64,000 nt of DNA, from assembly GCA_038042195.1 (NCBI GenBank), contig JBBTET010000007.1, forward strand, positions 1 to 64,000, written 5' to 3'. Source of the stretch: Planctomycetota bacterium. GTDB lineage: Bacteria; Planctomycetota; Phycisphaerae; UBA1845; UTPLA1. Under the pieces are notes generated by a model. It had not been told where the DNA came from. It ran no database searches and was given only the letters and a program-made list of their open reading frames with translations. This document shows positions 1 through 64,000 of this stretch, one piece after another (the stretch's first letter is position 1; each line of letters opens with the position of its first letter). The position numbers were made by a program, and so were the translations under genes.

Positions 1-1622
1 GCGATTTCCCGACAGCACGGCTGCGGCGACGATGTTGCCGTCGGTGACGGCTTTCGCCACCGAGTCGGGGAGTGGGCCGCTGTTGCCGATGCAGGTCGTG
101 CAGCCGTAGCCGACGGTGTGGAAGCCGAGCTTCTCCAAATGCGGCGTCAGGCCGGCCTTGCCGAGGTATTCGGTGACGACGCGCGAGCCGGGGGCGAGGC
201 TGGTCTTGACGTGCGGCTTCACGGTCAACCCGCGGTCAGCGGCCTTCTTGGCGAGGAGGCCGGCGGCGACGAGGACGGAGGGGTTGCTGGTGTTCGTGCA
301 ACTGGTGATCGCGGCAATGACGACGGCGCCGTGGCCGATCTCGGTGGTGCGACCGTGGTCGATGACGTTGGCCTTGCGGTCCGTCTCGGCGGGGGCGAGT
401 CCGAATCCGCGATCCTTCAGCGGGGCGGTGAGGGCGTTGCGGAAGGAGGACTTCACGTCGGAGAGGCGGACGCGATCTTGCGGGCGCTTCGGGCCGGCGA
501 GGCATGGCTCGATGGTGGAGAGTTCGAGGTGCATGACGTCGGTGAAGATCGGGTCGGGCATTCCCTGGGTGCGGAAGAGGCCCTGCTCTTTGCTGTAACG
601 CTCGACGAGGTCGATCTCATCGCGGGTGCGGCCAGTAAGCTCCATGTAGCGCAGCGATTCGTCATCGACGGGGAAGAAGCCCATCGTCGCGCCATATTCG
701 GGGGCCATGTTGGCAATCGTGGCGCGATCGGGGACCGACAACTCGGCAAGGCCGTCGCCGAAGAACTCGACGAATTTCTCCACGACGCCGCGCGCGCGGA
801 GCATTTGCGTGACCGTGAGGACGAGGTCAGTGGCGGTCGCGCCTTCGGGCAGGCGGCCGCTGAGTTTGAAGCCGATGACGTCCGGCGCGAGCATGTAGAT
901 CGGCTGGCCGAGCATGACGGCTTCAGCCTCGATGCCGCCGACGCCCCAGCCGAGGACGCCGAGGCCGTTGATCATGGTGGTGTGGCTGTCGGTGCCGACG
1001 ACGGTGTCAGGCAGTGCCACGAGCTTGTCACCGATCTTGCGGGCGATGACGACCTTGGCAAGGTATTCGAGATTCACCTGATGCACGATGCCGGTGGCGG
1101 GCGGGACGACGCGGAAGTTGGCGAAGGAGCGCTGGCCCCAGCGGAGGAACTCGTAGCGTTCCATGTTGCGGGCGAACTCGATGTCTTCGTTGATGCCGAG
1201 GGAGTCGGGAGTGGCGAAGCTGTCCACCTGCACGGAGTGATCGATGACGAGGTCGACGGGGACGAGCGGGTTGATGCGCTTCGGGTCGCCGCCAAGCCGG
1301 ACCATCGCGCTGCGCATCGCGGCCAGATCGACAACGGCGGGGACACCGGTGAAGTCCTGCAAAATGACGCGAGCCGGCATGAAGGGGACTTCGCGTGAGG
1401 TCGGGGCCTTGGCGTTCCACTTGGCCAGCTCGACAACGTCCTGCTCAGTGACGACGCCGTTGCCGACGTGGCGTAGCATGTTCTCGACGAGAATCTTGAT
1501 GGAGAAGGGCAGACGGTCGATGCCGCCGAGATTCTGCTCGCTGAGCTTGCGAAGGCTGAAGGCATCGATCGGGCCGCTACTGGTGGTAAGTGTGATTCGT
1601 GAATTGAAGGGGTTGGTTGACA
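1..1622 (-). CDS. acnA: aconitate hydratase (aconitase A family), N-terminal ~540 aa; gene continues beyond window start
   Basis: Own reverse-strand translation from ATG at 1622: [27 protein letters not shown]...[27 protein letters not shown]...[11 protein letters not shown] (aconitase signatures). No stop before position 1. Absent from the ORF track because truncated. The listed 118..1398 + ORF is its antisense artefact. Confidence 0.85.
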
Positions 1623-1822
1623 TGGTGACTCCGAAGCGTGCGGGCGCGATCGGCGCGCCGTGGCCGTGATTGATAATGCAAACACAACATTATATGGATA
1701 GGTGCTGTGGCGGGAAGAGACGGCTGAATCTCACGGTGCCGACGATCCAGCCATCGCTGCTGTGTTGTGATACAATCCGTGTTGCCGAACGAGTATTTCC
1801 GACCCTCACGGTATCACAGAGC

Positions 1823-3439
1823 ATGGCCTCCATCACCGTTCAATACGCCGACGGCCGCGCGACGGAGCACCCGATCAACGGGGCCGAGGTCGTTATTGGC
1901 CGGGATGCGTCGTGCGAGGTGCCGTTGGAGGACACGATCACGTCGCGACGACATGCCCGGTTGTATGTGGATGGCGGCGGCTCGTTCTGGATTCAAGACC
2001 TGCGCAGCAAGAACGGGACCATTCTCAATTCCACGACGCTCGCCGCGGCGACGCGGCTGCGCGACAAGGATCGCATCGTCATCGGGGCCTGCCTGCTCAC
2101 GTTTCACGGGACGGCGGCCGGGCCCAAGGTGATTCTGAGCGAGGCGAAGAGTGATACCACCTACGCGAGTACGAGCGCGTGGGGATCGGATCAGCGGCTC
2201 GTCCTGCCGCAGATGCGACTGGAGAAGCTCTACGAGCTGAACGGCCGCATGACCGGACGATTCGACCGGGATGATCTGCTCAACGAAGTCCTTGAAATCT
2301 GCATTGAGCTTCTGCGGTTTGAGCGGGCCGGCGTCGCGCTGTGGAAGGGCGGCACGTCGCTGCCCGAATGGGTGAAGCTAAAAAACCTCAAGGGCGACGC
2401 GGGCAATGAGTTCCGCATCAGCCGTAGCGTCGTCGATCGTGCGTTGCACAGCGGCGAGCGCGTCCTGATCAACGACACCAGCTCCGCCGAGGCCGATCCG
2501 ACCATGAGCATGATCTCGAACAACATCCGCTCGGCAATGTGTGTGCCGATTCAATATCACCAGCGCGTCCACGGCGTCATCTACGGTGACCGCGTCACCA
2601 CGGCCGGGGGCTATTCCAAGGAGGACGCTGATTTCTTCGCCGCGCTGGGGCAGATGGCTGCGATGGGGCTGGTCAACGTCCAGTTGGTCGACGAAATGCG
2701 CCAGCGTCAGCGCGTCGAGATGGACCTCACCACGGCGCGCGAGATTCAATCGCAGCTCTTCCCAGCGGAACCGCTCGACACTGGGGCGTTGATTATCGAC
2801 GCACTGAATGATCCGGGCCGCTCCGTCTCGGGCGACTATTACGATTACTTTGTGCGGCCCGATGGGTTGATCACCGTGGTCATCGCGGACGTGTCGGGTA
2901 AGGGGACGCCGGCATCGCTGCTCATGGCGAATCTGCAAGCCGCCGTGCATGTGACGCTGAATCGCGACTCCGACCTCGTCCGGGCGGTGGACTCACTGAA
3001 TAAACTCATTTGTCGAAACGTCAGCAGCGGGCGGTTCATCACCGGCTTGTTCGGCCTGCTCGATCCCGCGAAGGAGCAGTTCACGTATGTCAACGCCGGG
3101 CATTTGCCACCCTACATCGTGCGGCCAAGCGGCATCACAAAGTTCGAAGTCGATCCGAGCCTGCCGCTGGGGATCGAGGAGTCGTTTGCGTATGAGTCGT
3201 TCGTGGCGGATTTGAGCGCGGGGCCGTTGACGCTGTTCATGTATACCGACGGCGTGCCCGATGCGGAGAATGAGTCGGGCGAACCCTTCGGTATGGACCG
3301 GCTGGAAGAGGCCTTACGCGGCAACCTGACCGAACAGCCCGGCGAGATGATCACGCGCGTTCGGCGATCCATCAAACAATTCACCCGCAATCACACACAG
3401 ACCGACGACATCACGATTCTCGCCATGCGTTTGAATTGA
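1823..3439 (+). CDS. FHA domain - GAF domain - PP2C-type (SpoIIE/RsbU-like) serine phosphatase
   Basis: Translation from MASITVQYADGRATEHPINGAEVVIGRDASCEV (FHA) through a GAF-like middle to C-terminal DYYDY...VADVSGKGTPASLLMAN...MYTDGVPDAE (PPM phosphatase motifs). Start moved to ATG 1823 inside track ORF 1670..3439. Confidence 0.75.
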   Translation: MASITVQYADGRATEHPINGAEVVIGRDASCEVPLEDTITSRRHARLYVDGGGSFWIQDLRSKNGTILNSTTLAAATRLRDKDRIVIGACLLTFHGTAAGPKVILSEAKSDTTYASTSAWGSDQRLVLPQMRLEKLYELNGRMTGRFDRDDLLNEVLEICIELLRFERAGVALWKGGTSLPEWVKLKNLKGDAGNEFRISRSVVDRALHSGERVLINDTSSAEADPTMSMISNNIRSAMCVPIQYHQRVHGVIYGDRVTTAGGYSKEDADFFAALGQMAAMGLVNVQLVDEMRQRQRVEMDLTTAREIQSQLFPAEPLDTGALIIDALNDPGRSVSGDYYDYFVRPDGLITVVIADVSGKGTPASLLMANLQAAVHVTLNRDSDLVRAVDSLNKLICRNVSSGRFITGLFGLLDPAKEQFTYVNAGHLPPYIVRPSGITKFEVDPSLPLGIEESFAYESFVADLSAGPLTLFMYTDGVPDAENESGEPFGMDRLEEALRGNLTEQPGEMITRVRRSIKQFTRNHTQTDDITILAMRLN

Positions 3440-3470
3440 TTGCGTGCAAACCCTCCGTCAAAAAAAAGAA

Positions 3471-3501
3471 GGCTGCGCCCCGTTTGTGACGAGGCGCAGC
3501 C
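3471..3501. terminator. rho-independent terminator between convergent genes
   Basis: Perfect 9-bp stem GGCTGCGCC / GGCGCAGCC with 13-nt loop. A8 run immediately 5' on the plus strand gives a T8 tract on the minus strand, so it best serves the minus-strand small gene ending at 3534. Confidence 0.7.
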
Positions 3502-3533
3502 AATGATGTTCATAGTGAAACGCCGGTTCGCGA

Positions 3534-3677
3534 TCAGGCCGTGCAGCCGAGCAGGCCGCCGAAGAGCGTGCGAGCGTTGGGGACTTCAAAACCGACCCAG
3601 GTGGCCCAGAAGAAGATGGCGTTGTACTGGAACTGAAGGACGTCAAAGATCGGGCTGATGAGGGTGCAAAGATCCAT
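3534..3677 (-). CDS. small hydrophobic protein (47 aa), hypothetical
   Basis: MDLCTLISPIFDVLQFQYNAIFFWATWVGFEVPNARTLFGGLLGCTA. Good RBS (GGAG, about 7 nt upstream), followed by the terminator. Lies within the implausible Arg-rich track ORF 3534..3992. Confidence 0.4.
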   Translation of the reverse strand: MDLCTLISPIFDVLQFQYNAIFFWATWVGFEVPNARTLFGGLLGCTA

Positions 3678-3862
3678 GCGATACTCCTTGTGCAAGAAGG
3701 CCAAGAGGCGCGGCCCGACACAACGGGTGGCCGCGAGTGGCGTGCCCCGCACGCCTTGCGGTATCCTCTCTTGTTGTCGTCGGCTGGCGCACCGGCACGG
3801 ATGAGTTTTCAGTCGGGATCGGCAATTTCTGCGCTGGATTGCGATGCCAGAAGGAGCAACGA

Positions 3863-4864
3863 GTGCGAGTCTTGGTGACAGGTGGGGCGGGGTACGTGGG
3901 GAGTCATTGCGTCCGGGCGCTCGTCGCCGCGGGCCACGAAGTATGCGTGCTCGACAATCTCTCCGCCGGCCACGCAAAGGCCGTTGCGCCACAGGCGCGG
4001 CTCATTGTCGGCGACCTTGCGGATCGCGTGTTGCTGGACGATCTCTTTGCCGAGCTGCGCTTCGAGGCCGTGCTGCATTTTGCCGCGTTTATCGAAGTGG
4101 GTCAGTCGGTCCTCGACCCACTCCCTTTTTACGACAACAACGTGGGCAACTCCGTGAGACTACTTCAAACCATGCAGCGCCACGGCGTGAAGCGATTCGT
4201 CTTTAGTTCCACCTGCGCAACCTACGGCATTCCGCCGCGCATGCCGATCACGGAGGACTTCGCCCAGGCTCCGGCCAGCCCGTATGCCCGCGCGAAGCTG
4301 GCCGTCGAGTGGGCACTGACCGACTCGGCCGCCGCGTGGGGGCTTGGATTCACGGCACTGCGATACTTCAACGCGGCTGGTGCTGCGGCTGACGGGACCA
4401 TTGGCGAAGACCACGATCCCGAGACGCATTTGATTCCGAATGTGCTGAAGGTCGCTCTCGGCCAACGCGATTGTGTGAAGGTATTCGGCACCGACTACCC
4501 AACGCGCGACGGCACCTGCGTGCGCGACTATGTTCATGTCGAGGATTTGGCGTCGGCTCATCTGCTGGCGATTGAAACCGTCGCACCGGGAGCGGCCCGC
4601 TATTACAACGCCGGAACCGGTCACGGCGCGACCGTTCGCGAAGTCGTGGATGTCTCTCGTAGCGTCACCGGCCACGCGATCCCGGTCGTCGAGGTTGAAC
4701 GTCGCGCAGGTGACGTACCCGAACTGTACGCCGACTCCACGAAGATACGCGGTGAACTGGGCTGGAAGCCACGTTTCGAGAATCTAGTCGACATCGTGGG
4801 GTCGGCCTGGAACTGGCACAAGAATCATCCCAATGGTTTTGACGACCGTCCGCGAAAGGCGTAA
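3863..4864 (+). CDS. galE: UDP-glucose 4-epimerase
   Basis: VRVLVTGGAGYVGSH...YxxxK region and NAD-binding Rossmann N-terminus. In-frame GTG start at 3863 preceded by AAGGAG at 3851-3856. Track ORF 3737..4864 carries a spurious N-terminal extension. Confidence 0.85.
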   Translation: MRVLVTGGAGYVGSHCVRALVAAGHEVCVLDNLSAGHAKAVAPQARLIVGDLADRVLLDDLFAELRFEAVLHFAAFIEVGQSVLDPLPFYDNNVGNSVRLLQTMQRHGVKRFVFSSTCATYGIPPRMPITEDFAQAPASPYARAKLAVEWALTDSAAAWGLGFTALRYFNAAGAAADGTIGEDHDPETHLIPNVLKVALGQRDCVKVFGTDYPTRDGTCVRDYVHVEDLASAHLLAIETVAPGAARYYNAGTGHGATVREVVDVSRSVTGHAIPVVEVERRAGDVPELYADSTKIRGELGWKPRFENLVDIVGSAWNWHKNHPNGFDDRPRKA

Positions 4865-4867
4865 CCC

Positions 4868-6127
4868 ATGAGTCGCACCACGACATGGGGCCGTGACGCT
4901 CATCAACTACTGACGCTGGATCAGGCGTGGAACATCATCCGCGCGCAAGTCAAGCCGCTTGGAATCGAGACGGTCCCACTTGCCAATGCTCATCGTCGCG
5001 TCCTCGTCGCGCCCGTTGTCGCGGAGAACGATGCTCCAGCGTTTGATAAAGCCATGATGGACGGCTACGCGGTGCGCTCGGCAGATGGCGCGCAGCCGGG
5101 TGCGACGCTGCGTGTTTGCGGTTTAGTCGCCGCTGGTGAAGCCGTTAGCACCACGCTCGGTGTTGGTGAGGCCATACAAATAAATACCGGTGCGCCGGTT
5201 CCTAAAGGTGCCGACGCGGTGGTTCGCATCGAGGACACGCGACTCGCCTCAAACGGCACAACGGTTGCTCTTCTTGTCGCTCCTCGACCCGGCATGAACA
5301 TTTCTCTTCGCGCTGCCGACCGTCGTCGCGGCGACACCGTGCTCACGCCTCCGCTGCGCCTCGAAGCAGTACACCTCGCCGCTGCCGCGAGCGCCGGAGC
5401 TTCGATGCTCACCGTCTCGCGCATTGTTGATGTTGCGCTACTTACCACCGGCAACGAACTCGTGCCGGCCGGTTCACCGCGCCGCCCGGGTCAGATCCAC
5501 GAGTCCAACGGTCTCATGCTCTCCGCGCTCGTGCGGCAATTCGATGCCGTGCCGCACGACTTTGGCATAGCACGCGACACGATAGTGGAGTTGAGGCCCA
5601 AGTTGGTCGCCGCGATGTGTCACCCCGTTGTTATCGTCTCCGGCGGCATGTCGATGGGCACGCTCGATCTCGTTCCAAAGGTGCTGAGTGAACTCGGCGT
5701 GCAGTGGCTCTTTCACGGTGTCGACATGCGACCGGGGAAGCCCGTTGCTTATGGGCGCGGCCCCGATGGGCAGCATGTCGTCGGTCTTCCCGGCAATCCC
5801 GTTAGCGCCTTTGTTTGTGCATGGCTTTTCGCGCGAATGATTCTGCGGGGGCTATCGGGGCTGCCGACTGAACCGCCGACAACGATTCGTGTGCGACTCG
5901 CCAGTGATTTGAAGCTCGCCAAGGATCCGCGTCCCGCGTTCATTCCGGCGAAGGTTTGGAACGATGCCGCGAACGGTTTGACGGTGCAACCCGTTGCCTG
6001 GGGCGGCTCCGGCGATCCCTTCGGCCTTGCCCTTGCGAACGCCCTGCTCTGTCGTCGCGATCCCACAAACCCAAGGTCAGTCGGCGACGCGGTCGATGTG
6101 ATTTTCCTCGGCGAACTCGGCGCATAA
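4868..6127 (+). CDS. moeA: molybdopterin molybdenumtransferase MoeA
   Basis: MoeA N/linker/C domain pattern: ...MMDGYAVRS..., ...VVIVSGGMSMG..., ...GLPGNPVSAFV... Confidence 0.85.
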   Translation: MSRTTTWGRDAHQLLTLDQAWNIIRAQVKPLGIETVPLANAHRRVLVAPVVAENDAPAFDKAMMDGYAVRSADGAQPGATLRVCGLVAAGEAVSTTLGVGEAIQINTGAPVPKGADAVVRIEDTRLASNGTTVALLVAPRPGMNISLRAADRRRGDTVLTPPLRLEAVHLAAAASAGASMLTVSRIVDVALLTTGNELVPAGSPRRPGQIHESNGLMLSALVRQFDAVPHDFGIARDTIVELRPKLVAAMCHPVVIVSGGMSMGTLDLVPKVLSELGVQWLFHGVDMRPGKPVAYGRGPDGQHVVGLPGNPVSAFVCAWLFARMILRGLSGLPTEPPTTIRVRLASDLKLAKDPRPAFIPAKVWNDAANGLTVQPVAWGGSGDPFGLALANALLCRRDPTNPRSVGDAVDVIFLGELGA

Positions 6128-6318
6128 AAAAGCCGACGCCCCTCCGGTCGTCGCCTTTGCCGTCCCTGGCGAGGGGTATGCGACGATCCATCTCGGCGCA
6201 CTATTCCTCTTCCTGCCGGAGGATCTCTTCGTGCCGGTCGCGCATCTTTTGATCCTTCTGACATGCGGCGGCTCCGATGCACAAGGCGAAGCTGACAAGC
6301 AGGAGTGATAGAAAAAAA

Positions 6319-6345
6319 GCCCCGAACGCGGGGCGCGTCCGGGGC
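6319..6345. terminator. rho-independent terminator (serves the minus-strand small lipoprotein gene)
   Basis: GCCCCG-AACG-CGGGGC hairpin flanked by an A7 run (6312-6318) and a T-rich tract. On the minus strand the hairpin is followed by T7. Confidence 0.6.
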
Positions 6346-6374
6346 TTCTTGTTGACATACTGCTTCATCGAAGG

Positions 6375-6530
6375 TTACTCAACCACCATCGTGCCGGGGG
6401 ACTTATCCTGCGGCGTGGATTCGTGCTGGGATTCCTTCTTGGTGGTGACTTTGTGCTCGTTTTCGGCGCAGCCGGTGAAGATTACAGCTACGGCGATGAC
6501 GAGCGTGAGGCTGAAGAGTTTTCGAATCAT
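6375..6530 (-). CDS. small lipoprotein (51 aa)
   Basis: Own translation: MIRKLFSLTLVIAVAVIFTGCAENEHKVTTKKESQHESTPQDKSPGTMVVE. Lipobox FTGC. Strong RBS AAGGAGAACAGAGT-ATG. Below the 60-aa cutoff of the ORF track. Terminator immediately downstream. Confidence 0.65.
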   Translation of the reverse strand: MIRKLFSLTLVIAVAVIFTGCAENEHKVTTKKESQHESTPQDKSPGTMVVE

Positions 6531-6593
6531 ACTCTGTTCTCCTTGATGCACAGGCCGTTTGCCTATGCCACAAAAAACAAATCCATTCGTTTC

Positions 6594-7907
6594 CTAGAAC
6601 TTCGAGACGCGGATGGAGGTGTGGATGACTTCCCAAATCTTCATCGCGGGCATCTCGACGGTGACGGTGGCCGTGCCTTCGCCGTCGAACTTGGTATCAA
6701 CGACACGTGCGTCGGTCATGTAGGCCATGAGTTGCGTATTGATCTCATCGTGCTCGGTGACGAAGTCGCGCACCGTGGTCTTCGAGTCAATCGCGAAGCC
6801 CATGACCTGTTCGCCGAGGCGTCGCTTGGCATCCAACTCCGCAGCGCGAGCGGCCATCAGCTTGGCCTGCGGACCGGTGGTGCCGGCCTTGGGAACGCCG
6901 TTTCCTTCGGCGCGGATATTCTGACCGATCCAGTCGGGCATCTCGGTCTTCATCGCAACGGCGACGACCTTGATCGCATTGGGACGGGGCACGCCCATGC
7001 CGGTGGCCTGAAAAGTCTGCGTCTTGATCTGCTGACTGACGTGCTCGACGTCCATGCCGGTGACCTTGTCGCCTTTGTAGTGGCGCTTGTGCAGTTCCTT
7101 GATCGTGGTGATCACCGATTCGACCGGCACTTCATAGGTCACTTCGACGATCAACTCTTCGTCGTGGTAGTACGGCTTGCCGACCTGATGCGCACCGGTG
7201 AGCATTCCAGCCGCCTCGGTGTCGATGCGATCGCTCTCAGCAACAAAATCGCGGACGCGCGTCTCACTCGTCACGCGCAGGCCCTTGATTCGCTCGACGA
7301 GCTTGCGTTGGGCATCGCGCTCCGCTGCCTTCGCAGCCATGAGTCGCTCCTGCGCGGGCATACCCTTCCAGATCGCGGGAACGGCAGGCTCAGGCGCGGT
7401 TACGCCGGCGGGCATGGCCAATTCACCGCCCGGAATGCCCGGTGGTAGGTCGGGGCGCGGCGCGCCCATGCCGACGACCTTCATGATGTCCTTCTTGACG
7501 TAGGTCGTGATACTGTCAAAGTCGTTCGACTTGATGGTGTTGCCCTTGTATTCGCGCGAGTGGATCGACTTCAACTCTTCGACGACTTTCGCGACGGTTA
7601 CTTCAGCCTCGATGGAGGCGACCATTTCCGAATCCCACTTAGGCTTGCCAAGGCGCACGCCACGGACGAAGCCGTCGAAGGAGGTGCGGATCGTGTCGGA
7701 CTCGGCGACGAAGTCCTTCACATAAGTCTCGGAGTTGATTTGCAAGCCGAGGATCATTTCGCCCAGCTTGCGATAGGCGTCGGCTGTCGCGGCACGCTGG
7801 GAGAGGGCCTTGTTCTGGGCATCCTTCTGCGGATCGGCCAGTAGGGTGGTGTTGCAGATCGTCGCGAGTGCGATGGCACCACAGGTTAGTAATCGATGTC
7901 GGATCAT
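6594..7907 (-). CDS. secreted protein with three tandem ~130-aa LPP20-like repeat domains
   Basis: Signal peptide MIRHRLLTCGAIALATICNTTLLA after RBS AGGAGAAACAAC. Three internal repeats of the pattern AxxAAxRxAxRKLxExIxGLxIxSxTxVxDFVxExDxIxT...G (LPP20/FlgO-like family by memory). Start moved to ATG 7907. The track ORF 6423..7448 + is antisense junk. Confidence 0.6.
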   Translation of the reverse strand: MIRHRLLTCGAIALATICNTTLLADPQKDAQNKALSQRAATADAYRKLGEMILGLQINSETYVKDFVAESDTIRTSFDGFVRGVRLGKPKWDSEMVASIEAEVTVAKVVEELKSIHSREYKGNTIKSNDFDSITTYVKKDIMKVVGMGAPRPDLPPGIPGGELAMPAGVTAPEPAVPAIWKGMPAQERLMAAKAAERDAQRKLVERIKGLRVTSETRVRDFVAESDRIDTEAAGMLTGAHQVGKPYYHDEELIVEVTYEVPVESVITTIKELHKRHYKGDKVTGMDVEHVSQQIKTQTFQATGMGVPRPNAIKVVAVAMKTEMPDWIGQNIRAEGNGVPKAGTTGPQAKLMAARAAELDAKRRLGEQVMGFAIDSKTTVRDFVTEHDEINTQLMAYMTDARVVDTKFDGEGTATVTVEMPAMKIWEVIHTSIRVSKF

Positions 7908-7947
7908 GTTGTTTCTCCTGTAAAGCGTTAACAGAGTCGCGCAGCCA

Positions 7948-8961
7948 TCACATACGAGACACGCGGGCGACGGCTTGGTTGTAGTTTTCTTCCTTGGGCT
8001 TGATGCTCTGGGCCTGCCGGTAGTACTTTTTCGCATCTTCGATCTTTTTTAGCTTCTCGCAGCAGACACCGGCTCCGAACATGGACTCATGGTCGTCCGG
8101 GGTTTCACTCATGGCCGTCTTGAAATGGCCGAGGGCGGTCTCGAAATCATCGACGACCATCGCGCTGACGGCCGCCACGCTGGCATCTGTGCTGCCGGAC
8201 TGCACTTGCAGGCTCGTGTCAATCTTCATGGGCACGATCTTGCAGAGGAAGTCCTGGGCCTGCTCTTCGATCATGACGGCGATGACCTTGTCGCGCGGGG
8301 TCATGTTGGCCTCGGTCTTGCTGCCGCCGAAGAAGGGGCTGGGGGTCTTGGCCTTGTCGAAGTGCTGGCTGGGCATTCCGTTGTGAGAGACGATGACTTC
8401 ATTCGTGCCGGGATCCTTCAACTGGAACTGGCACTGTACGGTGATGTTGCGGGACTCCTTCTCAACATCCGAGGTGTGGACACTGCCGCCGCCTCCGCGT
8501 GCCCAACCGATGGCGCTCATGGCGTCGATGGTCTTGCCGGTGCCTTTTTGCTTGTCAACCTTGATGGTCACTTTGCTGCTGAGAATTGCGTTCGCACCTT
8601 GTACCTTTGCGGCGGCCATCTGGTCGCTGCCATCGGTTACTCCGGCGGCGGCCAAATCCTTCTCACCCATGGACTGCTTCATGTTCTCGCGGTCCACAAG
8701 CTTGATGGGGATCTTGTGCTGATCGGCGGCCTGCTCAAGTCGACCTTGAATCATGTTGGCGGTCATCTCCGACCATTTCTTCTGGTCGAACTCCTCCGTG
8801 TCGCCCTCCATGCGGGCGTTCATGACGGCGATCTGCATGTGCTGCGACGAGAGAGGCGCTTTCGGCTCCACCATTCGAGTGATCTGAATGGTGGCGGTGC
8901 GCTTGCTGGGGCCGCAACCGACGAGCAGGGCAAGACAGGTGACAATCGCGATTCGCTTCAT
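7948..8961 (-). CDS. lipoprotein, function unknown (possibly CsgG/LpoB-like periplasmic lipoprotein with C-terminal TPR-like helix pair)
   Basis: MKRIAIVTCLALLVGCG lipobox. Same strand and probable operon with the LPP20-repeat gene downstream. Confidence 0.5.
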   Translation of the reverse strand: MKRIAIVTCLALLVGCGPSKRTATIQITRMVEPKAPLSSQHMQIAVMNARMEGDTEEFDQKKWSEMTANMIQGRLEQAADQHKIPIKLVDRENMKQSMGEKDLAAAGVTDGSDQMAAAKVQGANAILSSKVTIKVDKQKGTGKTIDAMSAIGWARGGGGSVHTSDVEKESRNITVQCQFQLKDPGTNEVIVSHNGMPSQHFDKAKTPSPFFGGSKTEANMTPRDKVIAVMIEEQAQDFLCKIVPMKIDTSLQVQSGSTDASVAAVSAMVVDDFETALGHFKTAMSETPDDHESMFGAGVCCEKLKKIEDAKKYYRQAQSIKPKEENYNQAVARVSRM

Positions 8962-9224
8962 GGGGTCAGACTCCTTGGCAATCTAGGACAGTGAAACCAA
9001 TGGACGGATAGTCATGCGGCAACGACATGGTCGGCTCGCGTGAAACGCGGGGTCGTGGCGGCGCGATGGAATTACCGTTCATAGACAATTCACAGGGCCT
9101 ATAACAACGCGCCACTGGGGGTGTCATACGTCTCCCAGCCAGTCGTGTCAAGAAGGCCGGAATGCCTGTTTTGGCCCGCCCCGTACTGAGGTTATTCTGC
9201 TGGGCTAACCCCAAGGAGACCCCC

Positions 9225-9653
9225 ATGCTCGAAGAGCTATTCACGCACCAGGCAGAGTTGAATCGACGGATCGGCTTCGACCCGGAGGCCCTGCGAAAGA
9301 AGTTCGACCCGAAGCTGGCCGGCGAGTGGCTGAACAACTATCTGATGGCGGCGTCGAACGAGTTGGAGGAGCTTCGCAATTGCACCTACTGGAAACACTG
9401 GTGCAAAGAGGCCAAAGAAGGTAGACGGTATGAGCTGCACGACCTGCAAAACGCCCGGGTCGAAGTGATCGATCTACTTTTTTTCTGGATCAGCATGGCG
9501 ATGTGTGTGGGGCTGGATGCGAAGGATGTGGTTGAGCTGTACAAGCAGAAGCTGGCGGTGAACCATAACCGGCAGGCCAATGATTACTCGATGAGCGGCA
9601 AGACGGAGGATGACAACAAAGCGATCAGGCTGACGCGGGAGAAGGGCCTGTAA
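9225..9653 (+). CDS. dimeric (all-alpha) dUTPase-like NTP pyrophosphohydrolase
   Basis: MLEELFTHQAELNRRIGFD...WLNNYLMAASNELEELRNCTYWKHWCK...VEVIDLLFFWISMA resembles the dUTPase_2/dimeric dUTPase family. RBS CCAAGGAGACCCCC-ATG. Confidence 0.55.
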   Translation: MLEELFTHQAELNRRIGFDPEALRKKFDPKLAGEWLNNYLMAASNELEELRNCTYWKHWCKEAKEGRRYELHDLQNARVEVIDLLFFWISMAMCVGLDAKDVVELYKQKLAVNHNRQANDYSMSGKTEDDNKAIRLTREKGL

Positions 9654-9762
9654 ACGGCCGAGAAAACCACGTGCCCCAGCCGATTTCCCGCAGAGTTCGC
9701 GCTACTGGACATGCCCGGTTGGGGGTGTATTATCAGGGGTTCACGTCGCGAGGCGTGTCGAA

Positions 9763-9834
9763 TCCCCGATAGCTCAATGGTAGAGCGAGCGGCTGTTAAC
9801 CGCTAGGTTGTAGGTTCGAGTCCTACTCGGGGAG
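9763..9834 (+). tRNA. tRNA-Asn (anticodon GTT)
   Basis: Cloverleaf folded by hand. Acceptor TCCCCGA/TCGGGGA, D-arm GCTC-AATGGTA-GAGC, anticodon stem AGCGG/CCGCT with loop CTGTTAA, T-arm GTAGG-TTCGAGT-CCTAC, discriminator G. No encoded CCA. Confidence 0.85.
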
Positions 9835-10065
9835 CTTTCTCCTATTAACCCGCTTGAAACTACCGCCCAATCGGTTGACGATGGTCTGCGCCGACGATTC
9901 GGGACAGGGCCTCGGTAACGTGCCACGGACGCGCGAGTTACGACGCTCCGGGGAAATCATTTCCACTGAGATCGCCGCTGAGAATGGACGCCATGCCACG
10001 AGCGAATCCGACACGCGTTTGCTTGAAGCGCTCCCCGTAGCGGTTGGACGCAAAGATGGACGAGA

Positions 10066-10233
10066 ATGACAGCTGAAGAGGAGCTGGCACAGGCCGAAGC
10101 GCTTGCCGAACGCCACAGCCAGCTAGCTAAAGAGGCTAGCAAGCTCCCGCCAGAGCAACAGACGCAATATATCTTTGAGGGAATGCGTCAATTCCGCACT
10201 GAATATCGGCAGGAGTTTCTCAAAAACAAATAG
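10066..10233 (+). CDS. small alpha-helical protein (55 aa), hypothetical; candidate antitoxin-like partner
   Basis: MTAEEELAQAEALAERHSQLAKEASKLPPEQQTQYIFEGMRQFRTEYRQEFLKNK. Sits in the lower-GC islet 3' of tRNA-Asn, 10 nt upstream of the next ORF. Weak RBS. Confidence 0.3.
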   Translation: MTAEEELAQAEALAERHSQLAKEASKLPPEQQTQYIFEGMRQFRTEYRQEFLKNK

Positions 10234-10243
10234 GCTTTTTGCG

Positions 10244-10843
10244 ATGCGCCGACTCTTCGACTCAGAACTTCGATACATCGAGAATGTCCTCCGCTATCGC
10301 AACGGTGGAACTCTTGCTGTCGTCGGTGAAGTTGAAACGGAATATTACTCATCGCCTCGCAATAACGCTCCAACTCACTTTAATACTGATTACTTTCTAC
10401 AGTTCAGCAATGATCTTGAAAATGGGAAGTCTTTTTGTGCGCCAATATTGCCGAACACTGCTGGAGCCGAGGTTTTTGTCATGATCGATACAAGGACTCG
10501 GACGCTGCTAAGAACTGACTTAGTAGCGGGAGAGGCGTTTCCAATCGAGCTTTATGATTCTTTTCTTGACAATATCGATCTGAAACTGATGGCACTCCCT
10601 CGGCGCTTTGCGATACGTGAATGCGCGTACAACCGCGTATTTGTCATCAACAATGAAATCTGCTTTCTTTCTTTTCCAACAGAGTCATCTCCAGTAGTAA
10701 GAGGAGACAAATCCTTGCTAAACACTGGGCCTGACTCAATGATCGCATATTACACTGATAACGCCGAAGTAGTCTGTGTTGACGGATGGATTCGAACGAG
10801 TGTCGCCCAAAGCGATTGGAAGCTCGAGGCAATACCTAAGTAA
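10244..10843 (+). CDS. hypothetical protein (about 200 aa), lower-GC islet gene
   Basis: MRRLFDSELRYIENVLRYRNGGTLAVVGEVETEYY... No recognisable domain. Compositionally AT-shifted relative to flanks. Start ambiguous (ATG 10175 or 10244). Confidence 0.5.
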   Translation: MRRLFDSELRYIENVLRYRNGGTLAVVGEVETEYYSSPRNNAPTHFNTDYFLQFSNDLENGKSFCAPILPNTAGAEVFVMIDTRTRTLLRTDLVAGEAFPIELYDSFLDNIDLKLMALPRRFAIRECAYNRVFVINNEICFLSFPTESSPVVRGDKSLLNTGPDSMIAYYTDNAEVVCVDGWIRTSVAQSDWKLEAIPK

Positions 10844-10982
10844 GCAGCCAAGAAAGGACCCTGCGGGCGAAACTCCCGTTACCGTTGCGAGGACCTGATG
10901 ACATGTTGCATCGATGCGCCGCATGTAGGACCTTTGTCCTGTTCGGTGGCGTTCGCCGCGGAACCCAGCGCGCGCGCACCAC

Positions 10983-12185
10983 TCACGACTTCAGGAAAAA
11001 CTCCATCAGCTCATGCCCCGCCTCGATGTGCAGGTCGCTTTGCGTTGCGTTGCGCTCGCTGAAACGGTCGAAGCCGACGACGCGGGAGACGCCGTTGCCG
11101 GTCATGCAGAAGGGCGGGGGCGTGGCGGTGTGAGTGCGACGGCCGACGGGCGTGGGATGATCGGGTGCGATGAGGATGCGCCAATTCTCGAACGTGCGCA
11201 GCTTCTCCAGCACCGGCCCGACGACGCATTCGTCGATGCGTTCCAACGCTTTCACTTTCTCCCTCGCGTCGCCCATGTGGCCGGCTTCATCAGGCGCTTC
11301 GACATGCACGGCGACGAGGTCGTATTCATCGAGGGCCTTCACAGCGTGCTTGCCTTTGGCTTCGTAATCGGTGTCGAGATAGCCCGTCGCACCGGGGACA
11401 TCGATCAGGGTCCAGCCTAGCAGCTTGCCTAGTCCGCGGATCAGGTCGACCGCGGCGATACAGGCCCCGCGAATGCCGAATCGCTGTCGGAAGCGCGGCA
11501 TGATCGGCACCACGCCCTGCCCCCAAAGCCAGACGTTCGTCGCGGGCAACTCACCGAGGTCACGGCGCACGAGATTCACATCGTGCCCGGCCACGATGCG
11601 CGACGCCTGCTCCATCAACTCGTTGATCCGTTTCGCGCCTTTGCCTTTTGGCAGATATGACGCCACGGCCTCCATCGGGATGTCGTGCGGCGGCATGCAG
11701 GCCACCTCCAGCGCATCGGGGTCGGGGATGACCATCAGATTGCGATACGACACGCCGGTGTGAAACACGACGCCTTCATTGCCGAGCTTTGCGTTCAAAT
11801 CCTTGATGATGCGGTCGGCCTCGGCGGTCGTGATGTGGCCGGCGGTGAAGTCGGTCATTTCACCGTTGGTGATGTTGACGAGGTTGCAGCGGTAGACCAC
11901 GTCCTCTGGCTTGAGGCGTATGTTTCGGGCGACGGCCTCGATCGGGGCGCGACCGGTGTAGTGCTTTCGCACGTCGTAGCCGAGGAGCGACATCGTGGCT
12001 ACGTCGCTGCCTGGGATAAATCCTTCGGGCACGGTGCGAACCGTTCCGAGTCGGCCCATCTCGACGATGGAGTCGATGTAGGGAATCTGCGCTGCTTCGA
12101 GGGGCGTCTTGCCGACGAGTTCGGGGACGGGTTCGTCGGCGGCACCGTCGGGAAGGATGATCGCGTACTTCATGGTCTCAGGCAT
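10983..12185 (-). CDS. apgM: cofactor-independent phosphoglycerate mutase, archaeal-type (ApgM family)
   Basis: MKYAIILPDGAADEP... N-terminus and metalloenzyme-superfamily core typical of ApgM. Alternative start at 12173. Confidence 0.75.
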   Translation of the reverse strand: MPETMKYAIILPDGAADEPVPELVGKTPLEAAQIPYIDSIVEMGRLGTVRTVPEGFIPGSDVATMSLLGYDVRKHYTGRAPIEAVARNIRLKPEDVVYRCNLVNITNGEMTDFTAGHITTAEADRIIKDLNAKLGNEGVVFHTGVSYRNLMVIPDPDALEVACMPPHDIPMEAVASYLPKGKGAKRINELMEQASRIVAGHDVNLVRRDLGELPATNVWLWGQGVVPIMPRFRQRFGIRGACIAAVDLIRGLGKLLGWTLIDVPGATGYLDTDYEAKGKHAVKALDEYDLVAVHVEAPDEAGHMGDAREKVKALERIDECVVGPVLEKLRTFENWRILIAPDHPTPVGRRTHTATPPPFCMTGNGVSRVVGFDRFSERNATQSDLHIEAGHELMEFFLKS

Positions 12186-13572
12186 GGTCGTCCCTGAGTG
12201 CGGCGGCGGCGCTCACCGCGCCGGCCAACTCGTTTAACTCGCACTCGGCAATCGTTCGCACGTCGAACAGCATCGCCCCTTCGGAGATGCGCGGCAAGAC
12301 GGCGGGGCGGCCCATGCGCAGGCGGTGGGCGAGGGTGTCGAGGGATGTATCGACCGTGGGTCGCCATTCGACGACCGCCGTCGGCATCGGCCATGCAGGG
12401 AGCGAGCCGCCGCCGGCGAAGCTTTCGTCGCGACGAACGTTGAACGACTCGGTCGGCAAGTGCTTCTTCAATGCCTCCTCGAGTCGCGTGGCGCGCGAGG
12501 TCAGGGCGTCGATCCCTTCCAAGAGGCCGGCAAGGATGGGGATGTGCTGCTTGGCTTCGGCGGGAGTTTGATACAACTCAAGGGTCGCTTCAAGCGCGGC
12601 GGCGGTCAGCTTGCCGATGCGCAGGGCGCGGGTCATTGGGTCTTTGCGGAGACGCTCGATGATCGACTTCTTGCCGAGCAGAATGCCGGCCTGCGGACCG
12701 CCGAGGAGTTTGTCGCCGCTGAAGGCCACGACATCGGCACCGCTGCGGAGACTGTCTGTCGCCGTCGGTTCGTTGGCGGATTTCCAAATCTCGTCGTCGA
12801 GCAGTGCGCCGCTGCCGAGGTCATCGAACATGGGGACGTTGTGGCGATGGGCGAGTTCGACGAGGTCGGGGACGGTCGGATTCTCCGTGAAGCCGACGAC
12901 GCGGTAGTTGCTGGTATGCACGTGCATGAGCATGGCGGTCGCGGTGGTGACGGCTTTTTCGTAATCGCTCAGGTGCGTTTTGTTGGTGGTGCCGACCTCG
13001 CGGAGGATCGCGCCGCCGGCGGACATGACTTCGGGCAGGCGATAGGAGCCGCCGATCTCGATGAGTTGCCCGCGCGAGACGATGACCTCTCGGCCTTTGG
13101 CGAGGCCGTGCAGCACCAGCATCGTCGCGGCAGCGTTGTTGTTGACGATGAGTGCGGCCTCGGCACCGGTGAGGCGGCAGAGGATTTGCTCGGCGTATTG
13201 GCCGCGTTGACCGCGTTTGCCGGAGTCGAGGTCGATTTCGAGATTGCAGTAGCCGGCGGCTTCGGTTATGCGCTGAACGGCTGCGTCGGCAAGAACGCTT
13301 CGGCCCAGGCCGGTGTGGAGGACGATGCCCGTCGCATTGATGACCCGCACCAGACGCGTCGCGCCCCGCGATTGAACAAGTAAGCCGGCCCGTGCCAGGA
13401 TCGTCTCAATCCGCGCGTCGCCCGCCGCCTCAGCCCGAATCGCATCAAGCACTTCACGGAGCGCCTCGGTCACGACCACGCGCGACTCGGCGCGGAGGCC
13501 GTGGTACGATTCGGCCGCCTTGAGCAGAACCGTCATGGAGGGCAGGCGCGACAGATCCGATCCAGTGCTCAT
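12178..13572 (-). CDS. selA: L-seryl-tRNA(Sec) selenium transferase
   Basis: RLVRVINATGIVLHTGLGRS...VVAFSGDKLLGGPQAGILLGKKSIIERLRKDPMTRALRIGK (SelA PLP-lysine region). Confidence 0.85.
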   Translation of the reverse strand: MSTGSDLSRLPSMTVLLKAAESYHGLRAESRVVVTEALREVLDAIRAEAAGDARIETILARAGLLVQSRGATRLVRVINATGIVLHTGLGRSVLADAAVQRITEAAGYCNLEIDLDSGKRGQRGQYAEQILCRLTGAEAALIVNNNAAATMLVLHGLAKGREVIVSRGQLIEIGGSYRLPEVMSAGGAILREVGTTNKTHLSDYEKAVTTATAMLMHVHTSNYRVVGFTENPTVPDLVELAHRHNVPMFDDLGSGALLDDEIWKSANEPTATDSLRSGADVVAFSGDKLLGGPQAGILLGKKSIIERLRKDPMTRALRIGKLTAAALEATLELYQTPAEAKQHIPILAGLLEGIDALTSRATRLEEALKKHLPTESFNVRRDESFAGGGSLPAWPMPTAVVEWRPTVDTSLDTLAHRLRMGRPAVLPRISEGAMLFDVRTIAECELNELAGAVSAAAALRDDHA

Positions 13573-15518
13573 CGAGTGATATCCACTAACACACGCTCAT
13601 CGCCGACGCGGCGCGTGAATCCGATACGATCCAGATGTTCCAGCAACGGCTGCACGACGCGCCGGGACAGTTTCAACGCATCTCGAACGTCGGCCAGCTT
13701 GAACCGTCGACCGTCGCCCAGCTCGCGTACACGCTGCTTCACGTTGGCCATCACCGTCGCGGCAATATAGTGCTGCGGCGCGAACATCACCAACCGGGCC
13801 TCGGTCTTCGCCAGGTCTTCCAGCACTTTGAGCCGTTGCTTCGATAAACCCGCTGAGGCTTTGAGCGCGGGCAATGGCGCCGGATCGAATCCCGATGCCA
13901 TGATTTCGCCCACCAGCGCCTCCACCAACGCGGCATCCTCCGGCGACAATGCCGGGCGAAAGTCGCGGTGGGCCAGATACGGCCCCTTCGCCACGGCGAC
14001 GCCTGCCGACTCCAGCCGCGCAAGCATCGCTTTTCCGCCGCCCGGCGTGGTACGCCGGTCCAGCCACGTCACGAAGCGATCACGCAACACGCCCGGCTCG
14101 AGCGGATGGACTGCGTGATGGCGGTTAAGAAAGGCCGCCGCCCGTTCCTCAACGGCTGTCAGTGTCTGAGTGTGGACGAGCGAGCCGCCTGAGAGGGACG
14201 CGAGTCTTCCAGTCTGTCGCATTCGTTCTCGAAGCGCGGGCACGTCGGCCGGCGCGACATCGATCTCGCAGGCGATTCGCGTGTCGGATCGCGGCAAAAA
14301 TCCTGCCTGGCGCACGGTCTCGTCAAATCGGGTCATTACTTCGCGCGATTCGGCCCGCTCAAGCGCCTGAAGTTCCTCGCCGTGCGACGGGCGAAATCGT
14401 CGAGACACGGGCCGCACAATCCGACCGCCGCCAATCGTCGTCTGTGCTGTTTCGTTTCGCAGGATAAATCGCTGGCCATGGGCGAACACGACCGCCGATT
14501 GAAATCGAAGCTGCACCAGTGCTTCGGCCCCCGGCTCGATGCGCGCATCGCCCACGACAACGAGCATCGCAATGGCCTCCGTCGTGCCCATGCAGACGCG
14601 CACGCGCTGGTGTGACGCAAACGGTTTGTCGCGACGAGGCAGGATGCGCACACGCGCATCGACATACCGCGCCGGCGTGAGGTAGCCCGGCGTCGCCAAT
14701 TCCATGCCACGATCGATCCCCTCGCGCTCGATGCCGGTGAGATTCAACGCGGCCCGCTGGCCTGCCGCCGCGTCCAAAACGGCCGCTCCGAAGGACTGCA
14801 CCTCGCGCACCCTGCACGTCAGTCCGGTCGGCTGCAATTCCAACGATGCGCCGGGCCTGACGGAACCCGACAGCACCGAGCCGGTCACCACCGTCCCGCG
14901 CCCATGCACGGCAAACACCCGATCGATCGCAAGCCGAAAAATGGCGCCGCCCTCGCGCGGAGGCAATTGGACCATCAATCGCGCAATCGTCTCGCGCACC
15001 TCGGTCAATCCGATGCCCGTCTTGGCCGAACACGCCACGCGCGGCCACCGGGCCATCGGTCTCGCGCCAAACAACTCGTCGAGTTGTGCGTGCACAGTCG
15101 TTAACCGATCCGGCGGCACCAGATCAACTTTGCTGATCGCGACCAACCCCAGCGTCAGTCCAAGTAGGTCCAGAATATCGACGTGCTCGCGCGTCTGCGG
15201 CATGACGCCGTCGTCCGCCGCGACGACGAGCATTCCGAGATCGACACCCGTCTCGCCGGCGACCATCGTGCGGACGAATCGCTCATGGCCGGGCACGTCG
15301 ACGATGCCGACTTGAAGGTTGTGCCCCGCCGAGTTGGTCAATGACAGGTGCGCGTAGCCCAATTCAATCGTCATGCCGCGGGCCTGTTCCTCCGGTAGGC
15401 GATCCGGGTCGGTGCCGGTGAGGGCCTTCACGAGGCTGGATTTGCCGTGGTCAATGTGGCCGGCCGTGCCGAGGATGCAGGCATGACGCGTAGCGGCGAT
15501 GGTGAGAGCGGCAGCCAT
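13569..15518 (-). CDS. selB: selenocysteine-specific translation elongation factor
   Basis: [20 protein letters not shown]-domain plus long C-terminal winged-helix extension. 4-bp overlap with selA. Confidence 0.85.
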
Positions 15519-15765
15519 TGGGGGACATTTTACCGTGAACGCGACTATCAGTGGGTCGCCTTGTCCATTTCAGCCGTATACAATGATGACAGTGGAGGGG
15601 CGTCCGGAAGCCACTCGCCGTTGCATCGGTCGGCCACATGCCGCCGTGCGACCGCCGGTGGGGAAGACGACCTGCAGCGAGCAGCGGCGCGAAATTCTCT
15701 TTCGCCCGATCATGCTCGTTGCCCCTTTTTTTGACGACGCGGGGTGAGGCGACGACGATAGCGCC

Positions 15766-16812
15766 GTGACCTCGCGCTGGTTCATACCATTTTCGCTGCT
15801 CGTCTTTGCCGTGTTGGTCGGCGGACTGTGGACGTATCTCTCCGCCACCGAGGAGCCGACGCCGGCGCGATGGGTGCGGTCGTCGCGCGGGCTGTTGATG
15901 GACGTTGAGCCTGTTGAGCATTCCCCCACGATTCCTGTCACCGATCCATCCGTTGTGACCAAACATAAGAAGAAGCCAACGCGACATTTCGTCGAGCCGC
16001 CAACGATGCAGTGGTCTGATGTGGCCGCTCACCTGGACGAGGCGTCGGTCAAATTGCGACTCGATGCGACCGACAGCACCACGGGCGAATTGCTTGGCGC
16101 GCAGCGCGATCTTGATGCGGGGCGGCACCATGCAGCGCTTCGCGCGTATGACAGTGTGCTAGTGAAATCGAAGTCGAACACAGTTGCGCTCGCCGGCCGC
16201 GCCGCAGCGCTCACGGCACTGGAGAGGCTTGACGACGTCGAGGCATCCTACGAGTTTCTCATCCGCATTGCCCCGCGCGACGCGGCCGCGCGATACAACT
16301 TCGGCGTCCTGCTCTATCGGCGCGGGAAGCACGGCGAGGCGTCGACGCAGTTTCGTGAGCTGGTGACGATGCAGCCCGACCATGCGCGTGGGCATTACAA
16401 CCTTGCCACGCTGGCTCAACGCGCGGGGCGACTGGCTGAGGCCCGTGACGAATGGCTCGCGTTCACGAGATTGGAGCCAAGCGTTCCCAGCGGTTGGTTC
16501 AATCTCGGCGTGGTGCAGATGGATTTTGAAGAGCCGCTGGATGCCGCGAGGTGCTTTGCTGTTTACACGGTGATTCGCCCTGATGAGGCCGATGGATTCA
16601 CGAATCTCGGCGCGGCCCACGCAGCCGCAGGGGATGTGATCGAGGCGATGGAGGCGATGACGGCGGCCGATGGGATGGCCCCGTGCGATCCGATGGTCAT
16701 GACGGCGCTGGTCGATTTGCACGAGGCATTTATCGACATGGATGTGGAGCACGCCCAGATGCACCGTGCCCAGGCCTTGTGCATCAACGAGCAGTTGTCG
16801 GGCATGGAATAG
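15766..16812 (+). CDS. TPR-repeat protein with N-terminal transmembrane anchor
   Basis: N-terminal hydrophobic helix FIPFSLLVFAVLVGGLWTYL. C-terminal TPR-like repeats (AARYNFGVLLYRRGKHGEA..., GHYNLATLAQRAGRLAEA...). Confidence 0.6.
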   Translation: MTSRWFIPFSLLVFAVLVGGLWTYLSATEEPTPARWVRSSRGLLMDVEPVEHSPTIPVTDPSVVTKHKKKPTRHFVEPPTMQWSDVAAHLDEASVKLRLDATDSTTGELLGAQRDLDAGRHHAALRAYDSVLVKSKSNTVALAGRAAALTALERLDDVEASYEFLIRIAPRDAAARYNFGVLLYRRGKHGEASTQFRELVTMQPDHARGHYNLATLAQRAGRLAEARDEWLAFTRLEPSVPSGWFNLGVVQMDFEEPLDAARCFAVYTVIRPDEADGFTNLGAAHAAAGDVIEAMEAMTAADGMAPCDPMVMTALVDLHEAFIDMDVEHAQMHRAQALCINEQLSGME

Positions 16813-16900
16813 CCATTCGGCCTTTACGCAAATCCCCAATTCGCTAAAATCCCGGCTCACAAATAACAAAGACGAACACGACTCCCGGAGAAAACGGAAC

Positions 16901-17371
16901 ATGGAACGCACGCTCATCATTCTCAAACCCGACTCCCTCCAACGCGGCCTGTCCGGCCGCATCATCACCCGCTTCGAGGAGAAAGGGTTTCAGATCGTCG
17001 GCATGAAGGTCATGCAGGTCTCGCGTGAACTCGCCGAGAAGCATTACGCCGTTCACAAGGGCAAGCCCTTTTACGACCGGCTCCTCCAATACATCACCAG
17101 CAGCCCCGTCGTGGTCATGGCGCTTCAAGCTGTGAATGCGATCACCGTCTCGCGCAAGATGATGGGCGCGACCTTCGGCAGCAAGGCCGAGCCGGGGACC
17201 ATCCGCGGTGACTTTGGTCTCTCCAACAGTTACAACCTGATCCACGGCTCGGATTCACCCGAAGCAGCGCAGTTTGAGATCGGTTTGTATTTCAAGCCGG
17301 ATGAGCTGGTCCGCTATGACCGCGCCGTGCAGAAGTGGGTGTACGACACCTCCGCCGGCGATCCGGAATAG
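16901..17371 (+). CDS. ndk: nucleoside diphosphate kinase
   Basis: MERTLIILKPDSLQRGLSGRIITRFEEKGF...NLIHGSDS. RBS GGAG 11 nt upstream. Start moved to 16901 inside track ORF 16742..17371. Confidence 0.9.
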   Translation: MERTLIILKPDSLQRGLSGRIITRFEEKGFQIVGMKVMQVSRELAEKHYAVHKGKPFYDRLLQYITSSPVVVMALQAVNAITVSRKMMGATFGSKAEPGTIRGDFGLSNSYNLIHGSDSPEAAQFEIGLYFKPDELVRYDRAVQKWVYDTSAGDPE

Positions 17372-17408
17372 TCTCAGCAAAGTAAACGTAGTGGCCTACC
17401 AACGAAGC

Positions 17409-17447
17409 GGCCGTGGCGGACTCCCGCGTCCCGCCACGGCCTTTCGG
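17409..17447 (+). terminator. rho-independent terminator of ndk
   Basis: 11-bp stem GGCCGTGGCGG / CCGCCACGGCC followed by TTTCGG. Confidence 0.65.
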
Positions 17448-18326
17448 TCGACCGTCGCACGTCTCTCCCCACGAAACACGAGCGACGATCAGCGCACGCG
17501 ACGGGCCTCCACCCCTTCCGGAAAGCAACACGAGCCGGCTGGTGCGAGGTTGCGCGGAGCGTACCCGCGCGGACTGAGCCGGCCCGTGGATCGACGCCGG
17601 TCGCGATTCACCAGGCCCACTCCCTTGCATTTGCTCTCGGTTGCTCTTGCTTCCTGGCCCGTCGCTGCACTCCCGGTGGAGAGCGCGCCGCCCCTGTCAC
17701 GAACGGCGCGGCTCTCGACAAAAACTGAACAGAATGATTCATGATGGCGTTGCGAAAAAGGGCGCGTGCCTCGAAGCGCAAAGCCCACTCCTCCGCTATG
17801 GCGCTCCGTCAGCCTCGTCGCCCTCTCTCGCAACCGCCGGATCGGAGGAGAAGGAATACCCCCGGAAGGGTCTTCCCAACTCGTCCCTCCCCCTCCATTC
17901 CTGAGTGTCGGTTGTGTGATGTTGTGACGATCCATGCGCAGACTCTCCGCGAGGCGGTGCGGCTCCCCCACGGGCGCGGCCGGAGATGATGGCCGATGCC
18001 CGTGTCGGGGCGCCTGGCACCTGCGAGCTTCTTTCCCTGTTCGAAGTATTGAAGACGCCGATTCCCCGGGGGCCATGCCCGCCGGTAACCACGCGTCGAG
18101 AGATAGAACCAAAACGTGCGAGGCCGTCCACTCTTCGACTTGCGCGACTGCGCTTCAAGAAACTAGTGCGTCAGGCCGGATCAGAAAGCCGGCCAGAAAA
18201 CTCGATATACCCATCGCAGGATCGGCATATCCTTCAATTCTTCCCCGCTGGGGGCGGAAGGCAAGGGGATGACGAGAATAATTTTTGATTTTGTGTACAC
18301 GCTCCAAACGAATGAGCGGTCGGTTA

Positions 18327-19340
18327 TTACTTGAGCCGCTTTGGGGCCGGAGGCTTGACCGCTGAAACAGAGGTAATACACGCCCAGTAAACAGCAAATC
18401 CGGCGACGACAAGACGGAGAACAGCGTGAACGCCCTGCTCCCACCAAAGGTAGGGCAATATCTTGGCGCTTGCCGTTGGCGACCAAGCCCCTGTTTCAGC
18501 GTGCAAAACCCACGTTGTCCAAAGCAACTCCCCCGCCAGCAGAGCAGCAACACATGCTGTTCCACCAATAATTTTGCTGCGTCGCTGCAAGAGGTTTGAT
18601 TTCGCAACTCTCTTGCCGATGGGAGAGCCAACTAACCATGAGGCTCCCAGCAACATGAAGAGTTCCATGACGTGTGGCACATAGATGTGCTTCATTCCGG
18701 TCAGACGGGTCCATGTACTCGAGATTTGGATTGCTATGAGATTCAGGATGCACCAAATCAAGATTCCGCGCACTATTTCCAGTGTCAACCATCCCCACAT
18801 GATGGGAAGTGCTTGCGGATTCTTTGGTTCGCTGGAATGTGCGGCATTGCATAGGTCACACACCTGCATCACGTGCCCATGATGGAATACATCCAGTGTG
18901 GCTCGTCGCTCGCAATGATCACAAGTGGATGGTGTTGGTGATACTCCACTCTCTTTGAGCCCAGCAACGACTGAATCAATGCACGGCTCAAGTTGTTGCG
19001 AGGCAAGATATGAGTCCGCATCGTAGTGAACCAGCCACACGATTCGATCTTCAAATGTGAGGCGGGCGCACCCGTTTTCCAAGTCACGTTGCATTTCAGG
19101 TGGGAATGCAAACTGTGTCGAACTCAGCGGTGGTCCATGGCCGTGTCGGATTTGGATGAGGAGAATTCTCGTTTGTTTGATCTCGGCGCCTGTAAGCGGG
19201 CATCGACCAGCCTGGCTAATCTCGAACGTGTATCCGACGAGATAACCACTCACGCGGCCAAGGAAGTCTGCAGAAGTAGTATGGGTCAGCCCATCATACC
19301 CCGAATCTCTTTTATGAAATCTGATTTCGTCTTGAGACAC
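18327..19340 (-). CDS. hypothetical protein: N-terminal soluble region with Cys4 zinc-ribbon, C-terminal 4 TM helices; lower-GC gene
   Basis: ...CDHCERRATLDVFHHGHVMQVCDLC... then hydrophobic helices (IMWGWLTLEIVRGILIWCILNLIAIQI, etc.). Lower GC than surroundings. Confidence 0.55.
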   Translation of the reverse strand: MSQDEIRFHKRDSGYDGLTHTTSADFLGRVSGYLVGYTFEISQAGRCPLTGAEIKQTRILLIQIRHGHGPPLSSTQFAFPPEMQRDLENGCARLTFEDRIVWLVHYDADSYLASQQLEPCIDSVVAGLKESGVSPTPSTCDHCERRATLDVFHHGHVMQVCDLCNAAHSSEPKNPQALPIMWGWLTLEIVRGILIWCILNLIAIQISSTWTRLTGMKHIYVPHVMELFMLLGASWLVGSPIGKRVAKSNLLQRRSKIIGGTACVAALLAGELLWTTWVLHAETGAWSPTASAKILPYLWWEQGVHAVLRLVVAGFAVYWACITSVSAVKPPAPKRLK

Positions 19341-19912
19341 GAGATCACCTAAGGACTATTCGATGCGATTCTAATCTACACGGCGCTTTATAACCCATCG
19401 CTACCTCTTGCCACGACGTACTTTGCGACGGCTCTCATTCAAAACGCGACACGCCTACTCGATTTCCCTTGACGCGGCCCTCGTGGAAACTACACTTTAG
19501 ACGGTCAATTGTGCCGAATGTCGCGTACGCCTCTGGTGAATCGCGGCAGCGGGGAACCCAACCGCGACGATTCGTTGCGCACGCGCGTATGTCGTGCGAG
19601 CCGTCGCCGGGGCGCATCCGCCGAAAGGCGGTCGCGGAGCCAGTGTCCGCAAGCCCGTCAGCTAACCCCGCAGGCGACCACTGGAGAGATTGCCGTGATT
19701 CCTCTCAATTGCAGAGCGGGCCGGTTGCATTACGCACATCGAACACGCGCGTCATCGTGGGCCGTCCACGCGCTGACGGTCTATGTCGATTGGTAGCCGC
19801 CGGCGCTACCGCTCGCGTCGAATCGTTGTTTAATACTTGCGTGCGGGCTTGTGACGTTGGCCGCCTGGCCCATCGTCCCAGGCTCGCCTTCCGAAAATAG
19901 AAGGAGCTTCCT

Positions 19913-21880
19913 ATGTTGGCAAACGCCCTGATGATCGTTGGCGGTGCCTTTGTTTTGTTCATCCTCTGGGGGTTGCGGTACATCCCCAACAAGAGCGTCG
20001 GCATCATTGAAAAGCGCTGGAGTCGGCACGGCTCGGTTCAGAGCGGCCTCATCGCCTTGCAACAGGAGGCGGGTTATCAGCCGGACGTGCTGCGCGGCGG
20101 CCTGCACTGGCTCATGCCGTTGCAATACAACATCCATCGTGTGCCGCTGGTGACAATCCCGCAAGGCCACATCGGTTACATCTTCGCGCGTGACGGCGTG
20201 GCGCTCGCCCCGACCCAGACGCTTGGATGCAATGTCAATGCGACCAGCTTCGAAAATGTCGGCGACTTCCTGCGTAACGGCGGCCAACGCGGCCCGCAGC
20301 GCAAGGTGCTGCGCGAAGGCACCTACGCCATCAACCTCGCCCAATTCGTGGTGATTACGTCGGAAGCCGTTTATTTCCTCCGGCTCAACCGAGAAGACGA
20401 CGTACTCTTCACGAAGATGGCGGAGTTGATCACGGAGCGCGACGGCTTCACGCCGGTCGTGATCGAGGGTGAACACGACGTCATCGGCATCGCCACGGTT
20501 CACGACGGCCCGGCCCTGGATGCGGGTGAGATCATCGCCCCGGTCGTCGGCGGCGACGTGTCACAAGCGGACACCTATCACAACAACTACCAGGATACCG
20601 AGAAGTTTCTCCTGGCCGGCGGTCGTCGCGGGCGGCAGTTACAGGTGCTGGTCGAAGGCACCTATTACCTGAATCGCCTCTTTGTGACGGTGGAAATTGT
20701 GGCCAAGACAGTCGTCGAGGTCGGCACCGTCGGCGTGGTCGTGTCCTACACCGGTGAGTTGGGGCGTGATCTTTCCGGAGAAGACTACAAGCACGGCGAA
20801 TTGGTGAAGATGGGCCAGCGCGGCGTCTGGAGCGAGCCGCTGCTCCCCGGCAAGTATGCGTTCAACACCTACGCGGGCAAGTTGATCCCCGTCCCAACGA
20901 CGAACTTCATCCTGAAGTGGATTCGCAATCAGAGCGGCCAACACAAGTTCGATGAAAACCTCAGCGAGGTCTCGCTCATCACGAAGGACGCCTTTGAGCC
21001 GTCGCTGCCGCTGTCCGTCGTGGTGCATATTGATTACAAACGCGCGCCGCTGGTCATTCAGCGATTCGGCGACGTGAAACGTCTCGTCGAGCAGACGCTG
21101 GACCCGATGGTGTCGGCGTATTTCAAGAACGTCGGCCAGACACGAACGTTGATCCAGCTTCTGCAAGATCGCGCCATGATCCAGAAAGTCTCCGGACAGG
21201 AGATGAAGGAGCGATTCGCGCATTACAATCTGGAACTGGAGGAAGTCTTGATCGGCACGCCGGCGTCACCGGCCGGTGATCAGAAGATCGAGAACATCCT
21301 CACCCAGCTTCGCACGCGCCAGATTGCCGAGGAGCAGATCGAGACATACTCGCGCCAGGAGAAGGCGGCCGTGAAGGAGCGCGAGCTTCGCGAGGCCGAG
21401 GCCAAGGCCCGCCAGCAGCAGGCCCTGACCGAGAGCGAGGTGTCCATCACCATCCAGAGCAACCAGGGCAAGGCCGACTATCAACGGTCGCTGCAAAAGG
21501 CCGCCGAGATTCGGGCGCTGGCCGAGGCGGAAGCCGAGAAGGCCGCCCGCATCGGTATCGGTCAGGCCATCGCCGTGGAAGAGCAGGTTCGCGCCTATGG
21601 CGGACCGCAGTATCAACTCACGCAAATGGTCATGCAGCGCTTTGCCGAGGCGATTCAAGAGTCGCGCGTCGATGTCGTGCCCAAGATCGTCATCGGCGGC
21701 TCGAACGGCGACGGTAAGGGCGGCCAGGGCGGCATCATGGAGGCCCTGCTCACGATGCTGCTCTCGGAGAAGATCGGCACCGGCGTCCTGAATACCACGA
21801 CGAAGCCGCCCAGCGCGGATGCCGAGCGGATTCGCAACAGCATCCGCGCGGGGATTCAACAGCCGAAGGCGGGAGCTTGA
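19913..21880 (+). CDS. flotillin-like SPFH/band-7 domain protein (YqiK-like)
   Basis: N-terminal TM helix, SPFH domain, long EA-rich coiled coil (ELREAEAKARQQQALTESE...AEAEAEKAARIG). RBS AGAAGGAG. Confidence 0.75.
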   Translation: MLANALMIVGGAFVLFILWGLRYIPNKSVGIIEKRWSRHGSVQSGLIALQQEAGYQPDVLRGGLHWLMPLQYNIHRVPLVTIPQGHIGYIFARDGVALAPTQTLGCNVNATSFENVGDFLRNGGQRGPQRKVLREGTYAINLAQFVVITSEAVYFLRLNREDDVLFTKMAELITERDGFTPVVIEGEHDVIGIATVHDGPALDAGEIIAPVVGGDVSQADTYHNNYQDTEKFLLAGGRRGRQLQVLVEGTYYLNRLFVTVEIVAKTVVEVGTVGVVVSYTGELGRDLSGEDYKHGELVKMGQRGVWSEPLLPGKYAFNTYAGKLIPVPTTNFILKWIRNQSGQHKFDENLSEVSLITKDAFEPSLPLSVVVHIDYKRAPLVIQRFGDVKRLVEQTLDPMVSAYFKNVGQTRTLIQLLQDRAMIQKVSGQEMKERFAHYNLELEEVLIGTPASPAGDQKIENILTQLRTRQIAEEQIETYSRQEKAAVKERELREAEAKARQQQALTESEVSITIQSNQGKADYQRSLQKAAEIRALAEAEAEKAARIGIGQAIAVEEQVRAYGGPQYQLTQMVMQRFAEAIQESRVDVVPKIVIGGSNGDGKGGQGGIMEALLTMLLSEKIGTGVLNTTTKPPSADAERIRNSIRAGIQQPKAGA

Positions 21881-21921
21881 CCCATATCGACGTGGCAAGT
21901 GACGGATTCGCGCAAAAAGGT

Positions 21922-21956
21922 CACGCACCGACGACTTGGTAGGTCGCCGGTGCGTG
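21922..21956. terminator. terminator between convergent flotillin and secreted-protein genes
   Basis: Stem CACGCACCG / CGGTGCGTG. The T5 tract on the minus strand follows the hairpin. Confidence 0.55.
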
Positions 21957-21985
21957 GGAGGAGAGAAAATGAAAGTCAAGTCGCG

Positions 21986-22966
21986 TTACGGATGTAACAG
22001 GCCGTTCACGAACAACTGCGTATCGCCGCCGTCCGCCATGCCGTCGTTGTTGAGATCGCCAACGAAGATATCGAAGAAGCTGCTGGTACCAACGCCATTT
22101 ATCACGTTAAGCGGCTGTTTGAAGTGCGGCATTCCCATTCCGACCAGAGTCACGGTGTATTGACCGTCGGGCAGATCCGCTTCGTCCAACGAGTACTCCC
22201 CGCCGCTATCCACGGTCAATGGTTGTCGATAGATCGGTGGAGATGTGTCGGGGGCGCCGATCGGCCTGATCTCAGCGAAGAATACGTGCGGTGCCAGGAT
22301 GACCGGCGGAATCACGATCACGCCGCCGAAGCAGGTCCTTCGCAGCACATACGACAGGTCGGTCTGTATCGGCTGTGGACAGTCATCGTTGATGGTGCAT
22401 GCCACCACGCCAGCCGCGTCGCGCTGCTGGGCTGGGCAGTTGTGAATGTCGCGGTATCCCGACCATCGGAAGTCCTCGCCCGCGGTGGCGCTGTTGGAGT
22501 TGTTCTCGGAAATCTGAAGCCAATACTTTGTGCCGCCCAACGCGACAAACGGCGCGGGAAGGCATGCGGTGAATCGATACACTGTGCGGCCGTTGCAATC
22601 TTGCCCAACAGCCGTGACGCTGGGCACCAGGCAGTACGGCGAGGGGGCCTGTATGACGGTCGGATTGCACGGGGCCGGACACGGACCGTTGCCACTGGAG
22701 TAAATCGCCACGTAGTAAGATCTATTGTTCAGCTGCGCGGGGTTGAAGACCACGCCCCACCAGCGAACCCAGCGAAGGGTAGTCGTCTGTGCGAATTGAA
22801 AGTCGTCCATGGCCACCCGATTGAGGGGCTGCGGAGCCGTACACGTTTGCACGCGAGACTCCACCGCCCCATTCGGAAACTGCCAGGGCTGATTCTGGGC
22901 GTTCGCCACAGCCGCGAAGGCCAGCAGCGATGTAAGCGTCAATGACAGGTTCTTCCCTCGACACAT
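21986..22966 (-). CDS. secreted protein with C-terminal dockerin-like Ca-binding repeat
   Basis: Signal peptide LTLTSLLAFAAVANA-QN. C-terminal GDLNNDGMADGGDTQLFVNGLL (DxNxDGxxDxxD dockerin/EF-hand-like loop). Confidence 0.55.
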   Translation of the reverse strand: MCRGKNLSLTLTSLLAFAAVANAQNQPWQFPNGAVESRVQTCTAPQPLNRVAMDDFQFAQTTTLRWVRWWGVVFNPAQLNNRSYYVAIYSSGNGPCPAPCNPTVIQAPSPYCLVPSVTAVGQDCNGRTVYRFTACLPAPFVALGGTKYWLQISENNSNSATAGEDFRWSGYRDIHNCPAQQRDAAGVVACTINDDCPQPIQTDLSYVLRRTCFGGVIVIPPVILAPHVFFAEIRPIGAPDTSPPIYRQPLTVDSGGEYSLDEADLPDGQYTVTLVGMGMPHFKQPLNVINGVGTSSFFDIFVGDLNNDGMADGGDTQLFVNGLLHP

Positions 22967-23179
22967 GATCAGACTCCTTGTGGTTATGGGGGGCGACGAA
23001 CCCTCGCGGCCCGCGCCGCAGGGCTTTCTCGCCGGTTTGTTTCGTAGGAGGCCCTTCGCGGCAACTCGAGCGGTAGTCGCACAGCGTCAGGCCCCGGAAC
23101 TAACGCGGAATTTGGTCCGGAGATGGCTCAAAAATAATAAAGTGGGGTTGAACAGGCCCGTGGGCGGCAGCAAAAACAA

Positions 23180-23213
23180 CCCGGCGCGAGTTGCGGTAGG
23201 GACTCGCGCCGGG
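23180..23213. terminator. terminator hairpin downstream of beta-helix gene
   Basis: 12-bp stem CCCGGCGCGAGT / ACTCGCGCCGGG. T-rich on the minus strand after the hairpin. Confidence 0.55.
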
Positions 23214-23243
23214 TCGGATGAACGTGACCGCGATGGCAGTCGA

Positions 23244-24326
23244 TCAGTACACGAAGTTCGACCAGGCATTGGCGACGGCGAATGCGCCGTTGCCGGCCAC
23301 GTTGATAACCGCGCCGACGGAATTGCCGACCGCGATATCGAAGGGAACCGTCCCTCCGAAAGAGCTGTTCCTGGTGATGATGTTTCCGGTGGAATCGACG
23401 TCGAAATTGCGGTCGTTGCCGGTGCAGTTGTTGGTGTCCACGCGCGTGCCGCCGCCGGGCGAACCCACGACATGGATGCCGGCGCCATCGCCGATCCCGG
23501 CGCCGTTGTTGGAGCTATTGTTGTTCAGCACCAGGCACTGTGCGTTGACTTCGATGCCGTCATTGATGTTCGCCCGCACCGTGCACTGGATCACGCTGCA
23601 TCCATCCGCGGCCTGAATGCCGTCAAGGGTGTTGGATTGGGCGACGCAGATGGTGACCATGCTTCCGATACCGGCGGCCAGCCCGTTTCCGCCGTTGGAG
23701 GACGTGACGCAATCCTCAATCTTGCAGCCGCTCCCGGTCATGATTCCATCACTGCCATTGTTGCAGCATTCGGCGTCTTTGCAGATGCATCGATCGCCGA
23801 TCACCAATCCTTTGTTCTGATTGTTGTTGGAGTTCATGTACAGCACCGTGGTATCTCCGTTGGTGCAGACGCCGTAGTCGCCGTTGTCCCGGGCGACGGC
23901 GTACATGATCGTGACCTTGTCGCCCGATTGCGTGTTGATTCCCCCACCGCCCCAGTTGCACACGATGCCGTTCGAAATGCGAATCTTGGCCCGCGATCCG
24001 GACACGTGAATGCCGTTGAGCGAACCCGGTATGCCCCGCAGCGTAAACCCGGACAGGTCCAGCGACACATCCGATGACGCAATAGCGATGCCGTGCTGGC
24101 CCGAGGTGCCCGTCAGATCCTTGGCCACATAATAGGAACCGGGCGATGAAATCGTGAACGGAAGCGATGTGATCGGCGTTCGCGGCTCGACCGTGGCAAG
24201 ATCCTTCATCGTGCCGGTGACCGGTCCGGCCGGTGGCGTCAGATTGCCGGCGTTGACCCAGACCACCATGGCGAGCACAAGGCCCGTCAGGAAGAAGACC
24301 TTTAGTTTTTTAGTGTCATGCTTCAT
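23244..24326 (-). CDS. secreted right-handed parallel beta-helix repeat protein (pectate-lyase-like fold)
   Basis: Signal peptide MKHDTKKLKVFFLTGLVLAMVVWVNA. Gly/Asn-rich tandem beta-helix repeats (NGxxxxG...). RBS GGAGGGAAAAACG-ATG. Start moved to 24326 inside track ORF 23244..24461. Confidence 0.6.
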   Translation of the reverse strand: MKHDTKKLKVFFLTGLVLAMVVWVNAGNLTPPAGPVTGTMKDLATVEPRTPITSLPFTISSPGSYYVAKDLTGTSGQHGIAIASSDVSLDLSGFTLRGIPGSLNGIHVSGSRAKIRISNGIVCNWGGGGINTQSGDKVTIMYAVARDNGDYGVCTNGDTTVLYMNSNNNQNKGLVIGDRCICKDAECCNNGSDGIMTGSGCKIEDCVTSSNGGNGLAAGIGSMVTICVAQSNTLDGIQAADGCSVIQCTVRANINDGIEVNAQCLVLNNNSSNNGAGIGDGAGIHVVGSPGGGTRVDTNNCTGNDRNFDVDSTGNIITRNSSFGGTVPFDIAVGNSVGAVINVAGNGAFAVANAWSNFVY

Positions 24327-24385
24327 CGTTTTTCCCTCCACGAACTCAGAATCGCGGCATTCAAGCCGCTCTGATGGGTGTTTTG

Positions 24386-26929
24386 CTATTCCTCGGATTC
24401 TTCCGAATCCTCTGAATCCGCCGCGTTTTGTTGTTGGACTGGTTTCTCGATGTCGCCGCATCGATGTCGGTGCTCCTTGAGTCGGAGGATTGTCTTTCGA
24501 CTCAGGTCATGATCGGGGCCGAGGCGAGCCTCCACAAACGAATACGCCGCGGAAAGCTGTCGTCCAGCCTCGTCGCAACGGCCAAGCCGGGAAAGACACT
24601 CTCCGTAGTTGCCGCGAAAAATCGCGAGGTCCACCGTGCCGCCCGGCCAGAGTTTCTCCGCTTGTGGAACAACGTTTGCAAGGATCGTCACGGCCTGCTC
24701 CATGTGGCCGCCCTTCATGAGACAATGAGCGAGGTTGTTCCCCGCCTTCAATGTCAACGGATCACCGGGGGGAAGGGCGCCGCGACATCCTTCGTATACT
24801 TGCTGAAATAGTTCGATGGCCTCGGTCAGCTTGCCTTCCGCATAGAGCACGCCCGCAAGATTGTTGGCCGCCTCCAGCGTGTCGGGATGATTCGGGCCGC
24901 GATCTCGGTGGCTCGTGCTGAGATTAACCGTTTGCCGGAGCATCTCCTCCGCTTCCTTGAATCGTCTGCGCTCGCTAAGCAGCTTTCCCAGGCTGTTCAT
25001 TGCACGCAAGGTGTGTTCATGATCCTCGCCCAATTCACTTCGATAGCCGGTCAGAGCCTCACGAAAATGGGCCTCCGCCTTATCCTTTTGGCCTAATCGT
25101 GATTCGACATAGCCCAGATTACGCATCGTGCCGAGAGTGTCCTGTGCAGAAGGCCCCCACACCCGGCCGCCGGTCTCGAGCGCCTCGACCAGGATCGTCT
25201 TTGCCTCCTCCCAACGCTCGAGCATCATCAGCGTAAACCCGACATTGCTCACGGATCTCAGCGTGTCACGATGATCTGGACCGAGCGCTTTTCTGCGGAT
25301 CGTCAAAACCTGTTGGTGCAGCGGGAGCGATTCATCGAAGCGGTGAAGTTCGTTGCAAATCTGGGCCATGTTCTCGCGCAACTCGGCCTCAACGAGAGGT
25401 CGCTCATCAAACGTTGGGATCCGTTGAATGCCGCCCTCAAGCAATGCATCCAACGTCACGCCGGCTTTTCGGCTGCGACGTGACCAGTCAACGCTAGGCA
25501 GATCGGGACGCCCGGATTCCTCCGGTCGGTAGAATTGCGTCCAGAATCCAGCGATTTGATGGGCGACGCGGGCATCTTTTCGCGCCTCAAGGGCTTGGAA
25601 ATTCGCCTTTGACGCCTGCCAGATAGCAACGGCGGTCCCCGTCAACAGTGATATCGCCGCGAAGGAGGCGGCCAACACGCCAACGCGGTGTCGACGCACG
25701 AACTTCGTCCCTCGATAGGACCACGAGCCTTTTCGCGCGGCAACGGGTTCCCCGTCGAGATGCCGGCGGATGTCCTCGGAGAACGCCGCCGCCGATTCAT
25801 AACGGCGATCCGGCTCCTTGCGAAGCGCGGTCAGGACAATCATGTCCAAATCACCTGCGAGGCGCCTGCGCAGACGGGTCGGCGCGCCCTCTCGTGTTCG
25901 GCTGACATCTTCAGGCTTGAGCGAACTCGTCGATCCGCCCTGAGCATCCGTCCGCCATACCCGAGAGACGGCCACGCTAGGACGGGGCGGCTCCGCATCG
26001 CAGATGAGACGCGCCAACTCGATCGGGCCGCCGCCATTGGCGTCATAGGGACGATGGCCGGTCAGAAGCTCATATAAGACGACACCAAGCGAATAGACAT
26101 CGCTTGCGGTCGTGACGTGGCGGCCGCGAATCTGCTCGGGGCTGGCGTAGGCCGGCGTCATTGGTTGAGCGCTGGTTTGCGTCATCCCTCCGGCGAGGGC
26201 GGAGGAATCCGAATCAAGCAGCTTGGCGATGCCGAAATCCAGCAGCTTCACGGTGCCCGCTTCATCGACCAGAATGTTGCCGGGCTTCAAATCGCGATGA
26301 ACGATCAAGCTTTGGTGGGCGTATTGCACCGCGGCGCACGAATCTCGAAACAGCCTGAGCCGCGCGGCAATGCTCAATCGCTTCTCATCGCAATACTGAT
26401 CGATCGGCAGGCCCTCGATGAACTCCATGACGAGATAGGGGATCCCCTCAGACGTTGCGCCACCATCGAACAATCGCGCGATATTGGGATGCTCCAGGTT
26501 TGCGAGGGCTTGTCGCTCCGCGCGAAATCGTCGAAGCAGTTCATCACGCTGACGGGAATCCGCGAACGGGTCGGGTCGGATGATCTTGATGGCAACGCGT
26601 TTGCGATACGCATCATCGGATCGGACCGCCTCATACACCGCCCCCATTCCACCCGAGGCGATCAGGCGGGTCACCCGATACGGCCCGATCGCCTCTCCCA
26701 CAGGCAACATGCCGACTCGCGACATCGGCATACCGCGCAGTTCGTTCATCGCCGGGGCTTCAATGAAGCTGGGGTCGTCCTCGTAGGCCTCGACGAAGGA
26801 CTCGACTTCCTTCCTCAGGAACGGGTCGGAGTCCGCCACTTCAGCCAGGTACGCGGCGCGGTCCGAGGGCGCCCGCATCAGGACGGATTCGAGAACCTGT
26901 TTTACTTGTCGCCATCGCTCGGGATTCAT
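24386..26929 (-). CDS. serine/threonine protein kinase with C-terminal TPR repeats
   Basis: Hanks kinase motifs (VAIKIIRPD, HRDLKPGNILV, DFGIAK, ASPEQ), a TM segment, then multiple TPR repeats. Confidence 0.8.
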   Translation of the reverse strand: MNPERWRQVKQVLESVLMRAPSDRAAYLAEVADSDPFLRKEVESFVEAYEDDPSFIEAPAMNELRGMPMSRVGMLPVGEAIGPYRVTRLIASGGMGAVYEAVRSDDAYRKRVAIKIIRPDPFADSRQRDELLRRFRAERQALANLEHPNIARLFDGGATSEGIPYLVMEFIEGLPIDQYCDEKRLSIAARLRLFRDSCAAVQYAHQSLIVHRDLKPGNILVDEAGTVKLLDFGIAKLLDSDSSALAGGMTQTSAQPMTPAYASPEQIRGRHVTTASDVYSLGVVLYELLTGHRPYDANGGGPIELARLICDAEPPRPSVAVSRVWRTDAQGGSTSSLKPEDVSRTREGAPTRLRRRLAGDLDMIVLTALRKEPDRRYESAAAFSEDIRRHLDGEPVAARKGSWSYRGTKFVRRHRVGVLAASFAAISLLTGTAVAIWQASKANFQALEARKDARVAHQIAGFWTQFYRPEESGRPDLPSVDWSRRSRKAGVTLDALLEGGIQRIPTFDERPLVEAELRENMAQICNELHRFDESLPLHQQVLTIRRKALGPDHRDTLRSVSNVGFTLMMLERWEEAKTILVEALETGGRVWGPSAQDTLGTMRNLGYVESRLGQKDKAEAHFREALTGYRSELGEDHEHTLRAMNSLGKLLSERRRFKEAEEMLRQTVNLSTSHRDRGPNHPDTLEAANNLAGVLYAEGKLTEAIELFQQVYEGCRGALPPGDPLTLKAGNNLAHCLMKGGHMEQAVTILANVVPQAEKLWPGGTVDLAIFRGNYGECLSRLGRCDEAGRQLSAAYSFVEARLGPDHDLSRKTILRLKEHRHRCGDIEKPVQQQNAADSEDSEESEE

Positions 26930-26976
26930 TGCCGCTCATTCCCAGACTGAACGCGGAAAATCGACCCCCGATGGGA

Positions 26977-27636
26977 TCATGATTCGCTGCACGGTCCGTT
27001 CATTTCACGCTTCAGCCATGCCTTGGCCGAGGCCCATTCCCGCTTTACTGTGGCCGTGGATATCTCCAGAAGGGCGGCCGTTTCCTCCACGCCCAGCCCC
27101 CCGAAAAAACGCAATTCAACGATCCGCGCCTGTCGCGGATCCAGCGCGGCCAGGCGCGTCAGTGCATCGTCCAACGCGGGAATATCCGTATCGGGCGATT
27201 CGTCCTGGACGACCTCCACGGTTTCCAAGGCAACCCGGCCATACCCAGCGCCCCGTTTCTGCGCGACCCGGGCGCGGGCATAATCCACGAGGATGCGGCG
27301 CATGGCCGTCGACGCCACCGCGATAAAATGCGACCGCCCCTGCCATTGCACGTCATCCTGCTTGACCAGCCGCAAAAATGCCTCATGGATCAGGGCCGTG
27401 GGTTGGAGCGTATGGTGACGTCGTTCATTGCAAAGGACACGCTCGGCCAATTCGTGTAACTCGCGATAAACCAGGGGCAGCAATTGGTCCACGGCGTCAC
27501 GATTGCCGGAGCGGACCCGCTCCAGCAAGGCAGTCACTTCGTTTGATGAGGTAGTGGACATCGACCGGCTCAGTCGGCTGCGGAATCCGTGCAACCGATT
27601 CAGAAACTCGTATTGTCCCGCGAGCGGTGGCCGCAA
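26977..27636 (-). CDS. ECF-family RNA polymerase sigma factor (planctomycete-type, kinase-associated)
   Basis: Sigma-70 region 2 and 4 motifs (ALIHEAFLRL, ...RIVELRFFGGLGVEETAALLEISTATVKREW). Alternative start at 27561. Confidence 0.75.
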   Translation of the reverse strand: MRPPLAGQYEFLNRLHGFRSRLSRSMSTTSSNEVTALLERVRSGNRDAVDQLLPLVYRELHELAERVLCNERRHHTLQPTALIHEAFLRLVKQDDVQWQGRSHFIAVASTAMRRILVDYARARVAQKRGAGYGRVALETVEVVQDESPDTDIPALDDALTRLAALDPRQARIVELRFFGGLGVEETAALLEISTATVKREWASAKAWLKREMNGPCSES

Positions 27637-27954
27637 TCAAGGTCTGAGCCGCTTTTCCAGCGGTTTTTCTACACTAAACTTGGGCGAGATCGCCACATAC
27701 GGCATCCCCAGCCACTTCTTCACGAGGATAATCTCACCCACGTCGTTGCCCTCGATGCGGTGGCCGATCCATTGGAGCAGGTAACCAACGAAGATCAGGA
27801 TCGTCGGCCTCCACCAGAGATCCCACCGCCATTGAATGAGTTGCACGCCGCCGAGAATCAGGCCGCCGACCGCAAGCGGGATGCCGACCATGTGCAGCCA
27901 GAAAGACACCGGGTGCTGATGCCGTTCGAGCCAGTTCTTAATTGCGCTATGCAC
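27637..27954 (-). CDS. DUF962/Mpo1-like small membrane protein
   Basis: NWLERHQHPVSFWLHMVGIPLAVGGLILG pattern typical of the DUF962 family (by memory). Confidence 0.5.
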   Translation of the reverse strand: MHSAIKNWLERHQHPVSFWLHMVGIPLAVGGLILGGVQLIQWRWDLWWRPTILIFVGYLLQWIGHRIEGNDVGEIILVKKWLGMPYVAISPKFSVEKPLEKRLRP

Positions 27955-27984
27955 GGTTGCGGCCTTTCACAAACGCTCGATGGG

Positions 27985-28956
27985 TCATCGCTCGCGCACC
28001 AGCAGCGCTCGATCCACGCCGAGGCGGTCAACGTGTGCGGCGATGTCTCGCAGGAATCGATGCCCATCTTCATAATACCCAGCCGTCGCGCGAATCCCGG
28101 GCGCGTGCTCGCGCCAATAGGCATTGAAGCACGACATGAGCAGCTCGCGCAGATACTTGCTGAAGATGCTGGCCAACGCAGTCGGCAGATGATGTGATTC
28201 GCCCGACTGGCTGAAATGCACCTGCCACGTCGAGTCGCCGCGCACCATTTCATACGCGCTGCGGTCCGGCTCCTCTTCAAGAACACGCAACCGCCGATCC
28301 TCGAAGCTCTTGAGCAAAAGCGGGCCATAACGCTCCCGCGCCCCCTGCTTGTCGATGAAGAAATGTATCCGGTGCGTCGGATGCGCATCGGCCACGCGCT
28401 GCATCAATCGCAGCGTCAGTCCGAGCAGCACCGTCGCCTTGTTGTGCGTCGTGCGGACCAGCCGGTTGTAGTGCCCCTCGGGCAACACCTCCGACCACGC
28501 TCCCGCCACCTTTCCGTCCTGCGCCGCGACATCCTCGGCGAGCAGCCGCGCCGCGATGCGAATGCTGCCTTCATCGGCCTCCAACGGCAGTCGCGGGTCG
28601 GCGTCGCGATACCACGGATGTTGCCCGAGCAGGCCGACCGAGTCGGGGCAGAGCAGCGTGAGCAACGCCCGCAGCCCCGGCGGCATCCCGCGCCACGCCG
28701 TCGTCACCGCCAGCGCGGTCCGCTCCAGCCGCGCCAAGCCTTCCTTCGGCTTGTGCAGTTTCTTGCTATCGAGGATGGCGACACGCCCGCGCGTGACGGT
28801 CGCCTTGGCGGTCACGCTGTGGTGCAGCAGGCTCCACAGCGATTCATTCTCCAACTCGCGCGGCACATCAAACGCCGCCGCGCTGACCACCAGCGGCCCC
28901 AGCAACGGCCCATAGCCGGCTTCGTCGATGCCAACGAGGAGGGTGCGATCGGTCAT
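27985..28956 (-). CDS. divergent long-form RNase HII-like (RNase H2 family) protein
   Basis: LLVGIDEAGYGPLLGPLVVSAAAF and DSKKL motifs match the RNase HII catalytic N-terminus. About 120 aa longer than canonical RnhB. Start moved to 28956. Confidence 0.55.
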   Translation of the reverse strand: MTDRTLLVGIDEAGYGPLLGPLVVSAAAFDVPRELENESLWSLLHHSVTAKATVTRGRVAILDSKKLHKPKEGLARLERTALAVTTAWRGMPPGLRALLTLLCPDSVGLLGQHPWYRDADPRLPLEADEGSIRIAARLLAEDVAAQDGKVAGAWSEVLPEGHYNRLVRTTHNKATVLLGLTLRLMQRVADAHPTHRIHFFIDKQGARERYGPLLLKSFEDRRLRVLEEEPDRSAYEMVRGDSTWQVHFSQSGESHHLPTALASIFSKYLRELLMSCFNAYWREHAPGIRATAGYYEDGHRFLRDIAAHVDRLGVDRALLVRER

Positions 28957-29056
28957 AACGCTATATTGCATCAAGACAAACGAATTGGCGAGTGTGGTTT
29001 TATCGCTCGAAGATGGCGTCGCGATTCCCGAAGTGGAACCATCGAGCGTAAAAGGC

Positions 29057-30313
29057 CTACGGGCATCCGCCAATGATATTGAGTACTCCAAAACTCAGCG
29101 TTTTTGTGATTCCGTCGAGGGAGGCGATGGGAAAGGCAAAAAACGGAATGTCATGCAAATTGGTGATTCGGGGGCACAACGAGAGTACGGCCTCTTCGCG
29201 CGTTGGAAATATGTCGGTAAGCGGGACGAGAACGGCCGCCGTGGTGCAGTCGGGGCCGCCGCCCCAAAAATCGCAAAGCCGATACGGTTCAAGCTCCGAA
29301 CCAGCCTCCAGAACCTCAAGCTGCCCGCTGTATTCGATCAGTGGAAGGGCCACTTCGTACACGCGATAGCCCGTTTCTTCGATGCAGTCTTGATTCGGCG
29401 CGCAGCCGGGCGTCTCTAGTCGCATCAGTTTTGAACGTTGATCGAGTGAAAAGATGGTCTTTTGCCAGCCCCCGGATCCAACGGCGGCCAGGGAACCGCC
29501 CAGGTGCACAGTCGGCGATTTGTAGGTCTTGCAGGCGACAATAACATCGCCGTTGAGAGTCCCGACCTGATTCGTTTGACTGCCGGCGACCCCCGAGGTT
29601 GTTGTCGTGTTGAGAGGTCCAACGAAAGGCAACGTGCTGTACGTACTAGGCAAGTCAAGAACGTTCTCGCTGCCGGAGTCTATGAACACGTCGATGATTT
29701 GACCGGCCACGTTGATATTGATGGAAGGGACCGAATAAGTATTCTGTGGGCCAAGATCGCCGCCTTTGATCGGAATATTGCAGGTGCTTTGCGCGAGAGG
29801 CGTTGTTTCGACGCGAAGCGTCCGGCTCGGATAGTCAATCATCAGTGTGACATCATGAAAGACAGAAGCCCCGATGATTCCATCAATGGACCGCTCGGCG
29901 AAGAGCGGTATGTCGATGACCAGCGCAAAAAAAGATTTGAATTCCATGCTGCCCATGACCAGCGCGTCGATTTGCACGGTGGAGACTTTCTCGACGGTGC
30001 CGCCGACACCCTGAACCCCGAATACCAAAGGCGTCTTCGGCAGAAGATTCCCGATCTTGGATGAGACGGTCGTGACCGCCGCTCCGGTATCGACAATCAT
30101 GGCATAAGGCCCCTGGCCGTTGATGGTCGCCGAGACCACGAACAGACGGGTACGTGAGTCTTGTCCCGATACGCCCGACGCTCCGTCAGGAATCGTGATT
30201 GTGGCCGGGATCGGTGAAATTCCCGCCGGGCAACTCATACCGGTGCAGGCCAGGAGCGCCAGGAGGCAAAGCGTCCCAACCGCTGCGCCATTCATGTGAA
30301 AGTATCGAGTCAT
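29057..30313 (-). CDS. secreted retropepsin-like aspartic protease (two DTG/DSG lobes)
   Basis: Signal peptide. MIVDTGAAVTTVS and FIDSGSENV motifs. Lower-GC island gene. Confidence 0.6.
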   Translation of the reverse strand: MTRYFHMNGAAVGTLCLLALLACTGMSCPAGISPIPATITIPDGASGVSGQDSRTRLFVVSATINGQGPYAMIVDTGAAVTTVSSKIGNLLPKTPLVFGVQGVGGTVEKVSTVQIDALVMGSMEFKSFFALVIDIPLFAERSIDGIIGASVFHDVTLMIDYPSRTLRVETTPLAQSTCNIPIKGGDLGPQNTYSVPSININVAGQIIDVFIDSGSENVLDLPSTYSTLPFVGPLNTTTTSGVAGSQTNQVGTLNGDVIVACKTYKSPTVHLGGSLAAVGSGGWQKTIFSLDQRSKLMRLETPGCAPNQDCIEETGYRVYEVALPLIEYSGQLEVLEAGSELEPYRLCDFWGGGPDCTTAAVLVPLTDIFPTREEAVLSLCPRITNLHDIPFFAFPIASLDGITKTLSFGVLNIIGGCP

Positions 30314-30547
30314 GCGGCCCCTCCCCGAAGGTGCATCCAGCCAGTGACAAAATCGAGTTGATGATTATAACGGATGTGTTGAGTAACCCAACGAGCGGTG
30401 AGTGTCAGGGCGTAGATCGCGCCGGCCAACACGATCGTCGTCGCACCGGCGAGTCGGTCGGCCGAGTGCAACAGAGGCGTCGCCTGAGCAGTTTGACGCT
30501 CGCGAATCCAGTATCTATTGTCAGCCGATCAGTTGGAGTGAACGCCG

Positions 30548-30982
30548 ATGAACGCGCCAAAACCAAACCGAGACGGTTGGATGACCGGGCCACTCGCGGA
30601 CGCGCCCGCTTGCCCTCCGTTCCCCGCATTCACAGACTTTGAGCGGCGAGCGCTGGATAGCATCGCGCCGCTGTTCGGCGATAAGGCAGATGCATTTCGT
30701 GAACAGGTCGCTTCTGCGGAAGTTGTGGACCGCATCAATACCATCGTGGGGTTTTACACGAGGGTGAAGGTGGATCGCGTCAGGTGTTCGCCGGTCCCCT
30801 TGAGCCAAGGGGATGCGCACTTTGAGGTTGAAGGAATTGAGCACGGACTTGGCATTATTGTTGGGATCAGGGACGGCGACGGCTATCTCGAAACTATCGA
30901 AGGCTGGACCGTAGGTGAGAATCCGCTTGAAGGGGTCGATCTTGCCGACCTAAAGTTCGTTCGGCCGACACAACTCGGTTAG
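30548..30982 (+). CDS. hypothetical protein (144 aa), partner of HNH gene
   Basis: No recognisable motif. 72 bp upstream of and co-oriented with the HNH gene. Confidence 0.45.
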   Translation: MNAPKPNRDGWMTGPLADAPACPPFPAFTDFERRALDSIAPLFGDKADAFREQVASAEVVDRINTIVGFYTRVKVDRVRCSPVPLSQGDAHFEVEGIEHGLGIIVGIRDGDGYLETIEGWTVGENPLEGVDLADLKFVRPTQLG

Positions 30983-31054
30983 GTCCGCTCTCGGCGAACA
31001 TCGCACATCCACGCCGTTCATCAGATCGAGGGTCTATCAGATGGAGTAAATGCG

Positions 31055-32254
31055 ATGGCCAAAAGGACGTCCAAGTTGAAGAGTCGCCAAGAAGGTCGCG
31101 GCATCGTGGACCGTTTGAGGAGAATTGGCCCCCTGGCTTCGAGTAATGGTTCAAAAGAACCGTCCCGTCCCACAGTGAAACGGCTGTTCGCCTTGTCTGG
31201 GAACCTCTGCGCCTTCCCAGAATGCTCGACGCCGTTGGTCGATCCTAAGTCCGGGTCAATTGTTGGTGAGATTTGCCACATCAAGGGTGACAAGCCTGGA
31301 GCCGCTCGATACGACGCTGCACAGACCAACGAGCAGCGTCACGGATTCGACAATCTCTTACTGCTCTGCAATGTCCATCACAAGATCGTTGATGACGACC
31401 ACACCGGGTACACCGCTGACCGACTGCTTCAGGTGAAGCAGCAACACGAATCTCGACACACCGGCCTGTCTCCTTTGGATGAGGCGACTGCCGAACGATT
31501 CATTACAGTGGCGATCTCCAATTGCGCGATGCAGGGGTCGGTTATCGCCAGTCACGGCCAGATGGGAGGCCAGACGGCACACACGATTCACAACCACTAC
31601 GGTTCGCCGACCATCGAGGAGGCTGTTCACCTCGAGGCGAAGTTGGACATGGCTAGCGATCTCCAACTCATCGGTGCCATCGGCTGCCCCGGCATGCGCC
31701 TAACAGTGATTTGCCGAAGTTCCCGCCCAGCCAAGATTCGATCCGCTCGTCTACTCATTGATGACGTAGACGTGGTGGGAAGATTGGAGCAGGGATTCGG
31801 CGCTGACTTCGGGCACACACCGTTGGAAGGGTCTACGCAGACGATGGACGTAACCCTCATTCCTCTCTCCCGACCGAACTCTCAGAAAGGTTACATTCTG
31901 AATCGGGATGATGTGGCTCGTTTCTTTTACCCCTTGCCAATGCCGCCAACCATGTTGGCACTCCGTACCAAGCCAGAAAACCTGTCAATTGCCGTCGAGT
32001 TCTTTGACGAGAGTGAACATGTCGTTCTGGCAGGCCAACCTATCAAGGACACCCTGGAAGGCGTCTTCCACATGTACCAGAAGAAACCCGGTTATCTGAA
32101 AGTGCCGATCACTATTGGTGTCAGAGTAAAGTCAATGTCGCCCCCTGGCCCGGAGATGGCCGACCTCCAAGGCAAGGTCAATCCAAACTACATTTTGTTC
32201 GCTAAGCCCGACGATAGTTCTTCACCGGCCAAATCGGAGGAGGGAAAGTTATGA
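31055..32254 (+). CDS. HNH-nuclease domain protein with about 270-aa C-terminal domain of unknown function
   Basis: CAFPECSTPLVDPKSGSIVGEICHIKGDKPGAARYD...NLLLLCNVHHKIVDDDH is a canonical HNH (Cys-His box) motif. C-terminal two-thirds is unrecognisable. Confidence 0.65.
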   Translation: MAKRTSKLKSRQEGRGIVDRLRRIGPLASSNGSKEPSRPTVKRLFALSGNLCAFPECSTPLVDPKSGSIVGEICHIKGDKPGAARYDAAQTNEQRHGFDNLLLLCNVHHKIVDDDHTGYTADRLLQVKQQHESRHTGLSPLDEATAERFITVAISNCAMQGSVIASHGQMGGQTAHTIHNHYGSPTIEEAVHLEAKLDMASDLQLIGAIGCPGMRLTVICRSSRPAKIRSARLLIDDVDVVGRLEQGFGADFGHTPLEGSTQTMDVTLIPLSRPNSQKGYILNRDDVARFFYPLPMPPTMLALRTKPENLSIAVEFFDESEHVVLAGQPIKDTLEGVFHMYQKKPGYLKVPITIGVRVKSMSPPGPEMADLQGKVNPNYILFAKPDDSSSPAKSEEGKL

Positions 32255-32432
32255 ACATCAGCGGAATCTGGGCGACAGTTTTGTAGCGTGGGTTGTACGC
32301 AACCCACCGCCTTTGACCATTCACAATCGACCAGTTGCGAACCAACGGCAATCTCACAGCCGGTGTTTTGGCTGTTGGACATTGTTCCGAATACCTAACC
32401 CCCACTCGGCCTCGCCCTTCGTCGAATCGATG

Positions 32433-33082
32433 CAATCCGCGGTCCAACTCCTTGCCTAACAAAGACCTATCACAACTCACAACCCTCCCGAAGCGATGAG
32501 CAAGATTGGTAGACGTGTACAGCCCAGCCCGGAAATTCCGCGCCCATCGACAACCAAGCCACGTTGGCGCTATCCCCATCGAGATAAAAAGCTCGGCGAC
32601 AATAAATCACCACTCAAAAATCTGCGCCAATCTGCGAAATCTGTGGTTACATATTCCAAGTCGCAACTCCCTCACCCACGAAGACTTACGCGATCTTCAG
32701 ACAAACTGCCGCAATTCCCCGCAACCCAAACCGTCCCCTCGAAAAAAATCTCAAAATTCCCCTTGCCCCCGCCCACCCGCGTGCTATATTAGTTAGGTAC
32801 AAGTTAGTACCGCCCGTTTAGCCGGCCGGGCGTACGCGCCGTCTTACTGCCGCACGAAAGGAGGCCCCCCAATGCCCGCGTTGCAAAGCAACCCCTTCCT
32901 CCCTTCTGAGCCGCAGTTTACCCGCCGCGGCGGGTGCCTTCATTCCCAACCCAATCCGCGTCGTCCGCGAAATCTGCGGTTTCTCTTCTCCCCCCGCGAA
33001 AAACTGCAAACGGTTTGTGCGATTTTGCGGGCGAAAACAGCGATTTGCGGCAATTTGCGGCCCCTCTTTTTTCCACAATCAG
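32433..33082. repeat. non-coding repeat element copy A (mosaic, about 650 bp) with internal short tandem repeats
   Basis: Collinear anchors match the reverse complement of 50834..51260: 32433-32518 vs 51171-51260 (roughly 80% identity); 32613-32646 vs 50979-51007; 32947-33082 vs 50834-50962. Internal STRs TCTGCG..AATCTGCGAAATCTG and 3x TTGCGG(C). Confidence 0.8.
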
Positions 33083-33978
33083 TTGCCGCGACCGGCCCCT
33101 GAATCGGGAACCGCGCTCGCCGTCGCGCGTCCTCGGAGTCGGCCGGGAAACACCCACTTGGCCCCCAGCGCCCCCGCATACCCCGGCCCCGCGAGCACGA
33201 TGGTGGTCGCCCCCGCCGGTAGGCTTGGTGAGTAGCTGATCGCCAGCCCGCCCGAAGTGAGGCCGATCCCAATGAGCGTCGAGATCACCATCATTTGGAA
33301 CAGCGTTCGCGCGAAGAACCCCGCCACCGCCGCCGGCAGCGTGAGCAGGGCGATCACCATGATGATGCCGACCACCTTGAGGAGCACAACCACGGTGAGC
33401 GCCGTGAGCACGAGCAGCATAAGGTAGTACAGCTCCACGCGAATCCCGCGCAGCCGGGCGAACTCCTCGTCGAAGCAGACCGCGAGGAATCGGTCGTAGA
33501 AGAGAAGACCGAGCGTCACGATCACCGCGTCCAGCGCCGCCGTCAGCCACAAGTCCTGCGGCGACACGAGCAGGATGCTGCCGAACAGATAGCCCGTCAG
33601 GTCTTCGTTGTAGCCCGGCGTCTGCGAGATGTAGAGCACGCCGATGGCCATGCCGACCGACCAGATGGCGCTGATGACCGTGTCCTCGCGCTGTTTGGCC
33701 CGAAGGCTCACCCACCCGATGATCATCGCCGACGCCACGGCCGCGACCGACGCCCCAAGGAGCGGATGGCACCACGCCCAGCCGTGCGTGACCTGGTAGT
33801 ACTTCGCCGCGCCGAGTCCGCCGAGCACGCAATGGGCCACGGCCCCGGCAATGGACGTGATTCGTCGACTCACGACGTACGTCCCGATCACGCCGCATGC
33901 GATGCTGGCGAGGATGCCCATGAGCAGGGCATTCTGCAGGAGAGGCAGCGTTCGCAGGGCTTGGAAGAACTCGGTCAT
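33079..33978 (-). CDS. znuB: zinc/manganese ABC transporter permease
   Basis: ABC-3 family permease, multi-TM (MGILASIACGVIGTYVV...). Confidence 0.75.
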   Translation of the reverse strand: MTEFFQALRTLPLLQNALLMGILASIACGVIGTYVVSRRITSIAGAVAHCVLGGLGAAKYYQVTHGWAWCHPLLGASVAAVASAMIIGWVSLRAKQREDTVISAIWSVGMAIGVLYISQTPGYNEDLTGYLFGSILLVSPQDLWLTAALDAVIVTLGLLFYDRFLAVCFDEEFARLRGIRVELYYLMLLVLTALTVVVLLKVVGIIMVIALLTLPAAVAGFFARTLFQMMVISTLIGIGLTSGGLAISYSPSLPAGATTIVLAGPGYAGALGAKWVFPGRLRGRATASAVPDSGAGRGN

Positions 33979-33993
33979 GGATGCATTGTGCCT

Positions 33994-34776
33994 TTAATGA
34001 TGATGGTGTCCGTCGTGATCGTGGTGATGGTGATGCACCATGGCCACGTCGCTGCCATAGAGTTCGGCGATGGTCTTGCCGCTGAGGGCGCTGGCCGGGT
34101 GCTCGGAGACCGTACGGTTCACGCAGACCACCGTCCGCACGAAGGTGGAGACGAACCCGACATCGTGCGAGACGAGCACGACGGTGAGACGTTTGCTCAA
34201 TTCCGTCAGCAAGTCATAAAAATTATCCTGCACCGCCATGTCGAGGTTCGAGGTCGGTTCATCGAGCAGCAGCAACTCCGGCTCGCAGGCCAGCGCCCGC
34301 GCGATGAGTACGCGCTGGCGTTGTCCGCCGGAGAGCGCTGAGAAGGGCCGCTTGTAATACGCATCGAGGCGCACTTCCTTCAGCGACTGCATGGCGACAT
34401 CCACATCATGCCGACGATACGGGCCGATGGGTGAGCCGGTCCCCAGCCGCCCCATGAGCACGACATCCATGACATCAACGGGAAAATGCGGATCGAGCTG
34501 TGCGTACTGCGGCATGTAGCCGACGCGCCGTCGAGCCTTTTCCGGCGGCAGACCGAACACGCGAATCATCCCGCGCCTCGGTTGCAGCAATCCGAGGATC
34601 AGCTTGAGCAGCGTTGTCTTGCCGCCGCCGTTGGGCCCGACGAAGCTGACCAGGTCGCGTTCCCCGATGACGAGGTTGACGTTCTCCAGCACCAGGTCGG
34701 CGTCGTAGCCGAAGTCGAGGCCGGTGGCGGAAATGACGCTGCCCTCAGCCACGAGTCGCCTCCCGTGACTGACCAA
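33994..34776 (-). CDS. znuC: zinc ABC transporter ATP-binding protein with His-rich C-terminal tail
   Basis: Walker A GPNGGGKTTLLK, signature LSGGQRQRV, Walker B LLLDEP. C-terminus MVHHHHHDHDGHHHH. True start probably internal (32-nt overlap with znuA). Confidence 0.75.
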   Translation of the reverse strand: MVSHGRRLVAEGSVISATGLDFGYDADLVLENVNLVIGERDLVSFVGPNGGGKTTLLKLILGLLQPRRGMIRVFGLPPEKARRRVGYMPQYAQLDPHFPVDVMDVVLMGRLGTGSPIGPYRRHDVDVAMQSLKEVRLDAYYKRPFSALSGGQRQRVLIARALACEPELLLLDEPTSNLDMAVQDNFYDLLTELSKRLTVVLVSHDVGFVSTFVRTVVCVNRTVSEHPASALSGKTIAELYGSDVAMVHHHHHDHDGHHHH

Positions 34777-35668
34777 GTGCCTTGCTCACCTCGCGGGCCA
34801 TGGATTCCATGTTGCTCAGGTAGTCCACCGCCATGGGGTCGAGCGGCACCACCGCGCCGCCGATGGCGTCTGCGATGATCTTGGCCCCCGCCGTCGGGAA
34901 CTGTGGCTGCACGAAGATGAGCTTCACGCCGGCCTGCTTGGCGCGGTTGATGAGGCTGTCGATCCGTTTCATGCTCGGCTCCTTGCCCTCCTCCTCGACG
35001 GCGACCTGTTTCAGGCCGTAGGCGTCGGCAAAGTAGCCATAGGCCGGGTGAAAGACGAAGAACTCGCGGCCCTTCAATGGGGCAAGTACCTGCGTGAGTT
35101 TCCCGTCGAGCGCGGTAAGGTCGGCTTCGAATGCCTTCAGGTTGGCATCGAACTCCGCTCGATGTTCCGGAGCAACAGCGCACAACCCGTCGCGAATGTT
35201 CCGAGCCTGAAGCATGACCAGCTTGGGGTCGAGCCAGATGTGCGGGTCTTTGGAGCCTTCGTGTGAATGATCGTGCCCTTCCTCGTGGCAGGCCTCAGCC
35301 GCATCGCGAAGGCGCACGCCCTGCGACGTGTCAATGATGCGCAGGTCACCGATGGAACTCTGAATCTTGTCGATCAGGCCGCGCTCAATGGGCAGGCCGA
35401 TCCGAAAGAAAACTCGGGCGCTGGATAACTCCTGAATCTGACGCGGCGTTGGTTCGTAGCTGTGATGTGATTGCCCCGGACCGACGAGGATACCGACATC
35501 GACTCGATCACCACCGACGCGCTTCACAAAGTACGACTGCGGCGCGATGGTGACGAAGACTTTCATCACGCCGGGTCGGGTCGTCGTCAGCGGTCGCGGG
35601 GTCGCGTCGCAGGCCGTGCCGAGGAACAGCGCGACAATGGAACAGGCGAAGTTTTTTTTCGTCGGCAT
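34745..35668 (-). CDS. znuA: periplasmic zinc-binding protein of ABC transporter (ZnuA/TroA family)
   Basis: Signal/lipobox region. ZnuA-like His-rich metal site (HDHSHEGSKDPHIWLDP). Confidence 0.75.
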   Translation of the reverse strand: MPTKKNFACSIVALFLGTACDATPRPLTTTRPGVMKVFVTIAPQSYFVKRVGGDRVDVGILVGPGQSHHSYEPTPRQIQELSSARVFFRIGLPIERGLIDKIQSSIGDLRIIDTSQGVRLRDAAEACHEEGHDHSHEGSKDPHIWLDPKLVMLQARNIRDGLCAVAPEHRAEFDANLKAFEADLTALDGKLTQVLAPLKGREFFVFHPAYGYFADAYGLKQVAVEEEGKEPSMKRIDSLINRAKQAGVKLIFVQPQFPTAGAKIIADAIGGAVVPLDPMAVDYLSNMESMAREVSKALGQSREATRG

Positions 35669-35715
35669 GGTCGGCGTCGGTTTCCGGCATCATTGCTGCG
35701 GCGTGACTCACAGGA

Positions 35716-35732
35716 GTATTACATTGTAATAC
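35716..35732. promoter_or_regulatory. candidate Zur operator (perfect 8-1-8 palindrome) upstream of znuA
   Basis: GTATTACA-T-TGTAATAC, 48-64 bp upstream of the znuA start. AT-rich palindrome of the Fur/Zur-box type in an otherwise GC-rich region. Confidence 0.5.
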
Positions 35733-35912
35733 ACGCCGGTCAACGCCGCGATTCCACAAGACACCCGACGTGCCGAGTGGGTCCGAATAACAAAGTTGCT
35801 CGTGGTGTAAAAAAGCCGAAACGGGCCGGCCATCGCCGTAACCCGTTTCAACCGCACATCCATGTGGAGGAGAGAGAACCGCCGTGATACGCATCACGGC
35901 GTAAGGAGTATG

Positions 35913-36194
35913 TTACAAAGCCGCGAGTACTTTCTCCGTCGCGACGATCAGTTTCTCATCTGTTTCATACGTCCCCTGCTCAATCTGGTTCCGGACGGCG
36001 ACGATTCGCCTGGCCCGGGATTCGGGCAGTTCGGCCAGTTGATTCAGGAAGGTGGCCAACTCGGAGATTTCGACGCGATCATCGAGGGTGGCCGTGGAAC
36101 CGCCCAAGTCTGTCGAGCGGCGGAGCGACTGATTGACGAACTCGCGCAACGTTCCTGACGTTGCCGTGGTTCCCAGTGAGTTGATATCGTTCAT
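35913..36194 (-). CDS. flgM: anti-sigma-28 factor FlgM
   Basis: MNDINSLGTT...C-terminal RIVAVRNQIEQGTYETDEKLIVATEKVLAAL matches the FlgM C-terminal helix region. Confidence 0.65.
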   Translation of the reverse strand: MNDINSLGTTATSGTLREFVNQSLRRSTDLGGSTATLDDRVEISELATFLNQLAELPESRARRIVAVRNQIEQGTYETDEKLIVATEKVLAAL

Positions 36195-36653
36195 CGTTGA
36201 CCTCTCTTCGCTCCGTTCTAGGACTCCATCCCCAAGCTACGGAGCAGACTCGTTACTGGTTCGCACCGCCAAGACTGAAATCGGACTTTTCTTCTCAGAC
36301 GTTCTTGGCGGCGAGCTACCAGGGCTGTTTCTCAATACTGTCTTCACTCCTAATATCGGCATGGCCGGTAGCACCCCATCACGAAATCCACCACTGCCAC
36401 AACATCTAGCGAATGCAGAACTTGCGCAGCGTGACCATATCTAAAGCAGTTTCTGCGCGATTATCGGGCTATTGATGGAATCCCCCGCAAATAAGACACT
36501 TATGGACGAGCGGCCACAAACACAGCCTGTGAGTTTTGCCGGTGCTCGTTTTTGGACCTCTCCATATGTAGTGGTATGCACTTCAACGGGGACCGATTGA
36601 ATCCCCGACATTCCTGTGTCCGTGCGACGCTGCAACAAAGGTATAATCGCCCC

Positions 36654-37988
36654 ATGGCCAATCCATTGCCCACCTCCGAACGGGCCGCGCAGCTCGCGGC
36701 GAACTTCGCGGAACTCGAACCGCGCTACACGCCTGACGAGTCTGTCGCAGAGGCATCGCGGTGTTTGTTTTGTTACGACGCACCTTGCACCCGTGCCTGC
36801 CCGACGCACATCGACGTGCCGAAGTTCATCCGCCAGATACTGCACAAGAGTCCGGTCGGGGCGGCCGAGACGATTCTCGCATCCAACATCTTCGGCGGCT
36901 CGTGCGCGCGGGCCTGTCCCACCGAAGTCCTTTGCGAAGGCGCGTGCGTTGACAACACGCTGCTTAAGGAGCCGGTGCGCATCGGCCGGCTTCAGCGCTT
37001 CGCATGCGACGTGGCCACGGACAAAGGCATCTCATTCTTCGAGGCTGCGCCACCCACGGGGAAGAAGGTCGCCATCATCGGCGCGGGGCCGGCCGGCCTG
37101 ACCTGCGCCCATGAGCTTCGCAAGCGCGGCCACGGCGTCACCATTTTTGAAGCACGCGAGATGCCCGGCGGCATCAACACCTACGGCATCGCGTATTACA
37201 AGTACGGCACGAAGTTCGCGCTCGGTGAAGTTGAGCGCGTCATGCAGATCGGCGGCATCGACCTTCGCCTCAACTCGCCCGTCAGCGGCGCGCAGATCGC
37301 GCAACTCATCCACGATCACGACGCCGTCTTTCTTGCGCTCGGCCTTGGGAAAACGTCGTCGCTCGGCATCGACGGCGAGACACTCTCCGGCGTGTGGGAG
37401 GCCCTCGACTTTATTTTTCAGACGCACATGATGCCGTTGGAGAAATGTGAGATCGGTCGCCGCGTCATCGTCATCGGCGGCGGCAACACGGCCGTCGACG
37501 TCGCCACGGCGGCGGTGCGACTCGGCGCGGAGCATGTCACCATCGCCTATCGACGCACGGCCGAGGCGATGCCGGCGTTCGCCTATGAATACGAACTTGC
37601 CAAGTCTGACGGTATCCATTGGGAGTTCTCAGCGGCTCCGCTTCGCATCGTCGGCGACGGCGGCCGGGCGACCGGAGTGGAGTTTGCCCGCACGAAGCTC
37701 GTCGGCGAGGGGCGTGATGCGAAACTTGAACACGTCCCCGGCGCGAACTTCACGCTGCACGCCGACATGATCATCAAGGCCCTCGGCCAGGAGCCGCTCG
37801 TCGAACTGGTCGCGGCCTTGCCGAGTTTGAAGGTGCAGAAGGGGCGAATCATCGTGGACCCATCGACCGGGGCGACGAGCGTCCCAAAGCTTTTCGCCGG
37901 CGGCGACTGCACGAGCAAGGGTGCGGAAGTCGTGGACGCCGTGCAGGAAGGCAAGATCGCGGCGGCCGGTATTCATGCGGCGATGTGA
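36654..37988 (+). CDS. NAD(P)H-dependent glutamate synthase small-subunit-like FAD/4Fe-4S oxidoreductase (GltD/PreT family)
   Basis: Two Cys clusters (CLFCYDAPCTRACP, CARACP...CEGAC) then FAD/NAD Rossmann motifs (VAIIGAGPAGL, VIVIGGGNTAVD). Start moved to ATG 36654, which is preceded by TATAAT. Confidence 0.75.
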   Translation: MANPLPTSERAAQLAANFAELEPRYTPDESVAEASRCLFCYDAPCTRACPTHIDVPKFIRQILHKSPVGAAETILASNIFGGSCARACPTEVLCEGACVDNTLLKEPVRIGRLQRFACDVATDKGISFFEAAPPTGKKVAIIGAGPAGLTCAHELRKRGHGVTIFEAREMPGGINTYGIAYYKYGTKFALGEVERVMQIGGIDLRLNSPVSGAQIAQLIHDHDAVFLALGLGKTSSLGIDGETLSGVWEALDFIFQTHMMPLEKCEIGRRVIVIGGGNTAVDVATAAVRLGAEHVTIAYRRTAEAMPAFAYEYELAKSDGIHWEFSAAPLRIVGDGGRATGVEFARTKLVGEGRDAKLEHVPGANFTLHADMIIKALGQEPLVELVAALPSLKVQKGRIIVDPSTGATSVPKLFAGGDCTSKGAEVVDAVQEGKIAAAGIHAAM

Positions 37989-38061
37989 CTGTTCTGGAGC
38001 GATCAGCGACCCCTACTACGTTGACGAAACCGCCTTCCAACGCTCTAATAAAGGACATCAC

Positions 38062-38134
38062 AGCGGCGTAGCTCAGTTGGCAGAGCAAGGGATTCATAAG
38101 CCCTGGGTCGCCGGTTCAACTCCGGCCGCCGCTA
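38062..38134 (+). tRNA. tRNA with CAT anticodon (Met or Ile2-lysidine type; identity ambiguous)
   Basis: Acceptor AGCGGCG/CGCCGCT, D-arm GCTC-AGTTGGCAGA-GAGC, anticodon loop TTCATAA with GGG/CCC in the stem, T-arm GCCGG-TTCAACT-CCGGC. A1:U72 paired, so not a classical initiator. The T-arm resembles ileX-type. Confidence 0.8.
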
Positions 38135-38224
38135 GTTTCTTAAATTGACACCAAGTCGCTGGTGAGGCGGCAATACTCCGTATCGGTTGGCGTTTGGCTG
38201 GTCAGGGGGAGGAGTCGGGAATCC

Positions 38225-39382
38225 ATGACCAATCCGCGCACTCTGAATGCCCTTGCCTGTAGCCTGTCGTTCATGATTCTCTCGCGCACTGCTTCCGCTC
38301 AAGTGACGCCGACCTTTAACGATGTGATCTTCGCCACTGTCCCGCGCGATGCCGGTGGAACTGTTGACGTCATGCTCGACATTTATCTTCCCGCGACCGG
38401 TGGACCGTGGCCGCTCGTCCTTTGGATTCATGGCGGCGGTTGGCAAGGCGGCACGCATAACGGGGCACCAGGATCAACAAGTCTCTTTCTCAACTCCGGG
38501 ATCGCCGTCGCCAGCACAAGCTACCGCCTGAGCGGGGATGCCATCTTTCCCGCGCAGATTCATGACGTGAAAGGCGCGGTGCGCTACCTGCGCGCCAATG
38601 CCGCGACATACAACCTCGACCCCACGCGATTTGGCTGTTGGGGAAGCTCGGCCGGCGGGCATCTCTCGGCTCTACTTGCCACATCCGGCAATGTGGCCGC
38701 GTTGGAAGGAACCTCCGGCGGCAATCTCGGCTTCTCCAGTCGCGTGCAGGCGGCGGCGGATTACTTCGGGCCGACAGATATTCTGCACATGAATGAGGAC
38801 ATCACCACGCCGCCGGGTGGATTCGACCATGACGATCCGAATTCCCCTGAATCAAACCTTGTGGGCTGGGATGATCCCGGACAAGGACTCGCGGACATCA
38901 AAGCGAATCTATCCAATCCGAATCCCCCGTACCCGGCGCTGGTGGCGCTCTGCAATCAGGTGAACCCCCTCACGTGGCTCTCCGCCGATGATCCCCCGAT
39001 CTTCATCGGCCACGGAACGAACGATTCATCCGTCCCGATGAATCAAAGTGTGCGATTGGCCGACGCGATGTTGAGCAATGCCCTGTTCCACGATTTTCGC
39101 ATCATCCCCGCGGCGGGCCACGGCTTCCTTGGTGCCGACACGGAGGTGTCAGTGCGGAGTTTCTTCATTGCTCAGTTCACTGACCCGGTGGTGACCGGTG
39201 ACGCTGATTGCAATGGAGTTTTGGATATGGCCGACCTCGCCCACTTTGCTCAACGACTTGTGAATCCCGCCGGCTACGACGCAGCCCATCTGGGTTGCAA
39301 CACGATCAACTGCGACATCAATCACGACGGCCGCACCGACGGACGTGATGTGAACGCGATGATCGACCTGCTGATGCCTTAG
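38225..39382 (+). CDS. secreted alpha/beta-hydrolase (esterase/lipase, HGGG type) with C-terminal dockerin-like module
   Basis: Signal peptide. HGGGWQGG oxyanion motif. GSSAGGHL nucleophile elbow. C-terminal DCNGVLDMADL...DINHDGRTDGRDVNAMIDLL (two dockerin-type Ca loops). Confidence 0.7.
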   Translation: MTNPRTLNALACSLSFMILSRTASAQVTPTFNDVIFATVPRDAGGTVDVMLDIYLPATGGPWPLVLWIHGGGWQGGTHNGAPGSTSLFLNSGIAVASTSYRLSGDAIFPAQIHDVKGAVRYLRANAATYNLDPTRFGCWGSSAGGHLSALLATSGNVAALEGTSGGNLGFSSRVQAAADYFGPTDILHMNEDITTPPGGFDHDDPNSPESNLVGWDDPGQGLADIKANLSNPNPPYPALVALCNQVNPLTWLSADDPPIFIGHGTNDSSVPMNQSVRLADAMLSNALFHDFRIIPAAGHGFLGADTEVSVRSFFIAQFTDPVVTGDADCNGVLDMADLAHFAQRLVNPAGYDAAHLGCNTINCDINHDGRTDGRDVNAMIDLLMP

Positions 39383-39386
39383 CTCG

Positions 39387-39854
39387 TTATGTCAGTTTCA
39401 ATTCCAAGTAGCGCACGCCCGGAATCGGGTTGTAGACATACGGCTCCGTGTCCTTGAAGCCCAACGCCTCATAGATGCGAATCGCCGATTGCATGGTCGG
39501 CACGGTATCGAGCCGCATTTGCGTGTATTCCGCGAACTTCGCTTCATCGATGATCGTGTTCGCCATGGCCTCGCCGATTCGCTTTCCGCGAAAGGCCGGA
39601 CGAACGTAGAACCGCTTCATCTCGCATATGCCGTCGCCCAGCTTCTTCATTGCCACGCAGCCGGCCACGTCGTCGGCCCACCGCGCTATGAGAATGCGGC
39701 CATCCGGCGGTGCATAGAACCCCGGCAATTCCGCCATCTCCCGGTCGAAGTCCTGGAAGCACAGATGAAACCCCAGCGACTCGGCATACTCGCGGAAGAG
39801 CACACGAATGTGCGACAGGTCCGGTTCATCGTGTGCCGCGGTGATTTGCAACAT
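39387..39854 (-). CDS. GNAT family N-acetyltransferase
   Basis: Acetyl-CoA binding motif RGKRIGEAMANTII. Confidence 0.7.
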   Translation of the reverse strand: MLQITAAHDEPDLSHIRVLFREYAESLGFHLCFQDFDREMAELPGFYAPPDGRILIARWADDVAGCVAMKKLGDGICEMKRFYVRPAFRGKRIGEAMANTIIDEAKFAEYTQMRLDTVPTMQSAIRIYEALGFKDTEPYVYNPIPGVRYLELKLT

Positions 39855-39909
39855 GAACTCGCCTCACGCCTTCGTCCTTGACCGCGCCTCTGGTAAACTT
39901 GCGATCCGT

Positions 39910-40881
39910 ATGAATGCCCGACACGTCTATGTCACCCGAATCATCCACGACGCCGGGATTGCCATGCTCACGCAGGCCGGTTTGGCTGTCAAAGTCGGCT
40001 CACTGAATCGGCCGCCCGATCATGACGAACTCGTTCGCCAAGCCGCCAAGCATGACGCCATCATCTGCCAGGTCGCGGATCGCATGGATGAGGCTGTGCT
40101 TCAATCCGCACACGGTCGATGCCGCATTGTGGCCGCATGCACCGCCGGCTTTGACAACATTGATGTCCGCGCCGCGAAGCGCCTTGGCATCCTCATCACC
40201 AATACGCCCGACGTCCTCACCGAAGCCACGGCCGATCTGACGTGGGCCTTGCTCCTGGCGACCGCCCGTCGAACGGGTGAGGCGGAGCGGCTGCTCCGCG
40301 CCGGAGCCTGGCGTGGCTGGAACATGCTGGAGTTTCTTGGGGCGGATGTGCATGGGCGGACACTGGGCATTGTCGGCGCAGGGCGGATTGGAACGGCCGT
40401 GGCCCGGCGCGCGACGGGGTTCGGCATGACGATTCTTTACGCCGGACGGTCGGACCACCCGGCCATGGCAGCACTCGGCGGGCGTCATGTGCCCTTGGTG
40501 GAACTAATGGAGTCGAGCGACTTTGTCTCACTGCACGTCCCCCTCACGTCCGAAACCCGCCACCTCATCGACGCCCGTGCGATCAGCCGCATGAAGCGCG
40601 ACGCCATTCTCATCAATACGGCGCGCGGCGACGTGGTCGATCAGGCGGCCTTGATCGAGGCCCTTCGCGCCGGTCAGATCGCCGGCGCGGGACTTGATGT
40701 GTATCAGAATGAGCCGCGAATCGCCCGTGACTTTTTCGACCTTCCCAACGTCGTCCTGCTGCCGCACATCGGGTCGGCCACGGAATCGACCCGGCGAAAA
40801 ATGGCTGAGACGGCGGCGGCCAATGTGATCGCCGTGCTTCGCGGTGAAAAGCCTTTGACGCCAGTGAATCTCGCGGGCTGA
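39910..40881 (+). CDS. D-isomer-specific 2-hydroxyacid dehydrogenase (glyoxylate/hydroxypyruvate reductase-like)
   Basis: GIVGAGRIGTAVARR NAD-binding motif. Catalytic Arg/Glu/His region (...LLPHIGSAT...). Confidence 0.75.
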   Translation: MNARHVYVTRIIHDAGIAMLTQAGLAVKVGSLNRPPDHDELVRQAAKHDAIICQVADRMDEAVLQSAHGRCRIVAACTAGFDNIDVRAAKRLGILITNTPDVLTEATADLTWALLLATARRTGEAERLLRAGAWRGWNMLEFLGADVHGRTLGIVGAGRIGTAVARRATGFGMTILYAGRSDHPAMAALGGRHVPLVELMESSDFVSLHVPLTSETRHLIDARAISRMKRDAILINTARGDVVDQAALIEALRAGQIAGAGLDVYQNEPRIARDFFDLPNVVLLPHIGSATESTRRKMAETAAANVIAVLRGEKPLTPVNLAG

Positions 40882-41012
40882 CTTCCGTCGAGCCACGCCT
40901 CGACTTGCTGTACCGACATTCGGGGGGGCCGTATCATAGGCAGGGGAACTCGGTGGGAACGTCCGGGGGCCTGCGAAGACGGCACGCATGGGCCGTTGCC
41001 TAAGAACAACCG

Positions 41013-42476
41013 ATGTTGCGATTTACAGTATTTGAAAATGGCGCACCCGCTCGAAGTCTGAGCCTCGACGGGGCGCATCTGCTCGGTGCCGATCATGTGC
41101 CCGTCCGATCTGAGATTCGCCTGGAGAAGGGCGAACTGGTTTGTGACGCCCGGTCGCGTGGAGCAGCCGCGTTGGCGCTGATGTGGTCCGTTGAGGGTGT
41201 GGGCCGCATCCTGCTGGAGACGCCGCGCGTCCTGGATCGCCCTGAGCCGTACCACCTGCACGTCGAACTGGCCCGCGGCCAACTGATGCGCATCAGCCAG
41301 AAGCGAGAAGACTGGGGCTTCTACGACCATCCGCAAGGCAAGTCCCTCTACGACGAGATCGACAAGGCCCGCGACCTGCTCGTCGAGGCATTGGCAGCCT
41401 CGGATGGCGCGACCGCCGCGAAGTTCGCCGACCAATCGCTCACCATCGGCGTCAAGATCGGTGAATCGCTCAGTACCTATCACGCCGATGTGAATCTGCC
41501 GGCGCGAAAAGAAAACGGCACGATGCCCGCCTTGCCACTGGGATGTCGCATCGATCCGACGCATTACACCGATGCAGCCATGCCGTGCATCTCAGAGGCA
41601 TTCCAATTCGTCGAACTGCCTTTCACCTGGGCCTCGTTGCAGCCGGCCGAGGGTAAGTATGAGACGGGACATCTCGAAAAGGCATTGCAGCATCTCAAGA
41701 CGCACAAGATGCCGATTCGTGGATGCTCACTGCTTTCGTTTGAACCGTGGGAGACGCCGGACTGGCTCGTGAAAGTCGCAAAGGATTACGACCGCCTGCG
41801 CGAGGCGATCATGAAACATTTGCGCACGGTCATCCGCTCCTTCGGCGGCCACGTGCAAAGCTGGGAGGTCTGCGTCGGCTTGCACGCCTACAACCCCTTC
41901 AAGCTCAGCTTTGAGCAACTGGTCGAGTTGACGCGGATGTCGGCCATTCTGTCTCGACAATCAGCGCCCAAGAGCGAGGTGATTTTGGGTCTGGTGCTGC
42001 CATGGGGCGAGTATTACGCCAACGATCCGCAGTCCATTCCGCCGACGCTTTATGCCGAGATGGCCCTGCAAAGCGGCGTCAACTTCGACGCCTTTAGTGT
42101 GCAACTGCAATTCGGCGGTCAGCACACGGCTCAATATGTCCGCGACCTTTTGCAGATTTCCTCGATCCTCGATCGCATTGGCTCGTATGGAAAACCGGTG
42201 CATGTGAGCTGCGCCGGCGTCCCTTCCGACGGCATGACGCCCATGAGCGGCTACTGGCATGACGAATGGAACGAGCAGGTGCAGAGCAATTGGCTGCGTG
42301 ACATCTATCGAATTGCGCTGTCCAAGTCGTTTGTCGAGTCCGTCTCGTGGCAGTCCTGGGCCGACGGCGTCGCGCCGTCGCCGTGGGGCGGGCTGCAAAA
42401 GAAGGATGGTTCACGGAAGAAATCGTATCAGGAGCTATTGTCGCTGCGTAGTGAATTGATGGGCGCGAGCGCGTAG
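41013..42476 (+). CDS. hypothetical protein (possible TIM-barrel glycosidase-like)
   Basis: No firm motif. Conserved-looking acidic residues (EPWETPDW, SWEVCVG). Family assignment not supported. Confidence 0.4.
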   Translation: MLRFTVFENGAPARSLSLDGAHLLGADHVPVRSEIRLEKGELVCDARSRGAAALALMWSVEGVGRILLETPRVLDRPEPYHLHVELARGQLMRISQKREDWGFYDHPQGKSLYDEIDKARDLLVEALAASDGATAAKFADQSLTIGVKIGESLSTYHADVNLPARKENGTMPALPLGCRIDPTHYTDAAMPCISEAFQFVELPFTWASLQPAEGKYETGHLEKALQHLKTHKMPIRGCSLLSFEPWETPDWLVKVAKDYDRLREAIMKHLRTVIRSFGGHVQSWEVCVGLHAYNPFKLSFEQLVELTRMSAILSRQSAPKSEVILGLVLPWGEYYANDPQSIPPTLYAEMALQSGVNFDAFSVQLQFGGQHTAQYVRDLLQISSILDRIGSYGKPVHVSCAGVPSDGMTPMSGYWHDEWNEQVQSNWLRDIYRIALSKSFVESVSWQSWADGVAPSPWGGLQKKDGSRKKSYQELLSLRSELMGASA

Positions 42477-42537
42477 CGCCGGCCCTGACGAACGAAGATC
42501 ATTTCCACCGGCAGCGCTGAAGTGCGCTGATCGTATC

Positions 42538-43848
42538 ATGGATTACCAAGCGTTAGGCAACACCAGCGTCGTCGGTCTGCAATGGGGCGACGAGGGCAAG
42601 GGCAAGATCGTCGATCTGCTCACGGAATATTTCGACGTTGCCGTGCGCTATGCCGGCGGGGCGAATGCGGGACACACGGTTCGGCATGAAGGCGAGAAGT
42701 TCGCCCTGCATCTGGTGCCCAGTGGAATATTGCGCCCGAATGTGCTGAGTGTCATCGGGCCTGGCGTGGCCCTTGATCTTGAGATTCTGCATGGCGAACT
42801 GGAGGCCCTGCACACGCGAGGTGTGAAGGTCGCCGACAATCTGGTCATCTCCAACCGCGCCCATCTCGTCATGCCCTGGCACAAGAAGCAGGACCGCCTC
42901 TCCGAGGGCAGCCTCGACGCCGACCGAAAGATCGGCACCACCGCCAAGGGCATCGGCCCCTGTTACGCCGACAAGATGCTGCGCAGCTCGGCCGTGCGCG
43001 TCGCGGATTTATCTCACACCGATGAGTTCCGTCGCAAGGTTCGCCACGTCGTCGAAGAACGTAACAAGGTCTTTGCCACACTGTATGGCGACAACGAACC
43101 GCTCGTTGCAGACTCCATCACGGACGCGGCCCTTGCCGTCGGTGCGAAGCTCGCACAGCACGTCACCGACACCACGCTCATCCTGCATGATGCAATCGCC
43201 GCCAGGAAACGCATCCTCTACGAAGGCGCGCAGGGCAGCCTCCTCGATATCACCCACGGAACCTTCCCCTTCGTCACCAGCAGCACCTGTACGGCGGCGG
43301 GCGTGGCGGCCGGCGCGGGCGTGCCGCCGAGTTCCATCCGAAGCTACCTCGGCGTCGTCAAGGCCTACAGCACGCGCGTCGGCGGCGGACCGTTCCCGAC
43401 GGAGCTGTCTGATTCAACCGGCAACCTCATCCGCGAGCGCGGCCACGAGTATGGCACGACGACCGGCCGCCCGCGGCGCTGCGGCTGGTTCGACGCCTTT
43501 GCGACGAAGTACAGCATTGATCTCTGCGGGATCACGCAATTGATCGTGATGCACCTCGATACACTGAGTAAGTTTCCGGAGTTGAAGATATGCACCGGCT
43601 ATCGATATCGCGGGGAGTTGTTGCGAATCTTCCCGCCCGACGCCCATGTGTTGGCAAATGTCGAGCCGGTCTTGGAGACGCTGCCAGGCTGGGATCGAGA
43701 GATCGAAGGCGCGACGAGCTACGCCGACCTTCCCGCCAATGCACGGGCCTATGTCGACCGGCTGGAGTCGTATTTCAAGCTGCCGATCACATTGGTCAGC
43801 GTCGGGGCCGAACGGCTGGCCACGTTGCATCGTACACCTGTCATCTAA
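42538..43848 (+). CDS. purA: adenylosuccinate synthetase
   Basis: GLQWGDEGKGKIVD P-loop and GIGPCYADK motifs. Confidence 0.9.
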   Translation: MDYQALGNTSVVGLQWGDEGKGKIVDLLTEYFDVAVRYAGGANAGHTVRHEGEKFALHLVPSGILRPNVLSVIGPGVALDLEILHGELEALHTRGVKVADNLVISNRAHLVMPWHKKQDRLSEGSLDADRKIGTTAKGIGPCYADKMLRSSAVRVADLSHTDEFRRKVRHVVEERNKVFATLYGDNEPLVADSITDAALAVGAKLAQHVTDTTLILHDAIAARKRILYEGAQGSLLDITHGTFPFVTSSTCTAAGVAAGAGVPPSSIRSYLGVVKAYSTRVGGGPFPTELSDSTGNLIRERGHEYGTTTGRPRRCGWFDAFATKYSIDLCGITQLIVMHLDTLSKFPELKICTGYRYRGELLRIFPPDAHVLANVEPVLETLPGWDREIEGATSYADLPANARAYVDRLESYFKLPITLVSVGAERLATLHRTPVI

Positions 43849-43878
43849 CCAAAGAGCCGCCGACCGACTTCGCATAGA

Positions 43879-44652
43879 ATGATCGACTGCGATACACCGA
43901 CCATGCCAACGCTTGAAAAGATTGACTCTCAGTCGGAACTTGGCGTCCCGCTCGACCGCCTCCCGCGCCACATCGCCATCATCATGGACGGCAACGGTCG
44001 CTGGGCACAGCGACAGGCCCTGCCCCGCGTGCGCGGCCACGAAGCCGGCGCGGCCAACGTCCGCGAGATCGTGACACATGCGGCCCGCCTCGGCATCGGC
44101 CAACTCACGCTCTACAGCTTTAGCACCGAGAATTGGAATCGCCCGCTTGACGAAATCACCCATCTGATGCGGCTGTACGTCGAGTACCTGATAAAGGAAC
44201 GCGCCGAGATCATGGACAACGACATCCGCCTCGTGCAGATCGGCCGGCGCGAGGGATTGCCCGACGAGGTCTTGCACGAGTTGGACGAGACAGCCCGCCT
44301 CTCCCACGACAACAAGGGGATGACGCTGTGCCTCGCGTTGAATTACAGCAGCCGCGTTGAGATCACCGACGCCGTGCGCGAGATCGCCCGCCGTGTCGCA
44401 ACGGGCGAGTTGTCACCGTCACAGATCGACGACCAGACCATCAGCAACGCCCTCTACACCGCAACCATGCCCGACCCCGATCTGCTCATCCGCACGGCCG
44501 GCGAGATGCGGGTCAGCAACTTTCTGCTCTGGCAGATCAGCTACGCGGAGTTGCATGTCACCGATGTGCTTTGGCCCGAGTATGGGCGAAACGACTTGAA
44601 CACCGCGATTAAGGATTACGCCAGGCGTGACCGGCGCTTTGGAGCACTGTGA
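43879..44652 (+). CDS. uppS: ditrans,polycis-undecaprenyl-diphosphate synthase
   Basis: HIAIIMDGNGRWA and FSTENWNRP motifs. Confidence 0.85.
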   Translation: MIDCDTPTMPTLEKIDSQSELGVPLDRLPRHIAIIMDGNGRWAQRQALPRVRGHEAGAANVREIVTHAARLGIGQLTLYSFSTENWNRPLDEITHLMRLYVEYLIKERAEIMDNDIRLVQIGRREGLPDEVLHELDETARLSHDNKGMTLCLALNYSSRVEITDAVREIARRVATGELSPSQIDDQTISNALYTATMPDPDLLIRTAGEMRVSNFLLWQISYAELHVTDVLWPEYGRNDLNTAIKDYARRDRRFGAL

Positions 44653-46310
44653 GCCATGCCACGGAGTCTTCGCTCGCCATGACGATCCCTCCCATACCAG
44701 CAGAAGTGCCCCAATTGCTCTCCGAAGCGCCAAGGAAGAGACTTCGATGGTTTTCCGTGGCGATGATTGTACTCTTCCACGCTGGATTGGCGATCTTGTT
44801 TCTGACGGATCGCAGCCCCGGAACCGACGCCGCACTCACCGGTCTACCGCTCGACGATGCATGGATACATCTCGTATACGGTCGCTCTGTTTCAGAGCAG
44901 TTTCTTCCATGCTACAACGACGGTGTTCCCGAGGCGGGATTCACTAGCCCTCTATGGATGTTGAACTGTGCTGTCGTTCATTGGGCCGCGAAGGCCTTTC
45001 CCATCTCCGTCGTCATGTGTGTCAAGGTCATCGGCATCCTGTGGGCCATCTTGATGAGCCTGGGCGCCTTCGATCTCGTCTTCACATTTACGCGCTGCCA
45101 ATGGACCGCACTTTTGGCCGGCCTGTTGACGGCCTCCACGCCGCCACTTGTCTTTTCACAAATATCCGGCATGGAAATTTGTGCTGCGGCCGCGTGTGGA
45201 CTCATGGCACTGGCAGCCATGGGACGCGATCGCGCGACCCTATCGGGATGGCTGTTCGCGGCGGCGATCTGGGCCAGGCCTGAGATGTTCATTCTCGTTT
45301 TCTTGGGAATTGTCTTTCAAGTCATTGCATGGCGAGGGCGGGTGCTCCATAAGAAGCTGCATCTCATCAAGCTGCTGTATCCTACGTTGATTGCCTGCGT
45401 TGTTTGGGTGTTGTATTGCCAGGTCGTCACCGGTCGGCCACTGCCCAATACGTTTTACGCGAAGTTCACCTCTGATTTCCCAGCGGGGTTCCTGGTCATC
45501 GTCAAAGAAATGATCTGGCCCCTCCCTATGACGTATCAAGGCGCAGGGATTCTACTGGGGGTAATCGGAATCATTGCGATAATGCGGACCTCGGGGGCCG
45601 TGGGTTGGACCGTGGCGACCTTTCCTTGGCTCTTCTTCGTCGGATTGGCCTGCACGCGGCCGTTCCCGTCGGGCTGTGGCCCGTTTTTTTATTGGGTGCG
45701 CTATGTCGCGCCTGGAGTAGCATTTCTGGCTATTCCGATCGCGATTGGGGTGCGAACCATATGGTCCGCGAAGTGGACGCCGATTTCGGGAAGAACTCGG
45801 AATGCGTCAATCAGAAAATGGATCATGCCAGTCGTGTCCCTCCTGTTATTGACTGCCACGTTGCTACAGCACCCGCGGAGAATCATGACTGATCGCAGTC
45901 AATTCGCCTGGAACTGCCAAAACATGAATGAGGTGCAGGTGGAATTGGGACGATGGCTTGCGGACAACACGTCTCCGGGAACCGTGGTCGCGGTGAATGA
46001 TGCCGGTGCCCTGCGGTATTTTTCCAACCGGCGAATTATTGATCTACTGGGATTGAACAACCATCACATCGTGTCGGATATTGCTGCTGTTCGACGTGGT
46101 GCTCAATCTCCAGAGAACATGAAGGCCTTGCTTCAGGCGCACCGTGCAACTTGCATGGTCGTTTTTCCATCGTTTTTTCCACAGGTTTTCAAAAATCGCG
46201 AGTTGTTCAGGTCCAGTTTCACCGTCGTCAAAGTCGCCCGAAGTTCGAATTATACCGTGGCAGCGAAAGGCTCCGGGCAGGCCACGATGGTCGTCGCGAC
46301 GCTCAATTAG
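44649..46310 (+). CDS. polytopic membrane protein, probable GT-C glycosyltransferase (ArnT/PMT-like)
   Basis: More than 10 predicted TM helices. DD motif in the first periplasmic loop (LPLDDAWIHLVYG). 4-bp overlap with uppS suggests a lipid-linked glycosyl transfer role. Confidence 0.5.
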   Translation: MSHATESSLAMTIPPIPAEVPQLLSEAPRKRLRWFSVAMIVLFHAGLAILFLTDRSPGTDAALTGLPLDDAWIHLVYGRSVSEQFLPCYNDGVPEAGFTSPLWMLNCAVVHWAAKAFPISVVMCVKVIGILWAILMSLGAFDLVFTFTRCQWTALLAGLLTASTPPLVFSQISGMEICAAAACGLMALAAMGRDRATLSGWLFAAAIWARPEMFILVFLGIVFQVIAWRGRVLHKKLHLIKLLYPTLIACVVWVLYCQVVTGRPLPNTFYAKFTSDFPAGFLVIVKEMIWPLPMTYQGAGILLGVIGIIAIMRTSGAVGWTVATFPWLFFVGLACTRPFPSGCGPFFYWVRYVAPGVAFLAIPIAIGVRTIWSAKWTPISGRTRNASIRKWIMPVVSLLLLTATLLQHPRRIMTDRSQFAWNCQNMNEVQVELGRWLADNTSPGTVVAVNDAGALRYFSNRRIIDLLGLNNHHIVSDIAAVRRGAQSPENMKALLQAHRATCMVVFPSFFPQVFKNRELFRSSFTVVKVARSSNYTVAAKGSGQATMVVATLN

Positions 46311-46311
46311 A

Positions 46312-47601
46312 ATGGAAGTTGTTGCTCCTTCTTTGCTTCCATGCCTTGGCCCTCTGAGCTATCCTAGTCGCGTGGCTCATTCATCGATCGACCATCAAGT
46401 TGCTCACCTTCGAAGAGGCTGCGAGGCCATCTACAGCGAGAAAGACCTACGCAGTCGCCTCGAATACTGCATCAAAGTCGGCCGACCCATGCGCGTCAAG
46501 CTCGGCATGGACCCGACGGCCCCTGACATACATCTTGGACACACTGTTGTCCTCGGAAAGATGCGCCAGTTTCAAGACCTCGGCCACAAGGGCGTCCTCA
46601 TCATTGGCGATTACACCGCTCGCATCGGCGACCCCACCGGCAAGACCAAGGCCCGGCCGATTCTTGATGAAGCGTCGATCAAGAAGAACGCCGAGACCTA
46701 TTTCCAACAGGCCGGCAAGGTGCTGGACACGTCGCCGGACAAGTTGGAGATCCGCTACAACAGTGAGTGGCTCGCCCAGCTCACCTTCGCCGACGTGTTA
46801 AAGCTCACCAGCCACATGACGGTCCAGCAGATGCTTCAACGCGAGAACTTCAAGCTGCGCATGAAAGACGAGACGCCCATCGTCGTTACGGAGTTCATGT
46901 ACCCGCTGATGCAGGCGTACGACTCCGTGGTGATCGACGCTGACGTGGAGTTGGGCGGAACGGATCAGACGTTCAACAATCTCGCCGGCCGCGACCTCAT
47001 GGAAAAACACGGCAAGCCGCCGCAGATTGTCGTCATCATGCCCATCCTGCGCGGGCTGGACGGCGTCGAGAAAATGAGCAAGAGCCTCGGCAACTACGTC
47101 GGCATCACCGACACGACCAAGGACATGTTCGGCAAGACCATGAGCATTGCCGACGCCATGATGGCCGAGTGGTACACGCTGCTGACGAGTGGCCCGACAG
47201 AGGAGATCGCCACGATCTGTGACCCGGCCAAGTCCCACCCCCGCGACGCGAAGATGCGGCTCGCGAAGATGATCGTCACGCACTACTACGACGCAACCGC
47301 CGCCGACCGTGAGGAGCAGCTTTGGCAAAAGGTCATGGTCGAAGGCGGCCTGCGCGACGACATCCCTACGGTCGCCCTGTCGCGCGCCGTGTGCGACCCC
47401 GACGGCACCATATCGCTGTCGAAACTGTTAAAGGTGCTGAACCTGGCCCCCTCAACCAGCGAAGGCCGGCGCCTTATCGAAGGCGGCGGCGTATCGATCA
47501 ACCAGCAGAGGGCGACCGACCCGCAGGTGAAGCTAACGCCTTCGGACGACATGCTCATTCAGGTCGGCAAGCGCAAGGCGGCAAAGATAAGCATTCAGTA
47601 G
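46312..47601 (+). CDS. tyrS: tyrosine--tRNA ligase
   Basis: GMDPTAPDIHLGH (HIGH), KMSKS (LDGVEKMSKSLGN), C-terminal S4-like domain. Start uncertain (ATG 46312 without RBS; GTG 46366 possible). Confidence 0.85.
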   Translation: MEVVAPSLLPCLGPLSYPSRVAHSSIDHQVAHLRRGCEAIYSEKDLRSRLEYCIKVGRPMRVKLGMDPTAPDIHLGHTVVLGKMRQFQDLGHKGVLIIGDYTARIGDPTGKTKARPILDEASIKKNAETYFQQAGKVLDTSPDKLEIRYNSEWLAQLTFADVLKLTSHMTVQQMLQRENFKLRMKDETPIVVTEFMYPLMQAYDSVVIDADVELGGTDQTFNNLAGRDLMEKHGKPPQIVVIMPILRGLDGVEKMSKSLGNYVGITDTTKDMFGKTMSIADAMMAEWYTLLTSGPTEEIATICDPAKSHPRDAKMRLAKMIVTHYYDATAADREEQLWQKVMVEGGLRDDIPTVALSRAVCDPDGTISLSKLLKVLNLAPSTSEGRRLIEGGGVSINQQRATDPQVKLTPSDDMLIQVGKRKAAKISIQ

Positions 47602-47633
47602 TTGTCGTCAGACTTGCGACCAAGAGGCCGTTC

Positions 47634-48821
47634 ATGAAACAGATTGATGAACTGATCACTGAGTATTCGCCCTCCATCGTCGCCCTGCGCCACGACATCC
47701 ACGCCCATCCCGAACTCGGATTCGAGGAACACGAAACCGCTCGGCGAGTCCTCGACCAGATCAAGGCCTTGCCGAATCTCACCATCCGCACCGGCGTCGC
47801 CAAAACCGGCGTGGTCGCCACGCTGAATAGCGACAAGCCCGGCCGTTGCATTGCCCTCCGCGCTGAACTCGACTGCCTCCCCATCACGGAAGAGACAGGC
47901 TTGGCTTATGCCTCCACGCACCCCGGCCGGATGCATGCATGTGGGCACGATGGGCACACGAGTTGCCTTGTCGGCGCGGCCAAGGTGTTGTCGCACATGG
48001 CGAGCGACCTGCCCGGCAAGGTGAAGTTCATCTGGCAGCCCGCCGAGGAAGGCGGTGGCGGCGGGAAGGTCATGTGCGATGAGGGCGTGCTGGAGAATCC
48101 GAAGGTCGACGCCATCTTCGCCCTGCATGGCTGGCCCTATCTCGACCTCGGCACCGTCGGCATCAAGGCCGGGCCGGCGATGGCCTCGACGAATCCCTGG
48201 TCGATGACGATTCACGGCACCGGTGCCCACGCGGCCTATCCACACAAGGGCGTCGATCCCATCGTCGTCGCCGCACACGTCATCACCGCCTTGCAGACCA
48301 TTGCCTCGCGCTTCACCGATCCGCTCGACTCCGTCGTGGTCACGATCGGCAGGATCGCCGCAGGCACGGCTGCGAACATCATCCCCGACACCGCCGAACT
48401 GGTCGGCACCATTCGCACGCTGAGTCCGACAACGCGCAAGCGGGCCGTGGAGTTGTTCGATCAGATTGCCAAGCAGACCGCATCCGCCTTCGGGGCGCGG
48501 GCCGACGTGCGAGTCACGGAGGGCTATCCCGTCTGTGTGAACGATGCATCGATGGCTCGCTTCGTGGAGGAGGTCGCGCGAGACGTTCTCGGTGCCGACA
48601 AGGTCGCGGAGAACGTGAACGCTTCGATGGGCGGCGAGGACTTTGCCTACTACGCCCAGAAAGTCCCTGCTGCCTTCTGGCGTCTCGGCGTGCGGCGCGG
48701 CGACCCGGCGAAGCAGCCCACGCTGCACCAGAGCACCTACGATTTCGCCGATGAGGCGATCCCCATCGCCATTCGCATGCACTGCGAGATCGCGCGGCGG
48801 TTTCTCACGGCTCGTTCTTGA
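47634..48821 (+). CDS. M20D family amidohydrolase (hippurate hydrolase/N-acyl-amino-acid amidohydrolase-like)
   Basis: RHDIHAHPELGFEE...ACGHDGHT metal-binding motifs. RBS AAGAGG. Start moved to 47634 inside track ORF 47322..48821. Confidence 0.75.
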   Translation: MKQIDELITEYSPSIVALRHDIHAHPELGFEEHETARRVLDQIKALPNLTIRTGVAKTGVVATLNSDKPGRCIALRAELDCLPITEETGLAYASTHPGRMHACGHDGHTSCLVGAAKVLSHMASDLPGKVKFIWQPAEEGGGGGKVMCDEGVLENPKVDAIFALHGWPYLDLGTVGIKAGPAMASTNPWSMTIHGTGAHAAYPHKGVDPIVVAAHVITALQTIASRFTDPLDSVVVTIGRIAAGTAANIIPDTAELVGTIRTLSPTTRKRAVELFDQIAKQTASAFGARADVRVTEGYPVCVNDASMARFVEEVARDVLGADKVAENVNASMGGEDFAYYAQKVPAAFWRLGVRRGDPAKQPTLHQSTYDFADEAIPIAIRMHCEIARRFLTARS

Positions 48822-48872
48822 CCCTCACACCACCCTCCCGTAAGAACGCCATCACGAGGAGAGGGTGTCATC

Positions 48873-49214
48873 ATGAGTATGGATCCAAACTGGGAAGTGT
48901 CGGTGCAGGACGTGGACGCCATGCGAAAACGCGGCGAGGCCTTTCTGCTACTCGACGTGCGACAGCCGGAGGAGTTTGCCATTTGTAAGATTGACGGGGC
49001 ACACCTGATTCCGCTTGGGGAGTTGGAGGGGCGAGCCGATGACGTGCGTGGATTGGCGAAGGGGCTGCCGATCGTGGCGCAGTGCCATCACGGCGGTCGC
49101 AGCCTCAGCGCGGCGGCGATTCTGCGCAGGGCCGGAGTGGCCGATGTGAAGAGCATGGCGGGTGGGATCGATCAGTGGTCGTTGCAGGTGGATACGAGCG
49201 TGCCACGTTATTGA
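48873..49214 (+). CDS. single-domain rhodanese (sulfurtransferase)
   Basis: Active-site loop CHHGGRS. RBS GAGGAGAGGG. Confidence 0.75.
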   Translation: MSMDPNWEVSVQDVDAMRKRGEAFLLLDVRQPEEFAICKIDGAHLIPLGELEGRADDVRGLAKGLPIVAQCHHGGRSLSAAAILRRAGVADVKSMAGGIDQWSLQVDTSVPRY

Positions 49215-49226
49215 CACATCGCTGGT

Positions 49227-50552
49227 TCAAACGGTCGCCTTCTCGCCGTTGGGCAGGCCGACCTGAACAAACTTTTCGCTAACGTTCCAGCCTTCTTCGG
49301 AGCGGCGCTTGGCCACCGGGCGGCCATGTTCGTCCATTTCGTATCGCTCTTCCCACGTCACATTCCACGACATGCCCTGCGTGGTTCGATCGGTCGTTTT
49401 GTAAATCGCCGGGCAACCGTAACAGAAGTGGTCTTTCAGTCGCGGCTCGGAGTTGATCACCTCCGGGTTGTTCACCATTCGCCGGGCATCACGGTATTTT
49501 TCACTGTTCCAGATTTCGGCGAGGCTGGTTTCAAAGACGTTTCCGAAGTGCTTCGGATCGTCTTTCGCGGTGTATTGATGTCCGATGCGATAGGTACAGC
49601 AGGGGATGACGTCGCCGTTGTATTTGATGACCGTCGCATTGTGCGGCCAATAGCATTGCGGGAGGCCCTTGTTTTTGTGGGGGCCGATGACTTCGAGGAA
49701 GTTGGGATCGCGGTCGGTGTAGTTGCCGAGGTCGCCGAAGAAATCGGTGAACTGGTCGATGCCCATGTCGAGCAGCATCTTGCGGGCCGGCTCCACCTCG
49801 TCGAGGTTGTGCTGGAACTTGATGTACTGCACTTCGACCTTGGGATAAACCTGTCCGTATTCCTTGCGGAACTCGCAGATGCGTTTGAGATTGTTCAGGA
49901 CGCGGTCGATTCGCCCGCCGACGCGCGTCATTTCGTACTTCGCCTGTGACAGGCCATCGACGCACACCGTCAGATGCGTCAGGCCGCTCTTGACCATACG
50001 GCGGATGCGGGCGTCGGTGAGGGCGAAGCTGAAGTTGGTGCTGATGTGGACATTGAGGCCCGCGTCCTTGGCGATGGTGGACATCTCGTCGAGGTCGGGG
50101 TGGACAAGAGGATCACCGACATAATACAGCGACACGGCGGATGATCGCCCCCGAATCTGCTTGACGATTCCACGAAATTGCTCGACCGACATTCGATGTT
50201 GCGGGTGGAACTCCTGCTTTTCCAAAGCCGGGTCTCCATTTGGATCGGCGTGGACGCAGACGGTGCAACTGAGATTGCACATGGGGGAAATGTCGATCTT
50301 CACGGCGGAGGGGAAGGCGAGCATTTTCTCCGCCTTGAGGGCGTATTGCGTGGCCCCGACAGCGAGGTTGATGCCGCGGCGAAACGTCATGCGTTCCAAA
50401 AACCAGCCTTGGCGACGTTTGACACCCTGCACCAACATACGAAAGGATTCGCCGCTGGAAGCGAACGCGTCGAGATAGAATCGAGGGTCCAGGAAGCGCA
50501 ACGGGCTGGGCCGTGCGGCTCCCGTCGTGGACGAGGTGTTTTCAGCGATCAT
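49227..50552 (-). CDS. radical SAM protein with C-terminal Cys-rich (SPASM-like) region
   Basis: CNLSCTVCVH (CX3CX2C). C-terminal CCTYR...CYGCP cysteines. RBS GGGAAG 5 nt upstream of ATG 50552. Track ORF extends to 50642. Confidence 0.65.
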   Translation of the reverse strand: MIAENTSSTTGAARPSPLRFLDPRFYLDAFASSGESFRMLVQGVKRRQGWFLERMTFRRGINLAVGATQYALKAEKMLAFPSAVKIDISPMCNLSCTVCVHADPNGDPALEKQEFHPQHRMSVEQFRGIVKQIRGRSSAVSLYYVGDPLVHPDLDEMSTIAKDAGLNVHISTNFSFALTDARIRRMVKSGLTHLTVCVDGLSQAKYEMTRVGGRIDRVLNNLKRICEFRKEYGQVYPKVEVQYIKFQHNLDEVEPARKMLLDMGIDQFTDFFGDLGNYTDRDPNFLEVIGPHKNKGLPQCYWPHNATVIKYNGDVIPCCTYRIGHQYTAKDDPKHFGNVFETSLAEIWNSEKYRDARRMVNNPEVINSEPRLKDHFCYGCPAIYKTTDRTTQGMSWNVTWEERYEMDEHGRPVAKRRSEEGWNVSEKFVQVGLPNGEKATV

Positions 50553-50833
50553 GCTTCTTCCCTTTGATCGGGCATCCCGGTAGGTAGAGTACGCCCGTCC
50601 CCGTCCGTGGGTTCTATCTCTGCGTATCCGTACGGCAAACACTGTTGGCGAATCAGTTTATGATAACTTCGAGTCCGCCATTTGGCAAGGAAACGGGCCT
50701 TTGGCGACTTAGTGGAATCTCACTCGGACTATCGGTTTCGGGCCATGGCGGGCTTAGGATCGAGATGGATATCGGGGTACGGCGTTTCTCCGATAATCGT
50801 CGGGCGGATTGGGGTGGTGATTCTTCTAGTCGT

Positions 50834-51260
50834 CATTGGGGACTGTGGGAAGCGAATCCGCAGACTGCACGGATTGGGTTGGCGATGTTGAATCGTCGAA
50901 GATCGGCGCGGCAAAAAAAGAGGGGCCGCAAAAGAGTGCAAATGCCCGCAAATGCCCGCAAAATCGTTTGGGATTCGGGGAAGTGAAACCGCAGATTTCG
51001 CAGATTCGCGCAGATTGAGAAATAAACGTCGAAACGTCGAAAAGTCGAAATGCGGAGTGGGCCGAGCGGCGAAGGGACCGATGGAGGAAGGTGATCGCTG
51101 GGCGATGTTGTGTCATGGTTCGTTCCTCGTTGGCGCTTCGGGTAGGTGCATATCCGCGTCGAGATTTCTCCCACACGACTACTAATCTTGCTCAGCGCTT
51201 CAGCGTGGTTGTGAATTGTGATAGGTTGTTGTTAGGTCTGGAGTTGTAACCGCAGATTGC
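50834..51260. repeat. non-coding repeat element copy B (inverted relative to copy A) with three short tandem repeat arrays
   Basis: Reverse complement aligns collinearly to 32433..33082. STRs: GCAAATGCCC x2.5 (50938-50962), CGCAGATT x3 (50980-51005), GTCGAAA(N) x3 (51018-51042). Confidence 0.8.
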
Positions 51261-51355
51261 ACGGGTTTCGCGGATTTGACTGTGGGGCGATTCGTGATTG
51301 GTCGAATTCGGCGGCTTGAGTAGAACCCGCCCCATGCCCTGAGTTCAATACGAGG

Positions 51356-51565
51356 TTAATTCAGCACGAACTCTATCGGAGACGGTGATTTGACCGAGCT
51401 GACACGGAGGATGGAGAAGCCAATGACGTTTCCCTGATCGTCGAGTTTTTCCATGAGACGGTCGTCCGCCGTCTCGCGAAAGTAGCCGGACTTCGACGGG
51501 TCGAACAAGACCTCGAGAAAATCGCCTTCCTGGTCGAGCCAGATGGTTACGGATTTGGGGGCCAT
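51356..51565 (-). CDS. DUF2283-like small protein (antitoxin-like partner of two-gene module)
   Basis: TIWLDQEGDFLEVLF...DDQGNVIGFSILRVSS pattern (YDxExDxLYIxL...GxVxGIEIL family, from memory). Confidence 0.45.
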   Translation of the reverse strand: MAPKSVTIWLDQEGDFLEVLFDPSKSGYFRETADDRLMEKLDDQGNVIGFSILRVSSVKSPSPIEFVLN

Positions 51566-51861
51566 AGAATCACTCCCTGTTTGGGCTTATCGGTCAGATA
51601 GGCGGTGACCACAAATGCGTCGAGTGCGTTACTTTTGACCACCACACAGAGCCATTTGTCGCCGACCCGAGTGCCCAGGTAATAGCGGTAAAGGAGCTCA
51701 GCCTGCGGGTCGCTGATAGATTCTATCACGGTTTGGGGCTTTGACAACGTTTCGGCGATTGCGGAATCGAGTCCGATCATCTCGGGATGCTCATGGATAT
51801 GGCGCAATCGTTCGTCCGTGAGGCGGACCTGACGGCCTTGATAGTCGGTCAGGATTTGCAC
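51547..51861 (-). CDS. small toxin-like protein (DUF4258/RelE-superfamily-like), partner of DUF2283-like gene
   Basis: About 104 aa. 19-nt overlap with the downstream partner. Located next to the RM enzyme. Confidence 0.35.
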   Translation of the reverse strand: MQILTDYQGRQVRLTDERLRHIHEHPEMIGLDSAIAETLSKPQTVIESISDPQAELLYRYYLGTRVGDKWLCVVVKSNALDAFVVTAYLTDKPKQGVILWPPNP

Positions 51862-51938
51862 GAGTCGATCCTCCAGATCATTGCGTGGCCTCCTCGACGA
51901 TTCGGATTCTATCGAAACTTGCGAGCATCAAGGATTGC

Positions 51939-54900
51939 TTAGGTGGAGCCATTTTTGTATTCACGGTGTGATGCAGTCTTCGGTGATAAGGAGGGCGGGC
52001 CGCCGTAGGACTTTGGCAAGCTGTTGACGATCTTGACGGTTTCGACGCTGACTCGGATGACTTGGCCTACGAGGCGGACGATGTATTCGGGGTCGTCTTC
52101 GCGGTTGGGGTCGCTGGTGATGCCGCTCTTTTTGTCGGTGTAGATTTGGTATTGGTCGATGACCCAGTCGAGGGCGGAGCGGTTGCCGAGGCGGTAGTCG
52201 AAGACTTCCTTGGGGATGCCATCAAGGACGAGGGAGTCGTTGACGATCAGGGATTTCTTATCCTTGGCGAGTTTCATTTTTTCGACGCGGTAGGCGAGGG
52301 GGACGCCGGGGGTTTCGATCCATTTGAGGGGCCATTCCTTCACGGATTCATAGTCGACGTGGAGTTTGGCGAGGGTTTTACCGGCGTCACGAAAGGCGTG
52401 GAAATCGTCCCGCGAAGAGGCAAGCGGGATTCGGGGGAGTTCGCGCTTGAGGCAGTCGGCGAACTTTTCGCGGTAGCCCTTGTGGTGGAGGAGGCCGTAG
52501 ACGTAGTGGAAGATATCCCACTTGGCGATCTTCTTGTCGTTGTAGTGGTCGCAGAAGAGTTGTAGCGCCCAGTCGGTGATGTTTTCGCGGCGGTTGGAGC
52601 CGTCTTCATTGTAAATGTAAAATGGAAAGCATTGGTGACCGTCAAGTGTGGCACACAGATGTAGGTCGGCGATGCCCTTGACTACAAGAGAACTGAATGA
52701 TTCGGATCGATGTGCTATGTCACTTATACAAATCGTTCGGTTTCCGTCTGCCGATTTCTTCGGCGGCTCGATCGCTGGAAAACCATAGACCTCCGCGTTT
52801 AATAGGCGGTCGAAATAGACCCATGTCGTCGTAAAGGGTCTATATGTTGCGGATCTAACAGCGTCCATCGAAAACGCTGCGTAGCGACCCCTCTTAAGAT
52901 CATTTTTTAGGTCGCGGTCCCAAGTGATCAAGTCATACTTGACAAAGTCATCCAGGTTCTCAGTTTGTGGACTCCGTTTCCAACGATCTACTTCAGCGTT
53001 GTAAGCTTCGATAAACCACTTAATTCTTTCGATTAGCGTACTTTGTGAGAAGTCGTAAACGACTGAATCGCGATGCGTTGCGATACCAAGAGAGTAATCT
53101 TTGAATACTGTCTTTGTATTATGAAACGAATCGGCTCGCTCGCTTTTTCCCGCCACTGATACAAGTAAGTCAAACTGCTTGGCGTGAGCCGGGACCATCC
53201 AAGAGTTCCGATTATCGGGTCGAAGCGTTTGCCATTTTACGTTTGTGATGGACGAGTGAGATGCAAGCCAAGATAGTTTTCGGTGTCTGGTTAGCAATTT
53301 GTCCGTTGCCGCGTATCGAAGATCGCATTGTTTTAGTGAAGAGCGTCGAACAGCAATTGTGATTCCAACTCCGACTTGTATTCCAAACACATTAAATTGT
53401 GTACCAGAGAGCGTCGGATTAAGTCGGACATCGCCTTCAAGGTCTATGTGAAAGATTTGTTGAAAGTCACGGGCAAAGTGCATCCGCATCCCGTCGAAAG
53501 CCGTGTTCTCGACAAAAGAGTTGTTTGACACAAAACAGATGATCCCGTCTCGATTTTTTAACCGATCACGAGCCCATCGAAAAAACTTTACATACGGGTC
53601 GTTGAGCTTGCTAACGCTTGTCGCCGCTGAGTCCTTTCCATAGGTAGCGCGTATTCGCTCGTCAATTGTCACGTATTTCCGATTCTTGTTTCGATCATTC
53701 TCGGCGAGTTGACCGACGTTGTACGGCGGGTTGCCGAGGATCACTGTGATAGGGGCTTTTTTCTGTCGTTCCACACGCTGGGTATTAGCTTCAGTCATAA
53801 AACCGAAGTGGCGCTGCTCTGATTCGGCAAGGTCGAGCGAATCCACGAAGCAAAGGCCCTCGAATGGCTCGTACGATCCGGTCTTGTCGAAATAGGCGTG
53901 CTCGATATTCAGGGCTGCGATGTAGTAGGGCAAGAGCATGACTTCGTTGGCAAAGAGCTGCTCCTTGTACACGCGGGACAGGGCGCGTTTGGGGATGCGA
54001 TTGATTAGGTTGACGATGAAGTTGCCTGTTCCCGTGCAGGGATCGAGGATTTGGACGTCCTTGTCGCCGAGCGTCTTGCCGAACTCTTTTTGCAGGACTT
54101 CCTCGACGCTGGCGCACATGAAGTCGACGATTTCCTGCGGGGTATAGACGATGCCGTGGGTGTCGGCCACTTTGACTGAATAGCCCTGAAAGAATCGTTC
54201 GTAGATCACGTTCAGGAAGTGCTGCTTTTCAGAGAAGCCGGTGATGGTTTTGGCGGCGGCCTCGATGGCGAGGTAGAAGCGGTCGAGCTGCTTCAGGTAG
54301 TCGTGACGGTTGAAGGACTTGCTGACGAGGGCGTCGATCACCTTCTCGACTTCGGCCGCGATAACGTTGCGGCGGGTGAAGTCCTGATTGTCGAAGATGG
54401 TGCGGATCAGCCGCTCGGTGAGGAGGTGCTGGACGAGCATTTCGTCGACGGCCTCGCGGCGGAGGTTGGGGTTGAGCGAGCTTTTGCACAACTCGAAGAA
54501 GCCCTCGAAGGCGGCTTTGAAGGGGGCGTTGGATTTGTGCGATTCGGCGATGAGATCGACCAGTCCCTTGGCGAGGTCGGGGACGCGCTGCTTGAACTCT
54601 CCGACGGCCTTTTCGAAGTTGTCGTGGGCCGGTTCGGTGTGTGAGAAGAAGGCGTTTAGGAGGTCGCAGAGGGGCTGGGGTTTGGTGAGGTCGTAGGTGC
54701 CTTCGTGTTTGCCGTTCTGATACAGCCGGGCCTCGCGGGTGTCCTCGAAGATGATGTTGGTGAGGGGGTAGCCTTTGGCAATTTTCTTTTTGATTTCGGC
54801 GGAGAGGTCGTCGGCGGTGTCTTTGGCTTCCCAGTGGCCGCGATCGATGTAGAAGTCGTCGCGGAAGGTTCCGTCGGGTCGGGTGCGGGTGGCGGAGAGG

Positions 54901-55133
54901 GGAAGGGATTCCACCGGGGCGTGCGTGCGAGAAGGGATTCTCGAACGAGGCGTGTCGGTGAGTTCGGGGATAAGGGTCCAGCCGGTTTTGCGGCCGCAGT
55001 GGTCGAGGAGGTTTTGGAATGCGGAGCGGAGGGCGGTTTCGTGTTTGACCTTTTGCCGGGCATACGCGGCGAGGGCGGCGTAGTAATCCTTGATGGGTTT
55101 GGCGGCGGGTTTGATCTCCAACTTTCCGGCCAT
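51939..55133 (-). CDS. MmeI-family Type IIL/IIG single-chain restriction-modification enzyme (N-terminal PD-ExK-like nuclease + N6-adenine methyltransferase + target recognition domain)
   Basis: N-terminus RSAFQNLLDHCGRKTGWTLIPE...DDFYIDRGHWEAKD (MmeI-type D...ExK). Methyltransferase motif I ILDPCTGTGNFIV and motif IV GNPPYNVG. No Walker A/helicase, so not Type ISP. Start set at ATG 55133 (MAGKLEI); track ORF extends to 55196. Confidence 0.7.
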   Translation of the reverse strand: MAGKLEIKPAAKPIKDYYAALAAYARQKVKHETALRSAFQNLLDHCGRKTGWTLIPELTDTPRSRIPSRTHAPVESLPLSATRTRPDGTFRDDFYIDRGHWEAKDTADDLSAEIKKKIAKGYPLTNIIFEDTREARLYQNGKHEGTYDLTKPQPLCDLLNAFFSHTEPAHDNFEKAVGEFKQRVPDLAKGLVDLIAESHKSNAPFKAAFEGFFELCKSSLNPNLRREAVDEMLVQHLLTERLIRTIFDNQDFTRRNVIAAEVEKVIDALVSKSFNRHDYLKQLDRFYLAIEAAAKTITGFSEKQHFLNVIYERFFQGYSVKVADTHGIVYTPQEIVDFMCASVEEVLQKEFGKTLGDKDVQILDPCTGTGNFIVNLINRIPKRALSRVYKEQLFANEVMLLPYYIAALNIEHAYFDKTGSYEPFEGLCFVDSLDLAESEQRHFGFMTEANTQRVERQKKAPITVILGNPPYNVGQLAENDRNKNRKYVTIDERIRATYGKDSAATSVSKLNDPYVKFFRWARDRLKNRDGIICFVSNNSFVENTAFDGMRMHFARDFQQIFHIDLEGDVRLNPTLSGTQFNVFGIQVGVGITIAVRRSSLKQCDLRYAATDKLLTRHRKLSWLASHSSITNVKWQTLRPDNRNSWMVPAHAKQFDLLVSVAGKSERADSFHNTKTVFKDYSLGIATHRDSVVYDFSQSTLIERIKWFIEAYNAEVDRWKRSPQTENLDDFVKYDLITWDRDLKNDLKRGRYAAFSMDAVRSATYRPFTTTWVYFDRLLNAEVYGFPAIEPPKKSADGNRTICISDIAHRSESFSSLVVKGIADLHLCATLDGHQCFPFYIYNEDGSNRRENITDWALQLFCDHYNDKKIAKWDIFHYVYGLLHHKGYREKFADCLKRELPRIPLASSRDDFHAFRDAGKTLAKLHVDYESVKEWPLKWIETPGVPLAYRVEKMKLAKDKKSLIVNDSLVLDGIPKEVFDYRLGNRSALDWVIDQYQIYTDKKSGITSDPNREDDPEYIVRLVGQVIRVSVETVKIVNSLPKSYGGPPSLSPKTASHREYKNGST

Positions 55134-55291
55134 ATGGGTTGGAAGGCTAAAGAGTGTGGGGAGGGTGGTCAAATGGAGAGCGCGCTTGCATGGCATGCAA
55201 GAGGTCGGGGGATGTCGAGAGAGGTGGTGAGGTTCTTTGTGTCACCCGCCAAACGGCAAGCCGTGGGCAGGGGGCGTTTCATTTAGGGTGC

Positions 55292-55340
55292 GTCCTGAAA
55301 CCCCACCGGTTGGAAACCGGTGCCACAGGGGTTTCAGGAC
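55292..55340. other. nested perfect palindrome (cruciform-capable; probable terminator/insulator between B12-rSAM and RM genes)
   Basis: Outer 13-bp arms GTCCTGAAACCCC / GGGGTTTCAGGAC enclose inner hairpin ACCGGTT-GGA-AACCGGT. Confidence 0.6.
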
Positions 55341-55350
55341 GCGCTCTTAA

Positions 55351-56823
55351 TCAAATCGTGCCGGCCACCTGGCGGAAGTGGTAGCCGGTGATGGCCATGG
55401 CCATGGCTTCGCTGAAGGCGCGGGGGTGGGAGACGAGGGCGCGGGTGGTGAACTTCCAGAACTCCATGCGGCCGCGGGTGCGGATGCCGAGGGTCCAGAG
55501 GGATTGGAAGAAGGCGCGCAGGTCGGATTGGGTGAGGCGAACCTTCGGCCCGGATGGGCGGTAGTCGCGCAGGAAGGTCAGCACGCGCTGGTAATACTCG
55601 CGCGGCGTGTAGATGCGCTTGACCAGATCGCGATAGCCTTCGATGAGCGTTTCACGGTCGAGCTTGGGGATGAAGTTCAGCACGGCGTCGAGGTTGTTAC
55701 CGGTGCTGTGGGCGAGGAGGCGGCCTTCTTCGCGCAGGCGGTGGAAGAGGCGCGTTTCGGGGAGGGCGGTGAGCAGGCCGACCATGGCGGTGACGATGCC
55801 GGTCTCTTCGATGAAGCGGCGCTGGCGCTCGAAGATGCTGGGGCCGTCGCTGTCGAAGCCGACGATGAAGCCGCCCATGACTTCGATGCCGGCCTTGTGA
55901 ATCAGGCGCACCGACGCGGCCATGTCGCGCGAGGAGTTCTGCACCTTGGCGCATTCAGTGAGGCTCTCGTGCGAGGGGCTTTCTATACCGACGAAGACCT
56001 TCTTGAAGCCGGCCTGCACCATGAGGTCGAGCAGCTCGGCATCGTCGGCGAGATTCAGCGAGGCCTCGGTGGTGAATGGCAGCGACACCTTGCGATTGCG
56101 CCGCCAGGAGACCAGCTCGCGCAGGAAGGCCTTCACCTTTACCTTGTTGCCGATGAAATTGTCATCCACGATGAAGACCGACTCATCCCATCCGGTGGCG
56201 AGGAGGGCTTCGAGTTCGCCGATCATTTGCTGCGGCGTCTTCACACGGGGGATGCGGCCGTTCATGACGATGATGTCGCAGAATTCGCAGTTGAAGGGGC
56301 AGCCTCGGGAGAATTGCAGCGGCATGGTGACATATTGGCTTTTTTGCAGGAGATCCCAGCGGGGGATCGGCGTATTGGTGACGTCGGGGCGGACGGCACT
56401 ACGGTAGTGCGGCTTCACGTCGCCACGGACCATGTCGGCGGCGACGCCGGCCATGAGGTCTTCGGCTTCGCCGAGGACGAAGTGCTTGATCTCGGGGAAT
56501 CGTTCGTGGCCGGTGGTGAAGAGGGGGCCGCCGGCGATGACGGGTTTATTTCGGGCGATGCATCGGGCGACGATCTGTTTCGCCGAGTCGGCGTGGATGA
56601 TCATTGCGGAGATGAAGACGTAATCGGCCCAGTCGAGGTCGGCGTCGCGCAGGGAGCGGACGTTGAGGTCGACGAGTCGCTGGTTCCAGCTTTTCGGGAG
56701 CATGGCGGCGACGGTGAGGAGGCCGAGCGGTGGGTAGGCGGATTTCTTGGCGACGAAAGGGAGTACGTGGCTGAAGCTCCAGAAGGTGGGCGGGTCGGAA
56801 GGCCAGACGAGCAGGATGTTCAT
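55351..56823 (-). CDS. B12-binding domain radical SAM protein (class B, DUF4070-type C-terminus)
   Basis: N-terminal cobalamin-binding Rossmann-like region. CPFNCEFCD radical SAM cluster motif. Confidence 0.7.
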   Translation of the reverse strand: MNILLVWPSDPPTFWSFSHVLPFVAKKSAYPPLGLLTVAAMLPKSWNQRLVDLNVRSLRDADLDWADYVFISAMIIHADSAKQIVARCIARNKPVIAGGPLFTTGHERFPEIKHFVLGEAEDLMAGVAADMVRGDVKPHYRSAVRPDVTNTPIPRWDLLQKSQYVTMPLQFSRGCPFNCEFCDIIVMNGRIPRVKTPQQMIGELEALLATGWDESVFIVDDNFIGNKVKVKAFLRELVSWRRNRKVSLPFTTEASLNLADDAELLDLMVQAGFKKVFVGIESPSHESLTECAKVQNSSRDMAASVRLIHKAGIEVMGGFIVGFDSDGPSIFERQRRFIEETGIVTAMVGLLTALPETRLFHRLREEGRLLAHSTGNNLDAVLNFIPKLDRETLIEGYRDLVKRIYTPREYYQRVLTFLRDYRPSGPKVRLTQSDLRAFFQSLWTLGIRTRGRMEFWKFTTRALVSHPRAFSEAMAMAITGYHFRQVAGTI

Positions 56824-56953
56824 GCGGACGATCTCCAGAGTGCAGCCATATTAGGACTGTGTAGTCTTTAGATTGTAGCAGTGGGTGGCGGGGATGCAAG
56901 CCATGGTGGCGTAACTGCACGTACCGAGCGGTTTTGGAGTGGTGCGTGTCGTT

Positions 56954-57907
56954 TCAATTCACGTTTGGGGCTGCGTCGGCAGACGGTGATTCCGACTTGC
57001 GATGACTCCGATAGGACTCGCCGACCGGTTCGACGTGTATCAGGACGTCCATGACGCTGGGGTTCGCGCGACGTATGGCGTCCTTTACATCGTGAGCGAT
57101 ATCGTGGGCGGCACGGACCGTCAATTCGGGGTCCACTTCGAGATGCAAGTCAATCAAGAAAGTCATACCGCTCTTTCGACAGAAGACTTTCTCCACGCCG
57201 CGCACCCCAGGGACACTGCGGGCGGCTGTTTGCACATCTTTATCTAGAATTGTCTGTCGTACGTCCATCAGCTCGGCGAGCGGAGCGCGAATCAGCAAGA
57301 TGGCATTCACCATGATCACTCCAGAAGCAAAGAGTGCGGCCCAGTCGTCGGCCGGTTCGTATCCTTTGCCGCCAATCAAAGCGATGGTGATTCCGATTGC
57401 CGCGGCAGTGGAGGTCAGGGCATCGCTTCGATGATGCCACGCATCGAGAAGGACCGCACCGCTCTTGATGTCTTTGGCAACGTGATGCACTTTTCGAAAA
57501 AGCGTCTCCTTGACAACGATCACCCCGATGAGCACCCAAAGCGTGAATGCCGCCGGCAAGTGGTGCGGTTTAAGAATCTCACGAATGGCCTGTATGGCGA
57601 TTCCGATGCTCGCAGTGATGAGCATCAACGCCACGACGACGCCGGCCAGCGATTCTGCTTTTCCACGGCCGTAGGGGTGACGTTCATCGGCCGGCGCGGC
57701 GGCGATACGGAGGCCACTCCAGACGATCATGGAGGAGAGGATGTCCGCCGTGGATTCCACGGCATCGGCGATCAGTGCGTAGGAATTCCCAAGTACGCCA
57801 GCCAGAAGTTTGATCATGGCGAGAGCAACATTGGTCACGACGCCGAGCAGACTGATGTGCTGCCCCCGACGATGTGCATCTTGTGAAAGCGATTCAAAAG
57901 AGTTCAT
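56954..57907 (-). CDS. cation diffusion facilitator (CDF) family divalent metal efflux transporter
   Basis: Six TM helices with HxxxD metal sites (IADAVESTADI, LDAWHHRSDALTS) and a cytoplasmic C-terminal domain. Start moved to ATG 57907. The track ORF 56954..58354 has an implausible Pro/Arg-rich 150-aa extension. Confidence 0.75.
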   Translation of the reverse strand: MNSFESLSQDAHRRGQHISLLGVVTNVALAMIKLLAGVLGNSYALIADAVESTADILSSMIVWSGLRIAAAPADERHPYGRGKAESLAGVVVALMLITASIGIAIQAIREILKPHHLPAAFTLWVLIGVIVVKETLFRKVHHVAKDIKSGAVLLDAWHHRSDALTSTAAAIGITIALIGGKGYEPADDWAALFASGVIMVNAILLIRAPLAELMDVRQTILDKDVQTAARSVPGVRGVEKVFCRKSGMTFLIDLHLEVDPELTVRAAHDIAHDVKDAIRRANPSVMDVLIHVEPVGESYRSHRKSESPSADAAPNVN

Positions 57908-57942
57908 ATGATGGACTGTAAGCAGAAGGCGGCTGTGCCGCA

Positions 57943-59715
57943 TTACGGTGGGCCGTAGGTGAAATTCGTGTGGTTGACGCCGTGGCAGGTCAGGGTGCAA
58001 CTGCCGGTGAAGAGGCCCGTGTCCACATAGAAGCGTTGGCCGCCGACGATGGAGAGGTCGAAGTTGACGAGGTGGTCGTGATTGGCGCGGCTGCCGCTCA
58101 CGCCATGGGCGGCGTGGCAGGCGGAGCAGGGGGTGCGGGCCTGGACGACGTGGCGATTGTGGAAGTTGAAGCTTTGGTCGCCGAGGATGGAGTTGCGATC
58201 GTGGCATTTGTAGCAGAGGGCGTAGGACTGCGGGGACTCGACGGTGAAGTCGGCGGTGTCGTAGCGGTTGGCGAGGAGGAAGTCGAAGCGTGAGCCGTGG
58301 GGGCCGTTCGCGGAGCCGCCGCCGAGTTGGCGGGCGTCGGGATTGTTGTGGCAATCCTGGCAGCCGATGATCGGGCGCGTTCGGACTTCGGGGAGGAGGC
58401 TGGGCGTTTCGTTACTTAGGAATGTTGGGAAGGTGATCGGATGTGCTGACGCGGCCGTGGGGAGAAGTTGGCGACGGATGTTGCCGAAGCCCTCGATCTG
58501 GCGGCTGATGCGCGGGCGGATGAGCACGGGGTTGTCGGCGTGGCAGCGGAAGCAGACTTCGTAATAGAAGCGGGCCTCGTCGACTGGTGCGCCGACGAGA
58601 TTCACGCCGCGTGCGTTGCTCATTGCGCCGGGGAGGATCGGCCCGCGACGGTCGGCGAGCAGGAGCGCGTTCGAGAGCGGGCTGGGGCGGACGGAGTGTG
58701 GGTTGTGGCAATCGACGCACTCGACGTGCGGCGGCATGAGCAGCGGGTTTTCCTTCGGGTCGTGTAGGTCGGCGAGCCTGTTGAAGGTGTGACCGCTGCG
58801 GCTGTTGAGTGTGTCCTGAATATTTATTCCGCCGATTCCGTCGTGGCAGGTGATGCAGAGATCGGAGGGGCGGTCGCGGAGGAGTCGCTCGCGATGGGGG
58901 GCGTTGTGGACGACGTGACAGGAGGAGCAGGCGTTTTCCGCCATCGAGCGAAAGGGAAGTTTTATTCCGTTGGTCGATGTGACCTGCACGGAGCGCGGGC
59001 TCTGGGCGTGGGAACTGACTTCCCAGCCTTCCATTTTGTGGCAGGTGTTGCAGAGGGCGGATTGTCGGTCGGTGATGCGCAGGAAGTTGCCCACTTCATT
59101 GTTGTGTGGATCGTGGCAGGCGGTGCATTCGAGTTGGCCTCGCGGGCCGAGCTTGATGCGGCTGTCGACGAGGTCGGGCGAACGGATTTGGCTGTCACGG
59201 TTGGAGAGCTGTCGGTCGTAGCGGAAGCCGATGGGGTGATCGTCGGAGAGGTCGTTGGTGAGATTCGACGGGCCGGTCGGCATGAAGGGCTGGTTCATGG
59301 GGATGGGGTCGGTGGGCGGGCGATTGAGCACGAGGCCGAGGGCGATGCTGCCGTCGTGGCAGGAGAGACACATCTTGCTGGGGCCGCCGGGCTGATCGAT
59401 TCGGGCATCGGTGGTGCTTGAATTGTAGATGCGGTAGTAAGTCGTGGGGTTGTAGCGATTCCAGAGGGGGGCCTGTGGGCTGGCGTTGTGCGGGGCGTGG
59501 CAGAAGATGCAGACTTCGCCTTCGTTGAGGGCTTTCACCGTGCCGGGGCCGAAGGTGGAGAGGTCGTGTTTGGAATTGACGACGGACTCGTCGGCGCGGA
59601 GGGGGGCGATGATGACAAGAGCGAATGCGCAGATGACGCGACCCCACCCTAGCCCTCTCCTTATTATGGGGAGGGGACCAGAAGCGACAGACGTGGCGAA
59701 AGTGCGTGTCGTCAC
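57943..59715 (-). CDS. secreted multiheme c-type cytochrome (11 CxxCH plus one CxxxCH)
   Basis: Signal peptide. CxxCH motifs counted by eye: CIFCH, CLSCH, CTACH, CNTCH, CSSCH, CITCH, CVDCH, CFRCH, CQDCH, CYKCH, CSACH, plus CTLTCH. Confidence 0.8.
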   Translation of the reverse strand: MTTRTFATSVASGPLPIIRRGLGWGRVICAFALVIIAPLRADESVVNSKHDLSTFGPGTVKALNEGEVCIFCHAPHNASPQAPLWNRYNPTTYYRIYNSSTTDARIDQPGGPSKMCLSCHDGSIALGLVLNRPPTDPIPMNQPFMPTGPSNLTNDLSDDHPIGFRYDRQLSNRDSQIRSPDLVDSRIKLGPRGQLECTACHDPHNNEVGNFLRITDRQSALCNTCHKMEGWEVSSHAQSPRSVQVTSTNGIKLPFRSMAENACSSCHVVHNAPHRERLLRDRPSDLCITCHDGIGGINIQDTLNSRSGHTFNRLADLHDPKENPLLMPPHVECVDCHNPHSVRPSPLSNALLLADRRGPILPGAMSNARGVNLVGAPVDEARFYYEVCFRCHADNPVLIRPRISRQIEGFGNIRRQLLPTAASAHPITFPTFLSNETPSLLPEVRTRPIIGCQDCHNNPDARQLGGGSANGPHGSRFDFLLANRYDTADFTVESPQSYALCYKCHDRNSILGDQSFNFHNRHVVQARTPCSACHAAHGVSGSRANHDHLVNFDLSIVGGQRFYVDTGLFTGSCTLTCHGVNHTNFTYGPP

Positions 59716-60788
59716 GGCTGCGTCTCCTTTAGATACTGAAACACCTGCACGCGGCGATTGTAGGTGTCGGCGATCCAGATGCGATCCTGGTCGTCGATGC
59801 TGATGCCGGCGGGGAGGTAGAACTCGCCGGGGCCGCGGCCTTCTTGTCCGAGGGCCATGAGCAGGCGGCCCTGGTCGTCGAAGAGTTGGATGTTCTCGAA
59901 TTGGTTGTCGAGGACGTAAATGTTGCCTTGTGAGTCGGTGGCAACATCGCGCGGGAGGGCGAAGTCGCCGGCGGCGTCGCCCTTATGGCCGAAGGAGAGC
60001 AGCGGCAATCCGTCGGAGCGTAGAATTTGGATGCGGAAGTTCATGGAGTCGGCGATGGCAAAGCCTCGATCCAGGAGCCGGGCAATGCCGGTGGGGAAGT
60101 TGATTTCGCCGGCTGCGGCACCTCGCGCGCCTATCGTTCGAATCTTGGTACCCGTAGCGTCGAATACTTTGCAGTTGTGCGACCCACTGTCAATGACAAA
60201 CAACTCATCGGTGGAGGCGTCGTGGGTGATTGAGGCGGGGCGTTTTAGTTGGCCCTCACCGATGGTGCGTTGATAGACTCCGTCCATGTTGAAGAGGAAG
60301 ATGGCGGCGCGTTTGCTGTCGACGACGGCGATGGAGTCCTTTGCGAAGGCGAGGTCGATGGGCCATTCCAGTCGCTTGGAGCCGGTGTCACGAATCGTGG
60401 CGAATGAGCGCGACGCAAGGTCCATGCGATACACGGCTTGATTCTGGCCGTCGGCGACGAAGACGAGGTCGCCTTTGGCGATGACGGACATCGGCGTGGA
60501 GAAACCGATCTTGGGCTTGGGGCCGGTGAAGAGTTCGCCGAGGGATTGGAGGCCTTTCGCGGGTGCGTGGAGGCTGTCTTCGCCGGTGAGTTGGCCGATG
60601 TAGCGGATGCGGGGTTGGTCGGGGGATTTGGGCCAGACGATTGGGGGATTTTGGTCGGTGAAGACGGGTTTGAGTGGGCCTTGGCAGCCGAGATTTGCAA
60701 CGATGGCAATCGTGAGGAACACGAGGGTTGCGCGTAGTCGAAGCGCTTGGCAAGCCGCGCGGCTAAACGTGAGAAGGTCCGTGGTCAT
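59712..60788 (-). CDS. NHL-repeat (6-bladed beta-propeller) lipoprotein
   Basis: Lipobox ANLGCQG. Repeated NHL-like blades (…GIARLLDRGFAIADSMNFRIQIL…, …GNIYVLDNQFENIQLF…, …RIWIADTYNRRVQVF…). 4-bp overlaps with both neighbours. Confidence 0.7.
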   Translation of the reverse strand: MTTDLLTFSRAACQALRLRATLVFLTIAIVANLGCQGPLKPVFTDQNPPIVWPKSPDQPRIRYIGQLTGEDSLHAPAKGLQSLGELFTGPKPKIGFSTPMSVIAKGDLVFVADGQNQAVYRMDLASRSFATIRDTGSKRLEWPIDLAFAKDSIAVVDSKRAAIFLFNMDGVYQRTIGEGQLKRPASITHDASTDELFVIDSGSHNCKVFDATGTKIRTIGARGAAAGEINFPTGIARLLDRGFAIADSMNFRIQILRSDGLPLLSFGHKGDAAGDFALPRDVATDSQGNIYVLDNQFENIQLFDDQGRLLMALGQEGRGPGEFYLPAGISIDDQDRIWIADTYNRRVQVFQYLKETQP

Positions 60789-62884
60789 GATCGTGCCCTC
60801 CCAATGATCGGGATCTCGCGGCGCACTCGGATCCAGACGCCGAAGGAATCATCCTCCGACGTGGGCAGGTGCAGCGTCTCGTATTCTATTTCGAGCGAGA
60901 CAGTGAACAATCCGATTCGGTAGGCGAGGTTGGTGCGGAGGTCGACGCCGTTGGTTCGGCCGAAGAAGGAGTCGTCCTCATAGCGGTAGGCGGCGTTGGC
61001 GTTGGCCTCGATGTTGCGACCGAGCGTGTAACGATAGTTCATGCCGAGGTCGAGGAGGACGGTGTCGCGGGGTTCGAGGCTGTGCAGGCCGTCGAAGGCG
61101 AATTGCGACAGGGTGCCACGGCCGGTGACTAGTTGCATTGCATCTTGCGCGAGGACGGCATCTGCGTTGAAGTGGACGGCCTGGTAGGGATCGATGTTGT
61201 CGTCGTTGGTTTCGTATTCCATGCCGGCGGACCACCGCTTCTTTTTGTAGGTCATGCCGATGCGGTGGCGATTTACGTCGCGGTCGGAGTTGTAGAGGAG
61301 GAACCGTTGGCGATTGACGTCTTCCTCCTGTGCGGTCCCGGCGTAGTAGGGTGTCCAACCGTTCTTAAAGTCCTGTTGCACGCGTACATCGACACGGTCG
61401 CGTCGAATCGCGAAGTCGTTGAACACACGATAGACGTAGCTGACCATCACGGTCTGGCGATTCAGGATTTGGCCGGTGAAGACGCGGTGAATCGACAGGT
61501 ACTTGCCGATGGGGAGCAGGGTGTAATCGCGGCCGGGCAGGAAGATGCGCGATCGCGTGAGGTCGGTGACGACGACGGTGAAGAGATTCACGTCGCTGTG
61601 CGAGAGCATGGCGGGCAGCGGGTCGATGAAGGTGACGGATTCACCGGTGACGATGCCGTCGCGGTCGCCGTCGTTGGTGCTGTAGCCGGTGTGGTTGTAG
61701 GAGAGGTTGCTGGTGAATCGGCCGAGGTCGTTGTCCTTGCTGAAGGCGAAGTTGGCGAGGCCGCCCCATTCCTTGCTGTCGGCGTTTTCGTCGACGTCCT
61801 GGGTCAATGCGTAGAGATTGAAGTTGCTGGTAAGGGCGCTGGCGAGGGTGTGGGTGAGGCCGACGTCGCCGCGGCCTGTTTTGCTTTGGAGTTGCTGGAA
61901 GTTTTCCTTGAGCCACTGGACGCCGTAAGTGGTGAAGAGGTCGTCGGTGTGTTGCAGGTGGAGGCGCGGGGCGAACTCGGCCACGTCGCGTGCCCAGTCG
62001 CCTTTCTCATCCTCGTAGCGGGCGATGGTTTCGAGGCGATTGCGGCCCTGGTCACCGAAGGTGATGGTGTCGAGCAGCGAGAAGTAGTTGTGGCGATTGT
62101 TGAAGGTGTCGCGTGTTCCGGAGTATTGCTCGTCGCGGTCCATGTACTCGTAGTTGAGCTTCATGGAGTGGTTCGCGGTGGGTTGCCACGTGGCTTCATA
62201 GCGAAAGGCGTCTTCGGCGCGTTGCTCGCTGTCGTTGTAGAAGAAGGAGCGGCTGCCATCGAGGTCGTCGTAGAGGTGCTCGATGGTGAGCGACATCGGG
62301 AGGGTGGAGTCGTTGTAGTTGATCTGCGCGCCGTAGCGCTCGCGGGTGCGGTCGAGGCTGGGGAGGAATGGGCGGGCGAGTCGGTCATTGAGTTTCGACG
62401 CGAAGGCCGAGGCGGAGATTTTTCCGACGGGGAGGGCTTGCAGGCGCAGGTCGTATTCCAGTACCTGGCCGTGTGGATCGTTTTCCTGTCCGCCCAGACC
62501 GGGCGTGTCTTCCTGGAATCGCTCCTGCGAGAAACCGAAGCGGGCCATGGCGTCGTATTTGAGTATGCGTTCGTCGATGAGGCTGCCGCTGGAGTTGAGG
62601 CCGAGCGTTTCCTGGAAGATGCGGGATTCGTTGCGCTGTCGGTAGGCGGGCGGACCGAGCCAACTGGTCTGTTCGCTGCGCACGTGGCGTCGAGAGAGTT
62701 CGGCATCAAAGCCAAGGTCGGCGGAGAGTTCGTCGATGCTCATGAAGTTAAGGCGACGTGGCGCTGCATCGACGACGGCGGGTTGCGTGGTGGTGGCGGG
62801 TGATGCATCGTCCGCCCATGCGACAGTTGCCGCGCCGAAAATCAGCAGCGTTGCATGGAGCAGGTGGCGGCGTATATGGGCCAT
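60785..62884 (-). CDS. putative outer-membrane beta-barrel protein (porin-like), first gene of cytochrome operon
   Basis: Signal peptide MAHIRRHLLHATLLIFGAATVAWADD. Long stretch of alternating polar/aromatic strands rich in Y/N/D/T/R typical of large OM barrels. Start moved to 62884. Confidence 0.5.
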   Translation of the reverse strand: MAHIRRHLLHATLLIFGAATVAWADDASPATTTQPAVVDAAPRRLNFMSIDELSADLGFDAELSRRHVRSEQTSWLGPPAYRQRNESRIFQETLGLNSSGSLIDERILKYDAMARFGFSQERFQEDTPGLGGQENDPHGQVLEYDLRLQALPVGKISASAFASKLNDRLARPFLPSLDRTRERYGAQINYNDSTLPMSLTIEHLYDDLDGSRSFFYNDSEQRAEDAFRYEATWQPTANHSMKLNYEYMDRDEQYSGTRDTFNNRHNYFSLLDTITFGDQGRNRLETIARYEDEKGDWARDVAEFAPRLHLQHTDDLFTTYGVQWLKENFQQLQSKTGRGDVGLTHTLASALTSNFNLYALTQDVDENADSKEWGGLANFAFSKDNDLGRFTSNLSYNHTGYSTNDGDRDGIVTGESVTFIDPLPAMLSHSDVNLFTVVVTDLTRSRIFLPGRDYTLLPIGKYLSIHRVFTGQILNRQTVMVSYVYRVFNDFAIRRDRVDVRVQQDFKNGWTPYYAGTAQEEDVNRQRFLLYNSDRDVNRHRIGMTYKKKRWSAGMEYETNDDNIDPYQAVHFNADAVLAQDAMQLVTGRGTLSQFAFDGLHSLEPRDTVLLDLGMNYRYTLGRNIEANANAAYRYEDDSFFGRTNGVDLRTNLAYRIGLFTVSLEIEYETLHLPTSEDDSFGVWIRVRREIPIIGRARS

Positions 62885-63024
62885 CGGGCAACAAAACTTC
62901 CGCACACCGCCCGACCCCAAGGGCGGCCCATCGCGCACTCACCGCGCCGAGCGCGCTTCAGCGTGCCGCGTTTTCGCATCTTGATGGACACGTGCGCGCG
63001 GCGTATAGTCTGTTCCCGAACACG

Positions 63025-63741
63025 ATGAGATCATACTGCAAAAGCTCGAACCGTATACGGCGTTTCGCTACACTGAGCACCGCCGTTTGGTGCGTTTTTC
63101 TCGGGCTCTCGATCTTCGTCATCTCCATTACATCGGCATCCTGCGTGGAGGCGCAGCGCACCGGACGCGCGACCACCCTGCCTGCGACGGAAGCTAAGTG
63201 GGACGTGCCGCCGGAATTGCGCGATTCATTCGCCGGTGGCCTAATCGGCAGCAAGCACGACTTCAGCCGCGATCGGCACAACCCACGCGATTTGTGCTTG
63301 ACCTGTCACACGCCGCACATCACGACGGCTCGTGCCCCGCTCCTGGATCGCGCGCCGCGACCAGCGCAGGCGGCGTCGCTGCGGCAGGCGTTTGGGGATG
63401 AGCTGAATAGTTCGAGCATTTTGTGCCTGAGCTGTCACGATGGCGTGACCGCGCCGGATGTCTATACGTCGAGCCATTCACTGATGTGGACGGGGCAACT
63501 GGGCAGTCAGCAAGTCGGCTCACGGCCGTTGACCAGCCATCCGATTGGGGCGAAATATCCGCTGGTGGATTCCAAGTACCGCACGGCGGCGGAGGTGGAA
63601 GCCGATGGGCGTGTTCGGCTGCCGAGCGGGCGCGTGCAGTGCATTTCGTGCCACGACCCGCACAATACGGAGCGGCATCCTTCGATGCTGGTGCGGTCGA
63701 ATCAGCGGAGTAGTTTGTGTTTGGCGTGTCATCGGTTGTGA
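63025..63741 (+). CDS. periplasmic tetraheme c-type cytochrome, divergently transcribed
   Basis: Signal peptide. CLTCH, CLSCH, CISCH, CLACH. Start moved to ATG 63025 inside track ORF 62758..63741. Confidence 0.7.
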   Translation: MRSYCKSSNRIRRFATLSTAVWCVFLGLSIFVISITSASCVEAQRTGRATTLPATEAKWDVPPELRDSFAGGLIGSKHDFSRDRHNPRDLCLTCHTPHITTARAPLLDRAPRPAQAASLRQAFGDELNSSSILCLSCHDGVTAPDVYTSSHSLMWTGQLGSQQVGSRPLTSHPIGAKYPLVDSKYRTAAEVEADGRVRLPSGRVQCISCHDPHNTERHPSMLVRSNQRSSLCLACHRL

Positions 63742-63800
63742 GGGGAAAAAAGGCACGAAGGCACTGAGGCACGAGGGCACATAGGGGCAGCGGATTATTT

Positions 63801-63882
63801 GTAGGGTCCGCTGTGCGGACCGGAACGTGAAGAATGATATTCAAGCCGAGTCATTTAAAATGGTCCGCACAGCGGACCCTAC
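63801..63882. repeat. 21-bp perfect inverted repeat with 40-nt AT-richer spacer downstream of tetraheme cytochrome gene
   Basis: GTAGGGTCCGCTGTGCGGACC ...40 nt... GGTCCGCACAGCGGACCCTAC. Confidence 0.7.
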
Positions 63883-64000
63883 AGAGTCGCGCTGTCCTAA
63901 TCGTTAGTCCGCTGCTTTTTCTAGTTGGTTGCGGCGAATCCAACTTACAGCAGGTTCACGAGCGATTTCCGGAGCGGCTTTATCCGCGTGCGCCGCAGGC

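Follow-up and report, generated by a model that had tools for sequence, protein, structure and literature searches.

The 64,000-nucleotide stretch of Planctomycetota DNA analyzed here (the window) carries a gene cassette that is probably the Phycisphaerae version of the OmcE/Uet-type outer-membrane cytochrome module, its most likely role being to move respiratory electrons to or from an extracellular partner. The core cassette encodes a large outer-membrane barrel, an NHL-repeat lipoprotein, a 12-heme cytochrome, and a divergently transcribed tetraheme cytochrome, and it is present in 69 species-level Planctomycetota genomes; every relative is an uncultured metagenome-assembled genome (MAG). 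Since the barrel gene is tightly linked to multiheme cytochromes, porin-cytochrome extracellular electron transfer is the best reading of the locus.

Organization and conservation of the locus

Four co-directional genes on the minus strand, encoding the barrel, the NHL lipoprotein, the 12-heme cytochrome, and a cation diffusion facilitator (CDF) transporter, overlap by 4, 4, and 1 nt, respectively, and the tetraheme cytochrome gene is divergent from them. The barrel stop and the NHL start overlap in ATGA (60785 to 60788), the NHL stop and the 12-heme start overlap in GTGA (59712 to 59715), and the 12-heme stop shares one base with the first CDF ATG (TAATG at 57943). The original prediction, made from the sequence and its open reading frames (ORFs), had given the same ORF coordinates, the same 4-bp overlaps, and the same four-gene run with a divergent tetraheme gene. 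Its inventory of five genes also holds but missed a second NHL lipoprotein gene beginning at 63834. By gene coordinates, a 140-bp intergenic region (62885 to 63024), presumably a shared control region, lies between the barrel and tetraheme operons. It contains a single sigma-70-like match on the plus strand (62981 to 63009), at the chance level of the scan, and consensus promoter and terminator scans of the locus were no better than chance. Therefore, we infer co-transcription from the gene overlaps only. The 64-kb window holds only two CXXCH-rich ORFs and encodes no inner-membrane quinol dehydrogenase or periplasmic carrier.

The cassette is a conserved gene set of the Phycisphaerae, and the arrangement exceeds chance, the barrel, NHL, and 12-heme genes recurring in this order beside a divergent tetraheme gene in 69 species-level loci. 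The order is also kept at two more distant loci (L075 and L076). At a third distant locus (L078), the barrel gene is followed by the 12-heme gene (orthologue E value, 1.7e-125), the NHL gene is divergent, and triheme c7 cytochrome genes lie beside the distant barrel relative. ResB/CcsA genes and a Rieske/cytochrome b complex are found near some related loci. Neither the CDF gene nor a radical SAM gene accompanies the cassette in any of the 69 genomes.

The outer-membrane barrel

The barrel gene (60785 to 62884, minus strand) encodes 699 aa from its ATG, starting with a Sec signal peptide (MAHIRRHLLHATLLIFGAATVAWA, followed by DD). Its structure model is confident and all-beta, with ∼28 to 30 strands, and the best match among solved structures is MtrB. 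The earlier call of a barrel, for which structure prediction had been suggested as a check, is thus borne out. The comparison with MtrB/PioB hidden Markov models that had been suggested alongside places the protein outside that sequence family: none of the 53 members of the barrel family matched these models, and only weak generic barrel matches were obtained. No Pfam or NCBIfam family matched the 699-aa protein, and a search of PDB sequences with the barrel profile returned nothing at E values up to 10. Against the ∼750-aa barrel of the Geobacter omcE cluster, hhalign gave a probability of 0.3 to 1.4%, and hmmsearch with two wider profiles gave scores near zero. As judged by sequence, the protein founds a Planctomycetota barrel family for which Pfam and NCBIfam have no model. 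Among its distant relatives, the barrel is fused to a pentaheme lipoprotein in P0294 and P0322, and a pentaheme lipoprotein gene precedes the barrel gene at L075 and L076. Because the barrel shares no detectable sequence similarity with the Geobacter omcE barrel or with MtrB/PioB, its role is assigned from its fold, gene linkage, and fusions.

The 12-heme cytochrome

The gene at 57943 to 59715 (minus strand) encodes a 590-aa c-type cytochrome with a Sec signal peptide and a Paired_CXXCH_1 match (1.2e-27). The 11 to 12 hemes predicted for it earlier are settled at 12 sites, namely, 11 CXXCH motifs and one CTLTCH, and 12 sites were found in 58 of 61 orthologues. The invariant histidines suffice for bis-His ligation at every heme site. 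The AlphaFold2 (AF2) model of this protein was poor (pLDDT, 46.7).

Sequence comparison indicates that an OmcE-like tetraheme head and an octaheme body are fused in this protein. The head (residues 32 to 227; 59035 to 59622, minus strand) matched the OmcE filament of Geobacter sulfurreducens (7TFS; phmmer against PDB, E value of 2.3e-31) over chain residues 13 to 231 of 232, and it matched the OmcE of D. soudanensis (9YUQ) by the same search with an E value of 1.4e-28. It retains exactly the eight histidine columns of OmcE, each of them invariant (100%) in the 120 OmcE homologues, 45 tetrahemes, and 59 heads compared. The octaheme body (residues 228 to 590; 57946 to 59034, minus strand) ends in a C-terminal CX3CH site and resembles the 370-aa multiheme cytochrome (MHC370) of the G. 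sulfurreducens omcE cluster (BLASTP E value of 8e-11). Residues 284 to 578 align with residues 89 to 356 of MHC370, and the terminal CX3CH sites fall in register. A good example of the two parts standing on their own is locus L075, where the 12-heme protein is split into separate 4-heme and 8-heme genes; the body matches the separate octaheme c359 of that locus with an E value of 1.5e-31.

The NHL lipoproteins and the divergent tetraheme cytochrome

The NHL-repeat protein encoded between the barrel and the 12-heme cytochrome (59712 to 60788, minus strand) is a 358-aa six-bladed beta-propeller lipoprotein with a lipobox-like ...VANLGC, the cysteine of which is also present in homologues. It matched the Pfam models NHL (1.7e-22) and DUF5128 (1.3e-17) and is 30% identical over 315 aa to the product of the NHL gene in the G. 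sulfurreducens omcE cluster (E value of 6e-49). The second NHL lipoprotein gene (63834 to 64000, plus strand; MIFKPS...LLFLVGC followed by GES...) is represented by its 5′ end, as the end of the window cuts it. Window positions 59470 to 64000 recur with 100% identity on a public contig (L077), where the open frame runs on for 299 codons or more and encodes NHL repeats. This second NHL protein shows 46 to 59% identity to the NHL part of an NHL-octaheme fusion encoded 3′ of the tetraheme gene in related loci. Such a fusion is the state in most relatives, and the corresponding part lies beyond the window here.

The tetraheme cytochrome gene (63025 to 63741, plus strand) encodes 238 aa with four CXXCH motifs, and its start is likely the ATG at 63025 rather than 62758. 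A signal peptide with a lipobox-like ...ITSASC is followed by a linker of ∼35 to 40 residues and an OmcE-like domain. With profile A2, the tetraheme matched 9YUQ over its full length (E value of 2.3e-18) and 7TFS (8.1e-15). Nine histidines are invariant in the tetraheme family. The ninth, H151, occurs in 100% of the family and in 0% of 120 OmcE homologues, and in a survey of linkers and lipoboxes, the N-terminal linker of the family often carried a lipobox. The additional histidine and the N-terminal tether may set the free tetraheme apart from a polymerizing subunit and argue for caution about filament formation.

A model for the module

The analysis establishes how the genes are laid out, which proteins are homologous, that the barrel is modeled as such, and that the cassette is conserved. 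The topology and the contacts between partners given below are inferred, as are the substrate and the direction in which electrons flow. Sec would export all of the proteins, and the cytochromes would gain their hemes in the periplasm. The ∼28- to 30-strand barrel would sit in the outer membrane, where the NHL propeller lipoproteins may bind it and help to insert, hold, or export the cytochromes, as has been proposed for the propeller lipoproteins and barrels in omcE and omcS clusters. The 12-heme protein could then line up its hemes in an unbroken chain, either through the barrel or on it, with its octaheme body facing the periplasmic donors. Because the head keeps the eight-histidine pattern of the polymerizing OmcE subunit, it would offer an open OmcE-type interface. 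The separate tetraheme, which in the clade of the window has a lipobox and a 35- to 40-residue tether, might dock on this head at the cell surface and serve as the terminal electron exchange unit.

Comparison with known electron transfer clusters

The original prediction regarded the composition of this locus as possibly undescribed. That no longer applies, since the combination is already the signature of the omcE and uet clusters and three parts are homologues of Geobacter omcE cluster proteins. As published, omcE clusters are recognized by an OmcE-like tetraheme that is accompanied by additional multiheme cytochromes, a large barrel, and an NHL propeller lipoprotein (bioRxiv 10.1101/2025.10.22.684050). 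Geobacter-type omcE loci have the order ResB, CcsA, two multiheme cytochromes, NHL, OmcE, a ∼750-aa barrel, and glycosyltransferases, in agreement with the published cluster definition (bioRxiv 10.1101/2025.10.22.684050). The window shares with them a tetraheme with four CXXCH motifs and the same eight histidine columns, a homologous NHL lipoprotein as one of two propeller genes, an octaheme body related to MHC370 down to the terminal CX3CH, and a barrel of ∼700 to 750 aa that belongs to no Pfam family. Some related loci also have glycosyltransferase and System II cytochrome maturation genes nearby. Of the two further multiheme cytochromes of omcE clusters, one may correspond to the octaheme body, which here is fused, and the second perhaps to the octaheme that is joined to NHL in most relatives, a part beyond the window. 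However, the window barrel has no detectable sequence relation to the Geobacter barrel, an OmcE-like module is fused to an octaheme, the free tetraheme has the ninth invariant histidine and an extended N-terminal tether that often includes a lipobox, and the second NHL protein is joined to an octaheme in most relatives. The gene order also differs, with divergent operons, and Planctomycetota are not among the five phyla for which omcE-like clusters are listed (bioRxiv 10.1101/2025.10.22.684050). New here are the OmcE-octaheme fusion, the ninth invariant histidine of the tetraheme, and the barrel family, which sequence comparison links to neither the Geobacter barrel nor MtrB.

The uet cluster, described from some Gallionella and from “Ca. 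Tenderia electrophaga,” is proposed to let aerobic autotrophs take up electrons. It comprises the tetraheme UetA, the barrel UetC with 28 predicted strands, the NHL proteins UetH and UetI, and, next to these, UetJ with 11 CXXCH motifs (counted as 11 to 12 motifs in Gallionella), with CcsAB nearby (bioRxiv 10.1101/2022.05.06.490989; PMC10734462). By description, and in composition only, the window resembles it in having a 4-heme gene, a ∼28- to 30-strand barrel, two NHL genes, and a cytochrome with 11 CXXCH and one CX3CH; the triheme c7 genes of the distant relative L078 recall UetD, UetE, and UetG. Unlike uet, no peptidyl-prolyl isomerase (UetB), cupredoxin (UetF), or triheme c7 gene was present among the genes scanned around the cassette.

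A large barrel translationally coupled to multiheme cytochromes is also a feature of MtrCAB, MtoAB, PioAB, and the Geobacter porin-cytochrome (Pcc) systems (OmaB-OmbB-OmcB and Ext). To this extent, the earlier analogy with porin-cytochrome conduits stands, strengthened by the barrel-cytochrome linkage and fusions, but the barrel is not a member of the MtrB/PioB sequence family. The window barrel has ∼28 to 30 strands compared to 26, and the Mtr and Pcc systems lack the NHL propeller lipoproteins and OmcE-like modules present here. The 12-heme protein scored 46.5 bits against the MtrA/DmsE decaheme model TIGR03508, far under the cutoff of 192.2, and the tetraheme scored 40 bits. In Desulfovibrio ferrophilus, the clusters DFE_0448-0451 and DFE_0461-0465 are described as combining multiheme cytochromes with NHL beta-propellers, as in the window, but with no apparent porin (PMC9769857). 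A lake survey reported matches to the FeGenie “DFE variant” in Phycisphaerae (bioRxiv 10.1101/2022.03.26.485925).

Alternative explanations

The homology to OmcE extends over the full length of the subunit and includes all eight heme-ligating histidine columns, and the propeller lipoproteins and large barrel match the accessory set of omcE clusters; the relative L001 even has glycosyltransferase and methyltransferase genes after the cassette, as do many of those clusters. It is therefore conceivable, but unlikely, that the locus assembles true nanowires. In that case the barrel and NHL proteins would be a platform that secretes and anchors an OmcE-like subunit, either the tetraheme or, via its head, the 12-heme protein, and this subunit would form micrometer-long filaments as in Geobacter or Desulfuromonas. 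The ninth histidine of the free tetraheme, together with its ∼40-residue linker and frequent lipobox, is less in keeping with an open-ended polymer than with a unit that is tethered or self-satisfied. The module that does have the polymer-type eight-histidine pattern is covalently joined to an octaheme, and no filament has been reported from Planctomycetota. Quite unlikely, on our assessment, is an OmcE-type wire that is finite and capped, which would assign these two features to separate jobs: the 12-heme protein as the base, its octaheme part forming a stalk within the barrel or on it and its head keeping an open interface, and the often lipid-tethered nine-histidine tetraheme as the cap or stopper that satisfies the interfacial heme. 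According to a preprint on D. soudanensis, a stopper should have nine histidines and four hemes, but its authors saw no candidate for one within omcE operons. If the idea is right, the pair would be the natural initiator and terminator said to be missing by the nanowire field.

Two readings that depart from the extracellular electron transfer module preferred here are both far less probable. A periplasmic or envelope redox enzyme, that is, a multiheme reductase or oxidase receiving a soluble substrate via the barrel, with NHL as enzyme or scaffold and no extracellular electron transfer, is very improbable. NHL propellers can be enzymes, and the 12-heme protein is weakly similar to NrfB-like proteins (Pfam E value of 2e-5, below its cutoff) and to octaheme nitrite reductase 8rv0 (0.031). 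However, we saw neither CXXCK nor another catalytic heme motif in it, all-bis-His ligation is possible, its closest matches are the extracellular OmcE filament subunit and the surface cytochrome OcwA (6i5b; E value of 4.8e-5), and cytochrome-barrel fusions occur among relatives. The slimmest chance of all falls to a metal-handling operon, in which the cytochromes would oxidize or reduce Fe or Mn and the CDF protein would export the metal. A cell that reduces metal oxides would have reason to export Fe(II) or Mn(II), and the CDF gene (56954 to 57943, minus strand) either shares its start base with the cytochrome stop, giving 329 aa, or starts at an alternative ATG (57907) 36 nt downstream. The protein belongs to the CDF family of divalent-cation exporters (TIGR01297, 212 bits compared to a cutoff of 82.35; Cation_efflux PF01545, 8.9e-41; ZT_dimer PF16916, 9.7e-22), and its best specific models are of the Fe/Mn type (MamM, MamB, FieF, and MntE), but all of these equivalog scores fall far below their cutoffs. 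Because the gene is missing from all 71 related loci, the metal oxidation, reduction, or detoxification system suggested earlier has no comparative support. These loci include L003 and L004, whose cassette proteins are ∼80 to 90% identical to those of the window and whose synteny with it ends exactly at the cytochrome stop codon. In the window, a weak hairpin lies between this codon and the second candidate CDF start. The CDF gene is a lineage-specific neighbor outside the module, and at this locus it may be co-transcribed with the cassette.

Organization of the cassette genes

The genes for the barrel (699 aa from its ATG; positions 62884 to 60785), the NHL lipoprotein (358 aa; 60788 to 59712), and the 12-heme cytochrome (590 aa; 59715 to 57943; 11 CXXCH motifs and one CTLTCH) follow one another on the minus strand, and both junctions are 4-nt overlaps, ATGA between the barrel and NHL genes and GTGA between the NHL and cytochrome genes. 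The next gene on this strand encodes a CDF transporter (57943 [or 57907] to 56954), and its first ATG has one base in common with the cytochrome stop codon (TAATG). On the plus strand, the divergent tetraheme gene (4 CXXCH motifs) likely starts at the ATG at 63025. The original prediction had described this arrangement of co-directional overlapping genes, CDF gene, and divergent tetraheme, and its coordinates and 4-nt overlaps were accurate. Pfam and NCBIfam models support the assignment of NHL repeats, doubled-CXXCH cytochromes, and the CDF transporter. Scans of the window for promoter and terminator consensus sequences gave matches at chance level. Therefore, it is the gene overlaps that argue for co-transcription. 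A short G+C-rich hairpin (57929 to 57941, minus strand), which has 5 pairs and then a weak T-rich tail, lies between the cytochrome stop codon and the CDF start at 57907; it did not rise above chance in the scan and could attenuate read-through into the CDF gene.

A second NHL lipoprotein gene, missed in the original prediction, begins at 63834 on the plus strand. Its 5′ part (63834 to 64000; MIFKPS...FLVGC/GES) runs beyond the window end, and it is missing from the ORF listing because the frame leaves the window. In contig L077, which is 100% identical to window positions 59470 to 64000, this frame continues for at least 299 codons and contains NHL repeats. The public gene calls of L077 place the start of the barrel farther downstream (652 aa, with loss of the signal peptide) and that of the tetraheme farther upstream (312 aa). 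The starts giving a 699-aa barrel and a 238-aa tetraheme suit signal peptides better than these calls.

Conservation and spread of the cassette

With each species represented by one genome, the scan turned up 69 distinct cassette loci, and the order of barrel, NHL lipoprotein, and 12-heme cytochrome was kept in essentially all that are long enough to show it. The divergent tetraheme was present in 57 loci, followed in about 49 by an NHL-octaheme fusion lipoprotein, and a further cytochrome with 7 or 8 heme sites was found in 41. This fusion (about 660 to 700 aa, 8 CXXCH motifs) is the orthologue of the second NHL gene in most related loci. The large cytochrome retained its 12 heme sites in 58 of 61 orthologues. 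ResB/CcsA genes were also present in some related loci, and one encodes a Rieske/cytochrome b complex bearing fused hemes.

The boundaries of the cassette were apparent from two related loci, L003 and L004, whose cassette proteins are about 80 to 90% identical to those of the window. Similarity extends exactly as far as the cytochrome stop codon in one direction and the tetraheme stop codon in the other, and the flanks beyond are unrelated to the window flanks. This means that the cassette sits in differing genomic contexts and is either mobile or located in a rearranged region. The assignment of the CDF protein to the CDF transporters is secure (212 bits, where the cutoff is 82); its best-scoring models are of the Fe/Mn type, yet it falls under every equivalog cutoff. 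It may be co-transcribed with the cassette in this genome. However, the proposal that it forms part of the system was rejected, because the gene is absent from all 71 related loci and similarity stops at the cytochrome stop codon. Therefore, what is conserved is the cassette, and the CDF gene is a local neighbor. The next gene downstream of the CDF gene, for a B12-binding radical SAM protein with DUF4070 (56823 to 55351, minus strand), was likewise in none of the 71 loci, and a radical SAM/SPASM gene (49227 to 50642, minus strand), also downstream of the CDF gene, was not found in related loci either. No link between these two radical SAM genes and the cytochrome cassette was found.

When 1.84 billion representative proteins were searched with the barrel profile, 1,827 barrel clusters were recovered at an E value up to 0.001, 313 of them at up to 1e-30; these roughly 1,800 clusters were formed at 50% identity. 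Among 98 close clusters, all that carry an organism name are Planctomycetota/Phycisphaerae metagenome-assembled genomes (MAGs), in which the protein is annotated as hypothetical. Organism names were attached to two of the 20 distant clusters looked up (Brocadiia and Planctomycetes). Three distant loci that were looked up, L075 (a Brocadiia-labelled MAG), L076, and L078, contain a cluster of the same kind.

Relationship to the omcE and Uet gene clusters

The OmcE sequence recovered from the PDB alignment was used to fetch the omcE locus of Geobacter sulfurreducens. This locus encodes ResB, CcsA, multiheme cytochromes of 370 and 330 aa, a 361-aa NHL protein, OmcE, and a 752-aa protein without a Pfam family, followed by glycosyltransferases. 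The pattern was repeated in two further genomes, one with a second NHL gene. The fetched loci agree with the published description, in which the smallest omcE clusters always contain two multiheme cytochromes, two beta-propeller lipoproteins, OmcE, and a large beta-barrel, and in which clusters are reported from five phyla, Planctomycetota not among them (bioRxiv 10.1101/2025.10.22.684050). The window NHL protein is 30% identical to the Geobacter NHL protein over 315 residues (E = 6e-49), whereas the window barrel has no detectable sequence relation to the Geobacter-type barrel, either by hhalign with the barrel family profile A1 or by hmmsearch with two wider profiles. A two-sequence profile of the Geobacter-type barrel, compared by hhalign, likewise gave no link to the window barrel family.

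The uet cluster of "Candidatus Tenderia electrophaga" comprises a tetraheme (UetA), a PPIase (UetB), a barrel predicted to have 28 strands (UetC), triheme c7 cytochromes (UetD/E/G), a cupredoxin (UetF), two NHL proteins (UetH/I), and an 11-CXXCH cytochrome (UetJ), with CcsAB adjoining (bioRxiv 10.1101/2022.05.06.490989). Gallionella UetJ has 11 or 12 motifs and belongs to what are described as doubled-CXXCH proteins (bioRxiv 10.1101/2022.05.06.490989; PMC10734462). Compared by composition, the window resembles this cluster, with its tetraheme, barrel, two NHL genes, and cytochrome with 11 CXXCH motifs and one CX3CH, but it lacks PPIase, cupredoxin, and triheme genes. The distant locus L078 bridges the two layouts: it encodes an orthologue of the 12-heme cytochrome that is 39% identical along its whole length (E = 1.7e-125), and it also has two triheme c7 genes and an NHL lipoprotein gene in divergent orientation.

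The cassette is an OmcE/Uet-type module in Planctomycetota, and it is distinguished by a barrel family of its own, an OmcE-octaheme fusion, and a nine-His tetraheme. The porin-cytochrome logic of the original prediction holds, but the composition, with parts shared with the omcE and Uet clusters, is not undescribed, and the CDF transporter is not a member. A literature search found no paper describing this Phycisphaerae cassette. A lake metagenome survey reported a FeGenie "DFE variant" and novel multiheme cytochrome matches in Phycisphaerae, with no cluster described (bioRxiv 10.1101/2022.03.26.485925).

A distinct family of outer membrane barrels

The 699-aa protein had been predicted to be a barrel, and this was borne out by AlphaFold2. 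The model, built from an alignment of 53 relatives, was confident (mean pLDDT of 87.4) and shows a signal peptide, a disordered linker, and then about 30 long antiparallel strands. Membership in the MtrB/PioB families was not found: the window protein matched no Pfam or NCBIfam model, MtrB and PioB included, and a Pfam scan of all 53 relatives gave nothing beyond weak generic porin matches, none of them to MtrB or PioB. The barrel profile also had no match among PDB sequences at an E value up to 10. The protein is a large outer-membrane-type barrel in a family of its own. The best-conserved part of this family is an insert of about 60 residues between two strands (residues 419 to 477; motifs TF.DPLP and GRDY), which is still recognizable at about 20 to 25% identity in the distant relatives P0294, P0309, and P0322. 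In P0294 and P0322, the N terminus of the barrel bears a fused pentaheme lipoprotein (motif YRVLSFFFDGVPDP). In L075 (7411 to 7998) and L076 (7069 to 7875), the pentaheme has its own gene immediately upstream of the barrel gene, which ends between a few bases and about 125 nt ahead of the start of the barrel; the window barrel family is without the pentaheme. The fusion is independent evidence that this barrel family works with cytochromes.

The 12-heme cytochrome joins an OmcE-like module to an octaheme

Comparison with PDB sequences matched the 12-heme protein to the OmcE filament subunits of G. sulfurreducens (7TFS; E = 2.3e-31) and Desulfuromonas soudanensis (9YUQ; E = 1.4e-28). The match covers the head of the protein (residues 32 to 227), which aligns to residues 13 to 231 of the 232-residue 7TFS chain, and the His of its KHDL motif lies nine residues past the predicted cleavage site, as in OmcE. 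For the remaining body of about 360 residues, the match in the Geobacter omcE cluster is its 370-aa multiheme cytochrome (E = 8e-11), and the alignment includes the terminal CX3CH. A good example of the two parts existing separately was found in L075 (11126 to 12864), where overlapping genes encode a 226-aa OmcE-like tetraheme (E = 7e-41 against the head) and a 359-aa octaheme (E = 1.5e-31 against the body). Because of this split and the separate matches of head and body, the 12-heme protein is a gene fusion in which an OmcE-like module precedes an octaheme. A catalytic multiheme enzyme was also considered and rejected, since no CXXCK motif was found and the invariant His residues suffice for bis-His ligation at every heme site. 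The AlphaFold2 model of this cytochrome (59-sequence alignment; mean pLDDT of 46.7) was unusable for judging fold or pore fit.

The free tetraheme has a ninth conserved histidine

A profile of 45 orthologues of the free tetraheme matched 9YUQ (E = 2.3e-18) and 7TFS (E = 8.1e-15), both over the full length. When 120 OmcE homologues, the 45 tetrahemes, and 59 heads were aligned together, eight His columns, corresponding to four proximal and four distal ligands, were occupied in 100% of the OmcE homologues, 100% of the tetrahemes, and at least 93% of the heads. A ninth His (H151 of the window tetraheme) was present in 100% of the Phycisphaerae tetrahemes but absent from all OmcE homologues and all heads. 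The head therefore has the polymer-type eight-His pattern, whereas the free tetraheme has nine His and four hemes. This is exactly the signature of the filament stopper predicted in the D. soudanensis preprint, none of which was found in omcE operons there (bioRxiv 10.1101/2025.10.22.684050). Because of this match, it is a live possibility, judging from the His pattern, that the cassette builds a finite, capped wire. In the free tetraheme, a linker of about 35 to 40 residues separates the signal peptide from the KHDF motif. A pattern survey found a lipobox-like Cys before this linker in about 40% of the relatives; the pattern left the window's own ...ITSASC unscored, and it was counted as lipobox-like by eye.

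Proposed mechanism and significance

The best-supported reading is that the cassette is a trans-outer-membrane cytochrome module, whose topology, direction, and substrate we infer. The barrel would be placed in the outer membrane, with the NHL lipoproteins acting as putative assembly or holding factors. The 12-heme protein may form a heme chain through or on the barrel, and the tethered OmcE-like tetraheme would be the surface unit. No quinol dehydrogenase or periplasmic carrier is encoded in the window.

Most of what is understood about extracellular electron transfer comes from Geobacter and Shewanella, and in Planctomycetota it has, to our knowledge, been shown only for anammox bacteria. 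The cassette occurs in at least 69 species-level genomes of Phycisphaerae and other Planctomycetota. This spread suggests that a large uncultured group, common in sediments, groundwater, and wastewater, has the capacity for electron exchange with minerals, humics, or partner cells. With this cassette, OmcE-type clusters now reach a sixth phylum and are connected to the Uet type. Furthermore, the natural fusions (OmcE head-octaheme, NHL-octaheme, and pentaheme-barrel) indicate which parts touch each other, giving testable predictions on how surface cytochromes or nanowires are mounted on the outer membrane.

Elsewhere in the window, an ORF at 51939 to 55196 (minus strand) encodes a 1085-aa protein resembling Type ISP restriction-modification enzymes, with coupler, N6-methylase, and C-terminal specificity domains; nuclease and helicase domains were not matched. 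The patch of DNA that holds this ORF has a G+C content of 0.47 to 0.48, lower than the value of about 0.60 in the surrounding sequence, and this difference suggests horizontal acquisition.
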